A stretch of 64,000 nt of DNA, taken from IMG/VR virus record IMGVR_UViG_3300020477_000001, positions 32,001-96,000 of that record. The stretch is one strand, 5' to 3'. The translations under genes and the position numbers were made by a program. Source of the stretch: a virus. This document shows, one piece after another, positions 1-64,000 of this stretch (position 1 is the stretch's first letter; every line of letters starts with the position of its first letter). The notes beneath the pieces were generated by a model, which ran no database searches, was not told the origin of the DNA, and worked only from the letters and a program-made list of their open reading frames with translations.

Positions 1-2
1 TA

Positions 3-392
3 GGGGATACTTTTGATGATTATGATATTTATTTAAATGGGCACAAAATGCTTTCTGGTTCTCAGTATTCTTACGTAAAAGAATCCGCAAACTTATTTGA
101 TGATGAAAATATATACTTTTTAAAGGATGGATTTTATGGCATGGAAAGTGGAGATATAACATTTGTGCCGAGAGAGTCTAATCTTGCTAGGGAGACAGGG
201 TTAGGCTCTGTGTTCTCAGAAACAGGAAGTAGAATGGTTTTTTCAGAGCAAGTTTGGAAAAACGGGATTAGGCAGATAGAAACCTTAAATTACTACAAAG
301 TAAGCAAAAATAGCTTATTAAACACTGGAATAAGGATAGAGAAACAAGATAATTTGTTGTATAATAACAATAATTTGTTTTTCAATCAGTAG
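3..392 (+). CDS. 5'-truncated putative virion protein (frame open from window start)
   Basis: Frame of ORF 48..392 is open upstream to position 3 (GDTFDDYDIYLNGHK); several S/T-G dipeptides like its neighbours. Confidence 0.6.
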   Translation, partial: GDTFDDYDIYLNGHKMLSGSQYSYVKESANLFDDENIYFLKDGFYGMESGDITFVPRESNLARETGLGSVFSETGSRMVFSEQVWKNGIRQIETLNYYKVSKNSLLNTGIRIEKQDNLLYNNNNLFFNQ

Positions 393-406
393 GCAAAAGT
401 TAAAAA

Positions 407-3220
407 ATGGCATTTCAAAGAATTAATGAAATTGTTATTGGAGCGAACCCACCGGGTACGATCTTCAATGGGTTTATTTACTCGTTTGATGTAAAAATGG
501 GTAGTTCTTCTGCGCCGACTGAAATAAATGTCAGCGTGATTAATCAAGATGGAGTTTATACTGTCACGAAGCCTCAAGGCAGATCAAGCTTCGGTAGTTT
601 AAGCTGTACAAATCCCATTGACATTCAAATCGTGGACGCTGGTGGTAGTCCAGTGCGAATGTTTAATGATTTCTCTCTTGTTAATTTTAATATTTCGACA
701 TCAGTTGGTCAAAAAACTTTACAACTTAAGTTTGTAGATAGGTCTATAATTTTAGATAAAATACAAGTGGCTTTGCTAGGTGAAAATGTAAGTAAATTTA
801 GTTTAGCTCCTTGGCAGATAAGCGCCGCTGATTTAGTCACTTCTGAAATGCAAGGAGTTGACACGATGGGGCATTACGACGAAAACAGTCCCAATCCTTA
901 CCCTGTTCTATACGGTAAAGCCGCCGAGGATAAAAAATTAGAAGCAAAAATACTCTATAAATGCCCATCTTGCGATCTTACTAAAAAAGAACCAGAGCCA
1001 ATTGCGCCTATAACCAGAAAGTATATTTCTGAAAGAGGTTTTATTACTAACATAGACCCGCTACTTGGGGGTTTTTTAGCAATCGGAACAGAAGAGTATG
1101 CTTCTTCTGATTGTCAACTTAAAAATGTAAGCTACAACTGGAATGAATTGACTTACGCTTTAAAGAGGGCTGGAATAAACGTCGAAGGGATTATAGACAA
1201 GTCTTTGTTTAACCAGAAGATGAGGGGAGAAGATTTAATCCCATATAGACAAAAACATGTAGGTACTTTGAGGGAAGTTCTAAACTCTTGGTGTTCTGAC
1301 TTTGGTTATACTTGGGTTTGGGATCAGATTTTTACAAATCGCGTTGTAGGGATCGACTTAAGTCAGCCAGTAGTTCACCTGCAAGAGATTACAAATTTAG
1401 CTAACGCAATAGGGGAGGGTTCTAAGCTCGCTTTAGAATCAATTAACGAAAACTATTCGATAGAAAATACTCACGCTCAATATCATACTTCAACTTTTAG
1501 AAGGCCAGCTAGGACAAAACAAATAACAACAAAAGTTTACGAAAGAAGGTCTTTTTCTAATGTCAGAATAGAAGAGCTTATACCTTGTTCGCTTTATGGC
1601 CCAAGGAATATAGATGAATTTATTACTTCTTGCGTTTTAGCTAAGTTTAGTAAGGAGGCGCGTACTCTTTATAACTGGATGCTCTGTAGGCACTGTGAAA
1701 ACTTAGAAACTCTAGGAATATCTCTTAAATATAAATTAACTACAGATGAAAAAGAAAAACTAGTAAATCTATCTTACAGTAATAAAGAAGCCTTTGACAA
1801 AAGTGAAAAATATGGACCAAACGCAGACGTGTGGATAGGAACCTACAGTCAAGAGCTAGAAAATAAATGGGTGGATTATGAAAACTTAGTTGCTGAGTTT
1901 TTGGGTAGATGGTACAAAATTGAACAAGTACCAGAAGACAATTTTCAGTGCGGAAAGCCTCAGTTTTCTAAAACTTTCGAATTAACCACTTCCCCAAGCT
2001 CTGAGCAATATGATGACCCCGTTGATCCTAACACGGGCCAAGTATTGTCAGATGATTTTCCATTTAGTGATTTACTTACGCATCCTAGCGGAGCAAAAAT
2101 AAAAGCTAACTTTCCAATTAGATTGTTTTCTAGGAATCCGGTCTACGGAACCAAAGAAGAGGATATAGAGGATATCTTTAAGGACACTGATGGAGCAAGC
2201 GTCTTACAGGATCATATACCTCAAATCGAGTTTATCGAAGGAGCTACAAGAGCAAATCTTTACGATGTTTTGGCTAAAACTTTCCCAGATACTATTGGCG
2301 AATCTTTAGATAAAATGAAAGATAAAGAAAGACCTGCTTTAATCTTTGCTCCAGAAGTCGCAGTTTTAGAAAAACACATCAAGGTAGGCAAGCTTGAATA
2401 TGGTGCTATTAATTTAAAAGAAAGAATGGCTCAAGATAAGAAAGAGTCAGAAGATGACAAAGATTGTGACTTGATGTGTGATGAAGACCCAATAATTGAT
2501 TTATGCGATGATTTGTGTAAGGAAAAATATCCAGAGTACGCATTTGGTAAATACACAAAAGAGCCACCTCCGCAAAAAGATGTAAGGCTATCAAGTGTTA
2601 AGAGTTGGAGCTTCGATATAACCACTAATGAAAACGCATTAGATACTGGCACTAAAAAGATAATTCTCCCATCATTAAATGACCACTACGGGTATTTAAC
2701 TTATTCTAGCGAAATTAGACAAACTATAGCTAGCCTAAAGCAAACTTTTGGTTCCCTTGGGAACGCGGGGCAAACGATGGGTCTACAGTTAAACGCGGTA
2801 GACATTACTTCTGACATAGAGGGTTTAAGTGACACTACGTCGGAGGGGGAAATTTCTCCACCAATGATAATCGTTCCTAAGTTTGATGAAAATAATTCTG
2901 CCGCCCAAATAGCTGGACTATCCCAAGCTTTAATGGCAAATGATTATCATGAAAAAACAAAACTTGAAACTTTCAACGACCTAGCTGAAGAAACAGTAGA
3001 TTTAACTTTTTCTGGTGATATTAGAGAATTTATTAAAATATTTGGCCCGTATCTTTCAGCGCAGACTGGATTAACCACATTATCCGTTTCGGTGAAAGAC
3101 GATGGCCAAACCATAAGCGCTGCTTTTTCGACAAAACCAGCAAATTTGCCAAAGCATGACATCATGGTTCAAAAAATGTCTAGCAACATAAATGTCAATA
3201 CTTTTGGAAGAACATTCTAA
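407..3220 (+). CDS. Large putative tail/baseplate-associated virion protein (937 aa)
   Basis: Long ORF in a co-oriented block of giant ORFs; beta-rich N-terminus; no recognisable enzyme motif. Confidence 0.5.
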   Translation: MAFQRINEIVIGANPPGTIFNGFIYSFDVKMGSSSAPTEINVSVINQDGVYTVTKPQGRSSFGSLSCTNPIDIQIVDAGGSPVRMFNDFSLVNFNISTSVGQKTLQLKFVDRSIILDKIQVALLGENVSKFSLAPWQISAADLVTSEMQGVDTMGHYDENSPNPYPVLYGKAAEDKKLEAKILYKCPSCDLTKKEPEPIAPITRKYISERGFITNIDPLLGGFLAIGTEEYASSDCQLKNVSYNWNELTYALKRAGINVEGIIDKSLFNQKMRGEDLIPYRQKHVGTLREVLNSWCSDFGYTWVWDQIFTNRVVGIDLSQPVVHLQEITNLANAIGEGSKLALESINENYSIENTHAQYHTSTFRRPARTKQITTKVYERRSFSNVRIEELIPCSLYGPRNIDEFITSCVLAKFSKEARTLYNWMLCRHCENLETLGISLKYKLTTDEKEKLVNLSYSNKEAFDKSEKYGPNADVWIGTYSQELENKWVDYENLVAEFLGRWYKIEQVPEDNFQCGKPQFSKTFELTTSPSSEQYDDPVDPNTGQVLSDDFPFSDLLTHPSGAKIKANFPIRLFSRNPVYGTKEEDIEDIFKDTDGASVLQDHIPQIEFIEGATRANLYDVLAKTFPDTIGESLDKMKDKERPALIFAPEVAVLEKHIKVGKLEYGAINLKERMAQDKKESEDDKDCDLMCDEDPIIDLCDDLCKEKYPEYAFGKYTKEPPPQKDVRLSSVKSWSFDITTNENALDTGTKKIILPSLNDHYGYLTYSSEIRQTIASLKQTFGSLGNAGQTMGLQLNAVDITSDIEGLSDTTSEGEISPPMIIVPKFDENNSAAQIAGLSQALMANDYHEKTKLETFNDLAEETVDLTFSGDIREFIKIFGPYLSAQTGLTTLSVSVKDDGQTISAAFSTKPANLPKHDIMVQKMSSNINVNTFGRTF

Positions 3221-5001
3221 TGAATTACTATAGCGGAATAAATACTAGAAGCGTTGCAGAAACTGAGAAGTTGACTTTCAACTTCAATATGTTTTGTAAT
3301 TCTACTTCTGGTGTTGCTGCTATAGGTTTTTCTGGGGAAGATAAGAGCGCTGCTTTTAATCTGACGAGCGGAAAACTTTTTGATCCAGATGGGAATTATT
3401 CTTTTTCTTATTCTGATGATTTCAATTTTCAGTTGTCGGGGCAGGTCTCTGGGCAGAAATATGATTACTATATAAATGGCGAGCCTATATCGTTCGTAGG
3501 TACAAAAGACGACTTCAAGATACAAAGGTTTTTTGTAAACACTACGGGTTGTTCTGTTACAGCAGATTTAAATCTTTACGCTCCTTATTATAAACACAAG
3601 TTTACTTTCCCGACTAAGGTTAATTTAGGAGGTTCGATAACTGGTAAGCTGGAAGGGTTGGACTTAGATAGGAAATTTCAGTTATACTCTGGTCAAGTCA
3701 TAACACCCACGGGCGTTACTTTAAGCGGTTTTACGGAGGGGATGGTTAACTCTTCTGATATAACTTTTAATGTTCCGCAGGGAGCATTACAGTTCCAGAA
3801 TTATGATGTCACTTGTGATTTTTACACTAACTTCGGTGACTTGAAGCATAAATTCGAAGTTAAGATAGTTCCAGAGTACGAAGTGGGAAGTACAATATCG
3901 GTAGCTAATATCTATCGATCAGACAATTTACTGACTGGCGGAGTTAGTCCATTCAACCCCAAGTTAAGTAGTTACGCATATTGGGGCACTGGTGCTCTAA
4001 CGGGTCAAAAAACAACAGTAGAAGGAAAGTCTAGCACAGAAACCGGAATCTGGAATGTATTATATGATACTTTTAACGCTGAGAACTTGACTGTTGTTGA
4101 AAGACCAAGAGAAATAGACATAAAGCTTAATTACGTTACTGGAAACACTGGTACTTATTATATAATAACGGGCTTTAATGTAGTTAGCGGAGGTACTGGG
4201 TATGTTAATCCAGTTACTGTGACTATTGATCAAGCCTCTGGCGCACACACTAGTATAACTGGTAGGGCTTTTGCAGATGTGCGTTATCAAATAACTGGAA
4301 TTGATTTAATAACTAGTGGTAGCGGGTATAGCGGGGTTCCAGATGTCACTTTTTCTGGAAATTATGGAATTACTGGTTCTCATGCTGTAGCTTTAACTGG
4401 GGGGAGTGGGGTTGTTACGGGACTTAGCCTAGTGTCTGGCGGTTCTGGATATAATTATCCTCCAACAATACACTTCTCTAACTTGGGAACTGGATTAGGC
4501 GCTTTTACTGCTTCTGGGCGAGCATATGTTGGTAGTGGTTATTTGCATGATTGCGAAGTTATGGAAAGAGGCGCTTATTTAGATACTCAACCAACTGTAA
4601 GCATTAGCGGCGTGAGTGGAAGTGGTGCTTATGTGGTTCCGTTGCTGTCTGGCTACGAAAAAAGCCTTACTACATTCTTTGATCTACAAACGGGCTTACT
4701 AACAGGAAATGGAAAAATACTTTCTGAAAATATAGTCAGCTATACTAGCGGTTCTTTTACCAGCGGTAATACCAGTTTTAATAATAACGAAAAAACTTTC
4801 GTGCCTTTCGGTAAAAATCCAGTGATAAGAATAGTTAAAAATAATTTTGAAGATGTAGACTATATGGTTGGACAGGTAATTATATCTGGTGAATTAGAAT
4901 CTTATAATTATTATAATGTAACTGGTTATCGGATAGAAGCAAAGACCAGCGCAACTACTGCGGCTTTTAACATAACTGGTAACAGCGGAGGAGGCTACTA
5001 G
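3220..5001 (+). CDS. Gly/Ser/Thr-rich virion structural protein with SGGxGYxxxPxV repeats (593 aa)
   Basis: VVSGGTGYVNPVTV, ITSGSGYSGVPDV, LVSGGSGYNYPPTI repeats of the kind seen in myovirus tail/baseplate proteins. Confidence 0.6.
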   Translation: MNYYSGINTRSVAETEKLTFNFNMFCNSTSGVAAIGFSGEDKSAAFNLTSGKLFDPDGNYSFSYSDDFNFQLSGQVSGQKYDYYINGEPISFVGTKDDFKIQRFFVNTTGCSVTADLNLYAPYYKHKFTFPTKVNLGGSITGKLEGLDLDRKFQLYSGQVITPTGVTLSGFTEGMVNSSDITFNVPQGALQFQNYDVTCDFYTNFGDLKHKFEVKIVPEYEVGSTISVANIYRSDNLLTGGVSPFNPKLSSYAYWGTGALTGQKTTVEGKSSTETGIWNVLYDTFNAENLTVVERPREIDIKLNYVTGNTGTYYIITGFNVVSGGTGYVNPVTVTIDQASGAHTSITGRAFADVRYQITGIDLITSGSGYSGVPDVTFSGNYGITGSHAVALTGGSGVVTGLSLVSGGSGYNYPPTIHFSNLGTGLGAFTASGRAYVGSGYLHDCEVMERGAYLDTQPTVSISGVSGSGAYVVPLLSGYEKSLTTFFDLQTGLLTGNGKILSENIVSYTSGSFTSGNTSFNNNEKTFVPFGKNPVIRIVKNNFEDVDYMVGQVIISGELESYNYYNVTGYRIEAKTSATTAAFNITGNSGGGY

Positions 5002-5002
5002 T

Positions 5003-7273
5003 ATGCCATTTAATCAATCAAGTACTTTAGGAAGAGAAAACACGTCAAAGATGACGATCTGCAAAATTTTTGGAGATTATCTTTTGTGTGGTTTTGACGG
5101 ATTGTCTGAAGATACCGATAAAGACCCGCCTACCATTGAAGGTAGTTGCGGTTGCGATAAGAAGAAAGACCCTTATAATAAAAATTTTAAAGATTGGATA
5201 ACCCACCTCACCGGAAGAGAGCCAGACTCTAAAATTTTTAAATACAGAAAAAAACTAGAAGAACAGGTCTCTGCGGCAACCGGAAGTAGCACTACTCCTC
5301 AGTCTAGTAACGGCTCAAGCTCTTCTGCTTCTTCTGGTGGTTCTGAAAATCAAGAACCCAATGATAATTCTAGCTCCGGTAGCGACTCTACTGTAAGCGG
5401 AGGGTTAATTTATGATTCTGTTTTAAAAAGCATAGTGGTGGATGTCTATTCACAAAAAGCTGATTCGTTTGGGAAATGCGTTGACTACGAAAAAGTACAA
5501 TGTGGCTATAGGAAACTTTCTGGCTCGAAAGGGGGGGGATGTGGAGAAGAAGAAGAGTTTGGAGTATTTACTTGGGACTCTCAGAAGTGGCAATACTCAA
5601 GAGAAGGATCGCCGCTAGTTATTAAGGCTGTAGTTGCCGACGCTAGTCAGTGGGGCGTTGGCGACGGTTATAAATGCGTAGATTTTATTCCCGTAATAGA
5701 TAAAAACTGGAAACCGCAAGGAGCTTCAGTTGGCAACTATAGATTCGACCCAATAAGAACTACCTGTATACCAGAAATCACAGTAGGAAGGGAAGACCTT
5801 GGTCTTGTTGTCCAGCCTTGCGACATATTGCCAGAATTAAATTGCTATAAAATGACTGCGGATGACACTGGTTGGGGAGATAGAAGGACTGTTGCGGGAT
5901 CGTGGGAAGACCTTGCAAATAACATTAATGGCTTTGGTGATCCAGAATACCCAATACAAATTCAGTGGAAAAGGGCTCATAAGGGAAATAACAATAAAAC
6001 AGTTTCTGGCCCAATTACTAAAGACTACGGACCTCTGGGTCAGCCAAGACCACCTTGCGTCGATGAAGGAGAGACCGTAAAGAAAGAAGGCTGTGACGAT
6101 TGTTACTCTTTCGTGTCAATAGGAGACAATAAAACTGGTTACTCTGAGTCTAGCCCAGCGCCAGCGCTTACCGTAATGCATATAGACAAAGATGATGTTG
6201 GTAAGTCTGCTGATGTTTTACATTTCGTATCTCCAATACCTTGCTCGCAAGACGCTTGCCTAACTGGTTACGTTAATATCGAATTTAATGTAGAATTAAA
6301 AGGAGAATTTGGAGCAGTATCGGCCAAAAATTTTAAAGCTCAAATTTCTAATAATGAATGCGTTGGGGGTAGGAGGACTTTTGAAATTGATTTAGGAGAA
6401 AACTCTTTAAAAGAAAACGAATCTATACCAGATGATTTTACAATTAAAATATGCAAGCAAAAGAAACAAAAAACAACGCCTTGCCCAAGCGACTGTCAAG
6501 ATTTTGGAGTCGATATTGCAATAGACGCATCTGTTCAAACTAATTCTGCTGGGAGAAAATTTCTATTAATAGAAGCACCGGGAGGAGTTTTAAACGGCGG
6601 TGAAGATTGTTGGGCGGAGGGAAAAACATTTAACTTGACCGTGGAGAAATCGGGGACTTTTGGGGAAAAACAAACCACATCTTTAACAATTGAAGAGCAA
6701 ACAATTAAAGGTGATTGTTCGACGGCTTGTACTGTTACTATTAAAACCTCCGTTCTTCCAGAGACTCCCGCTTGGGACCATGAGGTTGACTGGTTTAGCA
6801 CAATTGAATTTTGTCCAACTGAAATTACAGAACCTCCTACTGAAGGTGGGGGAGAATTTTGCGACGGAGAAAAGAAGAAGCTTTTTTATGTAGGTAAACC
6901 GCATGATTTCCAAGTTACTCCTTGGAACGGCAAACCTTCTAGGAATAACGAAGTTTCGAAGTACGTATACGAGGGCAGTGAAGGTGACGGGTCAAATAAG
7001 AGAACTGCTACATACGCTGATGAAACATACAGATGCACAAGAGGTGACCATAAAGAAGAAATGGTTCCGCCGTACAAAGTTGGAGACATAATACAGGTAA
7101 GGAAATTAGTCGGAAATTCCGATGATGAAGAGTCCTCTCATATGCCCCAATCGGGCGAAGAAGATGGAGATGGCGAGCCAAAAGTCATGGCTAGATTTCT
7201 TGTAGATGATACCCAGAGGAAGTGGACTGATGACTGCGCTGCTGACGCTGGCCAAGGAAGCATCTGGGTCTAA
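5003..7273 (+). CDS. Cys-rich putative virion protein (756 aa)
   Basis: About 27 Cys by hand count, Ser-rich linker, located in the structural block. Confidence 0.45.
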   Translation: MPFNQSSTLGRENTSKMTICKIFGDYLLCGFDGLSEDTDKDPPTIEGSCGCDKKKDPYNKNFKDWITHLTGREPDSKIFKYRKKLEEQVSAATGSSTTPQSSNGSSSSASSGGSENQEPNDNSSSGSDSTVSGGLIYDSVLKSIVVDVYSQKADSFGKCVDYEKVQCGYRKLSGSKGGGCGEEEEFGVFTWDSQKWQYSREGSPLVIKAVVADASQWGVGDGYKCVDFIPVIDKNWKPQGASVGNYRFDPIRTTCIPEITVGREDLGLVVQPCDILPELNCYKMTADDTGWGDRRTVAGSWEDLANNINGFGDPEYPIQIQWKRAHKGNNNKTVSGPITKDYGPLGQPRPPCVDEGETVKKEGCDDCYSFVSIGDNKTGYSESSPAPALTVMHIDKDDVGKSADVLHFVSPIPCSQDACLTGYVNIEFNVELKGEFGAVSAKNFKAQISNNECVGGRRTFEIDLGENSLKENESIPDDFTIKICKQKKQKTTPCPSDCQDFGVDIAIDASVQTNSAGRKFLLIEAPGGVLNGGEDCWAEGKTFNLTVEKSGTFGEKQTTSLTIEEQTIKGDCSTACTVTIKTSVLPETPAWDHEVDWFSTIEFCPTEITEPPTEGGGEFCDGEKKKLFYVGKPHDFQVTPWNGKPSRNNEVSKYVYEGSEGDGSNKRTATYADETYRCTRGDHKEEMVPPYKVGDIIQVRKLVGNSDDEESSHMPQSGEEDGDGEPKVMARFLVDDTQRKWTDDCAADAGQGSIWV

Positions 7274-7275
7274 AA

Positions 7276-10200
7276 ATGATATACCAAGACATCAAAAACG
7301 CTAAGTTTGTCCCATATGTAAAAACTGGGGACATAGCTAACGCAGAAACTTGGAATACTTTGTATTCTGAGATGGACATGCGTGTAAATTCCGCTACAAA
7401 CGGTAGGTCAATTTTATTTTTAAATACTCCTATTCAGTATATGGTGGAAGGCTCTAGTGCAGTCATGGCTCCTTATTGGATGAACGCTAATGATCCTACG
7501 TTAAGTCAAAAAATATCAGATAACATGGATGATGTCGCTGGTTTAATAGGCGACAGGCAATTTTATTTTATTAGCGGCGCTGTTACTGGTGATGATGGCA
7601 ATTATCCTCACTCTGAGCCTAAGTGTAAAAGGTGTTCGGATGGGATGTGGGAAACTCTTGGGTTCGAAAATGAGGCGAGTTGCCAGTTGGGTTATTGCAA
7701 CTACTCTTTAACTGATAAGGCTGGGTGGTATTGGAAACTGTGGGGTGGATTGTTTCTAGGCGACGAAACAAATGTACATCATAATTACAAGCATGAATAC
7801 TTTGAGGATATACAAAATAGCTCTTTTTTGATTGATGTTAATCACGAAAAAAATACTGCGTTAATAATAGAAGCTAACGGAAAGTATAGTAGAAATCGAG
7901 GCAGAGAGACTCCTATGTGGGAGGGAGTCATAAACAGAGACACGGCTTTTGATCAACGAGGAGAGGGTTTTACGAGGTTTAATGCGGGGTTACTCGAATA
8001 TAATGCGGCAGCAGATTGCCCTCAACATCCTTTTTTGTATTGTCAAAACTTAGACAATTCCTTGGGGGTGCATAAATTAACTAACGATCATCCCGATGAG
8101 TATATATCAATCAATTGTGTTGCTACAGGGATAGGCAGTGGTCTTTCTGGTATAAGTCCAGCTACTGGTAATTTCGATTCCGGTAACAGCAATAACTCTA
8201 CTTTTTACGTTTCTGGTAGCGGAGTCTGCCCTACTTGTGATAACGGTAAATGGTTAACGGATACTAGTCCTCCTTTTGGGGCTTTTTATACTGAGAGTGA
8301 GTGTAGGGTTTATTATGGCTGTACTGGGCATTCTTTCCTTGAGCCATTAGAGAGAATCTTTCAAGAAGTTTGCCCAAGTGGGGTTAGCGGCGTTGAAGAT
8401 TTGAAATTAAACGAAAAACTTTTAATTTCTTATGGCACTTGGTCTTACACTAGTCAGTTAGGTTGGGAAAAAGACGAATTATACTATAAAGACTCAGAAC
8501 CGCCCGCTAAAATTAACACTAGCGATGAATACGATATAACGCACGGTACGTTACATATAGAGAATACTACTTCTCAAGCTGAGATATTCATAGATGGCTC
8601 AAAGAGTGAATACGAAAAGTTTAAATTTAAGAAAGAATGGAATAAGTATAAGTTCTTTAGGGTTCATAACTTAAATTATTATGATATTGAATTCGAATTT
8701 GAACCAGAAGAGTTAGGCGATGGGGGTGATTTGAGTAACGCCGAATCCCTTGGTGATGGACAGTTTACTTTGAATGATAAAATTTATGCAGTTTCTGAAT
8801 GTGGTGCTGGTGGTGGATTTAAATTTAATTTAAAAGCTGGAGAATCAAGGTGTGTTAGAAGGGACTTCGGGGTTTATACTTTAGGGTATAATCATTTCCA
8901 AAAATTTAAACAAGGGGACGCAAAATATAGCTTTTCGCTAGGTTTAATGGGTAGTACCACTCAAGCATACCCAACATACAGCGATCCTTATGTAAAAAGT
9001 GAAGAATCTAACTGGAGAGATTTTACAAATAATGTCAATAATCCCTTTTTGCTCAGAAAGTATCACCAAACTCTTTTAGATAATGGGTATATAACTCTAG
9101 ACAAAACTTGGCCTAGGAACTGGGATGCATATTACACTAATGTAGAAACAAAAAATGAAGCGCCAGCAGAGATATCCCCAATTCATACTGGGGTTTTACC
9201 TTGGAGTAGGTTGGCGCAACCTAGAGAATATAGCTTTAAGGACTTTAACCCTTATGATCCAGAAACCTTAATAGCTGATTTAATTTATACAACTGGACAT
9301 GTTCTTAGAAGCTATGTCGTAAGAAGTGGCGAAGTAGATCAAAATCCTTGGGCGGGCACTACCGCTGCTTGGGCTGATCCTCAGCTTTTTGAAATCGGTC
9401 CATCAACGGATCAAATTAAATATGTATTTGATTTAAGTCTAATACCTTACTCTGGGGCAAGGTATTTCGAGGAATTTTTGTATAACTTAGGCGTTAATTT
9501 GGCTCCAGCGCAGCCTTGGGATGACTCTGTCCTTGGTTACGAAAAGTTCAGAACCCCTAGAAGCGAATACGGAGGTATTCCAATGATGGCTTGGGGTTGG
9601 AGTGGCATGTGGGCTGGGCCTCATAGGATGCTTGCTGGGGAAGGGTTGTATTACGAAGGGTTTAGAATGGGATTATTCTGTGTAGCAGCAAGCCCCGGCG
9701 CTGACATTGGTTTAGATCATGTAATGGATGAAAGACAAAAGTCTAAAGGCGTTAATCCTGTAAAGAAAGAATACGAGTATATGAACGCCGTTAGGGGTGG
9801 GGGAGCAATTCTTCCAAACACCTACGGTTGGAAGCTTGGGTACGACGGTACATGGGAGAGGTTTATCAAAGACGTAAACTACGAAGGTAACTTAAAGCAT
9901 TCAACAAGAGTGGATGGAACAGAAGACTTTGTGGTTCTTCATGGAGAAAGAGATAAAAATCCAGATAATATAACTGCTATATCTGGCATAAGAAAAGAAC
10001 TTTTCGCAAATTGGTTTACGCCAACTGACCCAGCTTCGATAGAAGAAGGCGCGGGATTTAGCGGCAAGTGGCCAACTACAGGAGAGCCTACAGGCATTGC
10101 TGGCTCTTGGTATTCTTTTAATTCCTCATCAACGAATGATCCACCCGATCCTTTCGCTTATCAGATTCAAGTTCATCCAGTATCTACAAATATTTTAGGA

Positions 10201-13200
10201 CGAGATAACTCGCTAAATCATACAATGCAGTTGTATCCATTGGGGAGACCAGCACTTGATCCGCCACCAGCGTCTTGTAATTGTCATGATCAAAAATTAG
10301 TTTCGATGATCGATACTTTGTATGGTCACAATATAAGTTTGGGTGATTATTATTGGCAACCAGTAGTTAGGAAACAAAAAAGAAGAGGTGACTCTTGGGA
10401 TATTCAGCCAATAGCTCAGAGCACTTGGGAGGGCAGCAATGATCAGAGGTTGGCGAGAATGGTGTTTTACGACAATCAATTTTATACAACCGCAACCGCT
10501 GGCTTTTTTAATCATTATAAACTTTACCCAGAAAATCATGGACCAGTGAGCTCTATGGGCGGAGGTACTACTTTTGCGGGCAAGTGTTATCCTTATTATC
10601 ATTCTGACGATTTATATCTTGGGGGTTACCAAGCTATATTATCTGGGAGTAGGTATGAGGATGATTGGCATTGGAACGGACACGCAAGCAGTGACAGCCC
10701 TCATTGCCCAGCTTTCTTTAGAAATAGTGCTCAAGTGGATATAGGAGCAAACACTTATTTTTTAAATAGCATGTCTGTAGACAGACCTTACGACTTAATA
10801 GAAACTACTCCTTTTTATAAGCCAGTTGTTTATGCTGACCCAGTTCCTTGGAGAAGTTTTACAACTCATAAAAAATGGATTGGCTTGTGGCATGATACTT
10901 TATTGGGCAATGGTTATGCTCACGCCTTCAATCCAGAGTCTATAAAGCATAGGTGTCATGCTTGCAAAAATTCTTTTACGACTACCTCAAATTACTTTGG
11001 TAATTGTGTCTGTGATGATGATGAAGATAATATAGCACATTACCATGTCACAAGTTATGGGCCTCAAGTTGAAGGAGAAGCATTTTTTGGTCATTATGAC
11101 TTCATGGACGACGGCACTGATTTAGCAACTATAGACGCTTCTCACTTTATAGCGAAGCAAAGCGCGTACAACGCTCAGACTGACGCATCCAAAGGAGTTA
11201 AAATTCCAACTGATGCAAATAGGAGGGGATTGATACCGATTCATGTAGATTATCTAAATGAATCTAATAGATTTGCTAATTTCCAAGTTCTGAGAAATAT
11301 GGCAATGCCTCTTCACCACAAGAAAAATCCAAACTTAAAATTTGATTATGATGAAACACATAATCCAAATCAGTTACAGCATGGTAGAGATAATTACCGT
11401 GGGTTGATGCAGACAAATATTTACGACTTACAAGAATACCTTGCGGAGTTCAGTAAAATAGATGGGCTCTGGACTGGTTACCGAAGCTATAATGATAGCT
11501 CATATGCGGATTGGGATTATGAAGGGCTCCCTAACCAAGTTTGGAGCGAAAGGGTTGCTGGGGTTAAAACTAACGATGGAATTTACGAAATTAAACCTAT
11601 AGTTAAGGTACATAGACCCGGTCCTCATTACGAAAAGGTTTTGGATTACTTTGGGGAAACTATAATCGAGCCAACAGGCGGAGGTTATGGCTTTAATTTC
11701 TCTTCTCTCATGGCGGATACTTTCATAGGTAAGCTGCAAACATTCATGGACCCAGAAACTGTTGTTATGGGCGGCAGTGATCCATTTAAGTATGATGCTG
11801 CGGATGGGGGTATAGGGTATGGTAATGTGAGATTTGGAGATAATCAAACTGTTCGCTATGATGTCCAGAAATCAATTAATCTTTCTAGATTAAATAGAGA
11901 GCCAATTTATTCTTTCCCATCTGATATCAAGGGTAACAATATGGGCTTCAATATGAATAGGGATACCGTTTTTGCTGAAGGCATGGAGATACACCCCCAG
12001 CTTAAAGGTTATCCCGCAAATTCTCCTATTTTGTTTAATAGAAGTTCAACTATAATAGATAAATTTTACGAATATGGATGCGCTTACAGGACGGATGCTG
12101 GATTAGATAGGCCCGCGTATGGAGACAACTCTTATGCGATACGTGGAGCCCAGAGCACTCTCGATGGCGGAGAGCTTTCAGTTGGGGGTAGAAATAGTTT
12201 ATATTCTTTCCAGCACGCTAATAGAGTTCCAGAGTTTTACTCAGCGCTAAATCCGTCTTCAGAGACTATATACAACGTTGGCCAGTTTGGTAACTTAATG
12301 TTATCTGAATCTGGGTATAAATACTTACATCCAGATATTTTCAGTACAGAATTCTTAAAAGAAAATAGATTCGGAAAAGTAAGAAACAGACCCATAGGCG
12401 GATGGGACAAAATTAATCCATTTAAAAAATATCTATTTGGCTACCCAAGAGCATTTGAGTGGTTAGATAATTATTCCACTCAGCAAGAATCCGCTACGTG
12501 GAGTAGAAAGGATATTTTAGATCAACCAGTAAATTATGAAATAGACAGACATCTTTTATACTGGGGTCCGCCGAATGGAATATATCAATTTAGCGAAGTC
12601 ACGGCTAGTCCTTATGGTGAAGGCTATTGGATCGAGTGTACAGGTTATTATGATAAGTTAATGTCTGGTAATGCTACTAGCGAAGATATAGAAAACTTTA
12701 GTGGGTATTGTCCTCACATAAAAGTTAAAGACTTCATTGGTCGCACGGGCGAATTGATTTACATGAAGCCTAATCCGTATTTAGATGAGACTAAATACCT
12801 AAAGGAATCTTTTTGTAGAATATACCCAAAACTAGAGATTCAAGATGGAGATAGCTATGCTAAGGTAGTGGGCGGTTATGTTATGGACTTTACTGGAGCT
12901 TATGCTGGAAGTGGATTGTTCTTCAATAAGCCTCCTAAAATAGACTTTGAACAGCCAGAGTTTTGGCCTCCAGCTAATTCTAGCTTTACTTTTACTGACG
13001 CTCATGGAGGCTCTAAGCAGATTACGGTAGATTCAGACCACGAATCTGGCAGGGATGCAAATATATATCCAGTTTTTGATAATTACCCAAATATCCCTTG
13101 GTATGGTAGCTTTAGTTTAAGCGGGGTAGTGAGTGAGACAACCTCTGACTATGGAACTTTCCAACAGGCAACAGATGTAATTTTGGAAAACTTTTTAGCA

Positions 13201-13290
13201 AATAGATTTGGAGTGAGAAGATTTGATAATTACCCATGTTATGGGGACTTGTGGCCATCTTGTCCTCATGATGTTTCGACGGAGTTATAG
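7276..13290 (+). CDS. Giant putative virion protein (2004 aa)
   Basis: Uninterrupted 6-kb ORF, aromatic/Gly-rich, Cys-rich modules. Confidence 0.5.
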   Translation: MIYQDIKNAKFVPYVKTGDIANAETWNTLYSEMDMRVNSATNGRSILFLNTPIQYMVEGSSAVMAPYWMNANDPTLSQKISDNMDDVAGLIGDRQFYFISGAVTGDDGNYPHSEPKCKRCSDGMWETLGFENEASCQLGYCNYSLTDKAGWYWKLWGGLFLGDETNVHHNYKHEYFEDIQNSSFLIDVNHEKNTALIIEANGKYSRNRGRETPMWEGVINRDTAFDQRGEGFTRFNAGLLEYNAAADCPQHPFLYCQNLDNSLGVHKLTNDHPDEYISINCVATGIGSGLSGISPATGNFDSGNSNNSTFYVSGSGVCPTCDNGKWLTDTSPPFGAFYTESECRVYYGCTGHSFLEPLERIFQEVCPSGVSGVEDLKLNEKLLISYGTWSYTSQLGWEKDELYYKDSEPPAKINTSDEYDITHGTLHIENTTSQAEIFIDGSKSEYEKFKFKKEWNKYKFFRVHNLNYYDIEFEFEPEELGDGGDLSNAESLGDGQFTLNDKIYAVSECGAGGGFKFNLKAGESRCVRRDFGVYTLGYNHFQKFKQGDAKYSFSLGLMGSTTQAYPTYSDPYVKSEESNWRDFTNNVNNPFLLRKYHQTLLDNGYITLDKTWPRNWDAYYTNVETKNEAPAEISPIHTGVLPWSRLAQPREYSFKDFNPYDPETLIADLIYTTGHVLRSYVVRSGEVDQNPWAGTTAAWADPQLFEIGPSTDQIKYVFDLSLIPYSGARYFEEFLYNLGVNLAPAQPWDDSVLGYEKFRTPRSEYGGIPMMAWGWSGMWAGPHRMLAGEGLYYEGFRMGLFCVAASPGADIGLDHVMDERQKSKGVNPVKKEYEYMNAVRGGGAILPNTYGWKLGYDGTWERFIKDVNYEGNLKHSTRVDGTEDFVVLHGERDKNPDNITAISGIRKELFANWFTPTDPASIEEGAGFSGKWPTTGEPTGIAGSWYSFNSSSTNDPPDPFAYQIQVHPVSTNILGRDNSLNHTMQLYPLGRPALDPPPASCNCHDQKLVSMIDTLYGHNISLGDYYWQPVVRKQKRRGDSWDIQPIAQSTWEGSNDQRLARMVFYDNQFYTTATAGFFNHYKLYPENHGPVSSMGGGTTFAGKCYPYYHSDDLYLGGYQAILSGSRYEDDWHWNGHASSDSPHCPAFFRNSAQVDIGANTYFLNSMSVDRPYDLIETTPFYKPVVYADPVPWRSFTTHKKWIGLWHDTLLGNGYAHAFNPESIKHRCHACKNSFTTTSNYFGNCVCDDDEDNIAHYHVTSYGPQVEGEAFFGHYDFMDDGTDLATIDASHFIAKQSAYNAQTDASKGVKIPTDANRRGLIPIHVDYLNESNRFANFQVLRNMAMPLHHKKNPNLKFDYDETHNPNQLQHGRDNYRGLMQTNIYDLQEYLAEFSKIDGLWTGYRSYNDSSYADWDYEGLPNQVWSERVAGVKTNDGIYEIKPIVKVHRPGPHYEKVLDYFGETIIEPTGGGYGFNFSSLMADTFIGKLQTFMDPETVVMGGSDPFKYDAADGGIGYGNVRFGDNQTVRYDVQKSINLSRLNREPIYSFPSDIKGNNMGFNMNRDTVFAEGMEIHPQLKGYPANSPILFNRSSTIIDKFYEYGCAYRTDAGLDRPAYGDNSYAIRGAQSTLDGGELSVGGRNSLYSFQHANRVPEFYSALNPSSETIYNVGQFGNLMLSESGYKYLHPDIFSTEFLKENRFGKVRNRPIGGWDKINPFKKYLFGYPRAFEWLDNYSTQQESATWSRKDILDQPVNYEIDRHLLYWGPPNGIYQFSEVTASPYGEGYWIECTGYYDKLMSGNATSEDIENFSGYCPHIKVKDFIGRTGELIYMKPNPYLDETKYLKESFCRIYPKLEIQDGDSYAKVVGGYVMDFTGAYAGSGLFFNKPPKIDFEQPEFWPPANSSFTFTDAHGGSKQITVDSDHESGRDANIYPVFDNYPNIPWYGSFSLSGVVSETTSDYGTFQQATDVILENFLANRFGVRRFDNYPCYGDLWPSCPHDVSTEL

Positions 13291-13292
13291 TA

Positions 13293-16200
13293 ATGTCACA
13301 ATTACCAGAAGGAACAGGAAACTATAATTACACCAATTTCTCTGGGTGGACCCAATGGGACACCAGATGGAAAGATATAGGTGTAAGCTGGTATCCTTAT
13401 AAGTATTACCCTTCTGGCCATGCACAGGCTGGGGAGCCTCTAGGGTTAACGGGGCAATTTTTTACCAGAATAGAACACAATGCTGATCAATATAATTTTT
13501 TGGCTGGCTTAGTAAATTCAATTAATTATGTTAGACCAGTAACTTTCACTGATCATTTTCCTGTTTTTCAACCTTATACTAGCGGCTCACACATAGTTCC
13601 AAAGGATTGTTGGAATTTTGAAACAGAGTACAAAATCAACACACTAACATCTGATACGTTTACTTTTGACGCTGGAGTAACTTGGGAGCAAATCAAGGAT
13701 GGGATTTTAGAAAGCGGTAAGAACGATAACAGGTATGAACACGTAGGTCAAGCAGAGGGAATTCCTGTAGCTGAGGAAGATCATTTTGTTTCCTATATTA
13801 AATATAACGCAGCAAAAGATGGTAGTTCGAGTCAGAACAAATGGTTCATAAGGTACATAGAGACTTTAACTGGTTATCAATCTAGTTTTATGCATTCTAG
13901 GTATGGCTCTACTTACCGTGGGGATTATGATGCTTATGATGACAGCGAGGGTTACCCTAATTGGCTTTATGAGTTTGGTCGGCCTAATATGGCGGGTTCT
14001 AGACATGCTTTTCTTAAGGATGGATTACAGTCTGGTCAGTTGTGGAATGAACATGCTGAGAGAATGGGGATGACCATCTCTGAAGAGAGTGACATGCCTA
14101 AGCTTAATGGTCAAACCATTAATGATTATCTAGAAGAAACAGATTTAGAAATATATAATGCCAAGTACAGTTACACGATTAACCCTGCTGGGGGTGGTAG
14201 TGCAATTGCCGTTAGCTGTGATACTACCTATTCACATAAGACAGGGCTGGGTGTATTTGGTTGGAGCGGCATAGCTCGTGCAGACGGAGTCAGTATTCCA
14301 GACGGAGGTTATATAGATTGGAAAAAATCGGCTGAACATCAAGGCTTTCATCAGTCCCCAAAACCTTTGGCGTCTGGAGGTTGGCCCGGGTGGCAGGTTA
14401 TCGAGGAAGACTTGGACTATGTCGGTGGGCTTGATCTGGGTTCTACTGATGGAAAAATATTTAGAAGTGAGACAAGTCAATCTTTTTACGCCGTTAAGCA
14501 TACTCCCTCTATTTCTGAATATGTTAGAACTCCTGTAAACCCGACTTCTTACATATCAGAGAATTTAAATAATAGAGAAAACTATAATTTCAAAGGCGTT
14601 CCCTTCCAAGAAAATGACAAATTTGGTTATAGCGACAGCGATAATAAAATGACTGCCACTTGGTGGATAGTTAATAAAGAGAAATGCTCCAATGGTAAGT
14701 GGGAAGACCTAGGGTACGCAGACCAAAACGCTTGCGAAGCTGGAGAAGAAGGAGTAAACGCAAGGCTTTGGGTGGACTCGACTTCTTTACCTTTTACAAA
14801 TAATTATTCTAATAGTGATACCAGCTTTACGAATGGGTCCAACATTATGTGGACCGATATGTCTACGGTAGACGAAAAATACAAAGAGCATGGAATGTAT
14901 GGGCTGGGCGTTTCTTATAACCAACAGGCTCCTACTGGGGCTAATTTCGTTAATGCAGCAGATAAGCGGAGAAATGGATATACGACATGGGAAAGCAGTC
15001 ATTCTGTTTACGGAGGGGGAGACTTCTTTTGGGGAGAGATGATGCTGACTTGCGGTAGACCCAATACTAAGGAAACTATTACTACTACATCTTGTTGCCC
15101 TAAGTATTTTTCTTACACCACTCTCGATGGTTATGTTTATCCTGTTAGTGAGTGTTGGGTGAACGGTCAATGGGTAGGTAAGCTTGGCGGTCTTAAGTTG
15201 GGTTATGAGCCGTACTATAACCCAATGAGGGATGATTTTTCGAAAATTAATACAGATGAAAACAAAGTCAAAAGGAAAAACCTTTTAATCAATAACCCTT
15301 ACCAAACTTACGAACAGTTTTCTTATTTAAATTTTTTAAATCCATCGGCTCACCTAATGGAGGATAGAACTAACCCCTATCATCATAATAGCTATACTCC
15401 TATACCTTACAAGGGCGCTACTAATTCTTTGGGCTTCACAAGTAATGGGGTGGAAAAAACAAGATGGTTAAAGATCGCAGAGGTTAAGACAATTGCTGAC
15501 GAAATGGGTCTTCCTCTTAATATAGGAAGAATGACTGTTCCTTATAAATTTAAACATTTTACTTTTGATTATGCGTTAAACGGATATAATTTTTTGGAGT
15601 CTGGGCATATAATTTACTACGACAGGTACATGGGTTATAAGTACGGAAACAGGCAAGGCACTGCATACGACGGTTATCAAACTCCAGATATCGCCATGAG
15701 GGTTATTCCGCATGAAGTAATAAATAATCACTCCGATCCTGCGCCGAGTACTTGGACTAGTCATTTTAAGATTCAGCAAGACTTTCTGCCCCCCGAAGCG
15801 GCTAGTCCTTACAGTATGCATTGGCAGGGAGATAATAAAAGTCATGCAACAGATTGGCAGGGGTATAATGCTTGGTATGGGTATCATTGGTTGGCTAAAG
15901 ATGGATACGCAGATTCAGATTTTGAACCTTTTGATTATGGGCATAATAAGCCAGATGGGAGTGCTCCTGCTGGAAACGATTTACTAGGCATGAGAAAATT
16001 AGGCGGTTCCGTAGGTACTATACCACAAGAAAAAATAATCAATAATGTTCAAGGATACTATCCTTTAGTTAAAGAAGCTGGGCAATGGGTTATAGCTAGT
16101 GATCTATCTGAGACCGAGTGGATAAGACCAATACCTATAGGCCATTATAATAACACCGTAGCCACTAATAGGGGCTTTGGTGACTTTAATTTGTATGCCT

Positions 16201-17255
16201 CCGATTTTGTTAAGACGAATGGTGCGGGCTTACTATCTGGTAGTATAGAGACAGTAAGCACTTGGAGCGGTAATAGGTTTAACGGATTTTATAACTCATA
16301 TTTGTCAGAAACAGCGGGCATAGCTGACATAGGGTACAGGCCAGAAAATGTAACAATGGAATGGCTTGATCATATAAGAGGCTATAAAGCCACTTGGTAC
16401 TGGGGCTTGGATAGATTTATGGATAACCCTGTGTTAAAAGTAACTCCAAATGACGCAGAATACAAAGAGCACATAGCTTCAATTATATTAAATACTTACC
16501 CTAAAAGACTGTATATGCAGTATTTAGATTCCGTTAATAATGGAAGTGGTAGTGCGGTAATTAGGCATTATCAGCCAGACGTTAGGTATATAGAAAGAGA
16601 GAATAAAGAAACGCATGAATCAATATCTCACATAGTCGGTAGAAGCGATGCTGATTATGGTTCTATACTCGGAGGCTGGGGTGGTTTTACCTCTCCACTT
16701 GGCCATCATGGTGGAGTAGGGGATGGGACTGAATATGAATCCGCAAGTCCATGTAACGTGGTAGTTAATAATATTGGATATAGTCATGATAGTGGTAGTT
16801 ACAATTTTAAGGCGCATCCAGCCTTAACGCACAATCCTGTACCACTCGTCGAAACTGAATTTCTTAAGAGAGAAGTTAAACACCATGAAGGTTCGGCTGA
16901 CATGGCTAACTTGCTTGAGGATAGGGATGATGGAAGTATATCAGTAACTCAAGACGAAGACACGTCTGCGTATGACATATTTTTTAATAGTGACCCATTA
17001 TATACTAACGAAATTGGAAGGGTTGAGTATGGATTCTATTTTAATAATGGATATAAGGTAGTGGGTTCTGGCTTAGGTGACATACATATGCATACATTTA
17101 GAGCTTGGGATTATGATGTTCCAGCTAAAAGGCAGTTAACTGGAGACGCTGGCTTGCCGTTCCAAGCTATTGTTGCTGGTGAAGACGACTGGCCTCCACA
17201 TGGTCCATTTCCAGACCATGACACCCCCTTGCCAGTCGAGTGGTCTTATCCGTAG
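13293..17255 (+). CDS. Large putative virion protein (1320 aa)
   Basis: Uninterrupted ORF; shares a CSxGxW...C motif with the upstream protein. Confidence 0.5.
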   Translation: MSQLPEGTGNYNYTNFSGWTQWDTRWKDIGVSWYPYKYYPSGHAQAGEPLGLTGQFFTRIEHNADQYNFLAGLVNSINYVRPVTFTDHFPVFQPYTSGSHIVPKDCWNFETEYKINTLTSDTFTFDAGVTWEQIKDGILESGKNDNRYEHVGQAEGIPVAEEDHFVSYIKYNAAKDGSSSQNKWFIRYIETLTGYQSSFMHSRYGSTYRGDYDAYDDSEGYPNWLYEFGRPNMAGSRHAFLKDGLQSGQLWNEHAERMGMTISEESDMPKLNGQTINDYLEETDLEIYNAKYSYTINPAGGGSAIAVSCDTTYSHKTGLGVFGWSGIARADGVSIPDGGYIDWKKSAEHQGFHQSPKPLASGGWPGWQVIEEDLDYVGGLDLGSTDGKIFRSETSQSFYAVKHTPSISEYVRTPVNPTSYISENLNNRENYNFKGVPFQENDKFGYSDSDNKMTATWWIVNKEKCSNGKWEDLGYADQNACEAGEEGVNARLWVDSTSLPFTNNYSNSDTSFTNGSNIMWTDMSTVDEKYKEHGMYGLGVSYNQQAPTGANFVNAADKRRNGYTTWESSHSVYGGGDFFWGEMMLTCGRPNTKETITTTSCCPKYFSYTTLDGYVYPVSECWVNGQWVGKLGGLKLGYEPYYNPMRDDFSKINTDENKVKRKNLLINNPYQTYEQFSYLNFLNPSAHLMEDRTNPYHHNSYTPIPYKGATNSLGFTSNGVEKTRWLKIAEVKTIADEMGLPLNIGRMTVPYKFKHFTFDYALNGYNFLESGHIIYYDRYMGYKYGNRQGTAYDGYQTPDIAMRVIPHEVINNHSDPAPSTWTSHFKIQQDFLPPEAASPYSMHWQGDNKSHATDWQGYNAWYGYHWLAKDGYADSDFEPFDYGHNKPDGSAPAGNDLLGMRKLGGSVGTIPQEKIINNVQGYYPLVKEAGQWVIASDLSETEWIRPIPIGHYNNTVATNRGFGDFNLYASDFVKTNGAGLLSGSIETVSTWSGNRFNGFYNSYLSETAGIADIGYRPENVTMEWLDHIRGYKATWYWGLDRFMDNPVLKVTPNDAEYKEHIASIILNTYPKRLYMQYLDSVNNGSGSAVIRHYQPDVRYIERENKETHESISHIVGRSDADYGSILGGWGGFTSPLGHHGGVGDGTEYESASPCNVVVNNIGYSHDSGSYNFKAHPALTHNPVPLVETEFLKREVKHHEGSADMANLLEDRDDGSISVTQDEDTSAYDIFFNSDPLYTNEIGRVEYGFYFNNGYKVVGSGLGDIHMHTFRAWDYDVPAKRQLTGDAGLPFQAIVAGEDDWPPHGPFPDHDTPLPVEWSYP

Positions 17256-17263
17256 GATTTGAT

Positions 17264-17488
17264 ATGCTAGTTACTAAGTCAGACATAAAATACAGCGTAG
17301 CTCCCTATGGGCTTATAGGAGTTATACCTAAAGGGACAGAAGTTCTACCTTCCACTAACTTGCCCGAATGTTCAGAAGCTAAATTTTGGGCAAAGAATTG
17401 GAAAGGCATGACTGAAAAAGAAAAATCTTGGGCTAATAATTATGGGTTTTTGCTTTTTGAGGAAGAGGTAGAAAATAAAAGAAAATAA
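17264..17488 (+). CDS. Small hypothetical protein
   Basis: ATG at 17264 just after upstream stop (track starts it at GTG 17240, overlapping the previous gene). Confidence 0.55.
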   Translation: MLVTKSDIKYSVAPYGLIGVIPKGTEVLPSTNLPECSEAKFWAKNWKGMTEKEKSWANNYGFLLFEEEVENKRK

Positions 17489-17497
17489 AAAAGTAAT

Positions 17498-18046
17498 ATG
17501 AAAAACCATTTAGGGGGCATCTATTACAAAGACAAAATAGTAAATATTGTAAGGGAAAACATCGGTAACAAAAAAAAAGCGTTAGAGGTTTGTTGCGGCT
17601 GCGGAATTATAGGAGAAACTTTGCTTAAAAGCTCCTTAGTAGAAACTATCACTTTTTCAGACATTCAAGATTTGTCAAAAGAACATGAAGACTTCATTCA
17701 GTCTGATGCATTAGATAATATTAATGGAAAATATGACTTAGTAGTATGTAGCCCTCCTTGGTATAATTCAGAAGAACCGCCTAGCCAGTTTTTATCTAAA
17801 AAACCCAGCATACTATGGAAGGATTTAGATTGGCAATTTCATAAAAAGTTTTACAAAAAAATTATTGATATTTTAGCTGAAGATGGGTCTTTGCTTATGA
17901 CAAGCTGTTTCGGGGCTAGGCAACCCGAAGAATGGGTGGATATGTGTGATTTAAAAATTAAAAAAGTTTTTATTAATGAATCTCACATAAATAAGGCTAC
18001 TGGTAATCTCTACCCTAGTAATTATATACTATGGTGGGCACACTAA
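17498..18046 (+). CDS. Class I SAM-dependent methyltransferase (amino-MTase-type motif)
   Basis: Motif I ALEVCCGCG and motif IV-like VVCSPPWY. Confidence 0.75.
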   Translation: MKNHLGGIYYKDKIVNIVRENIGNKKKALEVCCGCGIIGETLLKSSLVETITFSDIQDLSKEHEDFIQSDALDNINGKYDLVVCSPPWYNSEEPPSQFLSKKPSILWKDLDWQFHKKFYKKIIDILAEDGSLLMTSCFGARQPEEWVDMCDLKIKKVFINESHINKATGNLYPSNYILWWAH

Positions 18047-18055
18047 GAAATTAAT

Positions 18056-18248
18056 GAGAGGGAGGATTTCTTGTTTGCCTCCAACGGCTTCGGGGTCACA
18101 GCCAAGATAGTTCAAGTCTGTCCCTACTTCGCGCCAACCTTACAGACCCCCAAGAGATTGGTGGTCTCCTAGTCCGTAACATTGCACCTTAGCTGCTATG
18201 ACAACAGCTTATTCGGTCACTCTCTTAGGGTCTCCGTCGAGTCCCTAA
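18056..18248 (-). ncRNA. Candidate structured non-coding RNA
   Basis: GC-richer gap between convergent genes; minus-strand stems with G-U pairs (AGCUGUUG/UAGCAGCU, CUAGGAGA/UCUCUUGG, GUCUGU/ACAGAC, GGAGG/CCUCC) closed by GAGAG/CUCUC. Confidence 0.55.
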
Positions 18249-18262
18249 ATTATTTAAAAGAA

Positions 18263-18667
18263 CTACTTATCTTCTTTCACGATGTACACCTTCTGTCCAT
18301 CGATAAAGACATCCCTTGCATAATGCACGGGTTCCTTTGTTTTAACGTCTACAAAGGATTCATACTTATAAGGATTATAAGTTACCTGTCTAAGCGTCTT
18401 AGGCTTCCTAGCTTTACGCTCCTCTAAAGATTTAACCTTACCTAGATCGTGAACATAACCGCGCACGGTTGCGTGGACGTTCTTCCGTCTGGTTTCTAAA
18501 ACTCTCTGCCTTCCCGCTTCGCTAACATTAAAGTCTATGCGTCCATAATGGCCCTTCTTACCAACTATCCTTATGGCGTGGGTATGCTTTACAACAAGGC
18601 CCGTTTTGCGATCTCTCACGCTCAAGCACTTCTTATGTAAGTTGTAATATACCTCTACCGATTTCAT
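18263..18667 (-). CDS. Conserved phage protein of unknown function
   Basis: VYYNLHK...VSEAGRQRV..RKNVHA...VTYNPYK pattern recalled from many phage proteins. Confidence 0.65.
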   Translation of the reverse strand: MKSVEVYYNLHKKCLSVRDRKTGLVVKHTHAIRIVGKKGHYGRIDFNVSEAGRQRVLETRRKNVHATVRGYVHDLGKVKSLEERKARKPKTLRQVTYNPYKYESFVDVKTKEPVHYARDVFIDGQKVYIVKEDK

Positions 18668-19392
18668 TTTTTGTTTTTAATTCTTTGGATTAGCGTGAAG
18701 GTTAAGTCTTTTGGTATGTCTTCAACTGAAGTGTAACCTTCAGCTTTTTCGTGCCCTTCTTTTAATAGAACCTTCTGGACTGCTTCGAACGAAACATTCT
18801 TTTCTTTCATTACGCTCTTGAGTAGCGTAGATGGAGCGATTGTCTCCATTGGCGAGCTCTCAGTGCTTTGGTTGTTTGTCACATCTAGGTTGCCTAGTTC
18901 CTCTTGCCCAACAATGTTGATTTTTAAAAAGTTACGAACGCAACGAACGAAAGCTCTGTTTTCTGCGATAGGCCCAAGGAAGAACCGAGCAAAGCTTTGC
19001 GTGTTGTGTGGCGACGCGTCACCAATCGCTGAAAATGTCACCTCTTTACCCTCTGTCTCATAGTTTGGTGTCCAAGTGATGCTGCAAGTAGCGACCACAT
19101 ACTCTGGGCTTGGAGATGTAACGTCATATTTAACTGATGTGTAGCCTCTGATTTGCGCTAGCTCTTTAATACCCCCAAGTAAAATAATCAACTGGTGATC
19201 TTCTAATTTGGAAACATCAGTCTCTTGCGTCTTCTGTCTATTGGGTACGAGAAACTCTTCCTTTACCATTTTGCGCCAATCAACAAACCCATCATCAGTG
19301 AAAACATAATCTACTTTGGGCTGAGTAATCAGTCCATGATCGTCTCTTTCGATGGATTTGACTTTTTTAGCTGCTTGTTTTCTCGCTGGCAT
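18664..19392 (-). CDS. Rad52/Sak/ERF-like single-strand annealing protein
   Basis: GIKELA...SAIGDA...IAENRAFVRCVR resembles the AETRAxxRA helix of annealases; replication context. Confidence 0.5.
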   Translation of the reverse strand: MPARKQAAKKVKSIERDDHGLITQPKVDYVFTDDGFVDWRKMVKEEFLVPNRQKTQETDVSKLEDHQLIILLGGIKELAQIRGYTSVKYDVTSPSPEYVVATCSITWTPNYETEGKEVTFSAIGDASPHNTQSFARFFLGPIAENRAFVRCVRNFLKINIVGQEELGNLDVTNNQSTESSPMETIAPSTLLKSVMKEKNVSFEAVQKVLLKEGHEKAEGYTSVEDIPKDLTFTLIQRIKNKK

Positions 19393-19398
19393 GGTTAG

Positions 19399-19427
19399 AT
19401 AGTATTTCCTTTTTTAAGTTTAGTCAA
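19399..19427 (-). promoter_or_regulatory. Sigma70-type promoter TTGACT-17-TACTAT, near-leaderless
   Basis: Exact 17-nt spacer containing TTAAAAAA; ATG 6 nt after the -10. Confidence 0.65.
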
Positions 19428-20650
19428 ACAATTTTTTTGAGAATTTTAAAATATTTTAAGTCTTTCCAGAAAAGCTTGGACATTTCGCTGTCTTCATGCA
19501 GGTCTACTGCCTCAAAAACAAGACTATCATCTAGCGTACTTGTTCCGTCCTGCGTGGCTAATGCGTACTCTGAGGGGTATACCTTCCCATTGGAAAGTAT
19601 TTTTTTACATGATTGGTAGTAAGTTATTCCATTTAATTCCTCTTCGGGGTTTGATTTCTTAAAGTCTTCAATAGATTGGAACTCTTCTTTTTTAATTAAA
19701 TTTAAATCCATGTATTCTAATTTTATTTTACTTAGTTTGTCTTCGGGTAGATCAGACATTAGCTGGAATTTGAATCCGAGTCTTCTTAGCATTCTTACGA
19801 AATCACTGTTGTTGTTCTCTTCTATTATGTAAATTATATTTACTTTATCTTTGTAGGGTGATAGTTGCTGCGCGTCGAATGGGGTTTTGGTTACTATACT
19901 GATTTGCTTGCTATTTATTCTGGATATAGCGTCCATGAAGATTTGAGGGTTGGGTTTACCCATGTCTAGTCTCATCTTGGTTTGAACTTCGTTATCAATT
20001 AAGCTCAAGTCATACTTAAAGATTGGTGAATCAGATAAGAAGTGTACGTTTTGCGAAGGGTAAAGCTCTCCGATGAATATAGTATCAAATTTTCTTTTTG
20101 ATTTAATTTCAAGTGAAGTAAAAATAGCATCAACTATTTTCTCTGGGCTTATGGAATTTATTGTCTGTGGGTTTTCGCCATCAAAATAAGATGGCTTGCC
20201 TTCTATTTGCGGGCTTATTATTTTACAGTTTTCTTTTGCCCAATAAGGTTTAGATACTGATTCATGCACCGTGGAAATTAAGCATATCTGTTTTTTGTCG
20301 TAAGAAGAAGCTATGTCTGAGTTTATATTGTCAACTCCTACGTGAAGTAGACTATTCCTAATTAAGTATGCAACTTGGTTTTCCGTAGGATTGCTCGCTG
20401 GGTGACAGCCTCGGTAAGGGGATTCGCAATTTAATTGAATAACAGATATGTTTCTCGACTCAAGAACGGGCACTATTTCAGCCATTATCTCTTTCCAGTA
20501 CTTGTATTTTCTTGAGTTAGGTACGCGAGAAACGTCTAGCGTTATGTAGCTTTGATCTTTCCCTAGTGATAGTGGGAAAAAGTCTTCGTATATGAAGGGG
20601 TCTGATATTTTGACTCCTGCATTAAGCGCGTATGATTCTAGGTAGTGCAT
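19424..20650 (-). CDS. Protein with GT9 (heptosyltransferase-like) C-terminal domain plus unknown domain
   Basis: MHYLESY linker motif, RKYKYW, YLIRNSLLHVGVDN..DIAS resembles GT9 VGNDSG..HLA. Confidence 0.55.
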   Translation of the reverse strand: MHYLESYALNAGVKISDPFIYEDFFPLSLGKDQSYITLDVSRVPNSRKYKYWKEIMAEIVPVLESRNISVIQLNCESPYRGCHPASNPTENQVAYLIRNSLLHVGVDNINSDIASSYDKKQICLISTVHESVSKPYWAKENCKIISPQIEGKPSYFDGENPQTINSISPEKIVDAIFTSLEIKSKRKFDTIFIGELYPSQNVHFLSDSPIFKYDLSLIDNEVQTKMRLDMGKPNPQIFMDAISRINSKQISIVTKTPFDAQQLSPYKDKVNIIYIIEENNNSDFVRMLRRLGFKFQLMSDLPEDKLSKIKLEYMDLNLIKKEEFQSIEDFKKSNPEEELNGITYYQSCKKILSNGKVYPSEYALATQDGTSTLDDSLVFEAVDLHEDSEMSKLFWKDLKYFKILKKIV

Positions 20651-22557
20651 TTTATGTCGAAGGCAATTTTGTCTCTTCCGTTTCTTGAGAAATTTGAAAT
20701 CTTTTGAGTGTTTACATGGGGTAAAAATACTATATCGAAGAATCCTTTGTGTTCTCCTCTGCCTTCAAGTAGGAGTACGTCTTCCATTTGTGGGGAGTAG
20801 GGTATTGTCCTGTGTACGTTCTCGTTTCCTTTGAGGATATGAGCGTGCTTCATATTTGTTGCTACGTATAGGTTGTGTTCTGGGTATGTATTTTTAATTG
20901 ATTTAAAAAGTCCAGTAGAAAGATACAAGTCTCTTTCTGTTTCTGGGATTACGTATAAGATTCTGTTTTCCCTTCCTTCGTCATCGAGTAATTCTTCTAG
21001 GTCTTTTTTGTTTTTCTCTGAATTTTCTTTTCTCGCTACGTTCCTAAAGTATTCTTCGATACTTTGCTTGCTAGCGCCTTTTTTGATTTCTTGCATCCAG
21101 TAAAGGTAACCTTCGTCTTCTTGATTTACGTCTCGATTGAGTATCTCTTTGTATAGGGACTTTATCCATTCTCCGTTATCTGAGATTTCCGGTATTTCTG
21201 CGTCTGGGTTTTTGGCTTTTTCTTCTAGCTTAAAATTAAAATCAGAAAATGGAGCCTTATCTATAAACTCTTCTATAATTTTACCTACAGATTTGGGTGA
21301 AAAGTTTTTAAGTGTCCAGTCTCTCGCCTTCTTACCCATGTCGGCTCTAGCTTTAGGTTTAATGGATATTACTTTTCGGAGTTGCTTGGCAATTGAGTTG
21401 GGGTTTGTTGAGGCTTTTTTGAATTCTGTGCCGTGTTCTCTGTACTCAAACCACTCAAGGGGTAATGAGTTGGCTTCCGGTTTACACATCTCCTCTCCAC
21501 AACTATAATTAGTTACAAGGGTGATAAGTTCTGTAAGCTTTGCTTCTTGTATTGGTATTTCTTGACCACCAGAAGTAAAGGGGTGGCAATATACGTCCAT
21601 CAAGTTATACACTTGGTTTAATTGGCGTTCGCCAATGCCGTGACCTACGCTTGTTGTTACTATTGATTTAGGGTCTCCACAAGCTCTGCATGGTCCCTCC
21701 TCTCCCTTGTAGTCTTGGACCGTAAAGCTGCCACAAGACTTGCATAGGTACGTAGTTAGGATGTCTTGAGGCTCAATTCCGTATTCTTTGGATAGCTTTG
21801 GTATTGACCACCCTTCGGTGAAGGAAGTATGTAGTAACAGCTTGGCAGGTACTTGGGGATTTTTATTTTTAAAAATTTTAAAACCTTCAAGTAGATTAGG
21901 TACTGACTTTCTGAGTTGATTCCTAAACACAAAGCCAATAATAAAGTCATTGGGGTTGATGCCAAAGGAGTGTCTTAGGTGCAGTCTTTCGTTTTCGTCG
22001 AGCTTAAAGAAGTATTCATCATCAACTGCGCCATGAACGGTTTTAGCGTTGCTGTAGCCCATTTTATTGAGTTCTTTAGTGGCGAAATCGCTCCAAATCC
22101 AATAGTTGTCTACTTTTTCAGCAGCTTGAACCGCTGTCGGCAGTATAGGTAGCGAATCCAAGGTAGTCCAAATTGCAGATGTAATTTTGTTAAACCACTT
22201 TTTATTTATTGCAAAATCTACTCCCCAAATATCTTGAACCGCTATATAAACGTCTGGCTTTTCCTGTTCTATGATTTTATCTATAGAGTGAGCGCCATAT
22301 GACGCTGACCTTGCTAAATGGGGGTCTCTTTGGATATGTTCTAACTCAGAAGGATTGTTTGGAAGCGTACCTATGCTTTTCCAAGGGGTTCTCTGAAGGT
22401 CTTCTACGCCGTCTACCATTCCGCAGCAAAAGTGAGTTATCTCGTATTTGCCAGTTTTGTATAAATAAGTCAAAAGGGCTCTGGCATTTCTGCCAAAGCC
22501 TGTCTTTGCCAGAGCAAAATCGCTCTGAAAGAGAAGTTTCTTTTTTTTCATTACCAC
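20638..22557 (-). CDS. GT4 glycosyltransferase fused to DUF4214-like and GT9 N-terminal-like domains
   Basis: TGFGR, FRNQLRK, DVYCHPFTSGGQEIPIQEA (GT-B); CKSC/CRAC insert; LYKEILNR..EGYLYW; RILYVIP...SIKNTYPEH. Confidence 0.7.
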   Translation of the reverse strand: MVMKKKKLLFQSDFALAKTGFGRNARALLTYLYKTGKYEITHFCCGMVDGVEDLQRTPWKSIGTLPNNPSELEHIQRDPHLARSASYGAHSIDKIIEQEKPDVYIAVQDIWGVDFAINKKWFNKITSAIWTTLDSLPILPTAVQAAEKVDNYWIWSDFATKELNKMGYSNAKTVHGAVDDEYFFKLDENERLHLRHSFGINPNDFIIGFVFRNQLRKSVPNLLEGFKIFKNKNPQVPAKLLLHTSFTEGWSIPKLSKEYGIEPQDILTTYLCKSCGSFTVQDYKGEEGPCRACGDPKSIVTTSVGHGIGERQLNQVYNLMDVYCHPFTSGGQEIPIQEAKLTELITLVTNYSCGEEMCKPEANSLPLEWFEYREHGTEFKKASTNPNSIAKQLRKVISIKPKARADMGKKARDWTLKNFSPKSVGKIIEEFIDKAPFSDFNFKLEEKAKNPDAEIPEISDNGEWIKSLYKEILNRDVNQEDEGYLYWMQEIKKGASKQSIEEYFRNVARKENSEKNKKDLEELLDDEGRENRILYVIPETERDLYLSTGLFKSIKNTYPEHNLYVATNMKHAHILKGNENVHRTIPYSPQMEDVLLLEGRGEHKGFFDIVFLPHVNTQKISNFSRNGRDKIAFDIKCTT

Positions 22558-23132
22558 TCTAAGTCTTCGTCATCGTCTGGAACGGTTACTTTTTGCGGTT
22601 CATTGTTGGTTTCTTTTTTGAACTGCTTGTTTTGTGGCTTATAGTCCATCTCCTTGAAGTCAAAAGTTTTTCTAAGAGATTCTTGTAGGTAAAGTTCTAG
22701 GAGTTTCGACTCTGACCAGTCAAGCCCAATGACTACTGTATTTTTATTAGTTGAATCATCCTTGGGTTGCCAAGTGATTCTGTAGGAAAAACCAAGTTGG
22801 TCTCCTACTTTAACCCACTCGTCGCCTTCTTTTCTCTTTTTCCAGTAGCCCTCGAAGCTGATTTGGACAACCTGCTTAGATGATTGATGGTACGCTGAGA
22901 AAGAACTGTTTCTCTGAATGGCGTTAATGATCCCTGCCGCCTCATTGGCGGAAAATTTCACCATGACCTTGCCGTTGGGGTTATCTTTATTCTGTGAGAA
23001 CGAGCCTTTTTTTGCTTTATCGTCCCAAGAGTGCTGTTTGATTTGGGACGACATAATAGACCCCTTGGCGTCTACCCAAAAAGAGCAAGCGGAGCCTTTG
23101 CTGCTTGGATTTGGCTTATAGAATTGTAACAT
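22551..23132 (-). CDS. Whirly-like single-stranded DNA-binding protein with acidic tail
   Basis: Motif order matches plant Whirly (FYK..KGSA, VKFSANEAAGII, AYH, IGLDWSESKLL); ends DDDEDLEW. Confidence 0.55.
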   Translation of the reverse strand: MLQFYKPNPSSKGSACSFWVDAKGSIMSSQIKQHSWDDKAKKGSFSQNKDNPNGKVMVKFSANEAAGIINAIQRNSSFSAYHQSSKQVVQISFEGYWKKRKEGDEWVKVGDQLGFSYRITWQPKDDSTNKNTVVIGLDWSESKLLELYLQESLRKTFDFKEMDYKPQNKQFKKETNNEPQKVTVPDDDEDLEW

Positions 23133-23138
23133 GGTTAG

Positions 23139-23167
23139 AGATTAGGTTGTTTTTTAATTTTAGTCAA
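23139..23167 (-). promoter_or_regulatory. Sigma70-type promoter TTGACT-17-TAATCT, near-leaderless
   Basis: Near-duplicate of the 19399-19427 promoter, including CTAACCATG. Confidence 0.65.
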
Positions 23168-25775
23168 GATTTTTTTTGTCATTTTTAAGTTCACTGAGCT
23201 TGGTGTAAACCTTGTTATCTTGTACGGAGATTAAGTCGGCAAAAACTACATCATCTTTAGTGATTCCTTTTACTATAACTATCTCTCCTTCCTTGGGGTG
23301 TCCTCCGTTGAGTTCTTTGCTTTGGTCCATTTTATCGTTGAAAATCATTACTTTGATAGCATTAGTTTCGTCTGAGATCATGGTTCTGTAGTACCTGCTC
23401 TTCTTCGCACTCCTAGAAACTCCAGTGTAAGGTTTTTCGGCTACTCTGCCGATGAAGCATACTCTCTGATTTTCGGGTAGCTCTACCACAGTTGATAGCG
23501 GCGTTAGTCTGAGACTACCGTTGACGTATTGGTCTCGTTTTTGGGAAAATATGTCTATTAGTCTGGTGTTGTATGTATAGCCAAGTAGGTTGTTTTCATA
23601 GAACCAATTAGCAAAGGATTCTGATTTTTTATTTTTTAAATAAATTTGTTTATATCCTTCGCACTTTTTCTGTATAGTGTTTACTCTTGATTCCTTGATG
23701 AAATTTTTACCTTTTTCATCAACTTCTTGAGAGAGGTGCTTAACGATGGCTACTAGGTCATAGTCGAATTTTTCTCCTATAGGTAGGCAGAGGCGTTTTT
23801 CTCTAGGCGTTAATATACTCCAGAGTTGGGCTTCGTAAACTACTTTTGTCCTTGATTGTGAAAAACCTTCTAGCACTCCCGCTTGTATTAGTGGGCAGAT
23901 TATACTTAAACCAAGGCCAGCTTCTTCTGCTGCTTCAAGAATTTCTAGTTTGTTTGAGTATTCGCTTTTAAAATTATTTAATTTTTCAATGGATTTATCT
24001 GAGATACCTTTAATTGAGAGCAGCCCGAATCTGATATCCTTGCCTTGAATTGAGAAATCCATCTCGGATTTGATCATGTGTGGGGGTAGTAGCTTAACCC
24101 CAAAGTGGTGTAGCTCTTTTTGGATTTTTGAGATTTCTGATATCGGGTCTGGCTCGTGCCTAGTCATTTGAAGCAAGCTCAATGCGAACTCTTTTGGGTA
24201 TTTGTATTTCAAGTAGACAGTTGCCGCTGCAAGGGCAGCGTATGCAATGGAGTGAGATTTATTGAAGGAGTAGTTTGCTGAGTCCTCAAGAACCTTCCAT
24301 AGCACATCGCCAATTTCTGGGTCTAGCTTATTACTTTTGATTTTTTCGGATATTTTCTTTTTCCAAGTTTTAACTTCGGATACTTTCTTTTTACCGACGA
24401 TTCGCCTCAATATCTCGGCTTCATCAAGTGTAAAGCCGATCTTATGCGCCATTTTCATCATCTGCTCTTGGTATAGGCATACGCCACCAGTAGAAGATAA
24501 GATGTCGTCGAAGAATGGGTGGACGCTTTGCGAGTCTCCTGTTTCAGCGTATTTAGCATATTGATCAACGTAAGATAGTGCACCGGGTCTTGCTAGCGCG
24601 AGAACTGCGCTGAGTTCATCTAGGTTTTTCGGCTTCACCTTTCTGCAAACCTTAAAGTTCGTATCTGCCTCAATTTGAAACAGTCCGTGTGGCTGTTTTA
24701 GGTCTTGTAGTTGCTGGTAAATAAAGTCATCATTGAAGTCAATGTCATCAACTGTTATACCTATGGTTTTGCAAGCTCTATCAACCACAGAAACGCTCCT
24801 CAGCCCCAATATGTCAAGTTTTACACTTAGGTCTGAAACCCAGTTCATATCGTAAGAGCTAACCGTACTTTCTTTGTCTGAGGCCAACTCAGTTGGGCAC
24901 GACTTATTCATCAAGTCGTATGATATCGATACTGCTGATGGGTGTACGCCTTTGTTTTTAACTAGGTTTCTTAATTTTAAGGCTACATTAAATGAGGTTT
25001 TGTTTTCGTCGCACCACTCTTTAAATTCTTCTGATTCGTCGTAACTTTCTTGGAGGTCTTTCACTGAGCCGAAGACTTTTGGAATCATTGCAGAGACATT
25101 ATTCATCTCGTTTTCCTTTTTGCCTCCTACAATTTTTCCGCATTCTTTGATCAGCAGTTTAGTGGTGAGGGTGTTTAGGGTGAGGATTTTACTGGTTCTG
25201 CCTTTAAACTTATCTTCAAGATACTGAAGTACTTTTTGTCGATTATAGTAGCAGATATCTAGGTCCACGTCGCACATTAAGGAACCGTCAAGATATGTGA
25301 TTCCCTTGATTTCTTTTTTCTTTGCTCTGATTTTAGATACAAATCTCTCGAAGTATAGTTCATGTTTTACTGAATCAATTTTTGTAACACCTATCAAGAA
25401 CAGTACGATGCTGCCAGCCGCAGAGCCGCGCCCTAGCCCAGTGGGAATGTCGTTTTTCTTGCAGTAATTAATTACGTCCCATACCAATAGTATATAATCG
25501 GTAAAACCCAATTCTTCTAAAGTTTCTAATTCATATTTTATTCTATCTACATACTTTTGGTATTCTTCGCTGCCTTTTTTAAGCTTTAGTTTTTTAAAAC
25601 CATCCAGACACAGTGCTCTTAAGAAATCAAAGTTGCTAATGTCTTCGCTGACTTTGATTTTATGTTTTTCGGTTTTTTCTATAGTGAACCTTGGTAGCCT
25701 TACTCCGTGTAAGCCCAAGTCGTAGTTTCCGAAAGATGAGCAAAATTGCTCTGCTGTTAGATTTGTACTTGCCAT
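23160..25775 (-). CDS. dnaE: DNA polymerase III alpha (family C) lacking the N-terminal PHP domain
   Basis: GRGSAAGS, FERF, DVDLD, KLDILGL, LYQEQ, YSFNKSH, C-terminal OB fold. Confidence 0.95.
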   Translation of the reverse strand: MASTNLTAEQFCSSFGNYDLGLHGVRLPRFTIEKTEKHKIKVSEDISNFDFLRALCLDGFKKLKLKKGSEEYQKYVDRIKYELETLEELGFTDYILLVWDVINYCKKNDIPTGLGRGSAAGSIVLFLIGVTKIDSVKHELYFERFVSKIRAKKKEIKGITYLDGSLMCDVDLDICYYNRQKVLQYLEDKFKGRTSKILTLNTLTTKLLIKECGKIVGGKKENEMNNVSAMIPKVFGSVKDLQESYDESEEFKEWCDENKTSFNVALKLRNLVKNKGVHPSAVSISYDLMNKSCPTELASDKESTVSSYDMNWVSDLSVKLDILGLRSVSVVDRACKTIGITVDDIDFNDDFIYQQLQDLKQPHGLFQIEADTNFKVCRKVKPKNLDELSAVLALARPGALSYVDQYAKYAETGDSQSVHPFFDDILSSTGGVCLYQEQMMKMAHKIGFTLDEAEILRRIVGKKKVSEVKTWKKKISEKIKSNKLDPEIGDVLWKVLEDSANYSFNKSHSIAYAALAAATVYLKYKYPKEFALSLLQMTRHEPDPISEISKIQKELHHFGVKLLPPHMIKSEMDFSIQGKDIRFGLLSIKGISDKSIEKLNNFKSEYSNKLEILEAAEEAGLGLSIICPLIQAGVLEGFSQSRTKVVYEAQLWSILTPREKRLCLPIGEKFDYDLVAIVKHLSQEVDEKGKNFIKESRVNTIQKKCEGYKQIYLKNKKSESFANWFYENNLLGYTYNTRLIDIFSQKRDQYVNGSLRLTPLSTVVELPENQRVCFIGRVAEKPYTGVSRSAKKSRYYRTMISDETNAIKVMIFNDKMDQSKELNGGHPKEGEIVIVKGITKDDVVFADLISVQDNKVYTKLSELKNDKKNLD

Positions 25776-26395
25776 TTCAATTTATTCCAAACTTTTAGAT
25801 TGAGTTTAAGGTCAACGATAGCATTATGTAGGTTATCGTAATCGTGATCTATGTTGAATTCCTTACCTAACCAAGTGAGGTTGCTTTTAATTTTCTTAAA
25901 TCTAGTGTGATAGATTTTATATTGGTAAGCGGTGAAATCCATTTCTCCGTCGTAAGGCACTTCGCCTTTGATACCTCTGGCTATACAGTTCGTGTCTATC
26001 ATTTTGGAGACAAGGTGCTTATAGTCCTTGCCCATGTATTTGTAAAAGTCTCTAATTAGGTAAAGGTCAAACCCAAGAATGTTGTGACCAACTACGTAGT
26101 CTGCGTTATCTAGCCAATCCATGACCGTGGGTAAAATGCCTTCTGGAGCAACGCCTTTTTTTTCCATGTCTTTTGGGTTGTACTTAGTAATTCTTGCTGC
26201 ATCTTCGCTGATTTCTAGATCAGTTTCCCATTTAACATAAAAATCTTTTTCATCTACAGATTTGTCTCCTTTAACCTTGAGCATCGAAATCTGCCAAGGC
26301 AGATTGTGACACGAGTGTAGGCAAAGATTAAATGTTTCGCAGTCAATGAAGACTAGCTCTTTGCTCTTGTTAAATCTTAGCAGGTGTTCGTCCAT
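25757..26395 (-). CDS. DEDDh 3'-5' exonuclease (DnaQ/epsilon-like)
   Basis: ExoI FIDCET, ExoII GHNILGFD, ExoIII LHNAIVD. Confidence 0.9.
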   Translation of the reverse strand: MDEHLLRFNKSKELVFIDCETFNLCLHSCHNLPWQISMLKVKGDKSVDEKDFYVKWETDLEISEDAARITKYNPKDMEKKGVAPEGILPTVMDWLDNADYVVGHNILGFDLYLIRDFYKYMGKDYKHLVSKMIDTNCIARGIKGEVPYDGEMDFTAYQYKIYHTRFKKIKSNLTWLGKEFNIDHDYDNLHNAIVDLKLNLKVWNKLKWQVQI

Positions 26396-26799
26396 TATCT
26401 TTTAATTCGGTGACTGTCGCTATCCTTGTGGTGTGTGCTTATTTCTATAAACTCTACATCTCCATCGTAGGCTATTAATTGATGAGGTAAGCCTCTGGGT
26501 ATCTCTAGCGTTTCGCCTTCATAAATTATTCTTTTTACTTCTGTTCCTTCCATCGTGTCAATAGTATTTACCTGTAGCGAGCCTTTGGTTATGTAAAACG
26601 TTTCATGCTTCTCCATGTGGAAGTGCATCGATGAATTGTAGCCTTGATTAATTTGGAGTATCTTGCCGCAGTAATTTTCTTCTGGATTGTTCGCCATCCA
26701 GATTTCTCTACCCCAGTCCTTCTCTACAACTTTAGGTTGTCCGACTTTCCTTTCTTTCTGTTGCCCTTCTCTCCAGATTTCACCGCCAGTCTTTTTCAT
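26395..26799 (-). CDS. Cupin (sugar-phosphate/lyxose isomerase-like)
   Basis: SMHFHMEKHETF and PRGLPHQL cupin motifs; EKDWGRE. Confidence 0.75.
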   Translation of the reverse strand: MKKTGGEIWREGQQKERKVGQPKVVEKDWGREIWMANNPEENYCGKILQINQGYNSSMHFHMEKHETFYITKGSLQVNTIDTMEGTEVKRIIYEGETLEIPRGLPHQLIAYDGDVEFIEISTHHKDSDSHRIKR

Positions 26800-27554
26800 T
26801 GATTTTCCTTCCAGCTTTCGAAAGAGAACTCGTCGCTACACATATGTTCTATTTCTGGTTTATCTAGTGTGCTTCTGTTGTTGATGCATCTAAATGTTAG
26901 GTAAGCCTTGAAATCTTCTCTGTTTTTGTAAAAAATGCTTTTAGATTTCATGACCTCGTTCGAGTTTTTCTCCGCGTATTCTAGAACTCTGTTTTTGAGC
27001 ATATCGTCAAAAGGTAGCCCGTTTGACTCAACCATTAACACTGGCTTGGTGAAGTCGAATTCTGGAACGCATGTAGAACATGCTAGCAAGTTTTTGTATA
27101 TGAAGGAATCATAAAATGGTATACAAAGCGATAAATCTTTGTCGTCCCATACTTCTGCGATGCTTTTATAGTCTGTTCTTGGTGTATAGTAGAATCCTTC
27201 GAGCGAGGCTTTTGTGCTTAACTTGATAAGCTTTGCGTATCCTTTTTTATTTTTAACAAAAATAATTGCTTTGTGGGTTTTTTGTAATTGAGATTCATTT
27301 TTTTCAGAAAGGTCTGAGCAGACTGACATCCTTAAGCCAAAGGCTAATTTAATTTTGGCCTCCTTACAGTTTCTGTATGCTTGTAGGTAGCCAGTCATCG
27401 CGTCATCTACGAGCGGTAAGGTCTTAATATCATTGTCGTGGCATATGTCTATAATAGAGTCTGGCCCATCCTTTACTGATGAACCTTGGGCTTCTAAGGT
27501 TAGAATGCTTCTTCCTAGCGAATAATGGGATTTAAATATGGGTAGGGCTCTCAT
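26796..27554 (-). CDS. Stand-alone DnaE-type PHP domain
   Basis: FKSHYSLGRS, LVDD..TG, KLIKLSTKASLEGFYYTPRTD match DnaE N-terminal PHP motifs. Confidence 0.85.
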   Translation of the reverse strand: MRALPIFKSHYSLGRSILTLEAQGSSVKDGPDSIIDICHDNDIKTLPLVDDAMTGYLQAYRNCKEAKIKLAFGLRMSVCSDLSEKNESQLQKTHKAIIFVKNKKGYAKLIKLSTKASLEGFYYTPRTDYKSIAEVWDDKDLSLCIPFYDSFIYKNLLACSTCVPEFDFTKPVLMVESNGLPFDDMLKNRVLEYAEKNSNEVMKSKSIFYKNREDFKAYLTFRCINNRSTLDKPEIEHMCSDEFSFESWKENQ

Positions 27555-27555
27555 T

Positions 27556-28491
27556 TTATCCTTGATAGTGCGCTGGACAGCCGTTGTATTTCATTTTAAC
27601 CATTTTGGTTTTAGCAGTCATTGACTCTATAAGCTCCTCTTTCTCAAAAGCGGTTTTAACTATGTCTCCTTTTTCGTTTTTGATTGCGTAGTATTCAAGT
27701 GGGTCTAAGTAAGGGCATCTCCATGTTTTACCAGCTTTGCAAAGCCATTGGGTCTTGGGGTTACCTGCCGCAAATTTTGATGTAGCCTTTTCTTCGGTAA
27801 AGTTATTAATTTGCTCGTATACAAAGGCCATGTAGTGTTTGAAGCCTTCCAATTGGTCTTGGGATGCTTCTACTTGTTGTACGGGCTGCTTAGGGAATCT
27901 TAGGAATTGGAACTCAGCTATGACGTTTTCAATGTCGGGCCAAATTTCTTTCGCAGCAATCGTGTATGCCATTGCTTGAAAGTTCGCTGTTAGCTCTTCT
28001 CCTCTGAATTTATATTTACTTGATTTATAATCTACAATTTTAACTAAGTTTTTGTTTTTATATACCGCAGACTTATCGATAAACCCTCTGCATTTGTATT
28101 TTGGGTCTTTGCTTTCGATAAGGAACTCTCTTTCAGCTTCTAGGTCTTCGCTGCCGTTCATCCAAAAGTCTGTATTGAGCCCGACTACGATCATGTCATT
28201 GCATAGGTCATAGTTTTCTTCATTCAACCTTCCAGCCTTTTTAAGGTGTTTAATTACTAGTCTTTTAACTGAAGGAACTCCGTCTAAGCCTTTGTCGATA
28301 AGTAGCTTTAAGTGTTTATCTCTTTGCTTTCCTAGAATTAGCTCGAAGACGAGGTGGCAGATTGTTCCACGCATTGCGCCATCGTTTTGCTTCTGAGGCA
28401 GCATTAGGTGGTAATTGCACCAGTAGCGCCAAGTGCAGTCTTCCAGAGTCTTCATTCTGGACGGAGAAAGTATTCTTTCTTTTTTACTCAT
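27556..28491 (-). CDS. PD-(D/E)XK exonuclease (RecB/AddB/Cas4-like)
   Basis: LSPS...C, RGTICH, RGFID, IVDYKS, QAMAY motifs. Confidence 0.85.
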   Translation of the reverse strand: MSKKERILSPSRMKTLEDCTWRYWCNYHLMLPQKQNDGAMRGTICHLVFELILGKQRDKHLKLLIDKGLDGVPSVKRLVIKHLKKAGRLNEENYDLCNDMIVVGLNTDFWMNGSEDLEAEREFLIESKDPKYKCRGFIDKSAVYKNKNLVKIVDYKSSKYKFRGEELTANFQAMAYTIAAKEIWPDIENVIAEFQFLRFPKQPVQQVEASQDQLEGFKHYMAFVYEQINNFTEEKATSKFAAGNPKTQWLCKAGKTWRCPYLDPLEYYAIKNEKGDIVKTAFEKEELIESMTAKTKMVKMKYNGCPAHYQG

Positions 28492-29401
28492 ACCAAGTTT
28501 TTATCTCTTTCTTTGTCATTTCTCCAAAATCGCACTTGGAGGGAAGTTTAATGTTTATTTGGTTTGGGTCAAAGAACTTTTTTAACTTCTTTTCAGCCTT
28601 TTCTGCCGCTAAGTTTCCTGCATTATTATTCTTCGAATCATCGTTAAAGGATACGTATATTTTGTCTGGGTCAGCTTTAATTATTGAATTAAGAACTTCA
28701 GTGCTGACATCCAAACCGAACGTAACTATCGAGTTTTTGATTCCGCAATCCCACAAAGCTAGCATGTCACCGATGCTTTCTACTAGGATTACTTCTTTTT
28801 TTTGTCTGATAATTTTAAAATTATTTTTCAATGGGTACTTCCAGCTAGCTTTACCACCGTAGTGTTTCCATTTGGGGCGTTTGTCGCTTCCTTCGGTTAG
28901 GTCTCTCCCTGCAAGACCGACAAGTTCGCTGTTGTAATTAAAAATTGGGAATACATATCTCTTCGCCATGATTCCAGCCTCAACTACTCCGCCCTTAAAT
29001 TCTTCAAGGGTTTCTTGCGACACGCCTCTATCGATCCAATATTTGTGGTCTGGAATAATTTTTAATAAATATTCTTCTTTTAAAACCTTCGGGGTTTTTT
29101 CAGTTTTGTTGTTTTGGATTCTGCTTTTCTCGTTGAGGGTTCTTTCTGTGATTTGCACTTTCCCGCCGAGCCATTGCTTGGCTTCCTCCGTAGATTTCAG
29201 ATTTAGAGACAGTTTAACTAACTCTTGGAAGGAGCCACTAATGTTGGCGCTGAAGTCGATAAAGTAGCCGTTATTTTTTCTTACGCTAAGGACCGTATTA
29301 CTGGATGAATCTCTATAAATAGGCTTCATCCTTAACTCTTTGCCATTGTCGGTTATATTCGAATAACCAATTTCTAATAGTATGTCTTTAATCTCCTGCA
29401 T
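28484..29401 (-). CDS. dnaG: DNA primase (Toprim)
   Basis: RYVFPI, GLAGR, PKW, ILVESIGD, SFNDD..AG, DFGEM; adjacent to DnaB. Confidence 0.8.
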   Translation of the reverse strand: MQEIKDILLEIGYSNITDNGKELRMKPIYRDSSSNTVLSVRKNNGYFIDFSANISGSFQELVKLSLNLKSTEEAKQWLGGKVQITERTLNEKSRIQNNKTEKTPKVLKEEYLLKIIPDHKYWIDRGVSQETLEEFKGGVVEAGIMAKRYVFPIFNYNSELVGLAGRDLTEGSDKRPKWKHYGGKASWKYPLKNNFKIIRQKKEVILVESIGDMLALWDCGIKNSIVTFGLDVSTEVLNSIIKADPDKIYVSFNDDSKNNNAGNLAAEKAEKKLKKFFDPNQINIKLPSKCDFGEMTKKEIKTWYE

Positions 29402-30876
29402 TAGAATAATTCGCCGTCATTTGAGCTTTGGTCTTCTGCCGCAAAGTTTTCGTTTTCTGTGTTTACTATATCCCTAAGACTTCCTCTTTCTTCGATATCG
29501 AAATTTTCTACTTGGAAGTTCAAGAAGTTGTTCATGAACCTTTCTGATCCGTCTTGTAGCGTCCTTCTAATTATGTCGTGATGCCCAGCGGCGTCTTTAC
29601 CTTGGAAGCGGGTTTTAAGGGGTATGAGTTTATGGGTTCCAAACCTGTCGCCGTCTTCGGCCATTTCTTCTAGGCTTTTGCGCCTAAAAATTGCCACGAA
29701 GCTGGCAAACCATTGTAGTCTGTCTGAAAGAGAAATTGCTGACGAGTCATCTACTAGGGCTCCTTGAGACCCTCTTTCGCCGCTTCGGTTCATCTGCATG
29801 GCGGTAATTATCGGGGCGTTAATTTCTTCTGACAGTTTTTTTAGTTTGTCAATTTTATCACCAATAGCTTGATGCTCGGCCCAGTTAGCTGCAACTCTTT
29901 CGCCTGTAAGTTTCACGTAATCATACGCCAAGATACATCTATTGCCTCTGCCGACTTTAGAGAAGTACCAGCGTCTTACCATCGAGCAAATTTGATCTAT
30001 GTTTTTATTCCCCACAAAGAAGTGGTCGCATTTCATATTTTTAATTTGCTTAATTTTTGACCTAAAAGCCTTAACGTAGTCCTCTCTTTTTCTCCAGTTG
30101 CCAGTTTCAAGGAACCACATAGGTATTCCCGTTAGCGATGACGCAACCCTAAACTGGATGTCAACCGTGCTCATTTCTGTGTCAAGAATTAAGGCTGGTA
30201 CATTATTTATCGCCGCCGACTTGATGAGCATGTTACTTATGAATGTAGTTTTGCCTTGCGCTGGCCTAGAAACAATTGCGTAAATATTGCCTTCTCTGAG
30301 ACCGCCATACATTCTGTTGAATTCTGCGTATGGCGTTTGAAGCCCACTTTCACTTTCTGGTGTGTTTCCCCTTTCTTCTATTAGCTCTTCTACGTTTTCG
30401 AAAAGATTTACTGGTTCATCTTCTATCTCATATTCTTGCATTTTGTCTCCATAGATTTTATCGCAACTTGAAATTATGTCTGACAGGGATTCTGTTCCGC
30501 ATCCTTTTGAGTAGTCTTGAATTTTTTTACCTACGCCATAAATCTCTCTTCGAATTCTGAGTTTTAGTAATTCTTTCGTTGACTCTAGCGTTGCTTCCTC
30601 TGTTATTTGAGTAAACGATATATTGTCTATGTACCTGTAAATATCTATTTCTTCATTGAACGAAATTCCTAAGTTCTTAATTTTCTCTGATAAAATTACT
30701 TTATCTAGATTCCCGCCATTGTTTAGTATGTTCGAAATAACTGAGAAGATTGTCGAGTGTACCTCATTTACGAAGTCTTTCTCGGTAATAAACCTCTGTA
30801 CCTCTGGGAATAGATTTGAGTATTTTAATAACCCACCTAATACGTGCTTTTCTACTTTTAACGAATATATTTCCAT
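29401..30876 (-). CDS. dnaB: Replicative DNA helicase
   Basis: Walker A SRPAQGKTT, DTEMS, YDYVKL, AMQMNR. Confidence 0.93.
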   Translation of the reverse strand: MEIYSLKVEKHVLGGLLKYSNLFPEVQRFITEKDFVNEVHSTIFSVISNILNNGGNLDKVILSEKIKNLGISFNEEIDIYRYIDNISFTQITEEATLESTKELLKLRIRREIYGVGKKIQDYSKGCGTESLSDIISSCDKIYGDKMQEYEIEDEPVNLFENVEELIEERGNTPESESGLQTPYAEFNRMYGGLREGNIYAIVSRPAQGKTTFISNMLIKSAAINNVPALILDTEMSTVDIQFRVASSLTGIPMWFLETGNWRKREDYVKAFRSKIKQIKNMKCDHFFVGNKNIDQICSMVRRWYFSKVGRGNRCILAYDYVKLTGERVAANWAEHQAIGDKIDKLKKLSEEINAPIITAMQMNRSGERGSQGALVDDSSAISLSDRLQWFASFVAIFRRKSLEEMAEDGDRFGTHKLIPLKTRFQGKDAAGHHDIIRRTLQDGSERFMNNFLNFQVENFDIEERGSLRDIVNTENENFAAEDQSSNDGELF

Positions 30877-30892
30877 AACAAACCGTGAGAAG

Positions 30893-30921
30893 ACGCTAAC
30901 TTGTTTTTTAAGTTAGGTCAA
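30893..30921 (-). promoter_or_regulatory. Sigma70-type promoter TTGACC-17-TAGCGT upstream of dnaB
   Basis: 17-nt spacer with TTAAAAAA. Confidence 0.55.
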
Positions 30922-30944
30922 GAAAAATAAAATTGAGAGGGGAC

Positions 30945-31232
30945 TTAGAATAAATCTTCTTCGTCGTCTTCGTCGTCTTCGATGATTTCGCAATCCTCCG
31001 CGAGGAATGAGTCCACTAAGTCTTCGACTTCCACTTCTTCGGTAGCTTTTGTCCAGCTACTAATGAAACTATGTAATCCTAACATAGTAATTTCGCTGTC
31101 TAGGTCTCCGACTATTTCTGGCTTGCCGTCTTTATTGACAAAGAAGACAATATATCCACCCGTTGTCCACTCGTTTAGGTTATGAAGGACTGATGGGGGG
31201 ATCGAGCTTTTTTGGCGTTTTTTTTCGTCCAT
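30945..31232 (-). CDS. Hypothetical protein with acidic C-terminus
   Basis: ORF in operon orientation, preceded by AGTGTAAT motif. Confidence 0.6.
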   Translation of the reverse strand: MDEKKRQKSSIPPSVLHNLNEWTTGGYIVFFVNKDGKPEIVGDLDSEITMLGLHSFISSWTKATEEVEVEDLVDSFLAEDCEIIEDDEDDEEDLF

Positions 31233-31252
31233 CCTTTAGTTATTACACTAAT

Positions 31253-31669
31253 TTAAAGGATCAATCCGAATTTTTCTTTAAAGAACGTCTTAGACATTTC
31301 TCCTATTTCATTTTCTTCTATTTCTATTAATTTAAATTTATTTTTATCAAGCCATTCAGCTTTCTTAAAGTCTCTTTTTATCGAGTCCAGATATTTCACT
31401 CTGGAGTTACTGTGGAAAAATTTATTAAATTCCGAGTGCTGTTTTCCATTAACTTCTATGGCTACCTTTAAGGTGGCGTTAAGTAAGTCAACTTTCATCT
31501 TGGTTCCGTAAACCGGAAATTCTTCGTACACAACGTGACCTAGCCAAAAATCCTTAAAAAATTGTTTTACTCTGAATTGTATTTTTGATCTAGATTTAGA
31601 GTCCCAGCTAATGAGACACTTGGAGACGTTTTTGTTCTGGAGCTTGCCATAAACGTTATATAGTCTCAT
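31253..31669 (-). CDS. Vsr/DUF559-like PD-(D/E)XK endonuclease
   Basis: EEFPV...VDLL...IEVNGKQH...RD..K; ATG at 31669 (track start lies inside the tmRNA). Confidence 0.75.
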   Translation of the reverse strand: MRLYNVYGKLQNKNVSKCLISWDSKSRSKIQFRVKQFFKDFWLGHVVYEEFPVYGTKMKVDLLNATLKVAIEVNGKQHSEFNKFFHSNSRVKYLDSIKRDFKKAEWLDKNKFKLIEIEENEIGEMSKTFFKEKFGLIL

Positions 31670-31675
31670 AAAAAT

Positions 31676-32080
31676 TGGTGGAGGCGAGGGGAGTCGAACC
31701 CCTGTCTTTAAAACCATCTGCTCAGATATACTACAAGCTTAGTTAGTGTTAATTTTCGTGCTTCGTCACTAACAACTACACACGAGGTTGGAGGCACTTT
31801 ATTTATACTAGACTCCTCGCCCTTCCTAGTTTTTTTTGCTCGTTATCGACGCCCTAGCTCCTTAACGAGCATCCAGAGTAGGACGGGTAGCTTACGCAGC
31901 TACAGCAGCTTCTTCAGCCCAGCCGTGCTTAGCGAGGATCGCGTCAGCTTCGGCAACCGAAGGAGCCATATCAACGTTATTATTGGCAGTTGAATACCTA
32001 GATAGATGATTAAAGAGGCCCGCTATCATCCTCTGCTTGCAATCTTGCGTAAGGCTCTAAATCGAAACCAGTACGCCCCC
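31676..32080 (-). ncRNA. ssrA: tmRNA
   Basis: 5' GGGGGCGUACUGGUUUCGAU; 3' T-arm GGGGUUCGACUCCCC plus CGCCUCCACCA; G3-U pair; tag ORF 31987-31892 ending AVAA-stop. Confidence 0.95.
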
Positions 32081-32104
32081 GTTAAGGTTTACACTTTTTA
32101 AATT

Positions 32105-33199
32105 TTATTTTTTTAAAACTTCTCTAAACTTATTAAACAAATACTTACCTATCTCTTCATTATCTTCGAAGAATTTTTTAAAATTGTCAATCCCTTGGTG
32201 CTGTTTGGGCATTTCTAGGTTAAGCTCGTTTTTGATTTCTTTAATTAATTCATCTGAGACTGACACCCATGCGCCACTTTTTTTTGCCATATCAAAGGCT
32301 AGCAGCGTTTCTACTACCTCATATTCAGCCCAAATACTTTTACCTCCGGTTCTGCCGTATCTGATCGGATACTTCACTACGGTTCCTGTTTTTTCGTTGG
32401 GTGTTTTTTTGAAGGTCACTTTACACCAGTGGCCTACCGTTTCTTCTTTGTCGCCGCTCCCCTTGGTAATTAAATCTTTTTTGAATCTTTCTTGAAATTC
32501 TAAAATCCAGTCACTGTAATGAAGCAGCGCGTTCCCTCCAGAAGCGTTGGTGACTCTTGGGTCTGTTTTTTCGTAGGGGTTTAGTGAAACCTTTGTTCTT
32601 ACTTGTGAGACCATGTAGCAAATATGACCCCTAGTTGTCATTGCGAGTGCCATTTTACGCAAGAAGTCAGAGCTTAGCAACGCTCCAGCGGCAACTTTAT
32701 TGGCGTCTTCTGGGCCTTTTTGTAAGTCTGCTTTCGGTACTAGGGAATCCATGGAGTCAATAATGAACATATATTTAATTTTGTTCTTATTGTTTTTTAC
32801 TAAATCTCTAATTAGATTAATAACGGATTCATAGGTATTGCTTCTATATTCGAGCCATTTATCTTCGCTTTCGTCTATTCCAGCCCTTTGAAGCATTTCT
32901 TTGGAGAGTCTACCTTCCGATTTTACATAAACAACCATGCTCTTTTCTAGTTTTTGAAAATTTCTACCAAACGCTAGGGCGCATGAAGTTTTTCCGCCTT
33001 CAGTTACGCCACTCGCTCTGATAATACCCGGTCTGATGCCACCACTCATTTCAATGTCCAAAACCAAGCTACCGCTAGAGACAACGTAGTTAGTCTCTTC
33101 TTCGAAATTGTAATGATCGTCTTTGTTGTTTTGTAGATACGCTTTTATTTGGTCTACATGACTTACTTCTTCTGTTTGTTCTTTCGCTTTTCTAGGCAT
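32105..33199 (-). CDS. recA: RecA/UvsX-family recombinase
   Basis: SSGSLVLD, GVTEGGKTS, IIDSMDSL, SQVR, ASGGNAL. Confidence 0.9.
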   Translation of the reverse strand: MPRKAKEQTEEVSHVDQIKAYLQNNKDDHYNFEEETNYVVSSGSLVLDIEMSGGIRPGIIRASGVTEGGKTSCALAFGRNFQKLEKSMVVYVKSEGRLSKEMLQRAGIDESEDKWLEYRSNTYESVINLIRDLVKNNKNKIKYMFIIDSMDSLVPKADLQKGPEDANKVAAGALLSSDFLRKMALAMTTRGHICYMVSQVRTKVSLNPYEKTDPRVTNASGGNALLHYSDWILEFQERFKKDLITKGSGDKEETVGHWCKVTFKKTPNEKTGTVVKYPIRYGRTGGKSIWAEYEVVETLLAFDMAKKSGAWVSVSDELIKEIKNELNLEMPKQHQGIDNFKKFFEDNEEIGKYLFNKFREVLKK

Positions 33200-33560
33200 C
33201 GTTCAACCAATCTTTTATCGTTTTTGGCTTTTTTTCTTCTACTTTAAAATCTTCTCCAAATTTTTCTTTGCCGACTTCGTTTATAGTTTGCTCTCGAAGG
33301 TTAACTTTTTTAGTTAGCGTGATGTTTTTAATTACTGATTTACCTTCTTCTGTAAAGAACCAACTCAAGTCATTACAGTTTTCGTGAACAGGGAATTCTT
33401 CCCAGAACTTTTCGTCTGGTATCATTTCTAGCATTTTTTTTGCTAGAAACATATTTGTTTTAATTTGCTTAGGGCTGGCCCAAGCACTTGCTTTATCTTT
33501 GTAGAATCTCCCAATAATTTTTTGATATTTATTGGGCTTCCTTTTCTTCATTAAGGTCAA
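33192..33560 (-). CDS. Hypothetical protein
   Basis: ORF coupled between gmd and recA. Confidence 0.6.
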   Translation of the reverse strand: MTLMKKRKPNKYQKIIGRFYKDKASAWASPKQIKTNMFLAKKMLEMIPDEKFWEEFPVHENCNDLSWFFTEEGKSVIKNITLTKKVNLREQTINEVGKEKFGEDFKVEEKKPKTIKDWLNDA

Positions 33561-34584
33561 ACTCTACCATCTTTTTGATAAGCATGTCAAAGGAAATCTT
33601 TCTTTCCCAGCCTAATTTTTCTTCAGCTTCACTTGGGTCTCCCAGCAATAGTTCAACTTCTGCTGGTCTATAGAATTTGGGATTTATTTTAATTAAATTT
33701 TGCCCTTTTGGGGAATTATTGTAAAATTTTGTTTTAGTGGGTTCTCCTTCTATTTCTGTCCAGCTTCCAGAAATACCAGCATACTTAAAAGCTTTGCTTG
33801 CGAACTCTTTGATGGTGTGGGTTTCTCCGCTAGCTAAAACGTAATCTTCTGGCTTTTCTTGATTTAGCATTAGCCATACGCCTTTCACGAAGTCCTCGCT
33901 GTCGCTCCAGTCTCTTTGGGAGTAGATGTTGCCGAGTTCTATTGGTTCGATTTTTTCTTCTCTATCTATGCATTTTTTAATTCTGGCGACACCTTTGGTT
34001 ATTTTTCTTGTCACAAATTCTTCGCCTCTTTTGGTTCCTTCATGGTTAAAGAGTATTCCGTGTACCGCGTACATATCATACGACTCTCTGTAAACCTTGA
34101 TGATGTGCCTCGCTGAGCATTTAGAAGCTCCATATGGGCTTCTGGGTCTTAGCGGGTGCTTTATGTCTTGCGGTGTGTATGCCACGTCACCGAATTCTTC
34201 ACTGCTGCCCGCGCTGTAGAATCTGCAATTTGGCTGGAAGTGACGTATTGCTTCTAGGCATCTTGTTACTCCATTGGTGTTTACATCGAAAACGTGAAGA
34301 GGCATGTCCCAGCTAATTCCAACAAAAGAGTTTGCTGCAAAATTAATGAAGTAATCTGGTTGAATTTCTTTTACTAATTTTTGTAAGCTTATTTCGTCTG
34401 TTAGGTCGCCGTATACAAGTTGGAAGTTTGGGTGGTTGAGAAATTTTTTGCAGTTTTTAAAATTTGGATTAGCCACCCGCCTAATCATTCCAAATACCTT
34501 AATGTCATTAAATTCACCTAGCAGGTACTCGCACATATTGGCTCCATCTTGGCCAAGCACACCCGTAACTAAAACTTTTTTCAT
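33529..34584 (-). CDS. gmd: GDP-mannose 4,6-dehydratase
   Basis: TGVLGQDG, SSEEFG, PRSPYGASK, LFNHE, FVTRKIT, RDW, YRPAEV. Confidence 0.95.
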   Translation of the reverse strand: MKKVLVTGVLGQDGANMCEYLLGEFNDIKVFGMIRRVANPNFKNCKKFLNHPNFQLVYGDLTDEISLQKLVKEIQPDYFINFAANSFVGISWDMPLHVFDVNTNGVTRCLEAIRHFQPNCRFYSAGSSEEFGDVAYTPQDIKHPLRPRSPYGASKCSARHIIKVYRESYDMYAVHGILFNHEGTKRGEEFVTRKITKGVARIKKCIDREEKIEPIELGNIYSQRDWSDSEDFVKGVWLMLNQEKPEDYVLASGETHTIKEFASKAFKYAGISGSWTEIEGEPTKTKFYNNSPKGQNLIKINPKFYRPAEVELLLGDPSEAEEKLGWERKISFDMLIKKMVEFDLNEEKEAQ

Positions 34585-35546
34585 ACGCTTCTTAAATTAA
34601 GTTCATTTTTCTGAAACCAATTATAAGTCGATTTTAATCCTTCTTTTAAATTGGTTTTATGATGCCATCCTAGTTTATGTAGTCTCGAACAGTCTAGCAC
34701 CCTTTTTAGAGTACCATCTGGTTTTGATAGATCAAATTTTATTTTTCCTTTATACCCCACCACTTCAGCAATTAGGTGGGCTAGGTTTTTGATCGAGATT
34801 TCTTCGCCAGTTCCTATGTTTATTTGGGACACTCCTTGGTCGTATATATCTTTAAAATTACAATTTTCAAGAATATGCACACATGCGTCAGCTAGGTCTT
34901 TAACGTGCATAAACTCTCTCATCGCTTCGCCAGTACCCCAAACCTCTACTTCTTCTAGTTCTTTTCCTTTAGCTTCGTGAAACCTCCTCATTAAAGCAGG
35001 TAATACGTGTGAGTTTCTTGGGTGGAAGTTGTCGTTTTCTCCGTATAGGTTTGCTGGCATTACTGACAGGAACTCGTCGGCGTGTTGCCTGTGGTAGCTT
35101 TCGCACATCTTGATTCCTGCTATTTTAGCTATAGCATATGGCTCGTTCGTGGGTTCTAGCGGAGACCTTAGTAGGTATTCTTCTTTGATCGGTTGGTCTG
35201 TGAACTTAGGGTAAATGCAAACGCTGCCCAAAAATAAAAGTTTGTCTATCTGGTATTCGTGTGAGTAGTGGATTAAATTATTTTGTATTTGTAGGTTATC
35301 GTAGATAAACTCAGCGCGATATACATTATTAGAATGTATTCCTCCTACTTTAGCGGCGCAGTCTATAACAACGCTGGGCCAATACTGCTTAAAAAAGCCC
35401 TCAGTTTCTGATTGGTTTGTTAGGTCTAGCTCTTGCCGCGTTTTGGTTATTAAGTTTTCGTAACCTTTAGATTTTAGGTTTTCTAGTACGGCAGAGCCGA
35501 CCATACCCTTATGCCCAGCAACAAAAATTTTAGAGTCTTTTTGCAT
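34581..35546 (-). CDS. fcl: GDP-L-fucose synthase
   Basis: AGHKGMVG, AAKVGGI, CIYPK, LEPTNEPYAIAK, SHVLPAL. Confidence 0.95.
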   Translation of the reverse strand: MQKDSKIFVAGHKGMVGSAVLENLKSKGYENLITKTRQELDLTNQSETEGFFKQYWPSVVIDCAAKVGGIHSNNVYRAEFIYDNLQIQNNLIHYSHEYQIDKLLFLGSVCIYPKFTDQPIKEEYLLRSPLEPTNEPYAIAKIAGIKMCESYHRQHADEFLSVMPANLYGENDNFHPRNSHVLPALMRRFHEAKGKELEEVEVWGTGEAMREFMHVKDLADACVHILENCNFKDIYDQGVSQINIGTGEEISIKNLAHLIAEVVGYKGKIKFDLSKPDGTLKRVLDCSRLHKLGWHHKTNLKEGLKSTYNWFQKNELNLRSV

Positions 35547-35547
35547 C

Positions 35548-36108
35548 TTATTCTTTCTCGTAAACAGCGATTATGTCGTCTCCTCTTCCTTTTATTTCTC
35601 TTATATCATGCACGGTGAACCTTTCGTCTTTTTGGTATAATTCAAGATACTCTGGGTAGACATCTTCAATTATATAAACGGCTCCAGAGTTTAACTTGGG
35701 TTCTAGTAATTCGAATGTAGCTATAGAAAGGTGGTGTACGTGGGATGCATCTTCTATGACTAAATCTAGCCCAGACTCTGGGAACAGGGGGTCTTCTAGG
35801 ATTTTAGGGCTAGTTTGATCGCTGGGAGAAAGCAGTATAAGATTGTTGGTTTCAGCTTGGTTGATTTCAAGTCTGTGGTAACTTTGATCTAAGCCGTATA
35901 TTTTCGCTTTCTTGAAAGCTCTGCAAAGAAAATGAAGACCTCCGCCTCTTTCCGTTCCGACTTCAAGAATGTTCACTTCTTTGTCGTAAAACTTTTCTAA
36001 GAGTTGTGGGTAGATGTGTTCGTATGCATGGTAGCCAGCTTTGTCTGTTAAGTCTAGTTCGCTTGCCGTAATCATGCATTTCTTGATTTCCTCTTGAACT
36101 TCACTCAT
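35548..36108 (-). CDS. SAM-dependent (sugar O-)methyltransferase
   Basis: ILEVGTERGG, DLVIEDASH, GAVYIIEDV. Confidence 0.75.
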   Translation of the reverse strand: MSEVQEEIKKCMITASELDLTDKAGYHAYEHIYPQLLEKFYDKEVNILEVGTERGGGLHFLCRAFKKAKIYGLDQSYHRLEINQAETNNLILLSPSDQTSPKILEDPLFPESGLDLVIEDASHVHHLSIATFELLEPKLNSGAVYIIEDVYPEYLELYQKDERFTVHDIREIKGRGDDIIAVYEKE

Positions 36109-37060
36109 TTTCTTTTATAACTCCTTCAATGGTTCTAACGTATTCTTTTGCTAGTTTTTTCCATTCGAAATTTTCTTTTGCATATTTCACGATTTCTTTT
36201 CTGTTTTCAACCGAAACTTTTCTGTTTCTTTCTATAATGCCTCTCAGTTGATCAGTGTTGTTCATTTCCTCTTCGCTTACTACGTCAATGAAGGGAAGCG
36301 AAAGGTCTAGGTTGGCGGTTGCTTGTTCAGATATTACTAAGCCTAGTCCAGCCATAAGACCCTCTAAGCAAGAAAGAGAGTGAGCTTCTCCGTCGCTTAG
36401 CAGAACCATGTTCGCGTAATCTGTTAGGCTTTCATAGACTTTACTCTTTTCCCATTCCCCTAGGTAGTCTGGGCTACCGTAGTCAAAGTCTGGGTCTTGT
36501 TCGTTCCCTGCAAAGTCAATATTAAGGTTTTTGCCTTGCAGGAAGGACTGTTTTTTTCTTGGGTCGATTTTCGCCAAGCAAATTGACCTGTCTGGTTTCT
36601 GGCATTTCGAATCAAAAAGAAACATATTTGAATTAGCGCCATTTGGCGTTATCTTAATTTTTTCTTCTGGTATTGACAGTTCTCGGATGTATGTCTCCTT
36701 GATTCCCTCTGATAATGCAAATATATGATAATCTATGTTTTTGTAGGCATTGAAGATTTGATTATAGGCTCCGTGCTTTTCTGGTTGCTCTAGGTATGCA
36801 TAGTGACTTGTGACTGCTTTGTTTTTACAGTTAATGAATCTCATCATCGGTACATAGTCATCGTATTGCAAATGTACAAAATCCAAGTCTCTCGAATTAA
36901 TACTCTCTATTACTCCTTGAAAGTCTCTTGAGTTATATATATAGACCTCGTGCCCAAGGTCGATCAAAGCCTCTGAGTAGTCCCAGATTAAAGACTCTAT
37001 GGCTCCCCAGCCTTTTGGTGGGATAGGCATAAAACCCGGTCCGATGATTCCTATTTTCAT
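36101..37060 (-). CDS. GT4-like glycosyltransferase (paralog 1)
   Basis: IPPKGWGAIE, EAHSLSCLEGLMAG. Confidence 0.8.
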   Translation of the reverse strand: MKIGIIGPGFMPIPPKGWGAIESLIWDYSEALIDLGHEVYIYNSRDFQGVIESINSRDLDFVHLQYDDYVPMMRFINCKNKAVTSHYAYLEQPEKHGAYNQIFNAYKNIDYHIFALSEGIKETYIRELSIPEEKIKITPNGANSNMFLFDSKCQKPDRSICLAKIDPRKKQSFLQGKNLNIDFAGNEQDPDFDYGSPDYLGEWEKSKVYESLTDYANMVLLSDGEAHSLSCLEGLMAGLGLVISEQATANLDLSLPFIDVVSEEEMNNTDQLRGIIERNRKVSVENRKEIVKYAKENFEWKKLAKEYVRTIEGVIKENE

Positions 37061-38016
37061 TTTTTAATTTTATTTATATTATCTATGTAGACATCAACTA
37101 GGCCGTCCCAAGAAAAATTCTCTAAAGCATATTTTCTTATGTCATTTCTTATGGGTATACATCTTTCTCTGTTTTCTTTAATAACTGAGTTTATGTAATC
37201 TAGGTCGTCTATCTTTGCCTCTGGTATTAAGTCGATAAATGGTAAGTCAAGATTTAATTCAGAACAAGCATATTCTGAGAAAACTATACCTAATCCACAG
37301 GCCAGAGCCTCTTTGATTACTAAGGGCGTGCCATTTTCTCCTGTACTTAACAAAACCATATTCGCGTAGTTTGTGAGCATCGAGAAAAGTTTTTCCCTAG
37401 GCTTGATTTCTCCAAGGTAGTTTGGATTGGAGGTGTCAAAGCTGGTGTTGTGGAATTTGCCAATAAAATCCACGCCTTCTAGGGATTGAAATTTGTATTG
37501 CCTTTTTCTTTCTTCTATTTTTGCTAAATAAACAGATTTATTTGGTAATTCGCAGTGAGTATTAAACGACCAGTTATCGAAGTTGACACCATTTTCTAGG
37601 ATTGAGCATGAATTCGCTTTTGCCCCGCACTCTACGAAGGCATCTCTATCCTTCTTAGAGATACAGAAATTATGAAAACCCTCGTTTCTGGTTAGGAAAT
37701 AAAAAATATGCCCATAGTTATCGGCTTCGTGCTTTTCGAGTTGATCTACATACGGGTAGTGGCTGCTTATGCCTTTGCTTTCGCATTCAATGTGGGGTAT
37801 TAGGTCGTAGAATTGATCATAGTGAACGTGAACAAAGTCCCAGTTTTCAGCGTTGCATTCATTTAGTATTTCATTTCTGTCTGGGGTGTTAATAATCTTT
37901 ACTTCGTGCCCCTTCTTCTCTAGCGTGCAGTAATAGTCCCACATCAAGGATTCAACTGCACCCCATCCATCTGGTGGTATTGGTAATATACCCGGTCCTA
38001 TCAAGCAGATTTTCAT
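37057..38016 (-). CDS. GT4-like glycosyltransferase (paralog 2)
   Basis: IPPDGWGAVE, ENGTPLVIKEALACG. Confidence 0.8.
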   Translation of the reverse strand: MKICLIGPGILPIPPDGWGAVESLMWDYYCTLEKKGHEVKIINTPDRNEILNECNAENWDFVHVHYDQFYDLIPHIECESKGISSHYPYVDQLEKHEADNYGHIFYFLTRNEGFHNFCISKKDRDAFVECGAKANSCSILENGVNFDNWSFNTHCELPNKSVYLAKIEERKRQYKFQSLEGVDFIGKFHNTSFDTSNPNYLGEIKPREKLFSMLTNYANMVLLSTGENGTPLVIKEALACGLGIVFSEYACSELNLDLPFIDLIPEAKIDDLDYINSVIKENRERCIPIRNDIRKYALENFSWDGLVDVYIDNINKIKK

Positions 38017-38864
38017 AATCTAAATAATTCTTTTATTTTAGTTTTTGTTGGTTCTTCGTAGTGCTCGCTTGGGTCTCTTCTATGTGGGTCCGCATGTAGG
38101 AATATTACGTCCTTCATTTCCTCTTCGAACGGGTTCTTGCCTTTTAGGGTTCCGTCAGTGACTTCTAATTCCATGTGCTCTGGACCCATTGAGCAGTGAT
38201 TTAGTCTGCCACCTAGATCAACTATTTCTTTTTCCGCTATCGCGCTCAAAAAGACTTCATCAGTGATTCCCCGAATGTATTCTTTATAGTTACCATCTGA
38301 ATCTTTATAAACAGAATCGTAGGACTCAAGGACTTTTGAAATTAGTTCTCTGTTTTTGTCTGAGTTTTTATATAGAAATACTCCCCCCGCGTAAAAATTA
38401 CTGTTTATATCTGCGTTGAATGTTAGGAATAGTTCGTGGAAAAAATCTTTGTTTTCTGAAGGCACTGCTTTTTCAAAGAAATCTCTTAGCGTAGGTACGT
38501 AAAAATGCTTTGCTGCTCCTACCCCCTCTCCAATTTCTTCAAACAGTTCCTCAAATCTATTGTTTGCAAGAGCGGTGTCTGTGTCTACATAAACTACGTA
38601 TTCTGTTTCTGCCTCCAGTACGGCTACGTACTTCTGCCTCCAGAACTGGAAGCCGACTTTTTTCTGCGACAAATCTAAGTTGTCTTTCGACTCTAAGATT
38701 TTAACGTTGGGGTAATCGACTGGAAACTTATTGTTTAAATCCAAAACCAAAAAGTTAGTTTCACCTAGAAGGTCCGTTATACTATCTATGCTTGTTTTAA
38801 GGTTCGAATAATGCTCGTCACCTCCTCCGACTATATATACAAATGTGATTTTTTTAGAGTCCAT
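38013..38864 (-). CDS. GT-A (GT8-like) glycosyltransferase
   Basis: YVDTD DxD motif, AGGVFLY, TDEVFL. Confidence 0.6.
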   Translation of the reverse strand: MDSKKITFVYIVGGGDEHYSNLKTSIDSITDLLGETNFLVLDLNNKFPVDYPNVKILESKDNLDLSQKKVGFQFWRQKYVAVLEAETEYVVYVDTDTALANNRFEELFEEIGEGVGAAKHFYVPTLRDFFEKAVPSENKDFFHELFLTFNADINSNFYAGGVFLYKNSDKNRELISKVLESYDSVYKDSDGNYKEYIRGITDEVFLSAIAEKEIVDLGGRLNHCSMGPEHMELEVTDGTLKGKNPFEEEMKDVIFLHADPHRRDPSEHYEEPTKTKIKELFRL

Positions 38865-39835
38865 TATAAGACCTTTAATATTGATTCGATTCTGTTTAGA
38901 TATGTATGATTGTCTTTAACGTATTTCATGCATTCTTCAATAAAAGCGTAGTCTTCTCTTTGAGCCATAGCGTCATGAAAAAGCTGGGCTGGGTCTTCCT
39001 GTAACAGGCAGTGCCCCTCTAGTTCACTGTGAATCTCCTTGGAGTTTGTGATCGGTAGGTGACCCCAGCTAGCTGACTTGAATACCCTACACGGAACGTA
39101 GCCGTTTCTCAAGTGCTCTGGACCCCTTACGTCTGCCGCTAGTATTGATAACTTTGTTCTTTTTTGAACATCTTCCTCTGGGAGTGGATGTCTGAATGGG
39201 TCGTTATGGTAAAAGGGTATACCTGCTTTCCTGCATTCCATTATGAATTGAGAGAATGTGCTAAAGTTTTCGCATCTACCGTCTGGGCTCAGATTTCCGC
39301 AAAAATGTATAACTCTTTCTCTTTCTCTTTTAATTTCTTTAAAATTAAATTCATGAGGTAATAGACTTGCTCCCCAAGTTATGTAGAACTTGTCGTAGTC
39401 TGCGATTTCATACTCATGGTAGTCATTTTTGTATTTTATGGATTTGTTTGACTTTGGCTCGAAGTAGCAAGAGTTCCCGACTTTTTGCGCTTTGGATTTA
39501 TCTAAGGTAAAATCGTATATGTGGTCTTTATGCCATATGTGATTATATCTGAAGTCTATAAATCTCTTTACTTCAGCGTTGATGTATTTTGCTGGGTCTG
39601 GGGGGCCATGTACTAGGTAGGTGCTTGATTTGACTAGCGGAATTTTTGAGTCAGCAAATCCCTCAGTCCAAAAAATACAGTCCTCCCAGTCGAAGTCTTT
39701 GGGGTAGTCCTTGTCGTGGAACCAGAACACTTCGTAGCCTAGGTACGAGAACGCTTTAAAGAAAGCTTCTTGTATGTAGGACATCGTGTGGGAGTGAAGC
39801 GGATGTCCCCAAATAATTATTTTTTGCTTATGCAT
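38864..39835 (-). CDS. GT-B-like glycosyltransferase (CgeB-like C-terminus)
   Basis: YVPCRVFK..SWG.L.ITN, NHTYLNRI; cluster context. Confidence 0.5.
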   Translation of the reverse strand: MHKQKIIIWGHPLHSHTMSYIQEAFFKAFSYLGYEVFWFHDKDYPKDFDWEDCIFWTEGFADSKIPLVKSSTYLVHGPPDPAKYINAEVKRFIDFRYNHIWHKDHIYDFTLDKSKAQKVGNSCYFEPKSNKSIKYKNDYHEYEIADYDKFYITWGASLLPHEFNFKEIKRERERVIHFCGNLSPDGRCENFSTFSQFIMECRKAGIPFYHNDPFRHPLPEEDVQKRTKLSILAADVRGPEHLRNGYVPCRVFKSASWGHLPITNSKEIHSELEGHCLLQEDPAQLFHDAMAQREDYAFIEECMKYVKDNHTYLNRIESILKVL

Positions 39836-40585
39836 TTAGAATCTAGGTAGTGCTAGGGGCCAGTTATGGCCTTGTATTTTAATGCCAAAGAAATCCAAGG
39901 TCTTCCGAATTAATAGCTCATTGCAGTAAGCCCCTGTGTCCTTAACGCATTCTTGCAACGCGAATTCAAACGTGTTAAAAACGCTGGCGTAAGCATCCAT
40001 GTTTTTACTGGAGCTTAGGTTGAGCCAGTCTGAGATCATGCCGTCTGGTTGATTCATGTCCTTGTAATGGACAAGATTAGGGTCGTAGTCTGGAGCATTA
40101 ATTTTTATATACGATATCACGTCTGTTCTTATTTTAATTACGTAATCATATTTAAAGTCATTTTCTAATTCATATGTTTTCTTAAGAATGCTGCTTTTAA
40201 GTAAGCTATACTTAGCGCTGTAATTGTCTCTTATTGTTCTGAATCTGAAGTTTGGTTCTTCTGGGTTGTCTATGGCTCCCTCGAAATATCTTTGTAATGA
40301 TTCATCGAAGTTAATAGTGGAATTCAAAAAGGTCTTGGGCTTTTCTACTTTTAGTGATATTGGCTTGTATAGCTCTTTAAATTTCTCTATAGAGTCGTTT
40401 TTGATTCTTTGATTCTTCCAGCCTCCAGCGCCTCCGTGTTTGTAGGGCTCTGTGCATAGTTCTTCGCTGAACCAAAGGTGAGCAAATACGTCTGCATTAT
40501 TAGGGTCTATCACGTTTTCCTTCATTAATGGGAAACATTCTTCAATAAACCTAGGTTGACCGCAAACTATTATAGCTGTTTTCAT
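39836..40585 (-). CDS. Putative glycosyltransferase-like protein, GQPR...RTD family (copy 1)
   Basis: IVCGQPR, DVFAHLW, YDYVIKIRTD. Confidence 0.5.
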   Translation of the reverse strand: MKTAIIVCGQPRFIEECFPLMKENVIDPNNADVFAHLWFSEELCTEPYKHGGAGGWKNQRIKNDSIEKFKELYKPISLKVEKPKTFLNSTINFDESLQRYFEGAIDNPEEPNFRFRTIRDNYSAKYSLLKSSILKKTYELENDFKYDYVIKIRTDVISYIKINAPDYDPNLVHYKDMNQPDGMISDWLNLSSSKNMDAYASVFNTFEFALQECVKDTGAYCNELLIRKTLDFFGIKIQGHNWPLALPRF

Positions 40586-41515
40586 TTAAAACTTATTGTC
40601 TCCTTTAAAACCTCTTTTAGTTTTATTTGATCGTCTTTCTTCTGCATCTCTAGGGAATTTGAAGGTTTTTTTGCCTAGAGGAAAAACGTAATTTGGCCAA
40701 ATAAAATTTAACTCCTTAAATAAATAGTAGGGCAATGCAGTGATTTTTTTAACGTCGCATTGTATTTTACTGTTTACAGATAGATGCTTTTCAAGTTGTA
40801 AATGTATTGGTAATTCAATGTAGTCATAGATGTTATCAAAAAACCTCGTATATGAATCCATATTTTTTAAATTTCCGCAAGCAAATAAATCAGAAAATGG
40901 ATAATCTGAACCTAAGTAGCCACCTGTCCCTCCAAAAACGATGCCATTTGAGCAGTATAGGGTATCTTTATCGAGTTTATCGTATTCTAGTCTGTATTTT
41001 ATTGCTAGGTCTGTTCTTGCTAGGATGTAAAAGTCATATTTTTCTTCTGATTTAATCGCTAGTTCTAAGCTGTTTTTTTTTGATTTCCATTGGCTGTATT
41101 CGTTAAAAAAAACTCTATTAGTTCTAACGCCGCTCCAAAGAGGCCCGTTTAGGTCTCTTCCAAGGACTCCAAAATCAGTAATAGGATTCGGGGATTCGCG
41201 CTTTTGTGCATCTTCGTACTGTGAGAAATCAAATTCTTCGATGTCTAAAGGTTTTTCGGTGAGTATTTTTTGGGGTAAATAAAGGTCTTCAAAAATTTTA
41301 TTTTCATTTTCTTGAAATTTTCTCATTAATCGCCCTTCTCTGGCATGTGGGCTTTTTTCGTGGTAGGCTGTTTTTCCGAGCCTATCTTCCCACCAGAGGT
41401 GAGCGTAAACGTCCACCTTTACACCTTCTGTACTTCTTATTATAGTATCAAAGATGTTCACGTAACAAGCTTCTACCTCTCTTGGGAAGCCAAAAAAACA
41501 AAGCGCTACTTTCAT
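40586..41515 (-). CDS. Same family (copy 2)
   Basis: LCFFGFPR, DVYAHLW, YDFYILARTD, SDLFACG. Confidence 0.5.
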   Translation of the reverse strand: MKVALCFFGFPREVEACYVNIFDTIIRSTEGVKVDVYAHLWWEDRLGKTAYHEKSPHAREGRLMRKFQENENKIFEDLYLPQKILTEKPLDIEEFDFSQYEDAQKRESPNPITDFGVLGRDLNGPLWSGVRTNRVFFNEYSQWKSKKNSLELAIKSEEKYDFYILARTDLAIKYRLEYDKLDKDTLYCSNGIVFGGTGGYLGSDYPFSDLFACGNLKNMDSYTRFFDNIYDYIELPIHLQLEKHLSVNSKIQCDVKKITALPYYLFKELNFIWPNYVFPLGKKTFKFPRDAEERRSNKTKRGFKGDNKF

Positions 41516-42255
41516 TTTTTATCAAAAAATATCCTCCTAGGCATCCCGTCTAGATTGACGAACTCGTCTTTCTTAGGCATGAAGTAGTATATTTCTGGTC
41601 CTATTGCGTAGGTGTCACATCTTGTGTCTTCTAAGTGGAACCTAATCAAGTCGTGCATATGCGGGAATCCTCTTTCAATATAGCTGTCAAACTCTTCGTA
41701 AATTTGGCAATACTTCTGCATGTTTGATTTGGAGCCACAAGCAAACCAGTCTGAGAAAAATCTGTCCCAGCCAGCGGTTCTGCCATCACCAATATATAGA
41801 ATGTCAGAGTTTAGCTCTTCGTATTTGAACTTCTTGGGGAAAAGTAGGTCAGTGCGGCATCTTACATAAAAGTCATAACTTTCATTCGAAGATAGTGCTA
41901 AATCAAAGCTTTTTGCTATCGAATAGTACGCGCTCTTCATATTGAAGTAGCATTTTTCTAAGTCTGACAGCGTCGGGCAGACTCCTATCCTGTCGGAATT
42001 ACAAAATGAGGTGTCGAATTTTATTTGGTTTTCGAATACGCTTTTTTCGGGTTTATAAAGTTTTGCGAATTCTTCATTTGCTTTTTCTAAAAACTTTACC
42101 GAGTTGGGCTTGTACTCTGTGCCAGCCATGTCCTCGCTCCACCAAAAATGGGCATAAACATCTACATCGTAACCATCAATTAAGTTTCTATTGATGTTTT
42201 CGTAGCATTCCTTTAGGTCTCTGGGCTGACCCGAAAAACAAAGAGCTATTTTCAA
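41512..42255 (-). CDS. Same family (copy 3)
   Basis: LCFSGQPR, DVYAHFW, YDFYVRCRTD, SDWFACG. Confidence 0.5.
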   Translation of the reverse strand: MKIALCFSGQPRDLKECYENINRNLIDGYDVDVYAHFWWSEDMAGTEYKPNSVKFLEKANEEFAKLYKPEKSVFENQIKFDTSFCNSDRIGVCPTLSDLEKCYFNMKSAYYSIAKSFDLALSSNESYDFYVRCRTDLLFPKKFKYEELNSDILYIGDGRTAGWDRFFSDWFACGSKSNMQKYCQIYEEFDSYIERGFPHMHDLIRFHLEDTRCDTYAIGPEIYYFMPKKDEFVNLDGMPRRIFFDKK

Positions 42256-43304
42256 AGTAAGTCCTCCAAGTTTGAGTCGTTTCTTTTAATGTTAATGGCT
42301 TCGCAGCTAGGGTACGGATTACTTTTAGCGTAATCATTAATTATGTATCTTTTGCAATGAAATAGATCGAAGATGATTTTGTGATACTTCAACCCGATCC
42401 TTTCTAGTTGGGATTTGGTTTCTTTTTTGTATCCCCTTTTTCTGGATGTTGTGATTACAACTTGGGCTTTTCCAGAATCGTATAGCTCATTAATTTTTTT
42501 GACGTTAGCAGGAATCGCATCCGTTTCTCCCCAGTATGGAGGAAAGTGTTGTGCGCTATTTTCCACAAGGGTTCCGTCTAAGTCAATGAAGATGCACTTA
42601 TATTTAGATTTAAAATGATTCCAGTCGTCTATTGTCCCCCAGTCGATGAAGTTATTAGTATCGATAGTGGTAAAGCTTTCGCCCTCAATTATCATTTTAT
42701 AAATAACATGAGAGACATAGAGGTCGTCGTAGTGCTTAATCTTGTTGTAGTATTTTCTGAAGTCTCTTGCGTTTTTAAATCCGTAGCACCCCGTGCAGAA
42801 GTCGCTGCTGATTACCTGTTTTTCAACTATGTTGTTAATGTTGTTGTTTTCATCGCAAGAAACGTAGCTTTTGTTGCATGGGTTAAGTAATGTGTGGTTA
42901 TTTAGGTTAGATGTAGATACGAAATTAGAGGCGGTGATTTTAATTTCAAAAAAATTGTCGCAATCTTTAGAGCAGAAAAAGCCTGTTATTTTTTCTTTTT
43001 TTATTGCCTCGAATATTGTCTCTGGTTGACTTAGGGTTGGCTTGCTTAAGTAAGTAATCTTAAAGTTCTTAATGTTGAGTCTAGAGAATTCTTTTTTGAT
43101 TCCTTCGCTAAATTTATATTTACGCTCGTGTTCTTTAAGGCAAACTAGGTACACGCAATCAAAGAAGTCTAAGTTCAGACCTTTGATCGATTCGGTTATC
43201 ATTAGGCTCCCACTGGGGTGAGTGGAGAGCCATTTGGGTTTTACGTCGGGATACCTGCTGGATTTACCCGCTACCGGAAGGATTAAGCTTCTCATGTTTC
43301 TCAT
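42252..43304 (-). CDS. Sugar nucleotidyltransferase-like domain fused to HAD phosphatase
   Basis: ILPVAGKSSRY..KPKW, DWGT; C-terminal FIDLDGTL...IIND. Confidence 0.8.
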   Translation of the reverse strand: MRNMRSLILPVAGKSSRYPDVKPKWLSTHPSGSLMITESIKGLNLDFFDCVYLVCLKEHERKYKFSEGIKKEFSRLNIKNFKITYLSKPTLSQPETIFEAIKKEKITGFFCSKDCDNFFEIKITASNFVSTSNLNNHTLLNPCNKSYVSCDENNNINNIVEKQVISSDFCTGCYGFKNARDFRKYYNKIKHYDDLYVSHVIYKMIIEGESFTTIDTNNFIDWGTIDDWNHFKSKYKCIFIDLDGTLVENSAQHFPPYWGETDAIPANVKKINELYDSGKAQVVITTSRKRGYKKETKSQLERIGLKYHKIIFDLFHCKRYIINDYAKSNPYPSCEAINIKRNDSNLEDLL

Positions 43305-44323
43305 TTTATATTCTCTAGTACGTAGTTGTACACCCTGCTAATCCCCTCCTCAATGTTGAATTTCGGCTCCCAGTTTAGCTCTTTTTTACACTTTGACATA
43401 TCTGCTATAGAGTTTTTGTGTACTTCCTGTTGTATTCTGTGGGTAGAAAGTTGATTGGTGCAGTTGAATAAAGATTCATATTTATCCCAGTAGTTTTCGG
43501 GTTTTTTGAATTTAGCTTCAATATCTTTACCAGAAACTTCTAAAAATATTTGGTACAGCTTCGGTACTGAGAACCCTGCTCCCGTTCCTATGTTGTAGAT
43601 TCCCATTTGATCGCTTTTAGCGGCTATCTCTGTGACGAGGGATATTAGGTCTTCTACAAAAATATAGTCTCTCTCTGCTGTCGATTGATTGTATAACGTA
43701 GGGGCTTCGTTCTTTGCTAGGCATTTTGCTACGTATCCAGTGAATGGCGGTTGCTTTCTTAGGAAATCTTGGTGGGCTCCGTAGACATTAAAGAATCTGA
43801 GTACAGCTATGCTCATTCCGTAGTTATTAATGTAAGATAGGCATAGATTTTCCCCCGCCCTTTTAGTCATTGCGTAGGTAAGGTCTGGATTTACTGGGTC
43901 GTGTTCGGCGTACCCTGTACTGTACCCTCTTTTCTGTGTTGACTTGGTGTTTTCGTAAACCGCTGAAGTTGACGCGAAGAGGATTCGCGGTACGTTCTTT
44001 TTTCTGCAAGCTTCTAGCACGCTCGCTAGCCCACCTACATTTACACTATAGGCTCTCTGGGGGTCTGTTTGGCAGTCGGGTAGGGGTGCGATTCCAGCTA
44101 GGTGAATAACTAGCTCGCAGTCAGAAAGGGTATTTTCTAGCTCTGGCTGATTTCTTACGTCGCATTCGTGTAGCGTTCCGAAAGTTTTACCATCTATCGT
44201 GAGGTTGTCTTTTTGCCCGTAGCTAAAGTCGTCCAAAAGATGAACGTCGTGACCTAAGTTGTGGTAGTAATGGCCTAGTTGGGAGCCTATAAACCCTGCA
44301 CCTCCTGTGATAACTACCTTCAT
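43301..44323 (-). CDS. NAD-dependent sugar epimerase/dehydratase
   Basis: TGGAGFIG, YAMTK, RFFNVYG. Confidence 0.9.
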   Translation of the reverse strand: MKVVITGGAGFIGSQLGHYYHNLGHDVHLLDDFSYGQKDNLTIDGKTFGTLHECDVRNQPELENTLSDCELVIHLAGIAPLPDCQTDPQRAYSVNVGGLASVLEACRKKNVPRILFASTSAVYENTKSTQKRGYSTGYAEHDPVNPDLTYAMTKRAGENLCLSYINNYGMSIAVLRFFNVYGAHQDFLRKQPPFTGYVAKCLAKNEAPTLYNQSTAERDYIFVEDLISLVTEIAAKSDQMGIYNIGTGAGFSVPKLYQIFLEVSGKDIEAKFKKPENYWDKYESLFNCTNQLSTHRIQQEVHKNSIADMSKCKKELNWEPKFNIEEGISRVYNYVLENIK

Positions 44324-45111
44324 AACTTGCTAACTATATCAGAGAGAACGCCTCTTAGGTAGTTAATTTTTTTAAGTTTTCTGGTGTACGGAAGAATTCT
44401 GGCGAAGTTTAAAAATTGAAATAAAAGGTAGTATTTCTTATAGCTTTTGATACTTAAAAAACTGTCATGTAGTCTGACATCCAAGTAGTCTAGGCTTATA
44501 TTTATTTTATTTTTATCGAAGCTTTTTTGGTATAGGTCTAGTGACCACTTATAGCGAGTGTCCTGTCTTAATTTGGCTACATCTATTAGTGGCGTTTCAA
44601 TGAATCCATCTAAGAAGTCAATTAGTATTAGCTTGTTTTTTTGGAATATTATATTACTTAGAGTTAGGTCTCCATGGCATGTGCCTATTGGAATCTCTAG
44701 TTTGTCCGGTAGGAGGTCTATGAACTTTAGTAGGCAGAGTATTTTTTTCTTGTTGTATATTTGTAGTATTTTATTCTTGATTACTTTAGAGTCGATCTCT
44801 TGAGTCTCGGAAAAAGATATGCTCTCTTGCACATAAGAGAATATATCCTCTGAAAATTTGTCTATTTCTTTTTTACCCGCTTCGGAGAGGAACGAGACGA
44901 AGTCCTTACCTGCTGCGTACTCCATGGAAAAAGAGTTTTCGGTGCTGTCTAGCACTTTGGGTGTGCTTAGGAATTTAAGGCCGCTTTTGAATTTGCTTTG
45001 CTTGAGCCTTTGCTTCTTGAGTCTGTCGTTGTACTGGAAACTTGGCGAGGTTTTAATTACCTTGCCATTTTTAAGTTCTACTTCGCATCCAGAAAAACCC
45101 TTGAGGTTCAT
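44320..45111 (-). CDS. APH/choline-kinase-like phosphotransferase
   Basis: MEY, HGDLTLSNI, LIDF, D.AKLRQD. Confidence 0.8.
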   Translation of the reverse strand: MNLKGFSGCEVELKNGKVIKTSPSFQYNDRLKKQRLKQSKFKSGLKFLSTPKVLDSTENSFSMEYAAGKDFVSFLSEAGKKEIDKFSEDIFSYVQESISFSETQEIDSKVIKNKILQIYNKKKILCLLKFIDLLPDKLEIPIGTCHGDLTLSNIIFQKNKLILIDFLDGFIETPLIDVAKLRQDTRYKWSLDLYQKSFDKNKINISLDYLDVRLHDSFLSIKSYKKYYLLFQFLNFARILPYTRKLKKINYLRGVLSDIVSKL

Positions 45112-45833
45112 TTTACTCCTTTAAACCTAGGGTAGTCCTTCATGTTTTTGTCCTTGTGTATGAGTAGTTTTGGGAAAACCATTTCCCAGTTCTCTGGGTA
45201 TGCGAACCCGCTGTGGAAAACCGTTACCCTGTCTTTAAAGTCTATGAATCCTTTGTTTAGGTGAGATTCGTCGTGCCACCTCGCTACAACGTTAACCGAC
45301 AGGTCGTCGTCAATTCTTTGCTTCATTAAATTAATGAATTCTAATATGTCTGGGTTCTTGCCACCCCAGAAGCAGCCTTGCTTGTAAGCTGTGTTTTCAT
45401 TCGTTGTGCCAGCGGGCACGCAAGCCAGAGACTCTTCATTTGTTTCGAAATCTGCTAAACCGTATATGGCTTGACCGGGGTGCTGGACTCCAAATAGGCT
45501 ATGATACATGGAGAGCCAGTCTTCTGATATTTCATCGACGGCCTCCATGTCTGAGTCAATGAAAATTATATCTGAGTACTCTTTAAGTTTTTCTTCCTGT
45601 TTTAGTATGTAGTGAAACCTTTTAAGTGTTACGTATGGCCATTCTTCGTGTTCTATTTCAGTGATGATTAAGTTGTCTACCTTTAGTGAGTCGTGCTCTG
45701 GCTGATCTGTGAACACAAAAAAATCTTTGTGAGTTTTGGGTAGAAAAAATTTATTAATAGAACTGTAATAAGATTCAAAAAAATCTATATACTTCTTAGT
45801 TCCGATGAAGATTATGGCTATACGAGGTTCCAT
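45108..45833 (-). CDS. GT6 alpha-1,3-Gal/GalNAc-transferase-like (ABO family)
   Basis: FVFTD, WPYVTLKRF, FIDSD, QGCFWGG, ARWHDESHLN. Confidence 0.9.
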   Translation of the reverse strand: MEPRIAIIFIGTKKYIDFFESYYSSINKFFLPKTHKDFFVFTDQPEHDSLKVDNLIITEIEHEEWPYVTLKRFHYILKQEEKLKEYSDIIFIDSDMEAVDEISEDWLSMYHSLFGVQHPGQAIYGLADFETNEESLACVPAGTTNENTAYKQGCFWGGKNPDILEFINLMKQRIDDDLSVNVVARWHDESHLNKGFIDFKDRVTVFHSGFAYPENWEMVFPKLLIHKDKNMKDYPRFKGVK

Positions 45834-46657
45834 GTTGTCGGTATTAGGTCTTTTATGTAGTTATACCCGTTGTCTAGGTTGTATATTTTGGGGGTATGTT
45901 CGTCTGTAAACCAGTTCTTGGGGGCGCATACCTTCTTGTTCGTGTTCTTATTTAGGTATGCTGCCCACCAGCTAAAGCTAGAGTTGCATATGATTGAGTC
46001 TTTGAATTTACTCATAAGCGCAAACTCAATTAAATCCTCTCTGAGGAAGTGCTGTGACTCATTTTCGGAGTCTTGAGTGGTAGGGTTTTTTGAGTGTTCT
46101 CTTTCAGATATGAATTCGCAGTTGTATGAAGAGAAGGTTTCTTTGCACCAGTCTATATCATCAGAGAATACGGCAAATTTACTGCACCCGATGAAGTTGA
46201 GACAGTTATTGTAATAGTCTACACTTTGTGATTCATATACCGCCGAAAGGGTTTCGTAGTCACCTCTTCTTACATGGACGAACGCTGAGCATTCTCTTAG
46301 TGTGTCTGAGTACTTTTCGGAAATATAGTTTTCTATTTCGCTAGAGAATTCGAAAATTTTTCTAATTTCTTTTTCTGAGTTTTCAAAATACTTATAAGAT
46401 TGAAAGTATCCATTAAGACCTATTGGCCTAACTGGCTCTGGTAACTTTATCTCTTGGTAGTTGCAGTATTTTTCTTGTAGAATGTCTCTTACTAGTATTT
46501 TCGCTGTTGGGAGGCGATTTTTAAAAAATTGCTGATAATCCCATTCGGGAAAAATAGCTAACTGGTTGCTGGTTTTAGCAATACCAATTGTGGAGGATAT
46601 TTGGAATAATTGATTACCAAGTCTTCCTAATTTTCCTAGGTTTGGAAAGGATATCAT
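45818..46657 (-). CDS. GT11 alpha-1,2-fucosyltransferase
   Basis: GRLGNQLFQ, GYFQS, HVRRGDY, FSDD, NSSFSWWAAYL. Confidence 0.92.
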   Translation of the reverse strand: MISFPNLGKLGRLGNQLFQISSTIGIAKTSNQLAIFPEWDYQQFFKNRLPTAKILVRDILQEKYCNYQEIKLPEPVRPIGLNGYFQSYKYFENSEKEIRKIFEFSSEIENYISEKYSDTLRECSAFVHVRRGDYETLSAVYESQSVDYYNNCLNFIGCSKFAVFSDDIDWCKETFSSYNCEFISEREHSKNPTTQDSENESQHFLREDLIEFALMSKFKDSIICNSSFSWWAAYLNKNTNKKVCAPKNWFTDEHTPKIYNLDNGYNYIKDLIPTTWNLV

Positions 46658-46658
46658 T

Positions 46659-47612
46659 TTAGATGTTCTCCTCTATCCATTTAAATAGCTCGCACTTCGG
46701 TTCCCAGCCAAGCATTTTTTTTGCCTTGGAGTTGTCGCACAACGTTTTCCTTGGTTCAAATCTTGGGTCTATGTGTTTAATTTCTCCTCCAATTTTTTTT
46801 GCAATGTCGAGAATCTTGTAGTCTTTTCCGTTACCTATATTGAATACGTGGAAGCCTTCGTCTGTTTCTGGTCGCGTTGCGGCTAGTATATTCGCGTCAC
46901 AGATATCTCTGACATTAACGAAGTCTCTGGACTGTAGGCCATCCCCAGTAATAGTTAAAGGTTTGCCTTCATTCTTCAATCTCTTAAAAATACCCATAAT
47001 TGGGACATATGGACCTTCAGTCGGCTGTCTGTATCCGTAGGCATTAAAGTACCTCAAAGCTACGCTGTTTAATTTAAATAAATTAAAAAATAATTGCAAG
47101 TATACCTCCCCGATGAGCTTGTGTGCAGCGTATGGGCTAAGCGGGTCACTCGGCATGTCTTCTGGTGTGGGGAGCGTTTTTGCGTCACCGAGTACTGCGC
47201 TTGTCGAGCTAAAGATAACTTTTTGTACTTGCGCTTTTTTTGCAGCCAAGAAAACATTTAGTGAGCCGTTGACATTGACATCATGGAATGTGACGGGGTC
47301 TTGTATTGACTGCTCAACCCTTGGTCTGGCAGCTAAGTGGAAAACGTATTTTGAGTTGCGGAAAACCTTGTATAGCTCTTGAACGCCGTCTCTTATGTCC
47401 ATTTTGTGGATAGTGACCATATCTGGATCGCTCTCTGACTCTTTTATATTTGCACCTAGCACTACTTGATTCGGGAAGTGCAAGGGCAAGCCTTCGTAAG
47501 TTGAGTAATCGTCAACCACATGTACGTCGTACCCTAGGTCAAAGAGTTTTTTCGTGAGGTTACTTCCTATGAATCCGCAGCCTCCAGTAACTATAACCTT
47601 GTCTTTAGCCAT
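46659..47612 (-). CDS. NAD-dependent sugar epimerase (GalE/WbpP-like)
   Basis: TGGCGFIG, SPYAAHK, RYFN, GDGLQSRDF. Confidence 0.9.
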   Translation of the reverse strand: MAKDKVIVTGGCGFIGSNLTKKLFDLGYDVHVVDDYSTYEGLPLHFPNQVVLGANIKESESDPDMVTIHKMDIRDGVQELYKVFRNSKYVFHLAARPRVEQSIQDPVTFHDVNVNGSLNVFLAAKKAQVQKVIFSSTSAVLGDAKTLPTPEDMPSDPLSPYAAHKLIGEVYLQLFFNLFKLNSVALRYFNAYGYRQPTEGPYVPIMGIFKRLKNEGKPLTITGDGLQSRDFVNVRDICDANILAATRPETDEGFHVFNIGNGKDYKILDIAKKIGGEIKHIDPRFEPRKTLCDNSKAKKMLGWEPKCELFKWIEENI

Positions 47613-48564
47613 ATTTCTTTACCATTTTGTTGTATAGGGGGCATCCACTTTCATACCAGTCTACAGAGTCTCTAAGTATGCCTCCGTATTTGGAAAGTAG
47701 ATTTTGGTATGCTATTGTTATGAAAAAGTTTCCGAAATGGACTCTCAGCCCATATCTTAGTACGTCTGCACATTCCGCTTCCATTCCCTTGTGTAGGAAA
47801 GATTCTGCAAATTTAGCTATATCTTCTGGTGTGTTTTCCCAGTTTAGCTGGGTTACCCAGTTTTGACTTCTGTTTTCTCTTCTGTATCTAACCACCCTGC
47901 CGACAGATGTGTATTTGGCGTCATCGTGAAAGGATACCATTTTGTGATTGTGTTTGATTTTGAATCCAGATTCCCTGCACCTTAAAGCGAAGTCAGTATC
48001 TTCGTTGTGCTTACCCTTCCTGTAATCTTCCATGTTTGACATGTTGTAGAATCCGTAAGTCTCAGAATCCCACTGTAACCTTTCGAATACATGCCTTTTC
48101 ATGACCCAAGCCATACCTCCAGACATGTAGATATAATCTGAATCCTCTTCTGGCTCCAGCATTACGTGACCCCTTTCGGGGTCTAAATAGCAGCAGTGAT
48201 CCCAGAATCTAGTGCCATCTGGTAGCTTTACTCGCGATGTTAGTATGTCGAAGTCGTTTCCGTATTTAGTGAACTCAGAATACCAATCTTCAGACAAAAA
48301 CATGTCATCGTCTAAAACCAGAATATTATCAAATTTGGCTGCTGAGCACGCTAGGTTTCTCATTTCTGCCAGATTTCCAGAATCAGCAGCTTTTTTAGCG
48401 TTAACGAATTTATACTCTCCTTTTTGCTTCCAGATTCCAGAGATTATGATTTCAAAGTTAGGAATATTTTGGGAAATTATGGAGTTTATTACCCTGTTTG
48501 TTTGTACGGGTTTTTTTCCATTCGTTATGATTATGCAAGATAAATCCATAAATGTATAGCTCAA
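47605..48564 (-). CDS. GT2-like glycosyltransferase
   Basis: RN...A, VLDDD, NEDTDF. Confidence 0.7.
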   Translation of the reverse strand: MSYTFMDLSCIIITNGKKPVQTNRVINSIISQNIPNFEIIISGIWKQKGEYKFVNAKKAADSGNLAEMRNLACSAAKFDNILVLDDDMFLSEDWYSEFTKYGNDFDILTSRVKLPDGTRFWDHCCYLDPERGHVMLEPEEDSDYIYMSGGMAWVMKRHVFERLQWDSETYGFYNMSNMEDYRKGKHNEDTDFALRCRESGFKIKHNHKMVSFHDDAKYTSVGRVVRYRRENRSQNWVTQLNWENTPEDIAKFAESFLHKGMEAECADVLRYGLRVHFGNFFITIAYQNLLSKYGGILRDSVDWYESGCPLYNKMVKKYG

Positions 48565-48573
48565 GGCTGATAC

Positions 48574-48601
48574 ATTATATAGGATTTTTTAAGGAAAGCA
48601 A
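48574..48601 (-). promoter_or_regulatory. Sigma70-type promoter TTGCTT-16-TATAAT heading the glycan operon
   Basis: Spacer contains TTAAAAAA. Confidence 0.5.
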
Positions 48602-48608
48602 CAGCGTT

Positions 48609-48908
48609 TTAGCTGCGATTATTGGTTAAATGATCGATTTTTTCTTCGATTCTATCAAACCTGTGGTGGACTACTTTTACTAGGTCTTGGAAGTCTGACT
48701 TAGATACGTATTTTTCTGGAAGGCTGAGCGCTAGGTCGTTTATTTTTTGCCTAGCTTCCTTAAGGTCGTTCTCGTGGTGTTCCCATAGTTTATCTATGTC
48801 TTTGGCGTTTTCTTGGGTTTTAGCCCACACCACTTTAAGAATCCAACCACCAAAGAAGGTTATTAATCCTATCACTACATTCATGAAGAACTGAAAATCA
48901 ACTTCCAT
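48609..48908 (-). CDS. Single-TM coiled-coil protein (holin-like?)
   Basis: N-terminal hydrophobic helix, then coiled coil with LPEKYVSKSDF. Confidence 0.45.
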   Translation of the reverse strand: MEVDFQFFMNVVIGLITFFGGWILKVVWAKTQENAKDIDKLWEHHENDLKEARQKINDLALSLPEKYVSKSDFQDLVKVVHHRFDRIEEKIDHLTNNRS

Positions 48909-48991
48909 ACTTTTAATTACACATTTTTAAGGTTTTTAAATTTTTTTTTTTTAATAATAGGGTGTAAGTATCTTGTGTGTGAAGCTTTTTT

Positions 48992-49843
48992 ATGCTCATT
49001 TCTGTGGAAGAATTCATGACTAATATAAAAAAATACCTAGCTAAATACCAAGGAATTAAGGTCAAGTATGTGCCAAACTCCGGTAACGCTGGGGATTCTT
49101 TTATAGGATTTGCTACCGTGCAGATGTTCAAGGAGTTGAATCTCGATTACAAAATCTGCAAGCATGACGAGGTATTTGAAGGGGATAGTATAATTTACGG
49201 AGGCGGTGGAAGCCTAATACGTAAGTATAGTGGTTCTAGGAATTTTTTGTTAAAAAACCACGAGAAGAATGATATCGTAGTTCTTCCCCATTCTTTCCAT
49301 GATTGCGATGATTTGCTAGCTTCTCTCTCGGAGAGAGTTACCTTGATCGCTAGAGAAAAAATTTCTTATAATTATATAAAGTCCAAGGCTAATTATTTGA
49401 GTAATTGTTTATTGTCGCATGACATGGCTTTCCACATCAAAGATATAAGTAGATACAGGGACAGGAGTTGCGTCGGTGTATGTAACTCGTTTAGGGTTGA
49501 TGACGAGCTTAGAGACAGTAAAGATCGAGTTAAAGTCCCAGAAGGCAACAAGGACATATCAATAGACTTTCAACGACCAATGTTCATGAGGAATTGGGGT
49601 ATTCCTAATGATACAAATACTCAAGTAGAAAAAAATCTGAGCGTTGCAACTGATAATATGTTTTCTTATCTTTCGAAATTTGAGAAAATTAATACTAATC
49701 GTTTGCACGTTGGAATTGCCGCAGCGCTAATAGGTAAGGAGGTTAATTTGTATCGGGGTTCTTATCATAAGATTGTGGGGATATATGAATTTTCTATCGC
49801 AGGTAAGTTTGATAACGTTGTATTTCATAATAGTAATCCATGA
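48992..49843 (+). CDS. Polysaccharide pyruvyltransferase-family protein
   Basis: GNAGDSFI, YGGGGSL, ARE, DMAF, TNRLH..IAA. Confidence 0.8.
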   Translation: MLISVEEFMTNIKKYLAKYQGIKVKYVPNSGNAGDSFIGFATVQMFKELNLDYKICKHDEVFEGDSIIYGGGGSLIRKYSGSRNFLLKNHEKNDIVVLPHSFHDCDDLLASLSERVTLIAREKISYNYIKSKANYLSNCLLSHDMAFHIKDISRYRDRSCVGVCNSFRVDDELRDSKDRVKVPEGNKDISIDFQRPMFMRNWGIPNDTNTQVEKNLSVATDNMFSYLSKFEKINTNRLHVGIAAALIGKEVNLYRGSYHKIVGIYEFSIAGKFDNVVFHNSNP

Positions 49844-50763
49844 AGTATTATCTGTCAGCAGCTTTAACAATAAAAACGAAGTGGTTCGACTCCCTCAAAG
49901 AGTGGTTTCTGTGGAATAAGTTCATAGGTGTAGAGCATTTTTATATTGTTGATGACAATAAAGGTAAGCCTCTGAGAGACTTTTTTAGAAACTTCTCTAG
50001 TGATATTACTTTTATAGAAGATGTCGAGGCTGATAGCAACATCCCCCAAAGAGATTTATTTAAAAAGATATATAACGAGTACAATCATGAATCGCACTGG
50101 TTGGCATTTGTAGACGATGATGAATACATAATGTCTTTGCAGGAGTTAAGCTTTTTAGATTTCTTAAGGTCTGTGGAGAACAGGAACGGTGTAGAATTAG
50201 CTTCTAGGTTTTTCGGGCCTCATGGTTATGAAAAGCACGAAGGGTTAAAGTGTCATGAGAATACATTAACTCTAGACAGGTATTGGCTTTATGAGTCTAA
50301 ACCTATTCTGAAAACCATAGTAAACTCTAGGATCGTTGGGAATTTAAGTGATGGCGGAAGTGTTCATAGATTGCTATCCGAGGGTGCAGTTGACTGTTTC
50401 GGGAATCAAGTAGAGTCCATTAATGAAACTCAAATACATAATAACTGGGGCTTCGATGACAAGGTGGTTAATGACGCAGGGAGGATTCATAATCCTAGAT
50501 TTGTAATCAATCATTATGGTCTTAGGAGTCTGGAAGAAATAGAATACAAGTTGTTTGAAAGAGGCTTTGCGGAAGGGGAGAGAATCTCGGATGGAGGAGT
50601 GACGTATAGGGCTCATAAACTACTCAAGCAACTCTTTTCTACAACTAAGCATAATAATTTAAACCATAGGGGCAATTTTAATAATTTTTATTTTAAATCA
50701 TGTCTACCTAACACTAGGTCTGAGTTTCTTGATTACTATAATAAGAATCGAGGTAAATTCTAA
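49840..50763 (+). CDS. GT92/GT2-like glycosyltransferase
   Basis: EW..W...GVEHFYIVDD, WLAFVDDDEYI, INHY..RS.EE. Confidence 0.75.
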   Translation: MKYYLSAALTIKTKWFDSLKEWFLWNKFIGVEHFYIVDDNKGKPLRDFFRNFSSDITFIEDVEADSNIPQRDLFKKIYNEYNHESHWLAFVDDDEYIMSLQELSFLDFLRSVENRNGVELASRFFGPHGYEKHEGLKCHENTLTLDRYWLYESKPILKTIVNSRIVGNLSDGGSVHRLLSEGAVDCFGNQVESINETQIHNNWGFDDKVVNDAGRIHNPRFVINHYGLRSLEEIEYKLFERGFAEGERISDGGVTYRAHKLLKQLFSTTKHNNLNHRGNFNNFYFKSCLPNTRSEFLDYYNKNRGKF

Positions 50764-51771
50764 CTAAAAATCATCTACTAGCACCCCAGAGCTCTGATAA
50801 TCTTTAACTTTTCTCTCAAAGAAGTTAGTCATAGCTCCGGTATCTACAACTTCAGACAGCCAAGGGAACGGGTTGTTATCGCTGTCGAAGCGATAGTCAA
50901 TCCCGATACCCTCAAGCCGCCTGTTGCCGATATATTGCATATAGTCAACGAACATATCTGCATTTAGTCCAAGGATGCCACGAGGCAGGACATCGTGAGC
51001 GTATTTAATTTCAAGCTCTACGGCTTTTTTAATATGCTCTACTGTTTCTTCCTCGAACTTTTTCGTCCACACCGATGAGTATTGTTCTTTAATTGTGTTA
51101 ATTAAGTATGTGCCGAACTTAATGTGTAGGCTTTCATCCCTTAACGTGTATCTGATTTGATCGGAAAGACCGGGTAATTTGTTTTGACGACCAAGGGCGA
51201 GTAACATCGCGAAGCCGCTAAAGAAAAATGTTCCTTCGCATACAATATAGTAAGTAATTAAGTTCCTTAAGAATTCTTTTTTGCCTTCTGTTGTTTTAGT
51301 TGAGAAATCTTGCCTGTTGACATCAGACGTTATGCTAATTAAAAAGTCGTCTTTAGCTTTTATTGACTCTATGTTGTTGTAAGCTTCGTATACTTCAGAT
51401 ACTTTGAGTCCGTAGCTATCACAGCATGTGACTACGGTCCAGTTATGTAGTGATTCTTCATATGCTTGGCGCATTATGTATTGACCGCACTCCGCGTCAG
51501 TTATCCATTTTGCGACATTAAGTAGTAAATTATTGCCAACCAAGGACTCACTTCCAGCGAAAAAGCCAAGGCATCTTTTAACGAGTAGTTTTTCATCTTT
51601 TGATAGCGTTCCGTCTTTCCATTGTTCGATATCATTGGACATGTTTATTTCTGCTGGGGACCAACTATTGGCTACTCCCTTAAGAAACAAGTCCCAAGCA
51701 AATTGATGTTTATGAGGGAGTATTTGGTTTACTCCAGTCGTGTTCTCCTCTAATAATAATCCACTTTTCAT
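50764..51771 (-). CDS. nrdB: Ribonucleotide reductase beta subunit, class Ic (Mn/Fe) signature
   Basis: FFAGSESLVGNN, EESLHNWTV, EGTFFFSGF, RDESLH, NFFERKVKDYQ. Confidence 0.9.
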   Translation of the reverse strand: MKSGLLLEENTTGVNQILPHKHQFAWDLFLKGVANSWSPAEINMSNDIEQWKDGTLSKDEKLLVKRCLGFFAGSESLVGNNLLLNVAKWITDAECGQYIMRQAYEESLHNWTVVTCCDSYGLKVSEVYEAYNNIESIKAKDDFLISITSDVNRQDFSTKTTEGKKEFLRNLITYYIVCEGTFFFSGFAMLLALGRQNKLPGLSDQIRYTLRDESLHIKFGTYLINTIKEQYSSVWTKKFEEETVEHIKKAVELEIKYAHDVLPRGILGLNADMFVDYMQYIGNRRLEGIGIDYRFDSDNNPFPWLSEVVDTGAMTNFFERKVKDYQSSGVLVDDF

Positions 51772-51808
51772 TCGTGTCGCATCCGTGTTGATTCTGTGTT
51801 TTAGTTCC

Positions 51809-54265
51809 TCATTGGCAGCTTTCGCATGTTGGGTCTAATATGCTACAAGCAGTTTGACCGCTTAGAGCTTCGTGTTTGCTTGCTATTTGATCCGCCATTT
51901 GTGTGTTGGTGGACTTTTCAATTTTGCTTGCCGATTTATTTCTTAGATAATAAGTGCTCTTCAGACCTCTATTCCTCGCATGAATATAGAGATCATTCAA
52001 ATATTTTAAAGATGTTTCTTTATTAAATAAATTTAAAGATTGCCCCATGTCGATCCATTTTTGCTTAGCGGCAGCTAAGTCAACTAATTTAAATTGGTCG
52101 TGATTAAAGGCAGTACAATATCGCTCTTTGAGGTCTTCTGGGATTTCACCATTAAGCATCGATAAGTCCCCGTCAACTGACTTAATGGCTTCAACCATGG
52201 ATTGATTCCATATTCCCCTGTCTTTGCATTCCTTAATGAACCATTCATTTACTATCGTAAGATTTCCGCTTTTATTCTCGTAAACAAAAAGTACTGAAAA
52301 GTCTGGCTCAATGCATGGGGAGCATCCTTGGATGTAAGAAATAGTAGCAGTTGGTGCTATTGCCATTGTGTTGCTGTTTCTCATTCCAGACTCCGAAATA
52401 GAATCCCTAACGACCTTCCAGTCTAGCTCTGGGCAGAATTTTTTACCTCTGTGAATGATTGGTTTTTCACCGAGGTACTCCATGAGGTTTTTGTATGTGT
52501 CAATTGGCAGAACGTTTTGACTCCATAGTGAGCCTTCATAGGTGGGGTACGTTCCTCGTTCTTTGGCTAGCTTGCTTGAATTAAAGATACAGTGGTAAGA
52601 GATAAACTCGTATAATTCATCTGAAAACTTAACTGCCTCGTCTGAGGAGAAGTTTACTTTGTAAGAGTGAAACACATCAGCCCAACCCATGCTGCCAGCG
52701 CCGACTGGTCTGTGCTTTAAGTTGGAGTTTTCTGCTTCCTTGGTTGGGTAAAAGTTTAGATCGATTACGTTGTCAAGCATCCTCATCTGGGTTTTGATAG
52801 TCTTGGCGAGGAGCTTAAAGTCTAGTGTTCCGTTCTCTTTTAGATGTTGTTTTAAGTTTACTGAGCTTAAGTTGCAGACGGCTGTTTCTCCTACTTCAGA
52901 CTTTTCTCCCTCGTTGAATAAGGATGGTTTGGTGTGTAGGAATATTTCAGTGCATAGATTAGAACTATGAACGATGCCTTCGTGGATGTTTGAGTATCGG
53001 AAGTTAGCATTGTCTTTAAAGGTCATCCAAGGGTGACCTGTTTCGAACAGAACTCTTAACATTTTTTTCCAGAGTTCTTTTGCTTTTATTTTTTTAAAAT
53101 TATTTAATTCTCCCTTATCTGCCATCTTGCAGTACTTCTTGTATTTTTTGTCAAACTCCGTACCGTAGCATTCATGTAGGTCTCTCGTGTCGGATGGAGA
53201 GAACAAGTACCAGTCTTCATCTGATTTGATTTTCCTAATGAAAAGGTCTGGTATCCAGTTAGCGGTGTTCATGTCATGACACCTTCTTCTTTCATCTCCC
53301 GTGTTCTTCTTTAGGTCTAGGAAGTCTTCGATATCTAAGTGCCAAGGCTCAAGATAGGCGCACCCAGCACCCGGTCTTTTTCCGCCTTGATCAACCGCTA
53401 TGAGTGTATCGTTATAAATCTTTAGCCAAGGAATTAGGCCAGAAGATTTTCCATTAGTGCCTTTGACATAAGAATTAGAAGCCCTAAAGTTGCTAACATC
53501 GAAACCCAAACCTCCAGCGAACTTACTTTTTCTGGCTTCCTGCCAGAGACCCTCAAAAATACCATCAATGGAATCATCAAAAGTATTAAGATAGCAGCTA
53601 GAAAGCTGGCTATGAGTGCTGCCGCTGTTGAAAAGAGTAGGAGTAGAGCAGCACAAGCGAAAAGTAGAAAGTACATCGTAGAATTCGATAGCTTTTTCAT
53701 TTTTATTATCCTCGTTTATAGCTAGACCCATTGCTACTCTCATCCAGAATGCTTGAGGTGTTTCTACCCTAATCTCGTCAATGCAATGAAGGTATCTGTC
53801 GTAAATTGTTTGTAAGCCTAGGTACTTAAACATTAAGTCTCTGCTTGGATCAATAGCCTCAGAGAGTCGCTTGAGGTCAAAGTCTAGGAGTTCTTCGGAA
53901 ATTATATCTTCTTTTGTGAGTTTTTTTAAATTTGATACAAAACAAACTCTATATTGCTCATTAAAGTTTTCCGCATTTCTGCTCTCTCTAAATACCTCCT
54001 TGTGTATCGTGCCTAACAAAAGCTTTGAAGCGACATAGGCGTAATTTGGTTCTTTTTCTATCTTTTGCCTCGCGCTCATGATGAGGGCAGAGTCTATTTC
54101 CTTTGTTGTAATCTTATCGTAAAGTTGAACGTGGGCATCTAATACTACTTCGCTCGCTGAAACATTCTCTAGGTCTTCACAAGACCTTTCGGCGCATAAG
54201 TTAATTTTGTTAATGTTGAGGGGCTGAAGTCTTCCATTTCTCTTCTTTACGTTGATTGAGCTCAT
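51809..54265 (-). CDS. nrdA: Ribonucleotide reductase alpha subunit with ATP cone
   Basis: VKKRNG, TPTLFN, LSSC, SSNLCTEI, APTATIS, KSTYYLR, C-terminal CESCQ. Confidence 0.95.
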   Translation of the reverse strand: MSSINVKKRNGRLQPLNINKINLCAERSCEDLENVSASEVVLDAHVQLYDKITTKEIDSALIMSARQKIEKEPNYAYVASKLLLGTIHKEVFRESRNAENFNEQYRVCFVSNLKKLTKEDIISEELLDFDLKRLSEAIDPSRDLMFKYLGLQTIYDRYLHCIDEIRVETPQAFWMRVAMGLAINEDNKNEKAIEFYDVLSTFRLCCSTPTLFNSGSTHSQLSSCYLNTFDDSIDGIFEGLWQEARKSKFAGGLGFDVSNFRASNSYVKGTNGKSSGLIPWLKIYNDTLIAVDQGGKRPGAGCAYLEPWHLDIEDFLDLKKNTGDERRRCHDMNTANWIPDLFIRKIKSDEDWYLFSPSDTRDLHECYGTEFDKKYKKYCKMADKGELNNFKKIKAKELWKKMLRVLFETGHPWMTFKDNANFRYSNIHEGIVHSSNLCTEIFLHTKPSLFNEGEKSEVGETAVCNLSSVNLKQHLKENGTLDFKLLAKTIKTQMRMLDNVIDLNFYPTKEAENSNLKHRPVGAGSMGWADVFHSYKVNFSSDEAVKFSDELYEFISYHCIFNSSKLAKERGTYPTYEGSLWSQNVLPIDTYKNLMEYLGEKPIIHRGKKFCPELDWKVVRDSISESGMRNSNTMAIAPTATISYIQGCSPCIEPDFSVLFVYENKSGNLTIVNEWFIKECKDRGIWNQSMVEAIKSVDGDLSMLNGEIPEDLKERYCTAFNHDQFKLVDLAAAKQKWIDMGQSLNLFNKETSLKYLNDLYIHARNRGLKSTYYLRNKSASKIEKSTNTQMADQIASKHEALSGQTACSILDPTCESCQ

Positions 54266-54376
54266 TATACTTTACAGGATAGGTAGATTAGATTACATCT
54301 TTTTTTAATGGAGGAAAAGAAAAAAAACCTTGTTGGGGAATTTTGTTGAAGAGCAACTTAAATATGTGTAATTAAG

Positions 54377-54721
54377 TTAAGTATTTGTATCGTTTTGGTG
54401 CTTCATTCCGTTCCTTTTGGCTGAGTAGTTTTTAAAGTGCTTTTCTTTAACGCTATCTTTACCCTCGCTCTTAGTTCTTGCTTCGCTTGCTTCTCTGGAT
54501 GCGTCCCAAAGGTCACCGAAAGTTCCTTTTTTATTTTCGGTTTTCCTCATGAAGCTTTCAAGTGATCCATCTACTCGTGTGTCTATTGAGCTATTTGGGG
54601 AAGTAAATACTCTGCGCCATTCTACTCCATCTGGGCTAGTGTACGAGTGGTCGTCTTTCATGGATTGAACTATTTCAATTATTTCTCCTGTTTCTGGATT
54701 TTCAAATTCGTAGATAGGCAT
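54377..54721 (-). CDS. FmdB-like zinc-ribbon protein lacking cysteines
   Basis: MPIYEFENPETGE..E..QSM...RRVFTSP versus canonical MPIYEYxCxxCG. Confidence 0.6.
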   Translation of the reverse strand: MPIYEFENPETGEIIEIVQSMKDDHSYTSPDGVEWRRVFTSPNSSIDTRVDGSLESFMRKTENKKGTFGDLWDASREASEARTKSEGKDSVKEKHFKNYSAKRNGMKHQNDTNT

Positions 54722-54722
54722 C

Positions 54723-55802
54723 TTATTTTATCCTAATATATACATCTTCATAATCAAGTAAATCATCCAGCCTGTCTTTGGCTGATTTATAATTAAAGAA
54801 GCAGTATTCTTTCATGTACCAGTAGAGGAATTTGTCGCTGAGCTCCTTGTCGAACCAAGATTCCGTGTCTATGGCTCTATGTAGGTCGCAGATTTTCCTT
54901 AAGTCGTAAGTTATCCAGTGGTATTCTGGCTGACAAAAGGATATAATTGGCTTAGAGTGCATCATCGCTTCAAATCCCGCTCCAGAGTTTCCTACTATTA
55001 CACATTTACTATTGGGTAGAAAGTCATGTATTGATCGAAAGCCAGTGTGAACTTCAATGCTTGGGCTTATTTTTTCAAGTTCGTATTTTATTTTATTATC
55101 TAACTGCTCATCTTCACTACAGAATTCACCTTTTTCTTTGCCATTCATGTATGGGTGAAGTTTTACAATTATTTTGTCTTTAGAGATTTTAGAAAGCTTT
55201 TCGCATATACCTCTTAGTTTGTAATAATAGGTGAATTCAAAATCCTGTTCGGATACCACCGTATCCCCAAAGCACTGGCCTACTATTAAGAAATAATCAG
55301 TATCTCGTATTGAGCCTTTCTTCTCTAAGGTATTTCTGCAAAACTTTGAGTCGTTTTTCGTCACCCACTCGTAAACGTCTTTGTGAAAGAACTTGTATAC
55401 GTCTTCGTAACTCACGTCCTCAAAGTCTGGCCTGTGGTATGTGATTGAAGAGTATGAGCCGTATCCAAGCTCATCCAGAGTCGCTTGATTTAGGTCCGGT
55501 ACTGTGGGTTTTAAAAATAAATTTAAATTAGAATTTATTTTAAAATTAGATACTTCATCTACTGTGGAGTGATTGTATATGCAAACGTCGAACTGAATAC
55601 TCTTTGCTTCTTCTGTTGAGATGCTTCGTATATGTCGCGGAGACAGTGACTCGAATTTATTGCAGTCTATGCTTAGGTCGTTTAGCTTATATATCTCATA
55701 CCCTTTGTCTGCTAAGGATTTGCATAGCCATTCGTACCTACATGCCCAGTCGATTAAGATGACATCAATCTTGTGACTGTGTAAGAGAGCCTTTGGTTTC
55801 AT
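54723..55802 (-). CDS. KpsC/KpsS-like capsule glycosyltransferase
   Basis: GQ..GD, IIVKLHPY, NSGAGFEAMMHSKPII. Confidence 0.65.
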   Translation of the reverse strand: MKPKALLHSHKIDVILIDWACRYEWLCKSLADKGYEIYKLNDLSIDCNKFESLSPRHIRSISTEEAKSIQFDVCIYNHSTVDEVSNFKINSNLNLFLKPTVPDLNQATLDELGYGSYSSITYHRPDFEDVSYEDVYKFFHKDVYEWVTKNDSKFCRNTLEKKGSIRDTDYFLIVGQCFGDTVVSEQDFEFTYYYKLRGICEKLSKISKDKIIVKLHPYMNGKEKGEFCSEDEQLDNKIKYELEKISPSIEVHTGFRSIHDFLPNSKCVIVGNSGAGFEAMMHSKPIISFCQPEYHWITYDLRKICDLHRAIDTESWFDKELSDKFLYWYMKEYCFFNYKSAKDRLDDLLDYEDVYIRIK

Positions 55803-55820
55803 TTCGTCGGCCTCTTTTCA

Positions 55821-56897
55821 TTAAAGGTGAGAAAGTATTTGGTCTAGGGTCTTGGAGTAGGTGAATTCTTCTTTTAACTTTACCCCTTCTTCGTTAATTG
55901 GGTTGCTTTTATACCTCTTAACCGCTTCTTCGCAAGCAGAAATAAATTCGTCTTCGTTGAAATCGAATATATTGCCTTGATTGAAGGGGGAGTCTTTTTT
56001 GAAGAATACGCCGTCTTCTGCTGGTATTTTGCCTGTAGGATTTACTAGTACTGAGTTGCTTTCATTTGCCCACATCTTGTATGAGTGAGCGTTCAGTATG
56101 ACCGCGTGTTTACCTAAGCAGACTGACTGAAACTCTGGTAAGCCCCAGCCTTCACCGCCAGACATGCCAACTACAATGTTTCCGCAGTTTAGGTAGTCAT
56201 TGTACATCGTATTAAGGGGCATAAAGCCGAGCATGTTGACGTTAAAGTATTCTTTTCCGCCTAAGCTCCTCTTGATTAATTCTGAATTTTTCGCTGGATC
56301 AAGGAACGTATTGAATACAGCGCAGTTTAGGTAGTAATTTTTATTGTTACCAAACTTCTTGACCCAAGAACTAATTACTTTTTCGTGGTGCTTGCGTTTC
56401 TCGAACTTGCCTACTAGGTTGAATACTATCTTTTTATCGACGAAGTAATCTCTGTTTGTGTTGTGGAAATTTACATCATCGAACCCAAGTTTGACTACGC
56501 TTGATTCAACTCCAGATTTTGCGAAGGTATTTTTTGAGTAGTCGGATGTGAATAGTAGCCTATGATTATTCTTAGCTATGTTTACTTCTGTCTCCGTAGG
56601 TTTATCTAGCTCATGGAATGTAATTAAGATTTGCTTTTCGCTAAAAGATTCTAGTGAGCCGTTTAGATGCCATAGCTTAATTACCGGAGTGGACCTGTCA
56701 TGTTCTTTTGAGGACTTATTTATACATGATTGAATCCATTCGAAGAATTCTTTGTCTTGCGGTTGGGACGAGAGGTCCACGTTGCCAACAGGAAACAGAC
56801 AAGGATGCATATCCCTTTTGTACATCTCCCTCAAAAGGGATACACAAACTTGCCCGAACGAGACGGAATTAATTGGGAAGTTTAGCGAGAAGTCCAT
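55821..56897 (-). CDS. GT4 glycosyltransferase
   Basis: SVSFGQ, VGKFEKRK, GEGWGLPEFQ; likely start MDFSLNF at 56897. Confidence 0.8.
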   Translation of the reverse strand: MDFSLNFPINSVSFGQVCVSLLREMYKRDMHPCLFPVGNVDLSSQPQDKEFFEWIQSCINKSSKEHDRSTPVIKLWHLNGSLESFSEKQILITFHELDKPTETEVNIAKNNHRLLFTSDYSKNTFAKSGVESSVVKLGFDDVNFHNTNRDYFVDKKIVFNLVGKFEKRKHHEKVISSWVKKFGNNKNYYLNCAVFNTFLDPAKNSELIKRSLGGKEYFNVNMLGFMPLNTMYNDYLNCGNIVVGMSGGEGWGLPEFQSVCLGKHAVILNAHSYKMWANESNSVLVNPTGKIPAEDGVFFKKDSPFNQGNIFDFNEDEFISACEEAVKRYKSNPINEEGVKLKEEFTYSKTLDQILSHL

Positions 56898-56904
56898 AGG
56901 TGAC

Positions 56905-57198
56905 CTATAGTAGTTCCTCGCATTCCTCCGTCTCCTCAACAGATTCTTTCACTACTTGAACCTTCTGTTGTTGGTTGTTGTTTCTCTGGGTGGATTCGTA
57001 GATTCTAAGAAAGGGTTGGTTACTGCCTTCAGTGTGGTACTTATTGTTGAAGACGGTAAGTTTTACCTCACCTGCTTCAACCCACTTTTTTGCCAGTTCC
57101 TTAGTTACCTTGATGTTTCCACCATAGTACTCTTCCTTGCTGTCGTTTCTCATTTCTCTTTTCCAGAGAGCCCCTAGTTCATTTTCTTTATTTGCCAT
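56905..57198 (-). CDS. Small DUF736-like protein
   Basis: ELGALW...YYGG.I...NQP.LRIY. Confidence 0.4.
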   Translation of the reverse strand: MANKENELGALWKREMRNDSKEEYYGGNIKVTKELAKKWVEAGEVKLTVFNNKYHTEGSNQPFLRIYESTQRNNNQQQKVQVVKESVEETEECEELL

Positions 57199-57206
57199 AG
57201 CTACGA

Positions 57207-57235
57207 ACTTTATTGCGTTTTTTAATTGTTGTCAA
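57207..57235 (-). promoter_or_regulatory. Sigma70-type promoter TTGACA-17-TAAAGT, near-leaderless
   Basis: Perfect -35, TTAAAAAA spacer, ATG 8 nt after the -10. Confidence 0.65.
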
Positions 57236-57824
57236 TTTCTTTCTTGTACTGCTGTAAGAAATTTTTAATATGATTTTCTAGGGACTCGTTAAGCCCTTCA
57301 CTGACAGTTTTCCATTGAACTTTGTAGTCAGAGTTCATAAACAGGTGAGGGTCGTTCCTTAACTCTTCTTCGTTTGCGCCTTTTAAAAATATTTTAAAAT
57401 TATCTTCATTAAGGTCATACCTACCTATGTAAACTAGCTTTCCTTTGAGTTCGTGCTTGAGCCAAGAAAGCTCGTCATGTTCATAATCGCAGTACCTTAT
57501 GTCGGTTATTACTGCAATTGTTTTAGGTGAATCAAATTCTTTTATTTCTTTTTCTATTCTAGAAATCCAGTATCTGCCTTCTGTCTCTTCCCTTTTCCTT
57601 TTCGCATGAGCCACGAGGGTGTTTCTGATTTTATTTTTATCTTCAATCGAGCAATTAGTTGGATCGATTCCGTATTTACTAACACAGTAATCCTTGCATT
57701 CTTCCTTTAGTTTATCAGCCAAACTAAACCTCTTGACTTCAAAACTTGTACTTGCAAGTCTCTTTAAAATGCTAAAAAAAGTATCTTTTCCTGCTCCAGC
57801 AACACCAGTAATTCCAAGTATCAT
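57222..57824 (-). CDS. Deoxynucleoside monophosphate kinase
   Basis: GVAGAGKDT, LADKLK, ITDIRY. Confidence 0.8.
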   Translation of the reverse strand: MILGITGVAGAGKDTFFSILKRLASTSFEVKRFSLADKLKEECKDYCVSKYGIDPTNCSIEDKNKIRNTLVAHAKRKREETEGRYWISRIEKEIKEFDSPKTIAVITDIRYCDYEHDELSWLKHELKGKLVYIGRYDLNEDNFKIFLKGANEEELRNDPHLFMNSDYKVQWKTVSEGLNESLENHIKNFLQQYKKEIDNN

Positions 57825-58045
57825 TTAACTTCCCATTTGTATTTCATTAATTTTTCAAGTATCTTGTCCCTCTTTACCCTAGCGCTTTCTACATCATCAA
57901 CCCTTAAGCTTTTTCTAATTCTCTCGGAAGTCCCGTCGTCGTACTGGACCATAAAGTGAATCCACCAATACCTCCCGTTCCTCCAGATATGGTGGTTAAG
58001 GTTGGACTCATCTACCTTTACTGAACCTTTGAATCTTCTACTCAT
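57821..58045 (-). CDS. Small Arm/AP2-like nucleic-acid-binding protein
   Basis: NHHIWRNGRYWWIHF...RIRKSL....ESARVKRD: three strands plus helix like integrase arm-binding domains. Confidence 0.55.
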   Translation of the reverse strand: MSRRFKGSVKVDESNLNHHIWRNGRYWWIHFMVQYDDGTSERIRKSLRVDDVESARVKRDKILEKLMKYKWEVK

Positions 58046-58064
58046 TATTGTATCATTAACTGCT

Positions 58065-58142
58065 TTGCATATCCTAACTTTCTTTAGGATAAATTAGATA
58101 CAAAACCCCCCGCGAAGGGGGGCTTGCATATCCAACTTTCTT
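58065..58142. repeat. Imperfect direct repeat TTGCATATCC(T)AACTTTCTT flanking the terminator hairpin
   Basis: Copies at 58065-58084 and 58124-58142. Confidence 0.8.
58101..58125 (-). terminator. Probable intrinsic terminator
   Basis: GCCCCCC-UUCGC-GGGGGGU followed by UUUGU. Confidence 0.65.
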
Positions 58143-58410
58143 CTAGGGCTTTTTTTGTTAAGGTGTAAGCATCACCGATACGCATCGATAATATCGAAGT
58201 CATCTCCCATACAGGGTGAGAAACTGTGCTTAAAAACTCATTACAATGACTAACCACAACACGCCGGGGTATTGCGATGGGAATTACCCATCAGTTTTTT
58301 GTTAAAGCCGCCTTTCGAATGAAGCTGATGGCGCAGCTACCGCGATGGTCATTCTTAGGAAACCCTACCGTTTACTCTCGGCGGGCTAAAGGAGGTTCTG
58401 ACCCCTTGAT
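58101..58410 (-). ncRNA. Candidate ~310-nt structured RNA / regulatory leader
   Basis: Own promoter (58416-58444) and terminator; G-U-containing stems; duplicated UUAACAAAAAA linker. Confidence 0.55.
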
Positions 58411-58415
58411 GGCCG

Positions 58416-58444
58416 AAGGTATATGTTTTTTTAATGTCAGTCAA
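58416..58444 (-). promoter_or_regulatory. Sigma70-type promoter TTGACT-17-TACCTT driving the non-coding region
   Basis: Same family as the other promoters, TTAAAAAAA spacer. Confidence 0.6.
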
Positions 58445-58880
58445 TATCATTTTCGTCTTCTTCCTCTTTTTCTTTTTTAGCTAAAGTATTCTTGAAATGA
58501 GAATACATAATTAAGAGGTTCTTAACGTCTTTTTCTTTTATGTCTGTTGATTGACAGTAATCAGAGTGGTCATTAATCATGTCACAAAATTCGTTTATCT
58601 CCCTAGCAATAGCCATACATAAAGTTTCATTTAACTCTACTGTCTGTTTATAAGATTCTATTCTTTTTTCAAGAACCCAAAAATCCCTACTCTCGTGATT
58701 TACTTTTTTAATTAATTTATATTCTTCTAAAGAATCCAAAGCACCCCTCACCACTGCGTCCCTCTCCTCGGTATCTTCCACAATAGGCTCCAGAATTTCC
58801 GAAGATTTTTTCATAGTAAACACAGCCTCGTTTTCCCTAAACCAAGAAAGAAGCTTGTCTGAGCAATCAGAAATATTCAT
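58437..58880 (-). CDS. Hypothetical protein (possible winged-helix N-terminus)
   Basis: Start reassigned to ATG 58880 because a canonical promoter lies at 58888-58916. Confidence 0.6.
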   Translation of the reverse strand: MNISDCSDKLLSWFRENEAVFTMKKSSEILEPIVEDTEERDAVVRGALDSLEEYKLIKKVNHESRDFWVLEKRIESYKQTVELNETLCMAIAREINEFCDMINDHSDYCQSTDIKEKDVKNLLIMYSHFKNTLAKKEKEEEDENDID

Positions 58881-58887
58881 GCCTCGA

Positions 58888-58916
58888 ACTATATGTTTAA
58901 ATTTTAAAAAAGTCAA
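58888..58916 (-). promoter_or_regulatory. Sigma70-type promoter TTGACT-17-TATAGT, leaderless
   Basis: ATG 7 nt after the -10; divergent from 58927-58954. Confidence 0.7.
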
Positions 58917-58926
58917 AAAATGGATA

Positions 58927-58954
58927 TTGACCACTTTAAAAAGTATGTTACTCT
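58927..58954 (+). promoter_or_regulatory. Sigma70-type promoter TTGACC-16-TACTCT with TGn extension
   Basis: Divergent promoter at the strand switch. Confidence 0.5.
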
Positions 58955-58965
58955 TAACTTAAATT

Positions 58966-59193
58966 ATGAGTAATAAAGCCACCAAGGAAAGAAAACAAAG
59001 AGTAGTAATCGATTGGCCAGAGAACCAGTTTTCTGCGGAAGAGGTCTACGAAGCCTTCAAACAAAGAATTTCTAGGGTTTCCGTCCACAGCAAAATCAAT
59101 AAAGCGGTGTCGAACGGAGAGCTCGAAGTCGTAGGTAAGTCCCAGCCACGCACGGGTCGCCCTCGAACCATCTATAAGAAGAGTAATGGATAA
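58966..59193 (+). CDS. Winged-helix DNA-binding protein
   Basis: FSAEEV...ISRVSVHSKI...GRPRTIYK. Confidence 0.6.
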   Translation: MSNKATKERKQRVVIDWPENQFSAEEVYEAFKQRISRVSVHSKINKAVSNGELEVVGKSQPRTGRPRTIYKKSNG

Positions 59194-59614
59194 AGACTCC
59201 TCCGGTAGATTATCTTGGGAAAACTATGCGCTGAAGCTGGCTAAAACAGCGAGCGAAAGAAGTGAAGACCCCTACGTAAAAGTAGGGGCTTGCGCGTTAG
59301 GTTGGAGCCATGAGGTCTTAGGTCTGGGTTACAATGGCTTAATGTCGGGTAAAGATGTTGAGCCCTCGTTCTGGGAGGACAGAGATTCACGCAGACCATA
59401 CATGATTCACGCCGAAGTTAATTGCCTTGCTGGAGTCGAAAGAAATAAATGTAAAGTCTTAGCAGTGACACTCTTACCTTGCGCGTATTGCGCCACCTTA
59501 ATAGCTGCACATGAAATACGACACGTAGTTTATGGAGATACTTACGACAGAGACACCAAGGCTTTAGAAATTTTTGATTTTTATGGAATTAAATTACTTA
59601 AATTGGATTTATGA
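59186..59614 (+). CDS. dCMP deaminase
   Basis: RSEDP..KVGA, GYNG, HAEVN, PCAYC. Confidence 0.9.
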   Translation: MDKDSSGRLSWENYALKLAKTASERSEDPYVKVGACALGWSHEVLGLGYNGLMSGKDVEPSFWEDRDSRRPYMIHAEVNCLAGVERNKCKVLAVTLLPCAYCATLIAAHEIRHVVYGDTYDRDTKALEIFDFYGIKLLKLDL

Positions 59615-59963
59615 CTTTATACTATTTGCATCCTTAAACTTATTGCTGCTTATAGTATGGTTCCAGACGAATGCCTTCATCGAGTACGCCAAGATTCTTG
59701 TCGTAGGAAATAAATTTCTTAAAACTGAAGAGTTCGAAAAGGAGTCACAAATGACTGGAATCAACTATCCAGAGTTTCTTCAATTAAATTATAATTGCTT
59801 TTTAACAAGATTAATGTCTTGCCCCTATTGTATTGTATTTTGGCTTTGCGTGTTTCAATCAATAATGATAGATAAACCCCTAATTGGAGTAGTCGTTTAC
59901 TACCCAACGATACTACTATATTTTTTATTACAATTAATTCTAAAAAAAATTAACGAGGAATAA
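59574..59963 (+). CDS. Membrane protein with CPYC (DUF1360-like)
   Basis: Hydrophobic segments, LMSCPYCIVFW. Confidence 0.5.
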   Translation: MIFMELNYLNWIYDFILFASLNLLLLIVWFQTNAFIEYAKILVVGNKFLKTEEFEKESQMTGINYPEFLQLNYNCFLTRLMSCPYCIVFWLCVFQSIMIDKPLIGVVVYYPTILLYFLLQLILKKINEE

Positions 59964-59966
59964 AAG

Positions 59967-60254
59967 GTGAAAAAACTAGACCAAGAATCCTTAGTGAGAC
60001 TAATGGAAAAGAATCCAGAGCTTACCGAAGTGCTACCTTGGTCAGAAATGCTAATTAAATACCACAACGGAATCAATAAAGGTTGCTCATGCAATAAAAC
60101 CAAAAGAGCTAAAGCAGCAGAGAATCTTTATGTAGACATAGTAACAAACTTCGTTTCACCGAATAATGACGTAAAAGACTACTTAAAAGACTTCTTTACA
60201 GGTGACAAAATTTTATTTACAAAAGGCGACGAAATTCTACTCACCATTGAATGA
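59967..60254 (+). CDS. Hypothetical protein (GCSC motif)
   Basis: Co-oriented ORF. Confidence 0.55.
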   Translation: MKKLDQESLVRLMEKNPELTEVLPWSEMLIKYHNGINKGCSCNKTKRAKAAENLYVDIVTNFVSPNNDVKDYLKDFFTGDKILFTKGDEILLTIE

Positions 60255-60400
60255 TGCCCAAAAAGAAGCAAAGTAAAAACAAGCAAAAAAAACCTTCTGG
60301 CGCTGGCAAAGGTGATAAAGCAAGAAATTGTTATAGCAAAAATTTCAAAGACAACTATGACTCCATAGATTGGGGGAAGAAAAAGAAAAAAAGTAAATGA
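60251..60400 (+). CDS. Small basic phage protein (49 aa, not in track)
   Basis: MMPKKKQ...GAGKGDKARN...FKDNYDSIDWG; overlaps both neighbours by 4 nt. Confidence 0.6.
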   Translation: MMPKKKQSKNKQKKPSGAGKGDKARNCYSKNFKDNYDSIDWGKKKKKSK

Positions 60401-60600
60401 AAAAAATAATTATTGTCAGTTTATTGATTTGCATTGGATGCGTAAATAACAGCAAATATCGCTACGAGGTTCACCTTAAAGATGGTGACGGAATGATGCA
60501 TCTTTATACAGGTGAAAACTACAAAGACGCAATATCATACATCAAAGAGTATGAAAAAAGCCATGGAGACATGACCCTAATCAAAATGGTGAAAGACTAA
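60397..60600 (+). CDS. Putative small lipoprotein
   Basis: MKKIIIVSLLICIGC signal/lipobox-like. Confidence 0.5.
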   Translation: MKKIIIVSLLICIGCVNNSKYRYEVHLKDGDGMMHLYTGENYKDAISYIKEYEKSHGDMTLIKMVKD

Positions 60601-60607
60601 AATAAAC

Positions 60608-60721
60608 ATGCAATCCATTCTAACGCTTGCAATTATACTTTTCCCTTTTGCAATTTTATTTTTAACCGCATTTCTCATAATTGATTTATTCGTGGACTTG
60701 TTTAATGATTTGGGAAAGTAG
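60608..60721 (+). CDS. 37-aa hydrophobic membrane peptide (not in track)
   Basis: MQSILTLAIILFPFAILFLTAFLIIDLFVDLFNDLGK; stop lies in the tRNA 5' end. Confidence 0.4.
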   Translation: MQSILTLAIILFPFAILFLTAFLIIDLFVDLFNDLGK

Positions 60722-60788
60722 CTCAACTGGATAGAGCAACGGTCTTCTAAACCGTAGGTTCTGGGTTCAAGTCCCAGCTTTCCTGCCA
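60712..60788 (+). tRNA. tRNA-Arg(UCU)
   Basis: Cloverleaf; anticodon arm ACGGT-CTTCTAA-ACCGT; encoded CCA. Confidence 0.95.
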
Positions 60789-60795
60789 GACTTGC

Positions 60796-60870
60796 GGGCG
60801 GTTAACTCAGCGGTAGAGTGTCTCGTTTACACCGAGGTTGTCGGGGGTTCGAATCCCTCACCGCCTACCA
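60796..60870 (+). tRNA. tRNA-Val(UAC)
   Basis: Cloverleaf; TCTCG-TTTACAC-CGAGG; GTTCGAATC; CCA. Confidence 0.95.
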
Positions 60871-60878
60871 TTTTTAAA

Positions 60879-61301
60879 ATGAAAGTTAAATACAAAAAAC
60901 TAAACGACGACGCAATCACTCCAGTTCAAGCGACTAGCGGTGACGCGGGTAATGACTTGTTCTCCACCGAAACAGTTGAGCTAGACCCGCTTCAAAGGAA
61001 GATCGTTAAAACTGGAATTTCTGTAGCCATCCCAGAAGGATACTATGGAAGAGTAGCGCCTCGCAGCGGGCTAGCAGTTAAGCATGGAATAGATGTTTTA
61101 GCTGGCGTGATAGACGCTGGCTACCGAGGCGAAGTCGGAGTAGTGCTAATTAACTTTTCCTCAGATAAAGTAATCTTTGAAAAAGGCTCTAAAATAGCTC
61201 AGCTAATAATAGAAAAGTGCCACGCAACAGAATGGGAAGAAGTTAGCAACCTTTCTGAAACCGAAAGGCTTGATGCAGGTTTTGGTAGCACTGGAGTTTA
61301 A
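60879..61301 (+). CDS. dut: dUTPase (trimeric)
   Basis: AG.DL, APRSGLA, GVIDAGYRGE, IAQL, R..AGFGSTG; true start ATG 60879. Confidence 0.95.
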   Translation: MKVKYKKLNDDAITPVQATSGDAGNDLFSTETVELDPLQRKIVKTGISVAIPEGYYGRVAPRSGLAVKHGIDVLAGVIDAGYRGEVGVVLINFSSDKVIFEKGSKIAQLIIEKCHATEWEEVSNLSETERLDAGFGSTGV

Positions 61302-61320
61302 ATAAGTGTAATAACTATAT

Positions 61321-61584
61321 GTGAAAGATATAATTGAAGACTACACCGATGTCTTTGAATCGAATATCTGCGACCCAGACGCCTCTTGGGAAAAATGCTT
61401 CAATAATTTCTGTGACATCATTGCTCTACTCAGAAGCAACAGATACGATGAGAAAAGAATATCAAAATTTTTAATTTGGGCCTCCCAGCTTTTACAAATG
61501 AAAAAAACCATCACCACCCCAGTCGGCACTAGCTTTGTTAACTGGAGAAAAGATTATTCTAGAAAAAATATCTGGAAAGAGTAA
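61321..61584 (+). CDS. Hypothetical protein
   Basis: GTG start after AGTGTAAT motif. Confidence 0.5.
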   Translation: MKDIIEDYTDVFESNICDPDASWEKCFNNFCDIIALLRSNRYDEKRISKFLIWASQLLQMKKTITTPVGTSFVNWRKDYSRKNIWKE

Positions 61585-61614
61585 TAATAGTGTAATTCTT
61601 TCTGGAGGCGAAAA

Positions 61615-61842
61615 ATGAGAACGCCGTTAAAAAAAATTTTTATTAATGATTTAGAAATTAGAGTTTACAGCTTGTCGGAAGCGCTAGGCTCCCCTGTTGC
61701 AGAATCAGTAACCATAATTGACCACTTTAACGATGTTTCCTATGAAGAAGCTGAGCTTATATTTGATTACTTAATTCATGAAGGCTTCATAGAGTCACAA
61801 AACGCTAAATTAGAAATAGCTAAAAATTCTTATTTTAATTAA
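61615..61842 (+). CDS. Hypothetical protein
   Basis: GGAGG RBS and AGTGTAAT motif upstream. Confidence 0.6.
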   Translation: MRTPLKKIFINDLEIRVYSLSEALGSPVAESVTIIDHFNDVSYEEAELIFDYLIHEGFIESQNAKLEIAKNSYFN

Positions 61843-61860
61843 AATTTAAAAGTTATAAGC

Positions 61861-61889
61861 TTGCCGTAACTTAAAAAGTTTCATATAAT
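61861..61889 (+). promoter_or_regulatory. Sigma70-type promoter TTGCCG-17-TATAAT, leaderless
   Basis: ATG 61897 is 7 nt after the -10; TTAAAAA spacer. Confidence 0.7.
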
Positions 61890-61896
61890 AGAACAC

Positions 61897-62130
61897 ATGA
61901 AAGACATCAAAGCACTCCACGACAGGATAAACCTACTCAACGAGTCCATACTGTTTGCCGACAAAGAAATCGACAGGTGTGCCACAGAGCTAGAAAAAAT
62001 CGAAGTACTACCAGACACAGATTACATAATGGCTAAAAGAGAAAAGTTTGTTAATTGTGTGACACTCATGTTCAAAAGGGTTAGGATGGATAAAGAAGAA
62101 CTCAGAAAAATAGAGAAGTCTCTTGGATAA
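61897..62130 (+). CDS. Small coiled-coil protein
   Basis: Heptad-like helices; overlaps sigma gene start. Confidence 0.55.
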   Translation: MKDIKALHDRINLLNESILFADKEIDRCATELEKIEVLPDTDYIMAKREKFVNCVTLMFKRVRMDKEELRKIEKSLG

Positions 62131-62743
62131 AGACTTAACCCAATTACCGGAAAAAAATCTAGTCGCCCTCTCAAAAAAGGGCGACTGTTTTGCGTTTGAG
62201 GAGCTACTCAAAAGAAATAAAGATTTAGTTTTCGCCACCATTATCAGAAGACTCACGACAATAAGGCTCCCCCACATCAACAGAGGCAGTTCAGACGAAG
62301 AAGACATTTTTAGCATCTCGTCGTTTAAAGCTTGGAAGAATATAAAAAAGTTCAAAGGAGACTCCAAGTTTTCTACTTGGTTAACCCGTATAGCGATAAA
62401 TGAGATCACAGATGAAACCAGAAAAAATCTTAGAAAGCACTCACTCTCCCTCGACTCCCTAATTGAATCCACTGGAGACAAATCTGCGCTTCAATATTGC
62501 GAACAATCAACCAACCAAGCATTCGACAATTTATCGCATAAAGATATCAGAAAAATTTACGAAAAAGCTTTAACCAAATTATCCCCACAGCAAAGAATGG
62601 CGATCCATCTTTTTGTAAACGATGGTTTAACCTACGGAGAGATTTCTAAGGTCTGCTGCGTCCCAATAGGGACAATAATGTCTAGGCTTTTCTATTCTAG
62701 AAAAAAACTAAAAAAAGAAATAGAATTGCTTCTCAATAAATAA
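62123..62743 (+). CDS. ECF (RpoE-like) sigma factor
   Basis: EDI....FKAW....FKGDSKFSTWLTRIAIN; LTYGEIS...PIGTIMSRLFYSRKKL. Confidence 0.9.
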   Translation: MDKDLTQLPEKNLVALSKKGDCFAFEELLKRNKDLVFATIIRRLTTIRLPHINRGSSDEEDIFSISSFKAWKNIKKFKGDSKFSTWLTRIAINEITDETRKNLRKHSLSLDSLIESTGDKSALQYCEQSTNQAFDNLSHKDIRKIYEKALTKLSPQQRMAIHLFVNDGLTYGEISKVCCVPIGTIMSRLFYSRKKLKKEIELLLNK

Positions 62744-62762
62744 TTAAAAAAAGTGTAATTAT

Positions 62763-63104
62763 ATGTTGAAGAAGATGACTCAAAAACTACTATCTAAGGT
62801 ACGTGATATCATGGGCACATGCGATACGCTAGACAACCCACTTGATAGAACTCTTTCTGTAGACGGAGACTCTTTCATACTTAAAAACCGACAAAACGGT
62901 AAAAGTATATTAATAGGCGAGGCTTACATAATACCCAAAAAAGAAGGCGGGCATAAACACATACTAGCTTTCAAAATAAATTCTAAAAAATGGAAGTGGG
63001 CAGAAAGCGAAGGCTTTACTAGGGACGAAATAATTGATATATTCGCAAATGAGATTTTTGAAGAACTGCATATCGATGACGCAACAGACTACTTAACGTC
63101 TTAA
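62763..63104 (+). CDS. Hypothetical protein
   Basis: Preceded by AGTGTAAT. Confidence 0.6.
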   Translation: MLKKMTQKLLSKVRDIMGTCDTLDNPLDRTLSVDGDSFILKNRQNGKSILIGEAYIIPKKEGGHKHILAFKINSKKWKWAESEGFTRDEIIDIFANEIFEELHIDDATDYLTS

Positions 63105-63105
63105 A

Positions 63106-63294
63106 ATGAAAGACCCGAAAATAAAGAATTTGAAAAAGTTGATCGGTCACTTACTTGAGAAGGCCCAACAAGAAGATTTGATTCACAAAAAGAAATCACT
63201 AGAATCAAATAAAGCCTCAGAAGCAATAGGTGATAGCTTCTGGGTGTTTCACTTAAAGGAAGCTCAACGACTCATAAATGATATCGAAAGATAA
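63106..63294 (+). CDS. Hypothetical protein
   Basis: Coupled ORF. Confidence 0.5.
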   Translation: MKDPKIKNLKKLIGHLLEKAQQEDLIHKKKSLESNKASEAIGDSFWVFHLKEAQRLINDIER

Positions 63295-64000
63295 AAACAT
63301 ATACCTCTTTGACATAGATGGCACACTCACTGAGCCTCTATCCAAGATGGATTCCAGTTTTACTTATTCTTTTCTTTCATGGATGGCCGATAAAAAAGTG
63401 TTCTTAGTAGGGGGCAGCGATTTTAAAAAAATATCATTACAAGTTCCTCAAAGCGTAATTAGCAGATGTTCTGGAATTTTTTCTTGCATGGGAAATGAAC
63501 TTAGAACTAAAGAAGGAATAAAATATCAAAAAGAATGGAAAGCCCCAGTTAAGTTGCTCGACGAATTACTAGAGATAAGGAAGTCTTCTAGATACGAAAA
63601 CAAACGTTCCAAATATATAGAATCAAGGCGCGGCATGATTAATTTCTCTGTGGCTGGCCGAGACTCAAGCGAGGAAGAAAGAAAAGATTACTTTCTCTGG
63701 GACCAGAAAAGTAAAGAAAGAATAGTAATTTCGAAAAATTTAAAACGCAAATTCCCAGAGCTAGATATCTGCATAGGCGGCATGATAAGCTTAGACATCC
63801 AACCTCGCGGATGGGATAAAGCCCAAGCTGTAGACTGGATAAAAAGTCAAAGACAGTACGAAAACTGCAAAATGTTTTTCTTCGGAGATAAGTGTCACAA
63901 CGGGGGCAACGACGAGTCCCTGTTTAAGAGGGTTACGAAAGAAGGCGGGGAAGCATACAATGTAGAAGGCCCGAAAGAGACACTAGAAATAATCAGCAGA
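63278..64000 (+). CDS. Eukaryote-type phosphomannomutase (HAD IIB), 3'-truncated, not in track
   Basis: LFDIDGTLT, VGGSD, IESRRGMINFSVAGR, GGMISLDIQPRGWDK, FFGDK..GGND. Confidence 0.85.
   Translation, partial: MISKDKNIYLFDIDGTLTEPLSKMDSSFTYSFLSWMADKKVFLVGGSDFKKISLQVPQSVISRCSGIFSCMGNELRTKEGIKYQKEWKAPVKLLDELLEIRKSSRYENKRSKYIESRRGMINFSVAGRDSSEEERKDYFLWDQKSKERIVISKNLKRKFPELDICIGGMISLDIQPRGWDKAQAVDWIKSQRQYENCKMFFFGDKCHNGGNDESLFKRVTKEGGEAYNVEGPKETLEIISR

Follow-up and report, generated by a model that had tools for sequence, protein, structure and literature searches.

The window analysed here is a stretch of 64,000 nucleotides, bases 32001-96000 of the complete 158,301-bp genome of an uncultivated virus with direct terminal repeats. 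On its minus strand, between an ORF that we call F0 and a dNMP kinase gene, lies a gap occupied by a predicted RNA gene. The features of the gap and its surroundings are as follows, in window coordinates.

58934-58437, minus strand: F0, a 165-aa ORF directly upstream of the RNA gap
58444-58416, minus strand: sigma-70-type promoter with a -35 element TTGACT (58444-58439), a 17-nt spacer and a -10 element TACCTT (58421-58416)
58409-58102, minus strand: RNA gene of 308 nt, with promoter and intrinsic terminator
58147-58123, minus strand: X1, a purine block plus the 3′ strand of the long-range helix P13
58122-58102, minus strand: intrinsic terminator, CCCCCC-UUCGC-GGGGGG (58122-58106; RNA 315-320/326-331) followed by UUUU
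58091-58064, minus strand: X2, which repeats the purine block and P13 3′ strand just past the terminator
58045-57821, minus strand: 74-aa ORF between the RNA and the kinase
57824-57222, minus strand: dNMP kinase gene (PHROG 139), 3′ of the 74-aa ORF
31676-32080, minus strand: tmRNA (Rfam RF00023, 131 bits; also called by ARAGORN)
60712-60870, strand not given: two tRNAs (Rfam)

The RNA locus is a point of divergent transcription inside a nucleotide-metabolism cluster, and the usual gene order across relatives is F0, RNA, and kinase. F0 was assigned neither a Pfam nor a PHROG family, and its weak winged-helix-like leads (HxlR, Rep_O, and SgrR_N) all score below 0.9, the reliability line of the tool. 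Its family is conserved immediately 5′ of both types of RNA discussed below, group A, to which the window copy belongs, and group B. No counterpart of the 74-aa ORF was seen at the 33 other family loci examined; there the RNA is followed at once by the kinase or by another gene. Elsewhere in the window, the tag predicted for the phage-encoded tmRNA (31676-32080), ANNNVDMAPSVAEADAILAKHGWAEEAAVAA, is unusually long. A dUTPase-like ORF (60792-61301, plus strand) is listed with a TTG start that overlaps tRNA-Val (60796-60870); the true start of this ORF is probably the internal MKVKYKKL.

The original prediction placed a promoter at 58416-58444, firing into a gap that ends in a terminator, and both elements hold up among the homologues. 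A TTGAC(A/T/G) -35 element with a -10-like hexamer 16-18 nt downstream is found in about 30 of 34 homologue representatives; the -10 of the window genome (TACCTT) is weak. The -10-like hexamer ends 17-29 nt ahead of a conserved UUAAGC, and from this spacing we infer that transcription starts at the foot of the first hairpin, near 58409. Because the promoter is conserved, of sigma-70 type, and the RNA's own, host RNA polymerase could transcribe the RNA without phage factors. At the other end, a C-run/G-run hairpin closes every member, usually with 4-5 U within 6 nt after the stem, and the terminator is 96.7% paired in the model alignment. Conservation of both a promoter and a Rho-independent terminator is what an sRNA gene would be expected to display. 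The transcript, its ends, and its stability are predicted from these sequence elements. The size of about 310 nt first proposed agrees with the 308 nt found here and with the family range of 308-381 nt from P1 to the U tract, in which the window copy is the shortest.

Homologues and the alternative RNA of sister phages

Relatives of the kinase in IMG/VR led to the family: many related phages retain a 400-500-nt non-coding gap 5′ of the kinase gene, and nhmmer divides these gaps into two unrelated conserved elements, group A with the window copy and group B. Homologues of group A were sought with a degenerate pattern derived from the P2 hairpin. In IMG/VR the pattern matched 37 stretches, all 37 of which were confirmed by profile search (one is truncated at a contig end), and the IMG/VR homologues amount to 41 distinct sequences after duplicate removal, 35 of them at less than 95% identity. 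In marine and other metagenomes 110 stretches matched; of the 80 metagenome loci examined, 65 fit the covariance model and at least 60 span the whole of it, and Tara Oceans assemblies supplied many of the metagenome copies. In a set of 185,579 prokaryote genomes the pattern matched 13 stretches, only one of which is a family member. This full-length copy (L132:3779-4185, 193 bits) comes from a contig of 44 kb assigned to an uncultured Pseudomonadales MAG, and the contig is either a mis-binned phage contig or, at best, a weak hint of the host. The cultured-phage collection, searched by DNA and by kinase protein, gave no match, so that no cultivated relative or host is at hand. The 158-kb genome itself contains one significant copy of the RNA.

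Known families did not account for the gap. Rfam 15 returned no match at gathering thresholds, which agrees with the novelty first proposed, and at E ≤ 10 the best scores in the gap were 15-20 bits against thresholds of 40-117. Neither ARAGORN nor Rfam placed a tRNA or tmRNA there. The family is therefore undescribed relative to Rfam 15 and the literature searched. It may be among the unnamed candidates of Fremin et al. 2023 (PMC10690425), a catalogue of candidate structured RNAs from IMG/VR.

Group B is a different conserved non-coding RNA of about 420 nt that sits between an F0 homologue (31% identical, E 4e-26) and the dNMP kinase in sister phages, that is, in the same slot as group A. It was delimited at L005:3487-3996 (strand not given) and occurs also in L027, L045, L024, L050, L055, L031, L038, L012, L034, L016, L011, L018, L025, L014, and L049. 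The element is very conserved, has its own promoter-like sequence, and shows some covariation; an internal purine-rich segment recurs in it past a terminator-like hairpin. Rfam gave no match to the element, permissive thresholds included. The idea that group B is a divergent member of group A was rejected, as the group A covariance model does not detect it. No group A copy was found in four partial group B genomes (27-57% complete).

Fold, covariation and the duplicated segment

The fold supported by the homologues is compact and conserved, with about a dozen helices, four pseudoknots, and several nearly invariant single-stranded loops (AGAGNAAW, GUUUCC, AAUACCCCG, and the purine block). RNA positions are counted as 58437 minus the window coordinate, helix names are our own, and all of the following elements are on the minus strand.

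58407-58389 (RNA 30-35/43-48), minus strand: P1 hairpin, AAGGGG/CCUCCUU with a 7-nt loop
58386-58362 (RNA 51-58/67-75), minus strand: P2, GCCCGCCG/CGGUAGGGU with the conserved loop AGAGUAAA
58338-58309 (RNA 100-103/110-113; loop 104-107:125-128), minus strand: pseudoknot 1, AGCUG/CAGCU with loop pairing CGCC:GGCG
58297-58294 with 58224-58221 (RNA 140-143:213-216), minus strand: pseudoknot 3, AAAC at the end of an A-rich linker with the P9 loop
58292-58276 (RNA 145-150/156-161), minus strand: P6 hairpin, GAUGGG/CCCAUC
58275-58263 (RNA 162-163/173-174), minus strand: C-loop hairpin, a 2-bp GC/GC stem with the nearly invariant loop AAUACCCCG
58262-58198, minus strand: three-way junction domain, comprising the strands of pseudoknot 4, P8, P9, and P10
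58262-58258 with 58230-58226 (RNA 175-179:207-211), minus strand: pseudoknot 4, GUGUU:AGCAC, from mutual information
58251-58245 with 58204-58198 (RNA 186-192/233-239), minus strand: P8, AGUCAUU/GAUGACU, closing the three-way junction
RNA 197-200/217-220, minus strand: P9, UGAG/CUCA
RNA 222-224/229-231, minus strand: P10, within the three-way junction
58197-58185 (RNA 240-244/248-252), minus strand: P11 hairpin, UCGAU/AUCGA
58184-58177 with 58132-58125 (RNA 253-260/305-312), minus strand: P13 long-range helix, UGCGUAUC/GAUAUGCA
RNA 261-264/272-275, minus strand: P12, stem GGUG/CACC
RNA 267-270:286-289, minus strand: pseudoknot 2, the 3′ H-type pseudoknot, GCUU:AAGC

Covariation among homologues, which had been proposed as a check on the RNA, gave a strong compensatory signal. 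The seed alignment covers the 3′ two-thirds of the RNA in 34 sequences, pseudoknots included, and 93.9% of its cells are paired compared with 76.6% after shuffling. Changes on both sides occur in 35 of its 49 pairs, and the covariation score of 0.55 (0.23 shuffled, 0.08-0.13 slid) was reached by none of 500 shuffles. A larger set of 65 distinct sequences, mostly metagenomic and outside the seed, was aligned by the model and is, by this construction, biased towards the structure; in it 96.9% of cells are paired (74.9% shuffled, 42-48% in slid controls), 28 of 36 pairs are compensatory, and compensatory cells number 509 against 144 shuffled, again with 0/500 shuffles. Over both alignments the covariation score is 0.55-0.63, compared with 0.23 for shuffled and 0.07-0.13 for slid controls. 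Compensatory change in excess of both kinds of control is the mark of a structured RNA. Helices that shift register were assessed by comparing complementarity within a genome (own) with that between genomes (cross), using 5000 permutations.

In the 5′ part, an AAAGG...CCUUU hairpin (P1) is present in most members and is conserved yet barely covarying; its loop in many members may resemble a T-loop (U..RA). P2 covaries at two pairs (UA 25/CG 6, and UA 22/CG 6 plus GC, AU, and GU), and its loop reads AGAGNAAW in most members. In a variable region there is either a GAGAC...GUC hairpin or a 3-bp stem whose loop is GAAGNAAAGUA, and P5 is an optional hairpin absent from the window copy. The complementarity of pseudoknot 1 is genome-specific (own 11.76 vs cross 10.82, 44/5000), with variants such as GAGCCA:UGGCUC, AUGGUA:UACCAU, GGCA:UGCC, and UGGUC:GACC. 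This pairing replaces the first of two tandem H-type pseudoknots in the original prediction, in which AGCUGC/GCGGCU was combined with CCAUCAG:CUGAUGG; the homologues favour AGCUG/CAGCU with CGCC:GGCG instead. The second, 3′ unit (GGUG/CACC with GCUU:AAGC) stood, with 7/5000 permutations and the variants GGCUA:UAGCC and CCCA:UGGG. Each stem was said to be followed by an identical linker, and UUAACAAAAAA does occur twice (58305-58295 and 58161-58151), but the roles of the two A-rich connectors differ: the first pairs with the P9 loop in pseudoknot 3, and the second is loop 3 of the 3′ pseudoknot.

In the central part, pseudoknot 3 exchanges AU for GC (AU 25/GC 7 and AU 21/GC 13), as in AAAAAAC with GUUUC compared with AAAGGAC with GUCCC. 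In the GAUGGG/CCCAUC hairpin anticipated at the outset, now P6, 99.5% of cells are paired and each position shows 4-5 pair types. The proposed AGUCAUU/GAUGACU stem is likewise sustained as P8, in which both sides change at 7 of 7 pairs, as they do at 5 of 5 pairs in P11. A companion stem, GGUCA/UGACC, is lost in the homologues. The short stem of the C-loop hairpin varies as well (GC 54/AU 10, and CG 44/AU 7/UA 2). For its C-rich loop AAUACCCCG no partner was found, and pairing with the G-run of the terminator gave no genome-specific signal. Pseudoknot 4 is 88-93% paired in the seed alignment. A second subclass has hairpins in place of both of its strands, one of them capped by GAAA, in what looks like a tetraloop-receptor swap.

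In the 3′ domain (58184-58123), P13 encloses P12, pseudoknot 2 (58176-58148), and the single-stranded purine block. All four pairs of P12 covary. P13 is strongly genome-specific (own 15.4 vs cross 12.3, 0/5000) and appears in most single-sequence MFE folds. The lower stem of the terminator reaches into X1, and this extended pairing of the 3′ tail with X1 is also genome-specific (0/5000).

X1 is duplicated beyond the terminator as X2. The two share an exact 21-mer that is unique in the genome, and their similarity is specific to each genome (14.06 vs 9.46, 0/5000), such that the copies co-evolve within genomes. X2 accompanies the RNA module to other loci and retains some complementarity to the 5′ strand of P13 (42/5000 and 149/5000). 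Three other possibilities for these segments were set aside. X as a genome-wide promoter motif was rejected since X occurs only at the RNA locus; a 5′-3′ closing helix between J1/2 (CUUUAAGC) and X2 (GCUUAAAG) is perfect in a few members and overall not significant (756/5000); and a hairpin of the terminator tail with X2 is not significant either (1309/5000). A simple model of a terminated stable RNA leaves X2 unaccounted for. The conservation of X2 past the terminator suggests that read-through or a role at the DNA level matters, and X2 might serve as a spare strand for a read-through isoform, as a protein site, or as an iteron-like DNA site.

Alternative readings of the locus

The last of these ideas leads to a reading of the whole locus as a replication-origin module, in which the transcript primes or activates replication, X1 and X2 are iteron-like DNA sites, and F0 is the binding factor. 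Direct repeats do flank a GC-rich palindrome beside AT-rich DNA, the locus is the point of divergent transcription noted above, the faint leads for F0 include winged-helix and Rep_O-like ones, and F0 is also found 5′ of the alternative RNA in sister phages. However, GC skew has no inflection at the locus, P13 places a constraint on X1 at the RNA level, F0 does not leave the kinase when the RNA relocates, and the hints for F0 fall under the reliability line of the tool. Priming, moreover, does not need an elaborate fold with four pseudoknots. We regard an origin as improbable.

The original prediction also offered a cis-acting leader, a riboswitch-like element or attenuator governing read-through to the dNMP kinase operon. 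The RNA does lie directly 5′ of the kinase in the same orientation in most genomes, and in some members the terminator would be read through (tails such as UAUU and UGUU). The relocated modules argue against this reading. In five relatives (L112, L106, L120, L089, and L030) the RNA, its terminator, and X2 are flanked by two other gene families, with F0 and the kinase still together, and in at least three further relatives (L104, L103, and L090) the gene after the RNA module is convergent. Because the module is found at other loci or ahead of convergent genes, it has no constant downstream gene. Several kinase genes have promoter-like sequences of their own after X2. The proposed switch fares no better: CCAUCAG:CUGAUGG, which would exclude the P6 hairpin, is available as a 7-bp alternative pairing in the window genome and is not conserved (own 11.47 vs cross 11.50, 2676/5000), and it appears to be a coincidence private to that genome. 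Anti-termination through pairing of an ACCCC loop with the GGGG run of the terminator was rejected as well, there being neither covariation nor a genome-specific signal. With neither a constant 5′ UTR position nor a conserved mutually exclusive pairing among the homologues, a leader function is very improbable.

Another role in trans was considered on the strength of an 11-nt segment, GUGUUGUGGUU, that is complementary over its whole length to the handle GGRACURCAACAC in the window genome. The RNA would then be a tracrRNA-like helper of a TnpB-derived RNA-guided system, docking through this segment on the handle. The handle occurs in 17 plus-strand copies at 120197-124682 of the G000 genome, outside the window, as one regular array plus scattered units. 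The distribution of the effector speaks against such a helper: just 2 of 13 RNA-bearing genomes encode it, two of these genomes that are 96-100% complete do not, and in the relative G010 (L022), which does have the effector, the RNA is of the subclass without the GUGUUGUGGUU segment. Within the RNA, the first five bases of the segment form pseudoknot 4 with AGCAC, and the next bases include the family's invariant GG, so that family-wide constraints explain most of the segment. Coincidence is the simplest account of the match to the handle, and we consider the helper reading extremely improbable.

That the gap encodes small proteins and no RNA, as ORFs of 31-67 aa that can be drawn in it might suggest (a 67-aa one on the plus strand and short ones on the minus strand), has a negligible chance of being correct: homologues do not agree in the strand, frame, or length of their longest ORFs, the 67-aa ORF extends over the end of the gene upstream, and substitutions are compensatory across helices rather than placed at third codon positions. 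No ORF is conserved in length or frame among the homologues, the median sense ORF is 32.5 aa, and the longest ORF closed inside the window RNA is 32 aa. ORFs this inconsistent, together with compensatory substitutions, make coding very unlikely, and the non-coding character first ascribed to the gap is upheld.

Likeness to known RNAs and possible function

Very probably, then, the locus is a free-standing gene whose product, a non-coding RNA of about 308 nt, is stable and highly structured and is the first example of an undescribed phage family. A novel, independently promoted and terminated sRNA had been one of the two options put forward at the start; the conserved promoter and terminator, the covariation, the empty Rfam searches, and the lack of a conserved ORF lend it strong support at the level of sequence. 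The RNA could be transcribed by the host polymerase, probably early in infection, and would act in trans as a folded molecule.

Several known systems share traits with this RNA. GOLLD and ROOL are large "ornate" orphan RNAs linked to phages and prophages, and the IMES motifs come from marine metagenomes. With these and HEARO, the family has in common its comparative discovery in metagenomic and phage DNA, its free-standing gene, its carriage by phages, and a complex, multi-helix, pseudoknotted fold with invariant loops. In Rfam 15, however, it matches none of them in sequence or structure, and at about 310-380 nt it is smaller than ROOL (about 580 nt) and GOLLD (about 800 nt) and does not adjoin tRNA genes. 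The tmRNA encoded by the same phage genome is of similar size and also combines several H-type pseudoknots with A-rich connecting strands, but the new RNA lacks both a tRNA-like acceptor/T-arm domain and a reading frame for a tag, and it is recognised as tmRNA by neither ARAGORN nor Rfam. Riboswitches and attenuators are likewise structured, end in an intrinsic terminator, and often lie 5′ of a metabolic gene; the RNA differs from them in having no constant downstream gene and no conserved exclusive pairing and in being far larger than typical aptamers.

In terms of function, the likeliest parallel is with protein-sequestering RNAs. 6S RNA, CsrB/RsmZ, and Y RNAs are stable, act in trans, and bind protein through a folded shape or through repeated single-stranded motifs. 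We tentatively favour a role as scaffold or decoy for a protein of the host or the phage. The phage RNA lacks the architectures that define these RNAs: it has no 6S central bubble, no multiple GGA hairpins, no Ro-binding stem, and no Rfam match to them. The purine block beside the terminator and U tail presumably resembles an Hfq-binding module, which we take as a lead only. Action by base pairing through the exposed C-rich loop seems unlikely, and a ribozyme would be a still less likely identity if taken alone. A bolder proposal, possible though doubtful, is that the RNA represents a new ornate phage class, either a ribozyme or an RNA that, early in infection, binds a host factor and neutralises or redirects it. 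Group B would be its interchangeable counterpart in the same slot, in the way of anti-defence and host-takeover genes, and X2 would give rise to a second, read-through isoform.

Beyond the classical examples, few large, intricately folded RNAs are known, and new classes have tended to bring new biology or RNA architecture to light. The RNA described here is common in ocean viromes, and its carriers, uncultivated phages as large as about 180 kb, also encode tmRNA, tRNA genes, and in some cases an RNA-guided system. With more than 100 sequences, the alignment is deep enough for structure determination and for an Rfam-grade model. The slot shared by two unrelated RNAs and the duplicate beyond the terminator offer concrete experimental handles on the structured RNAs of these phages.
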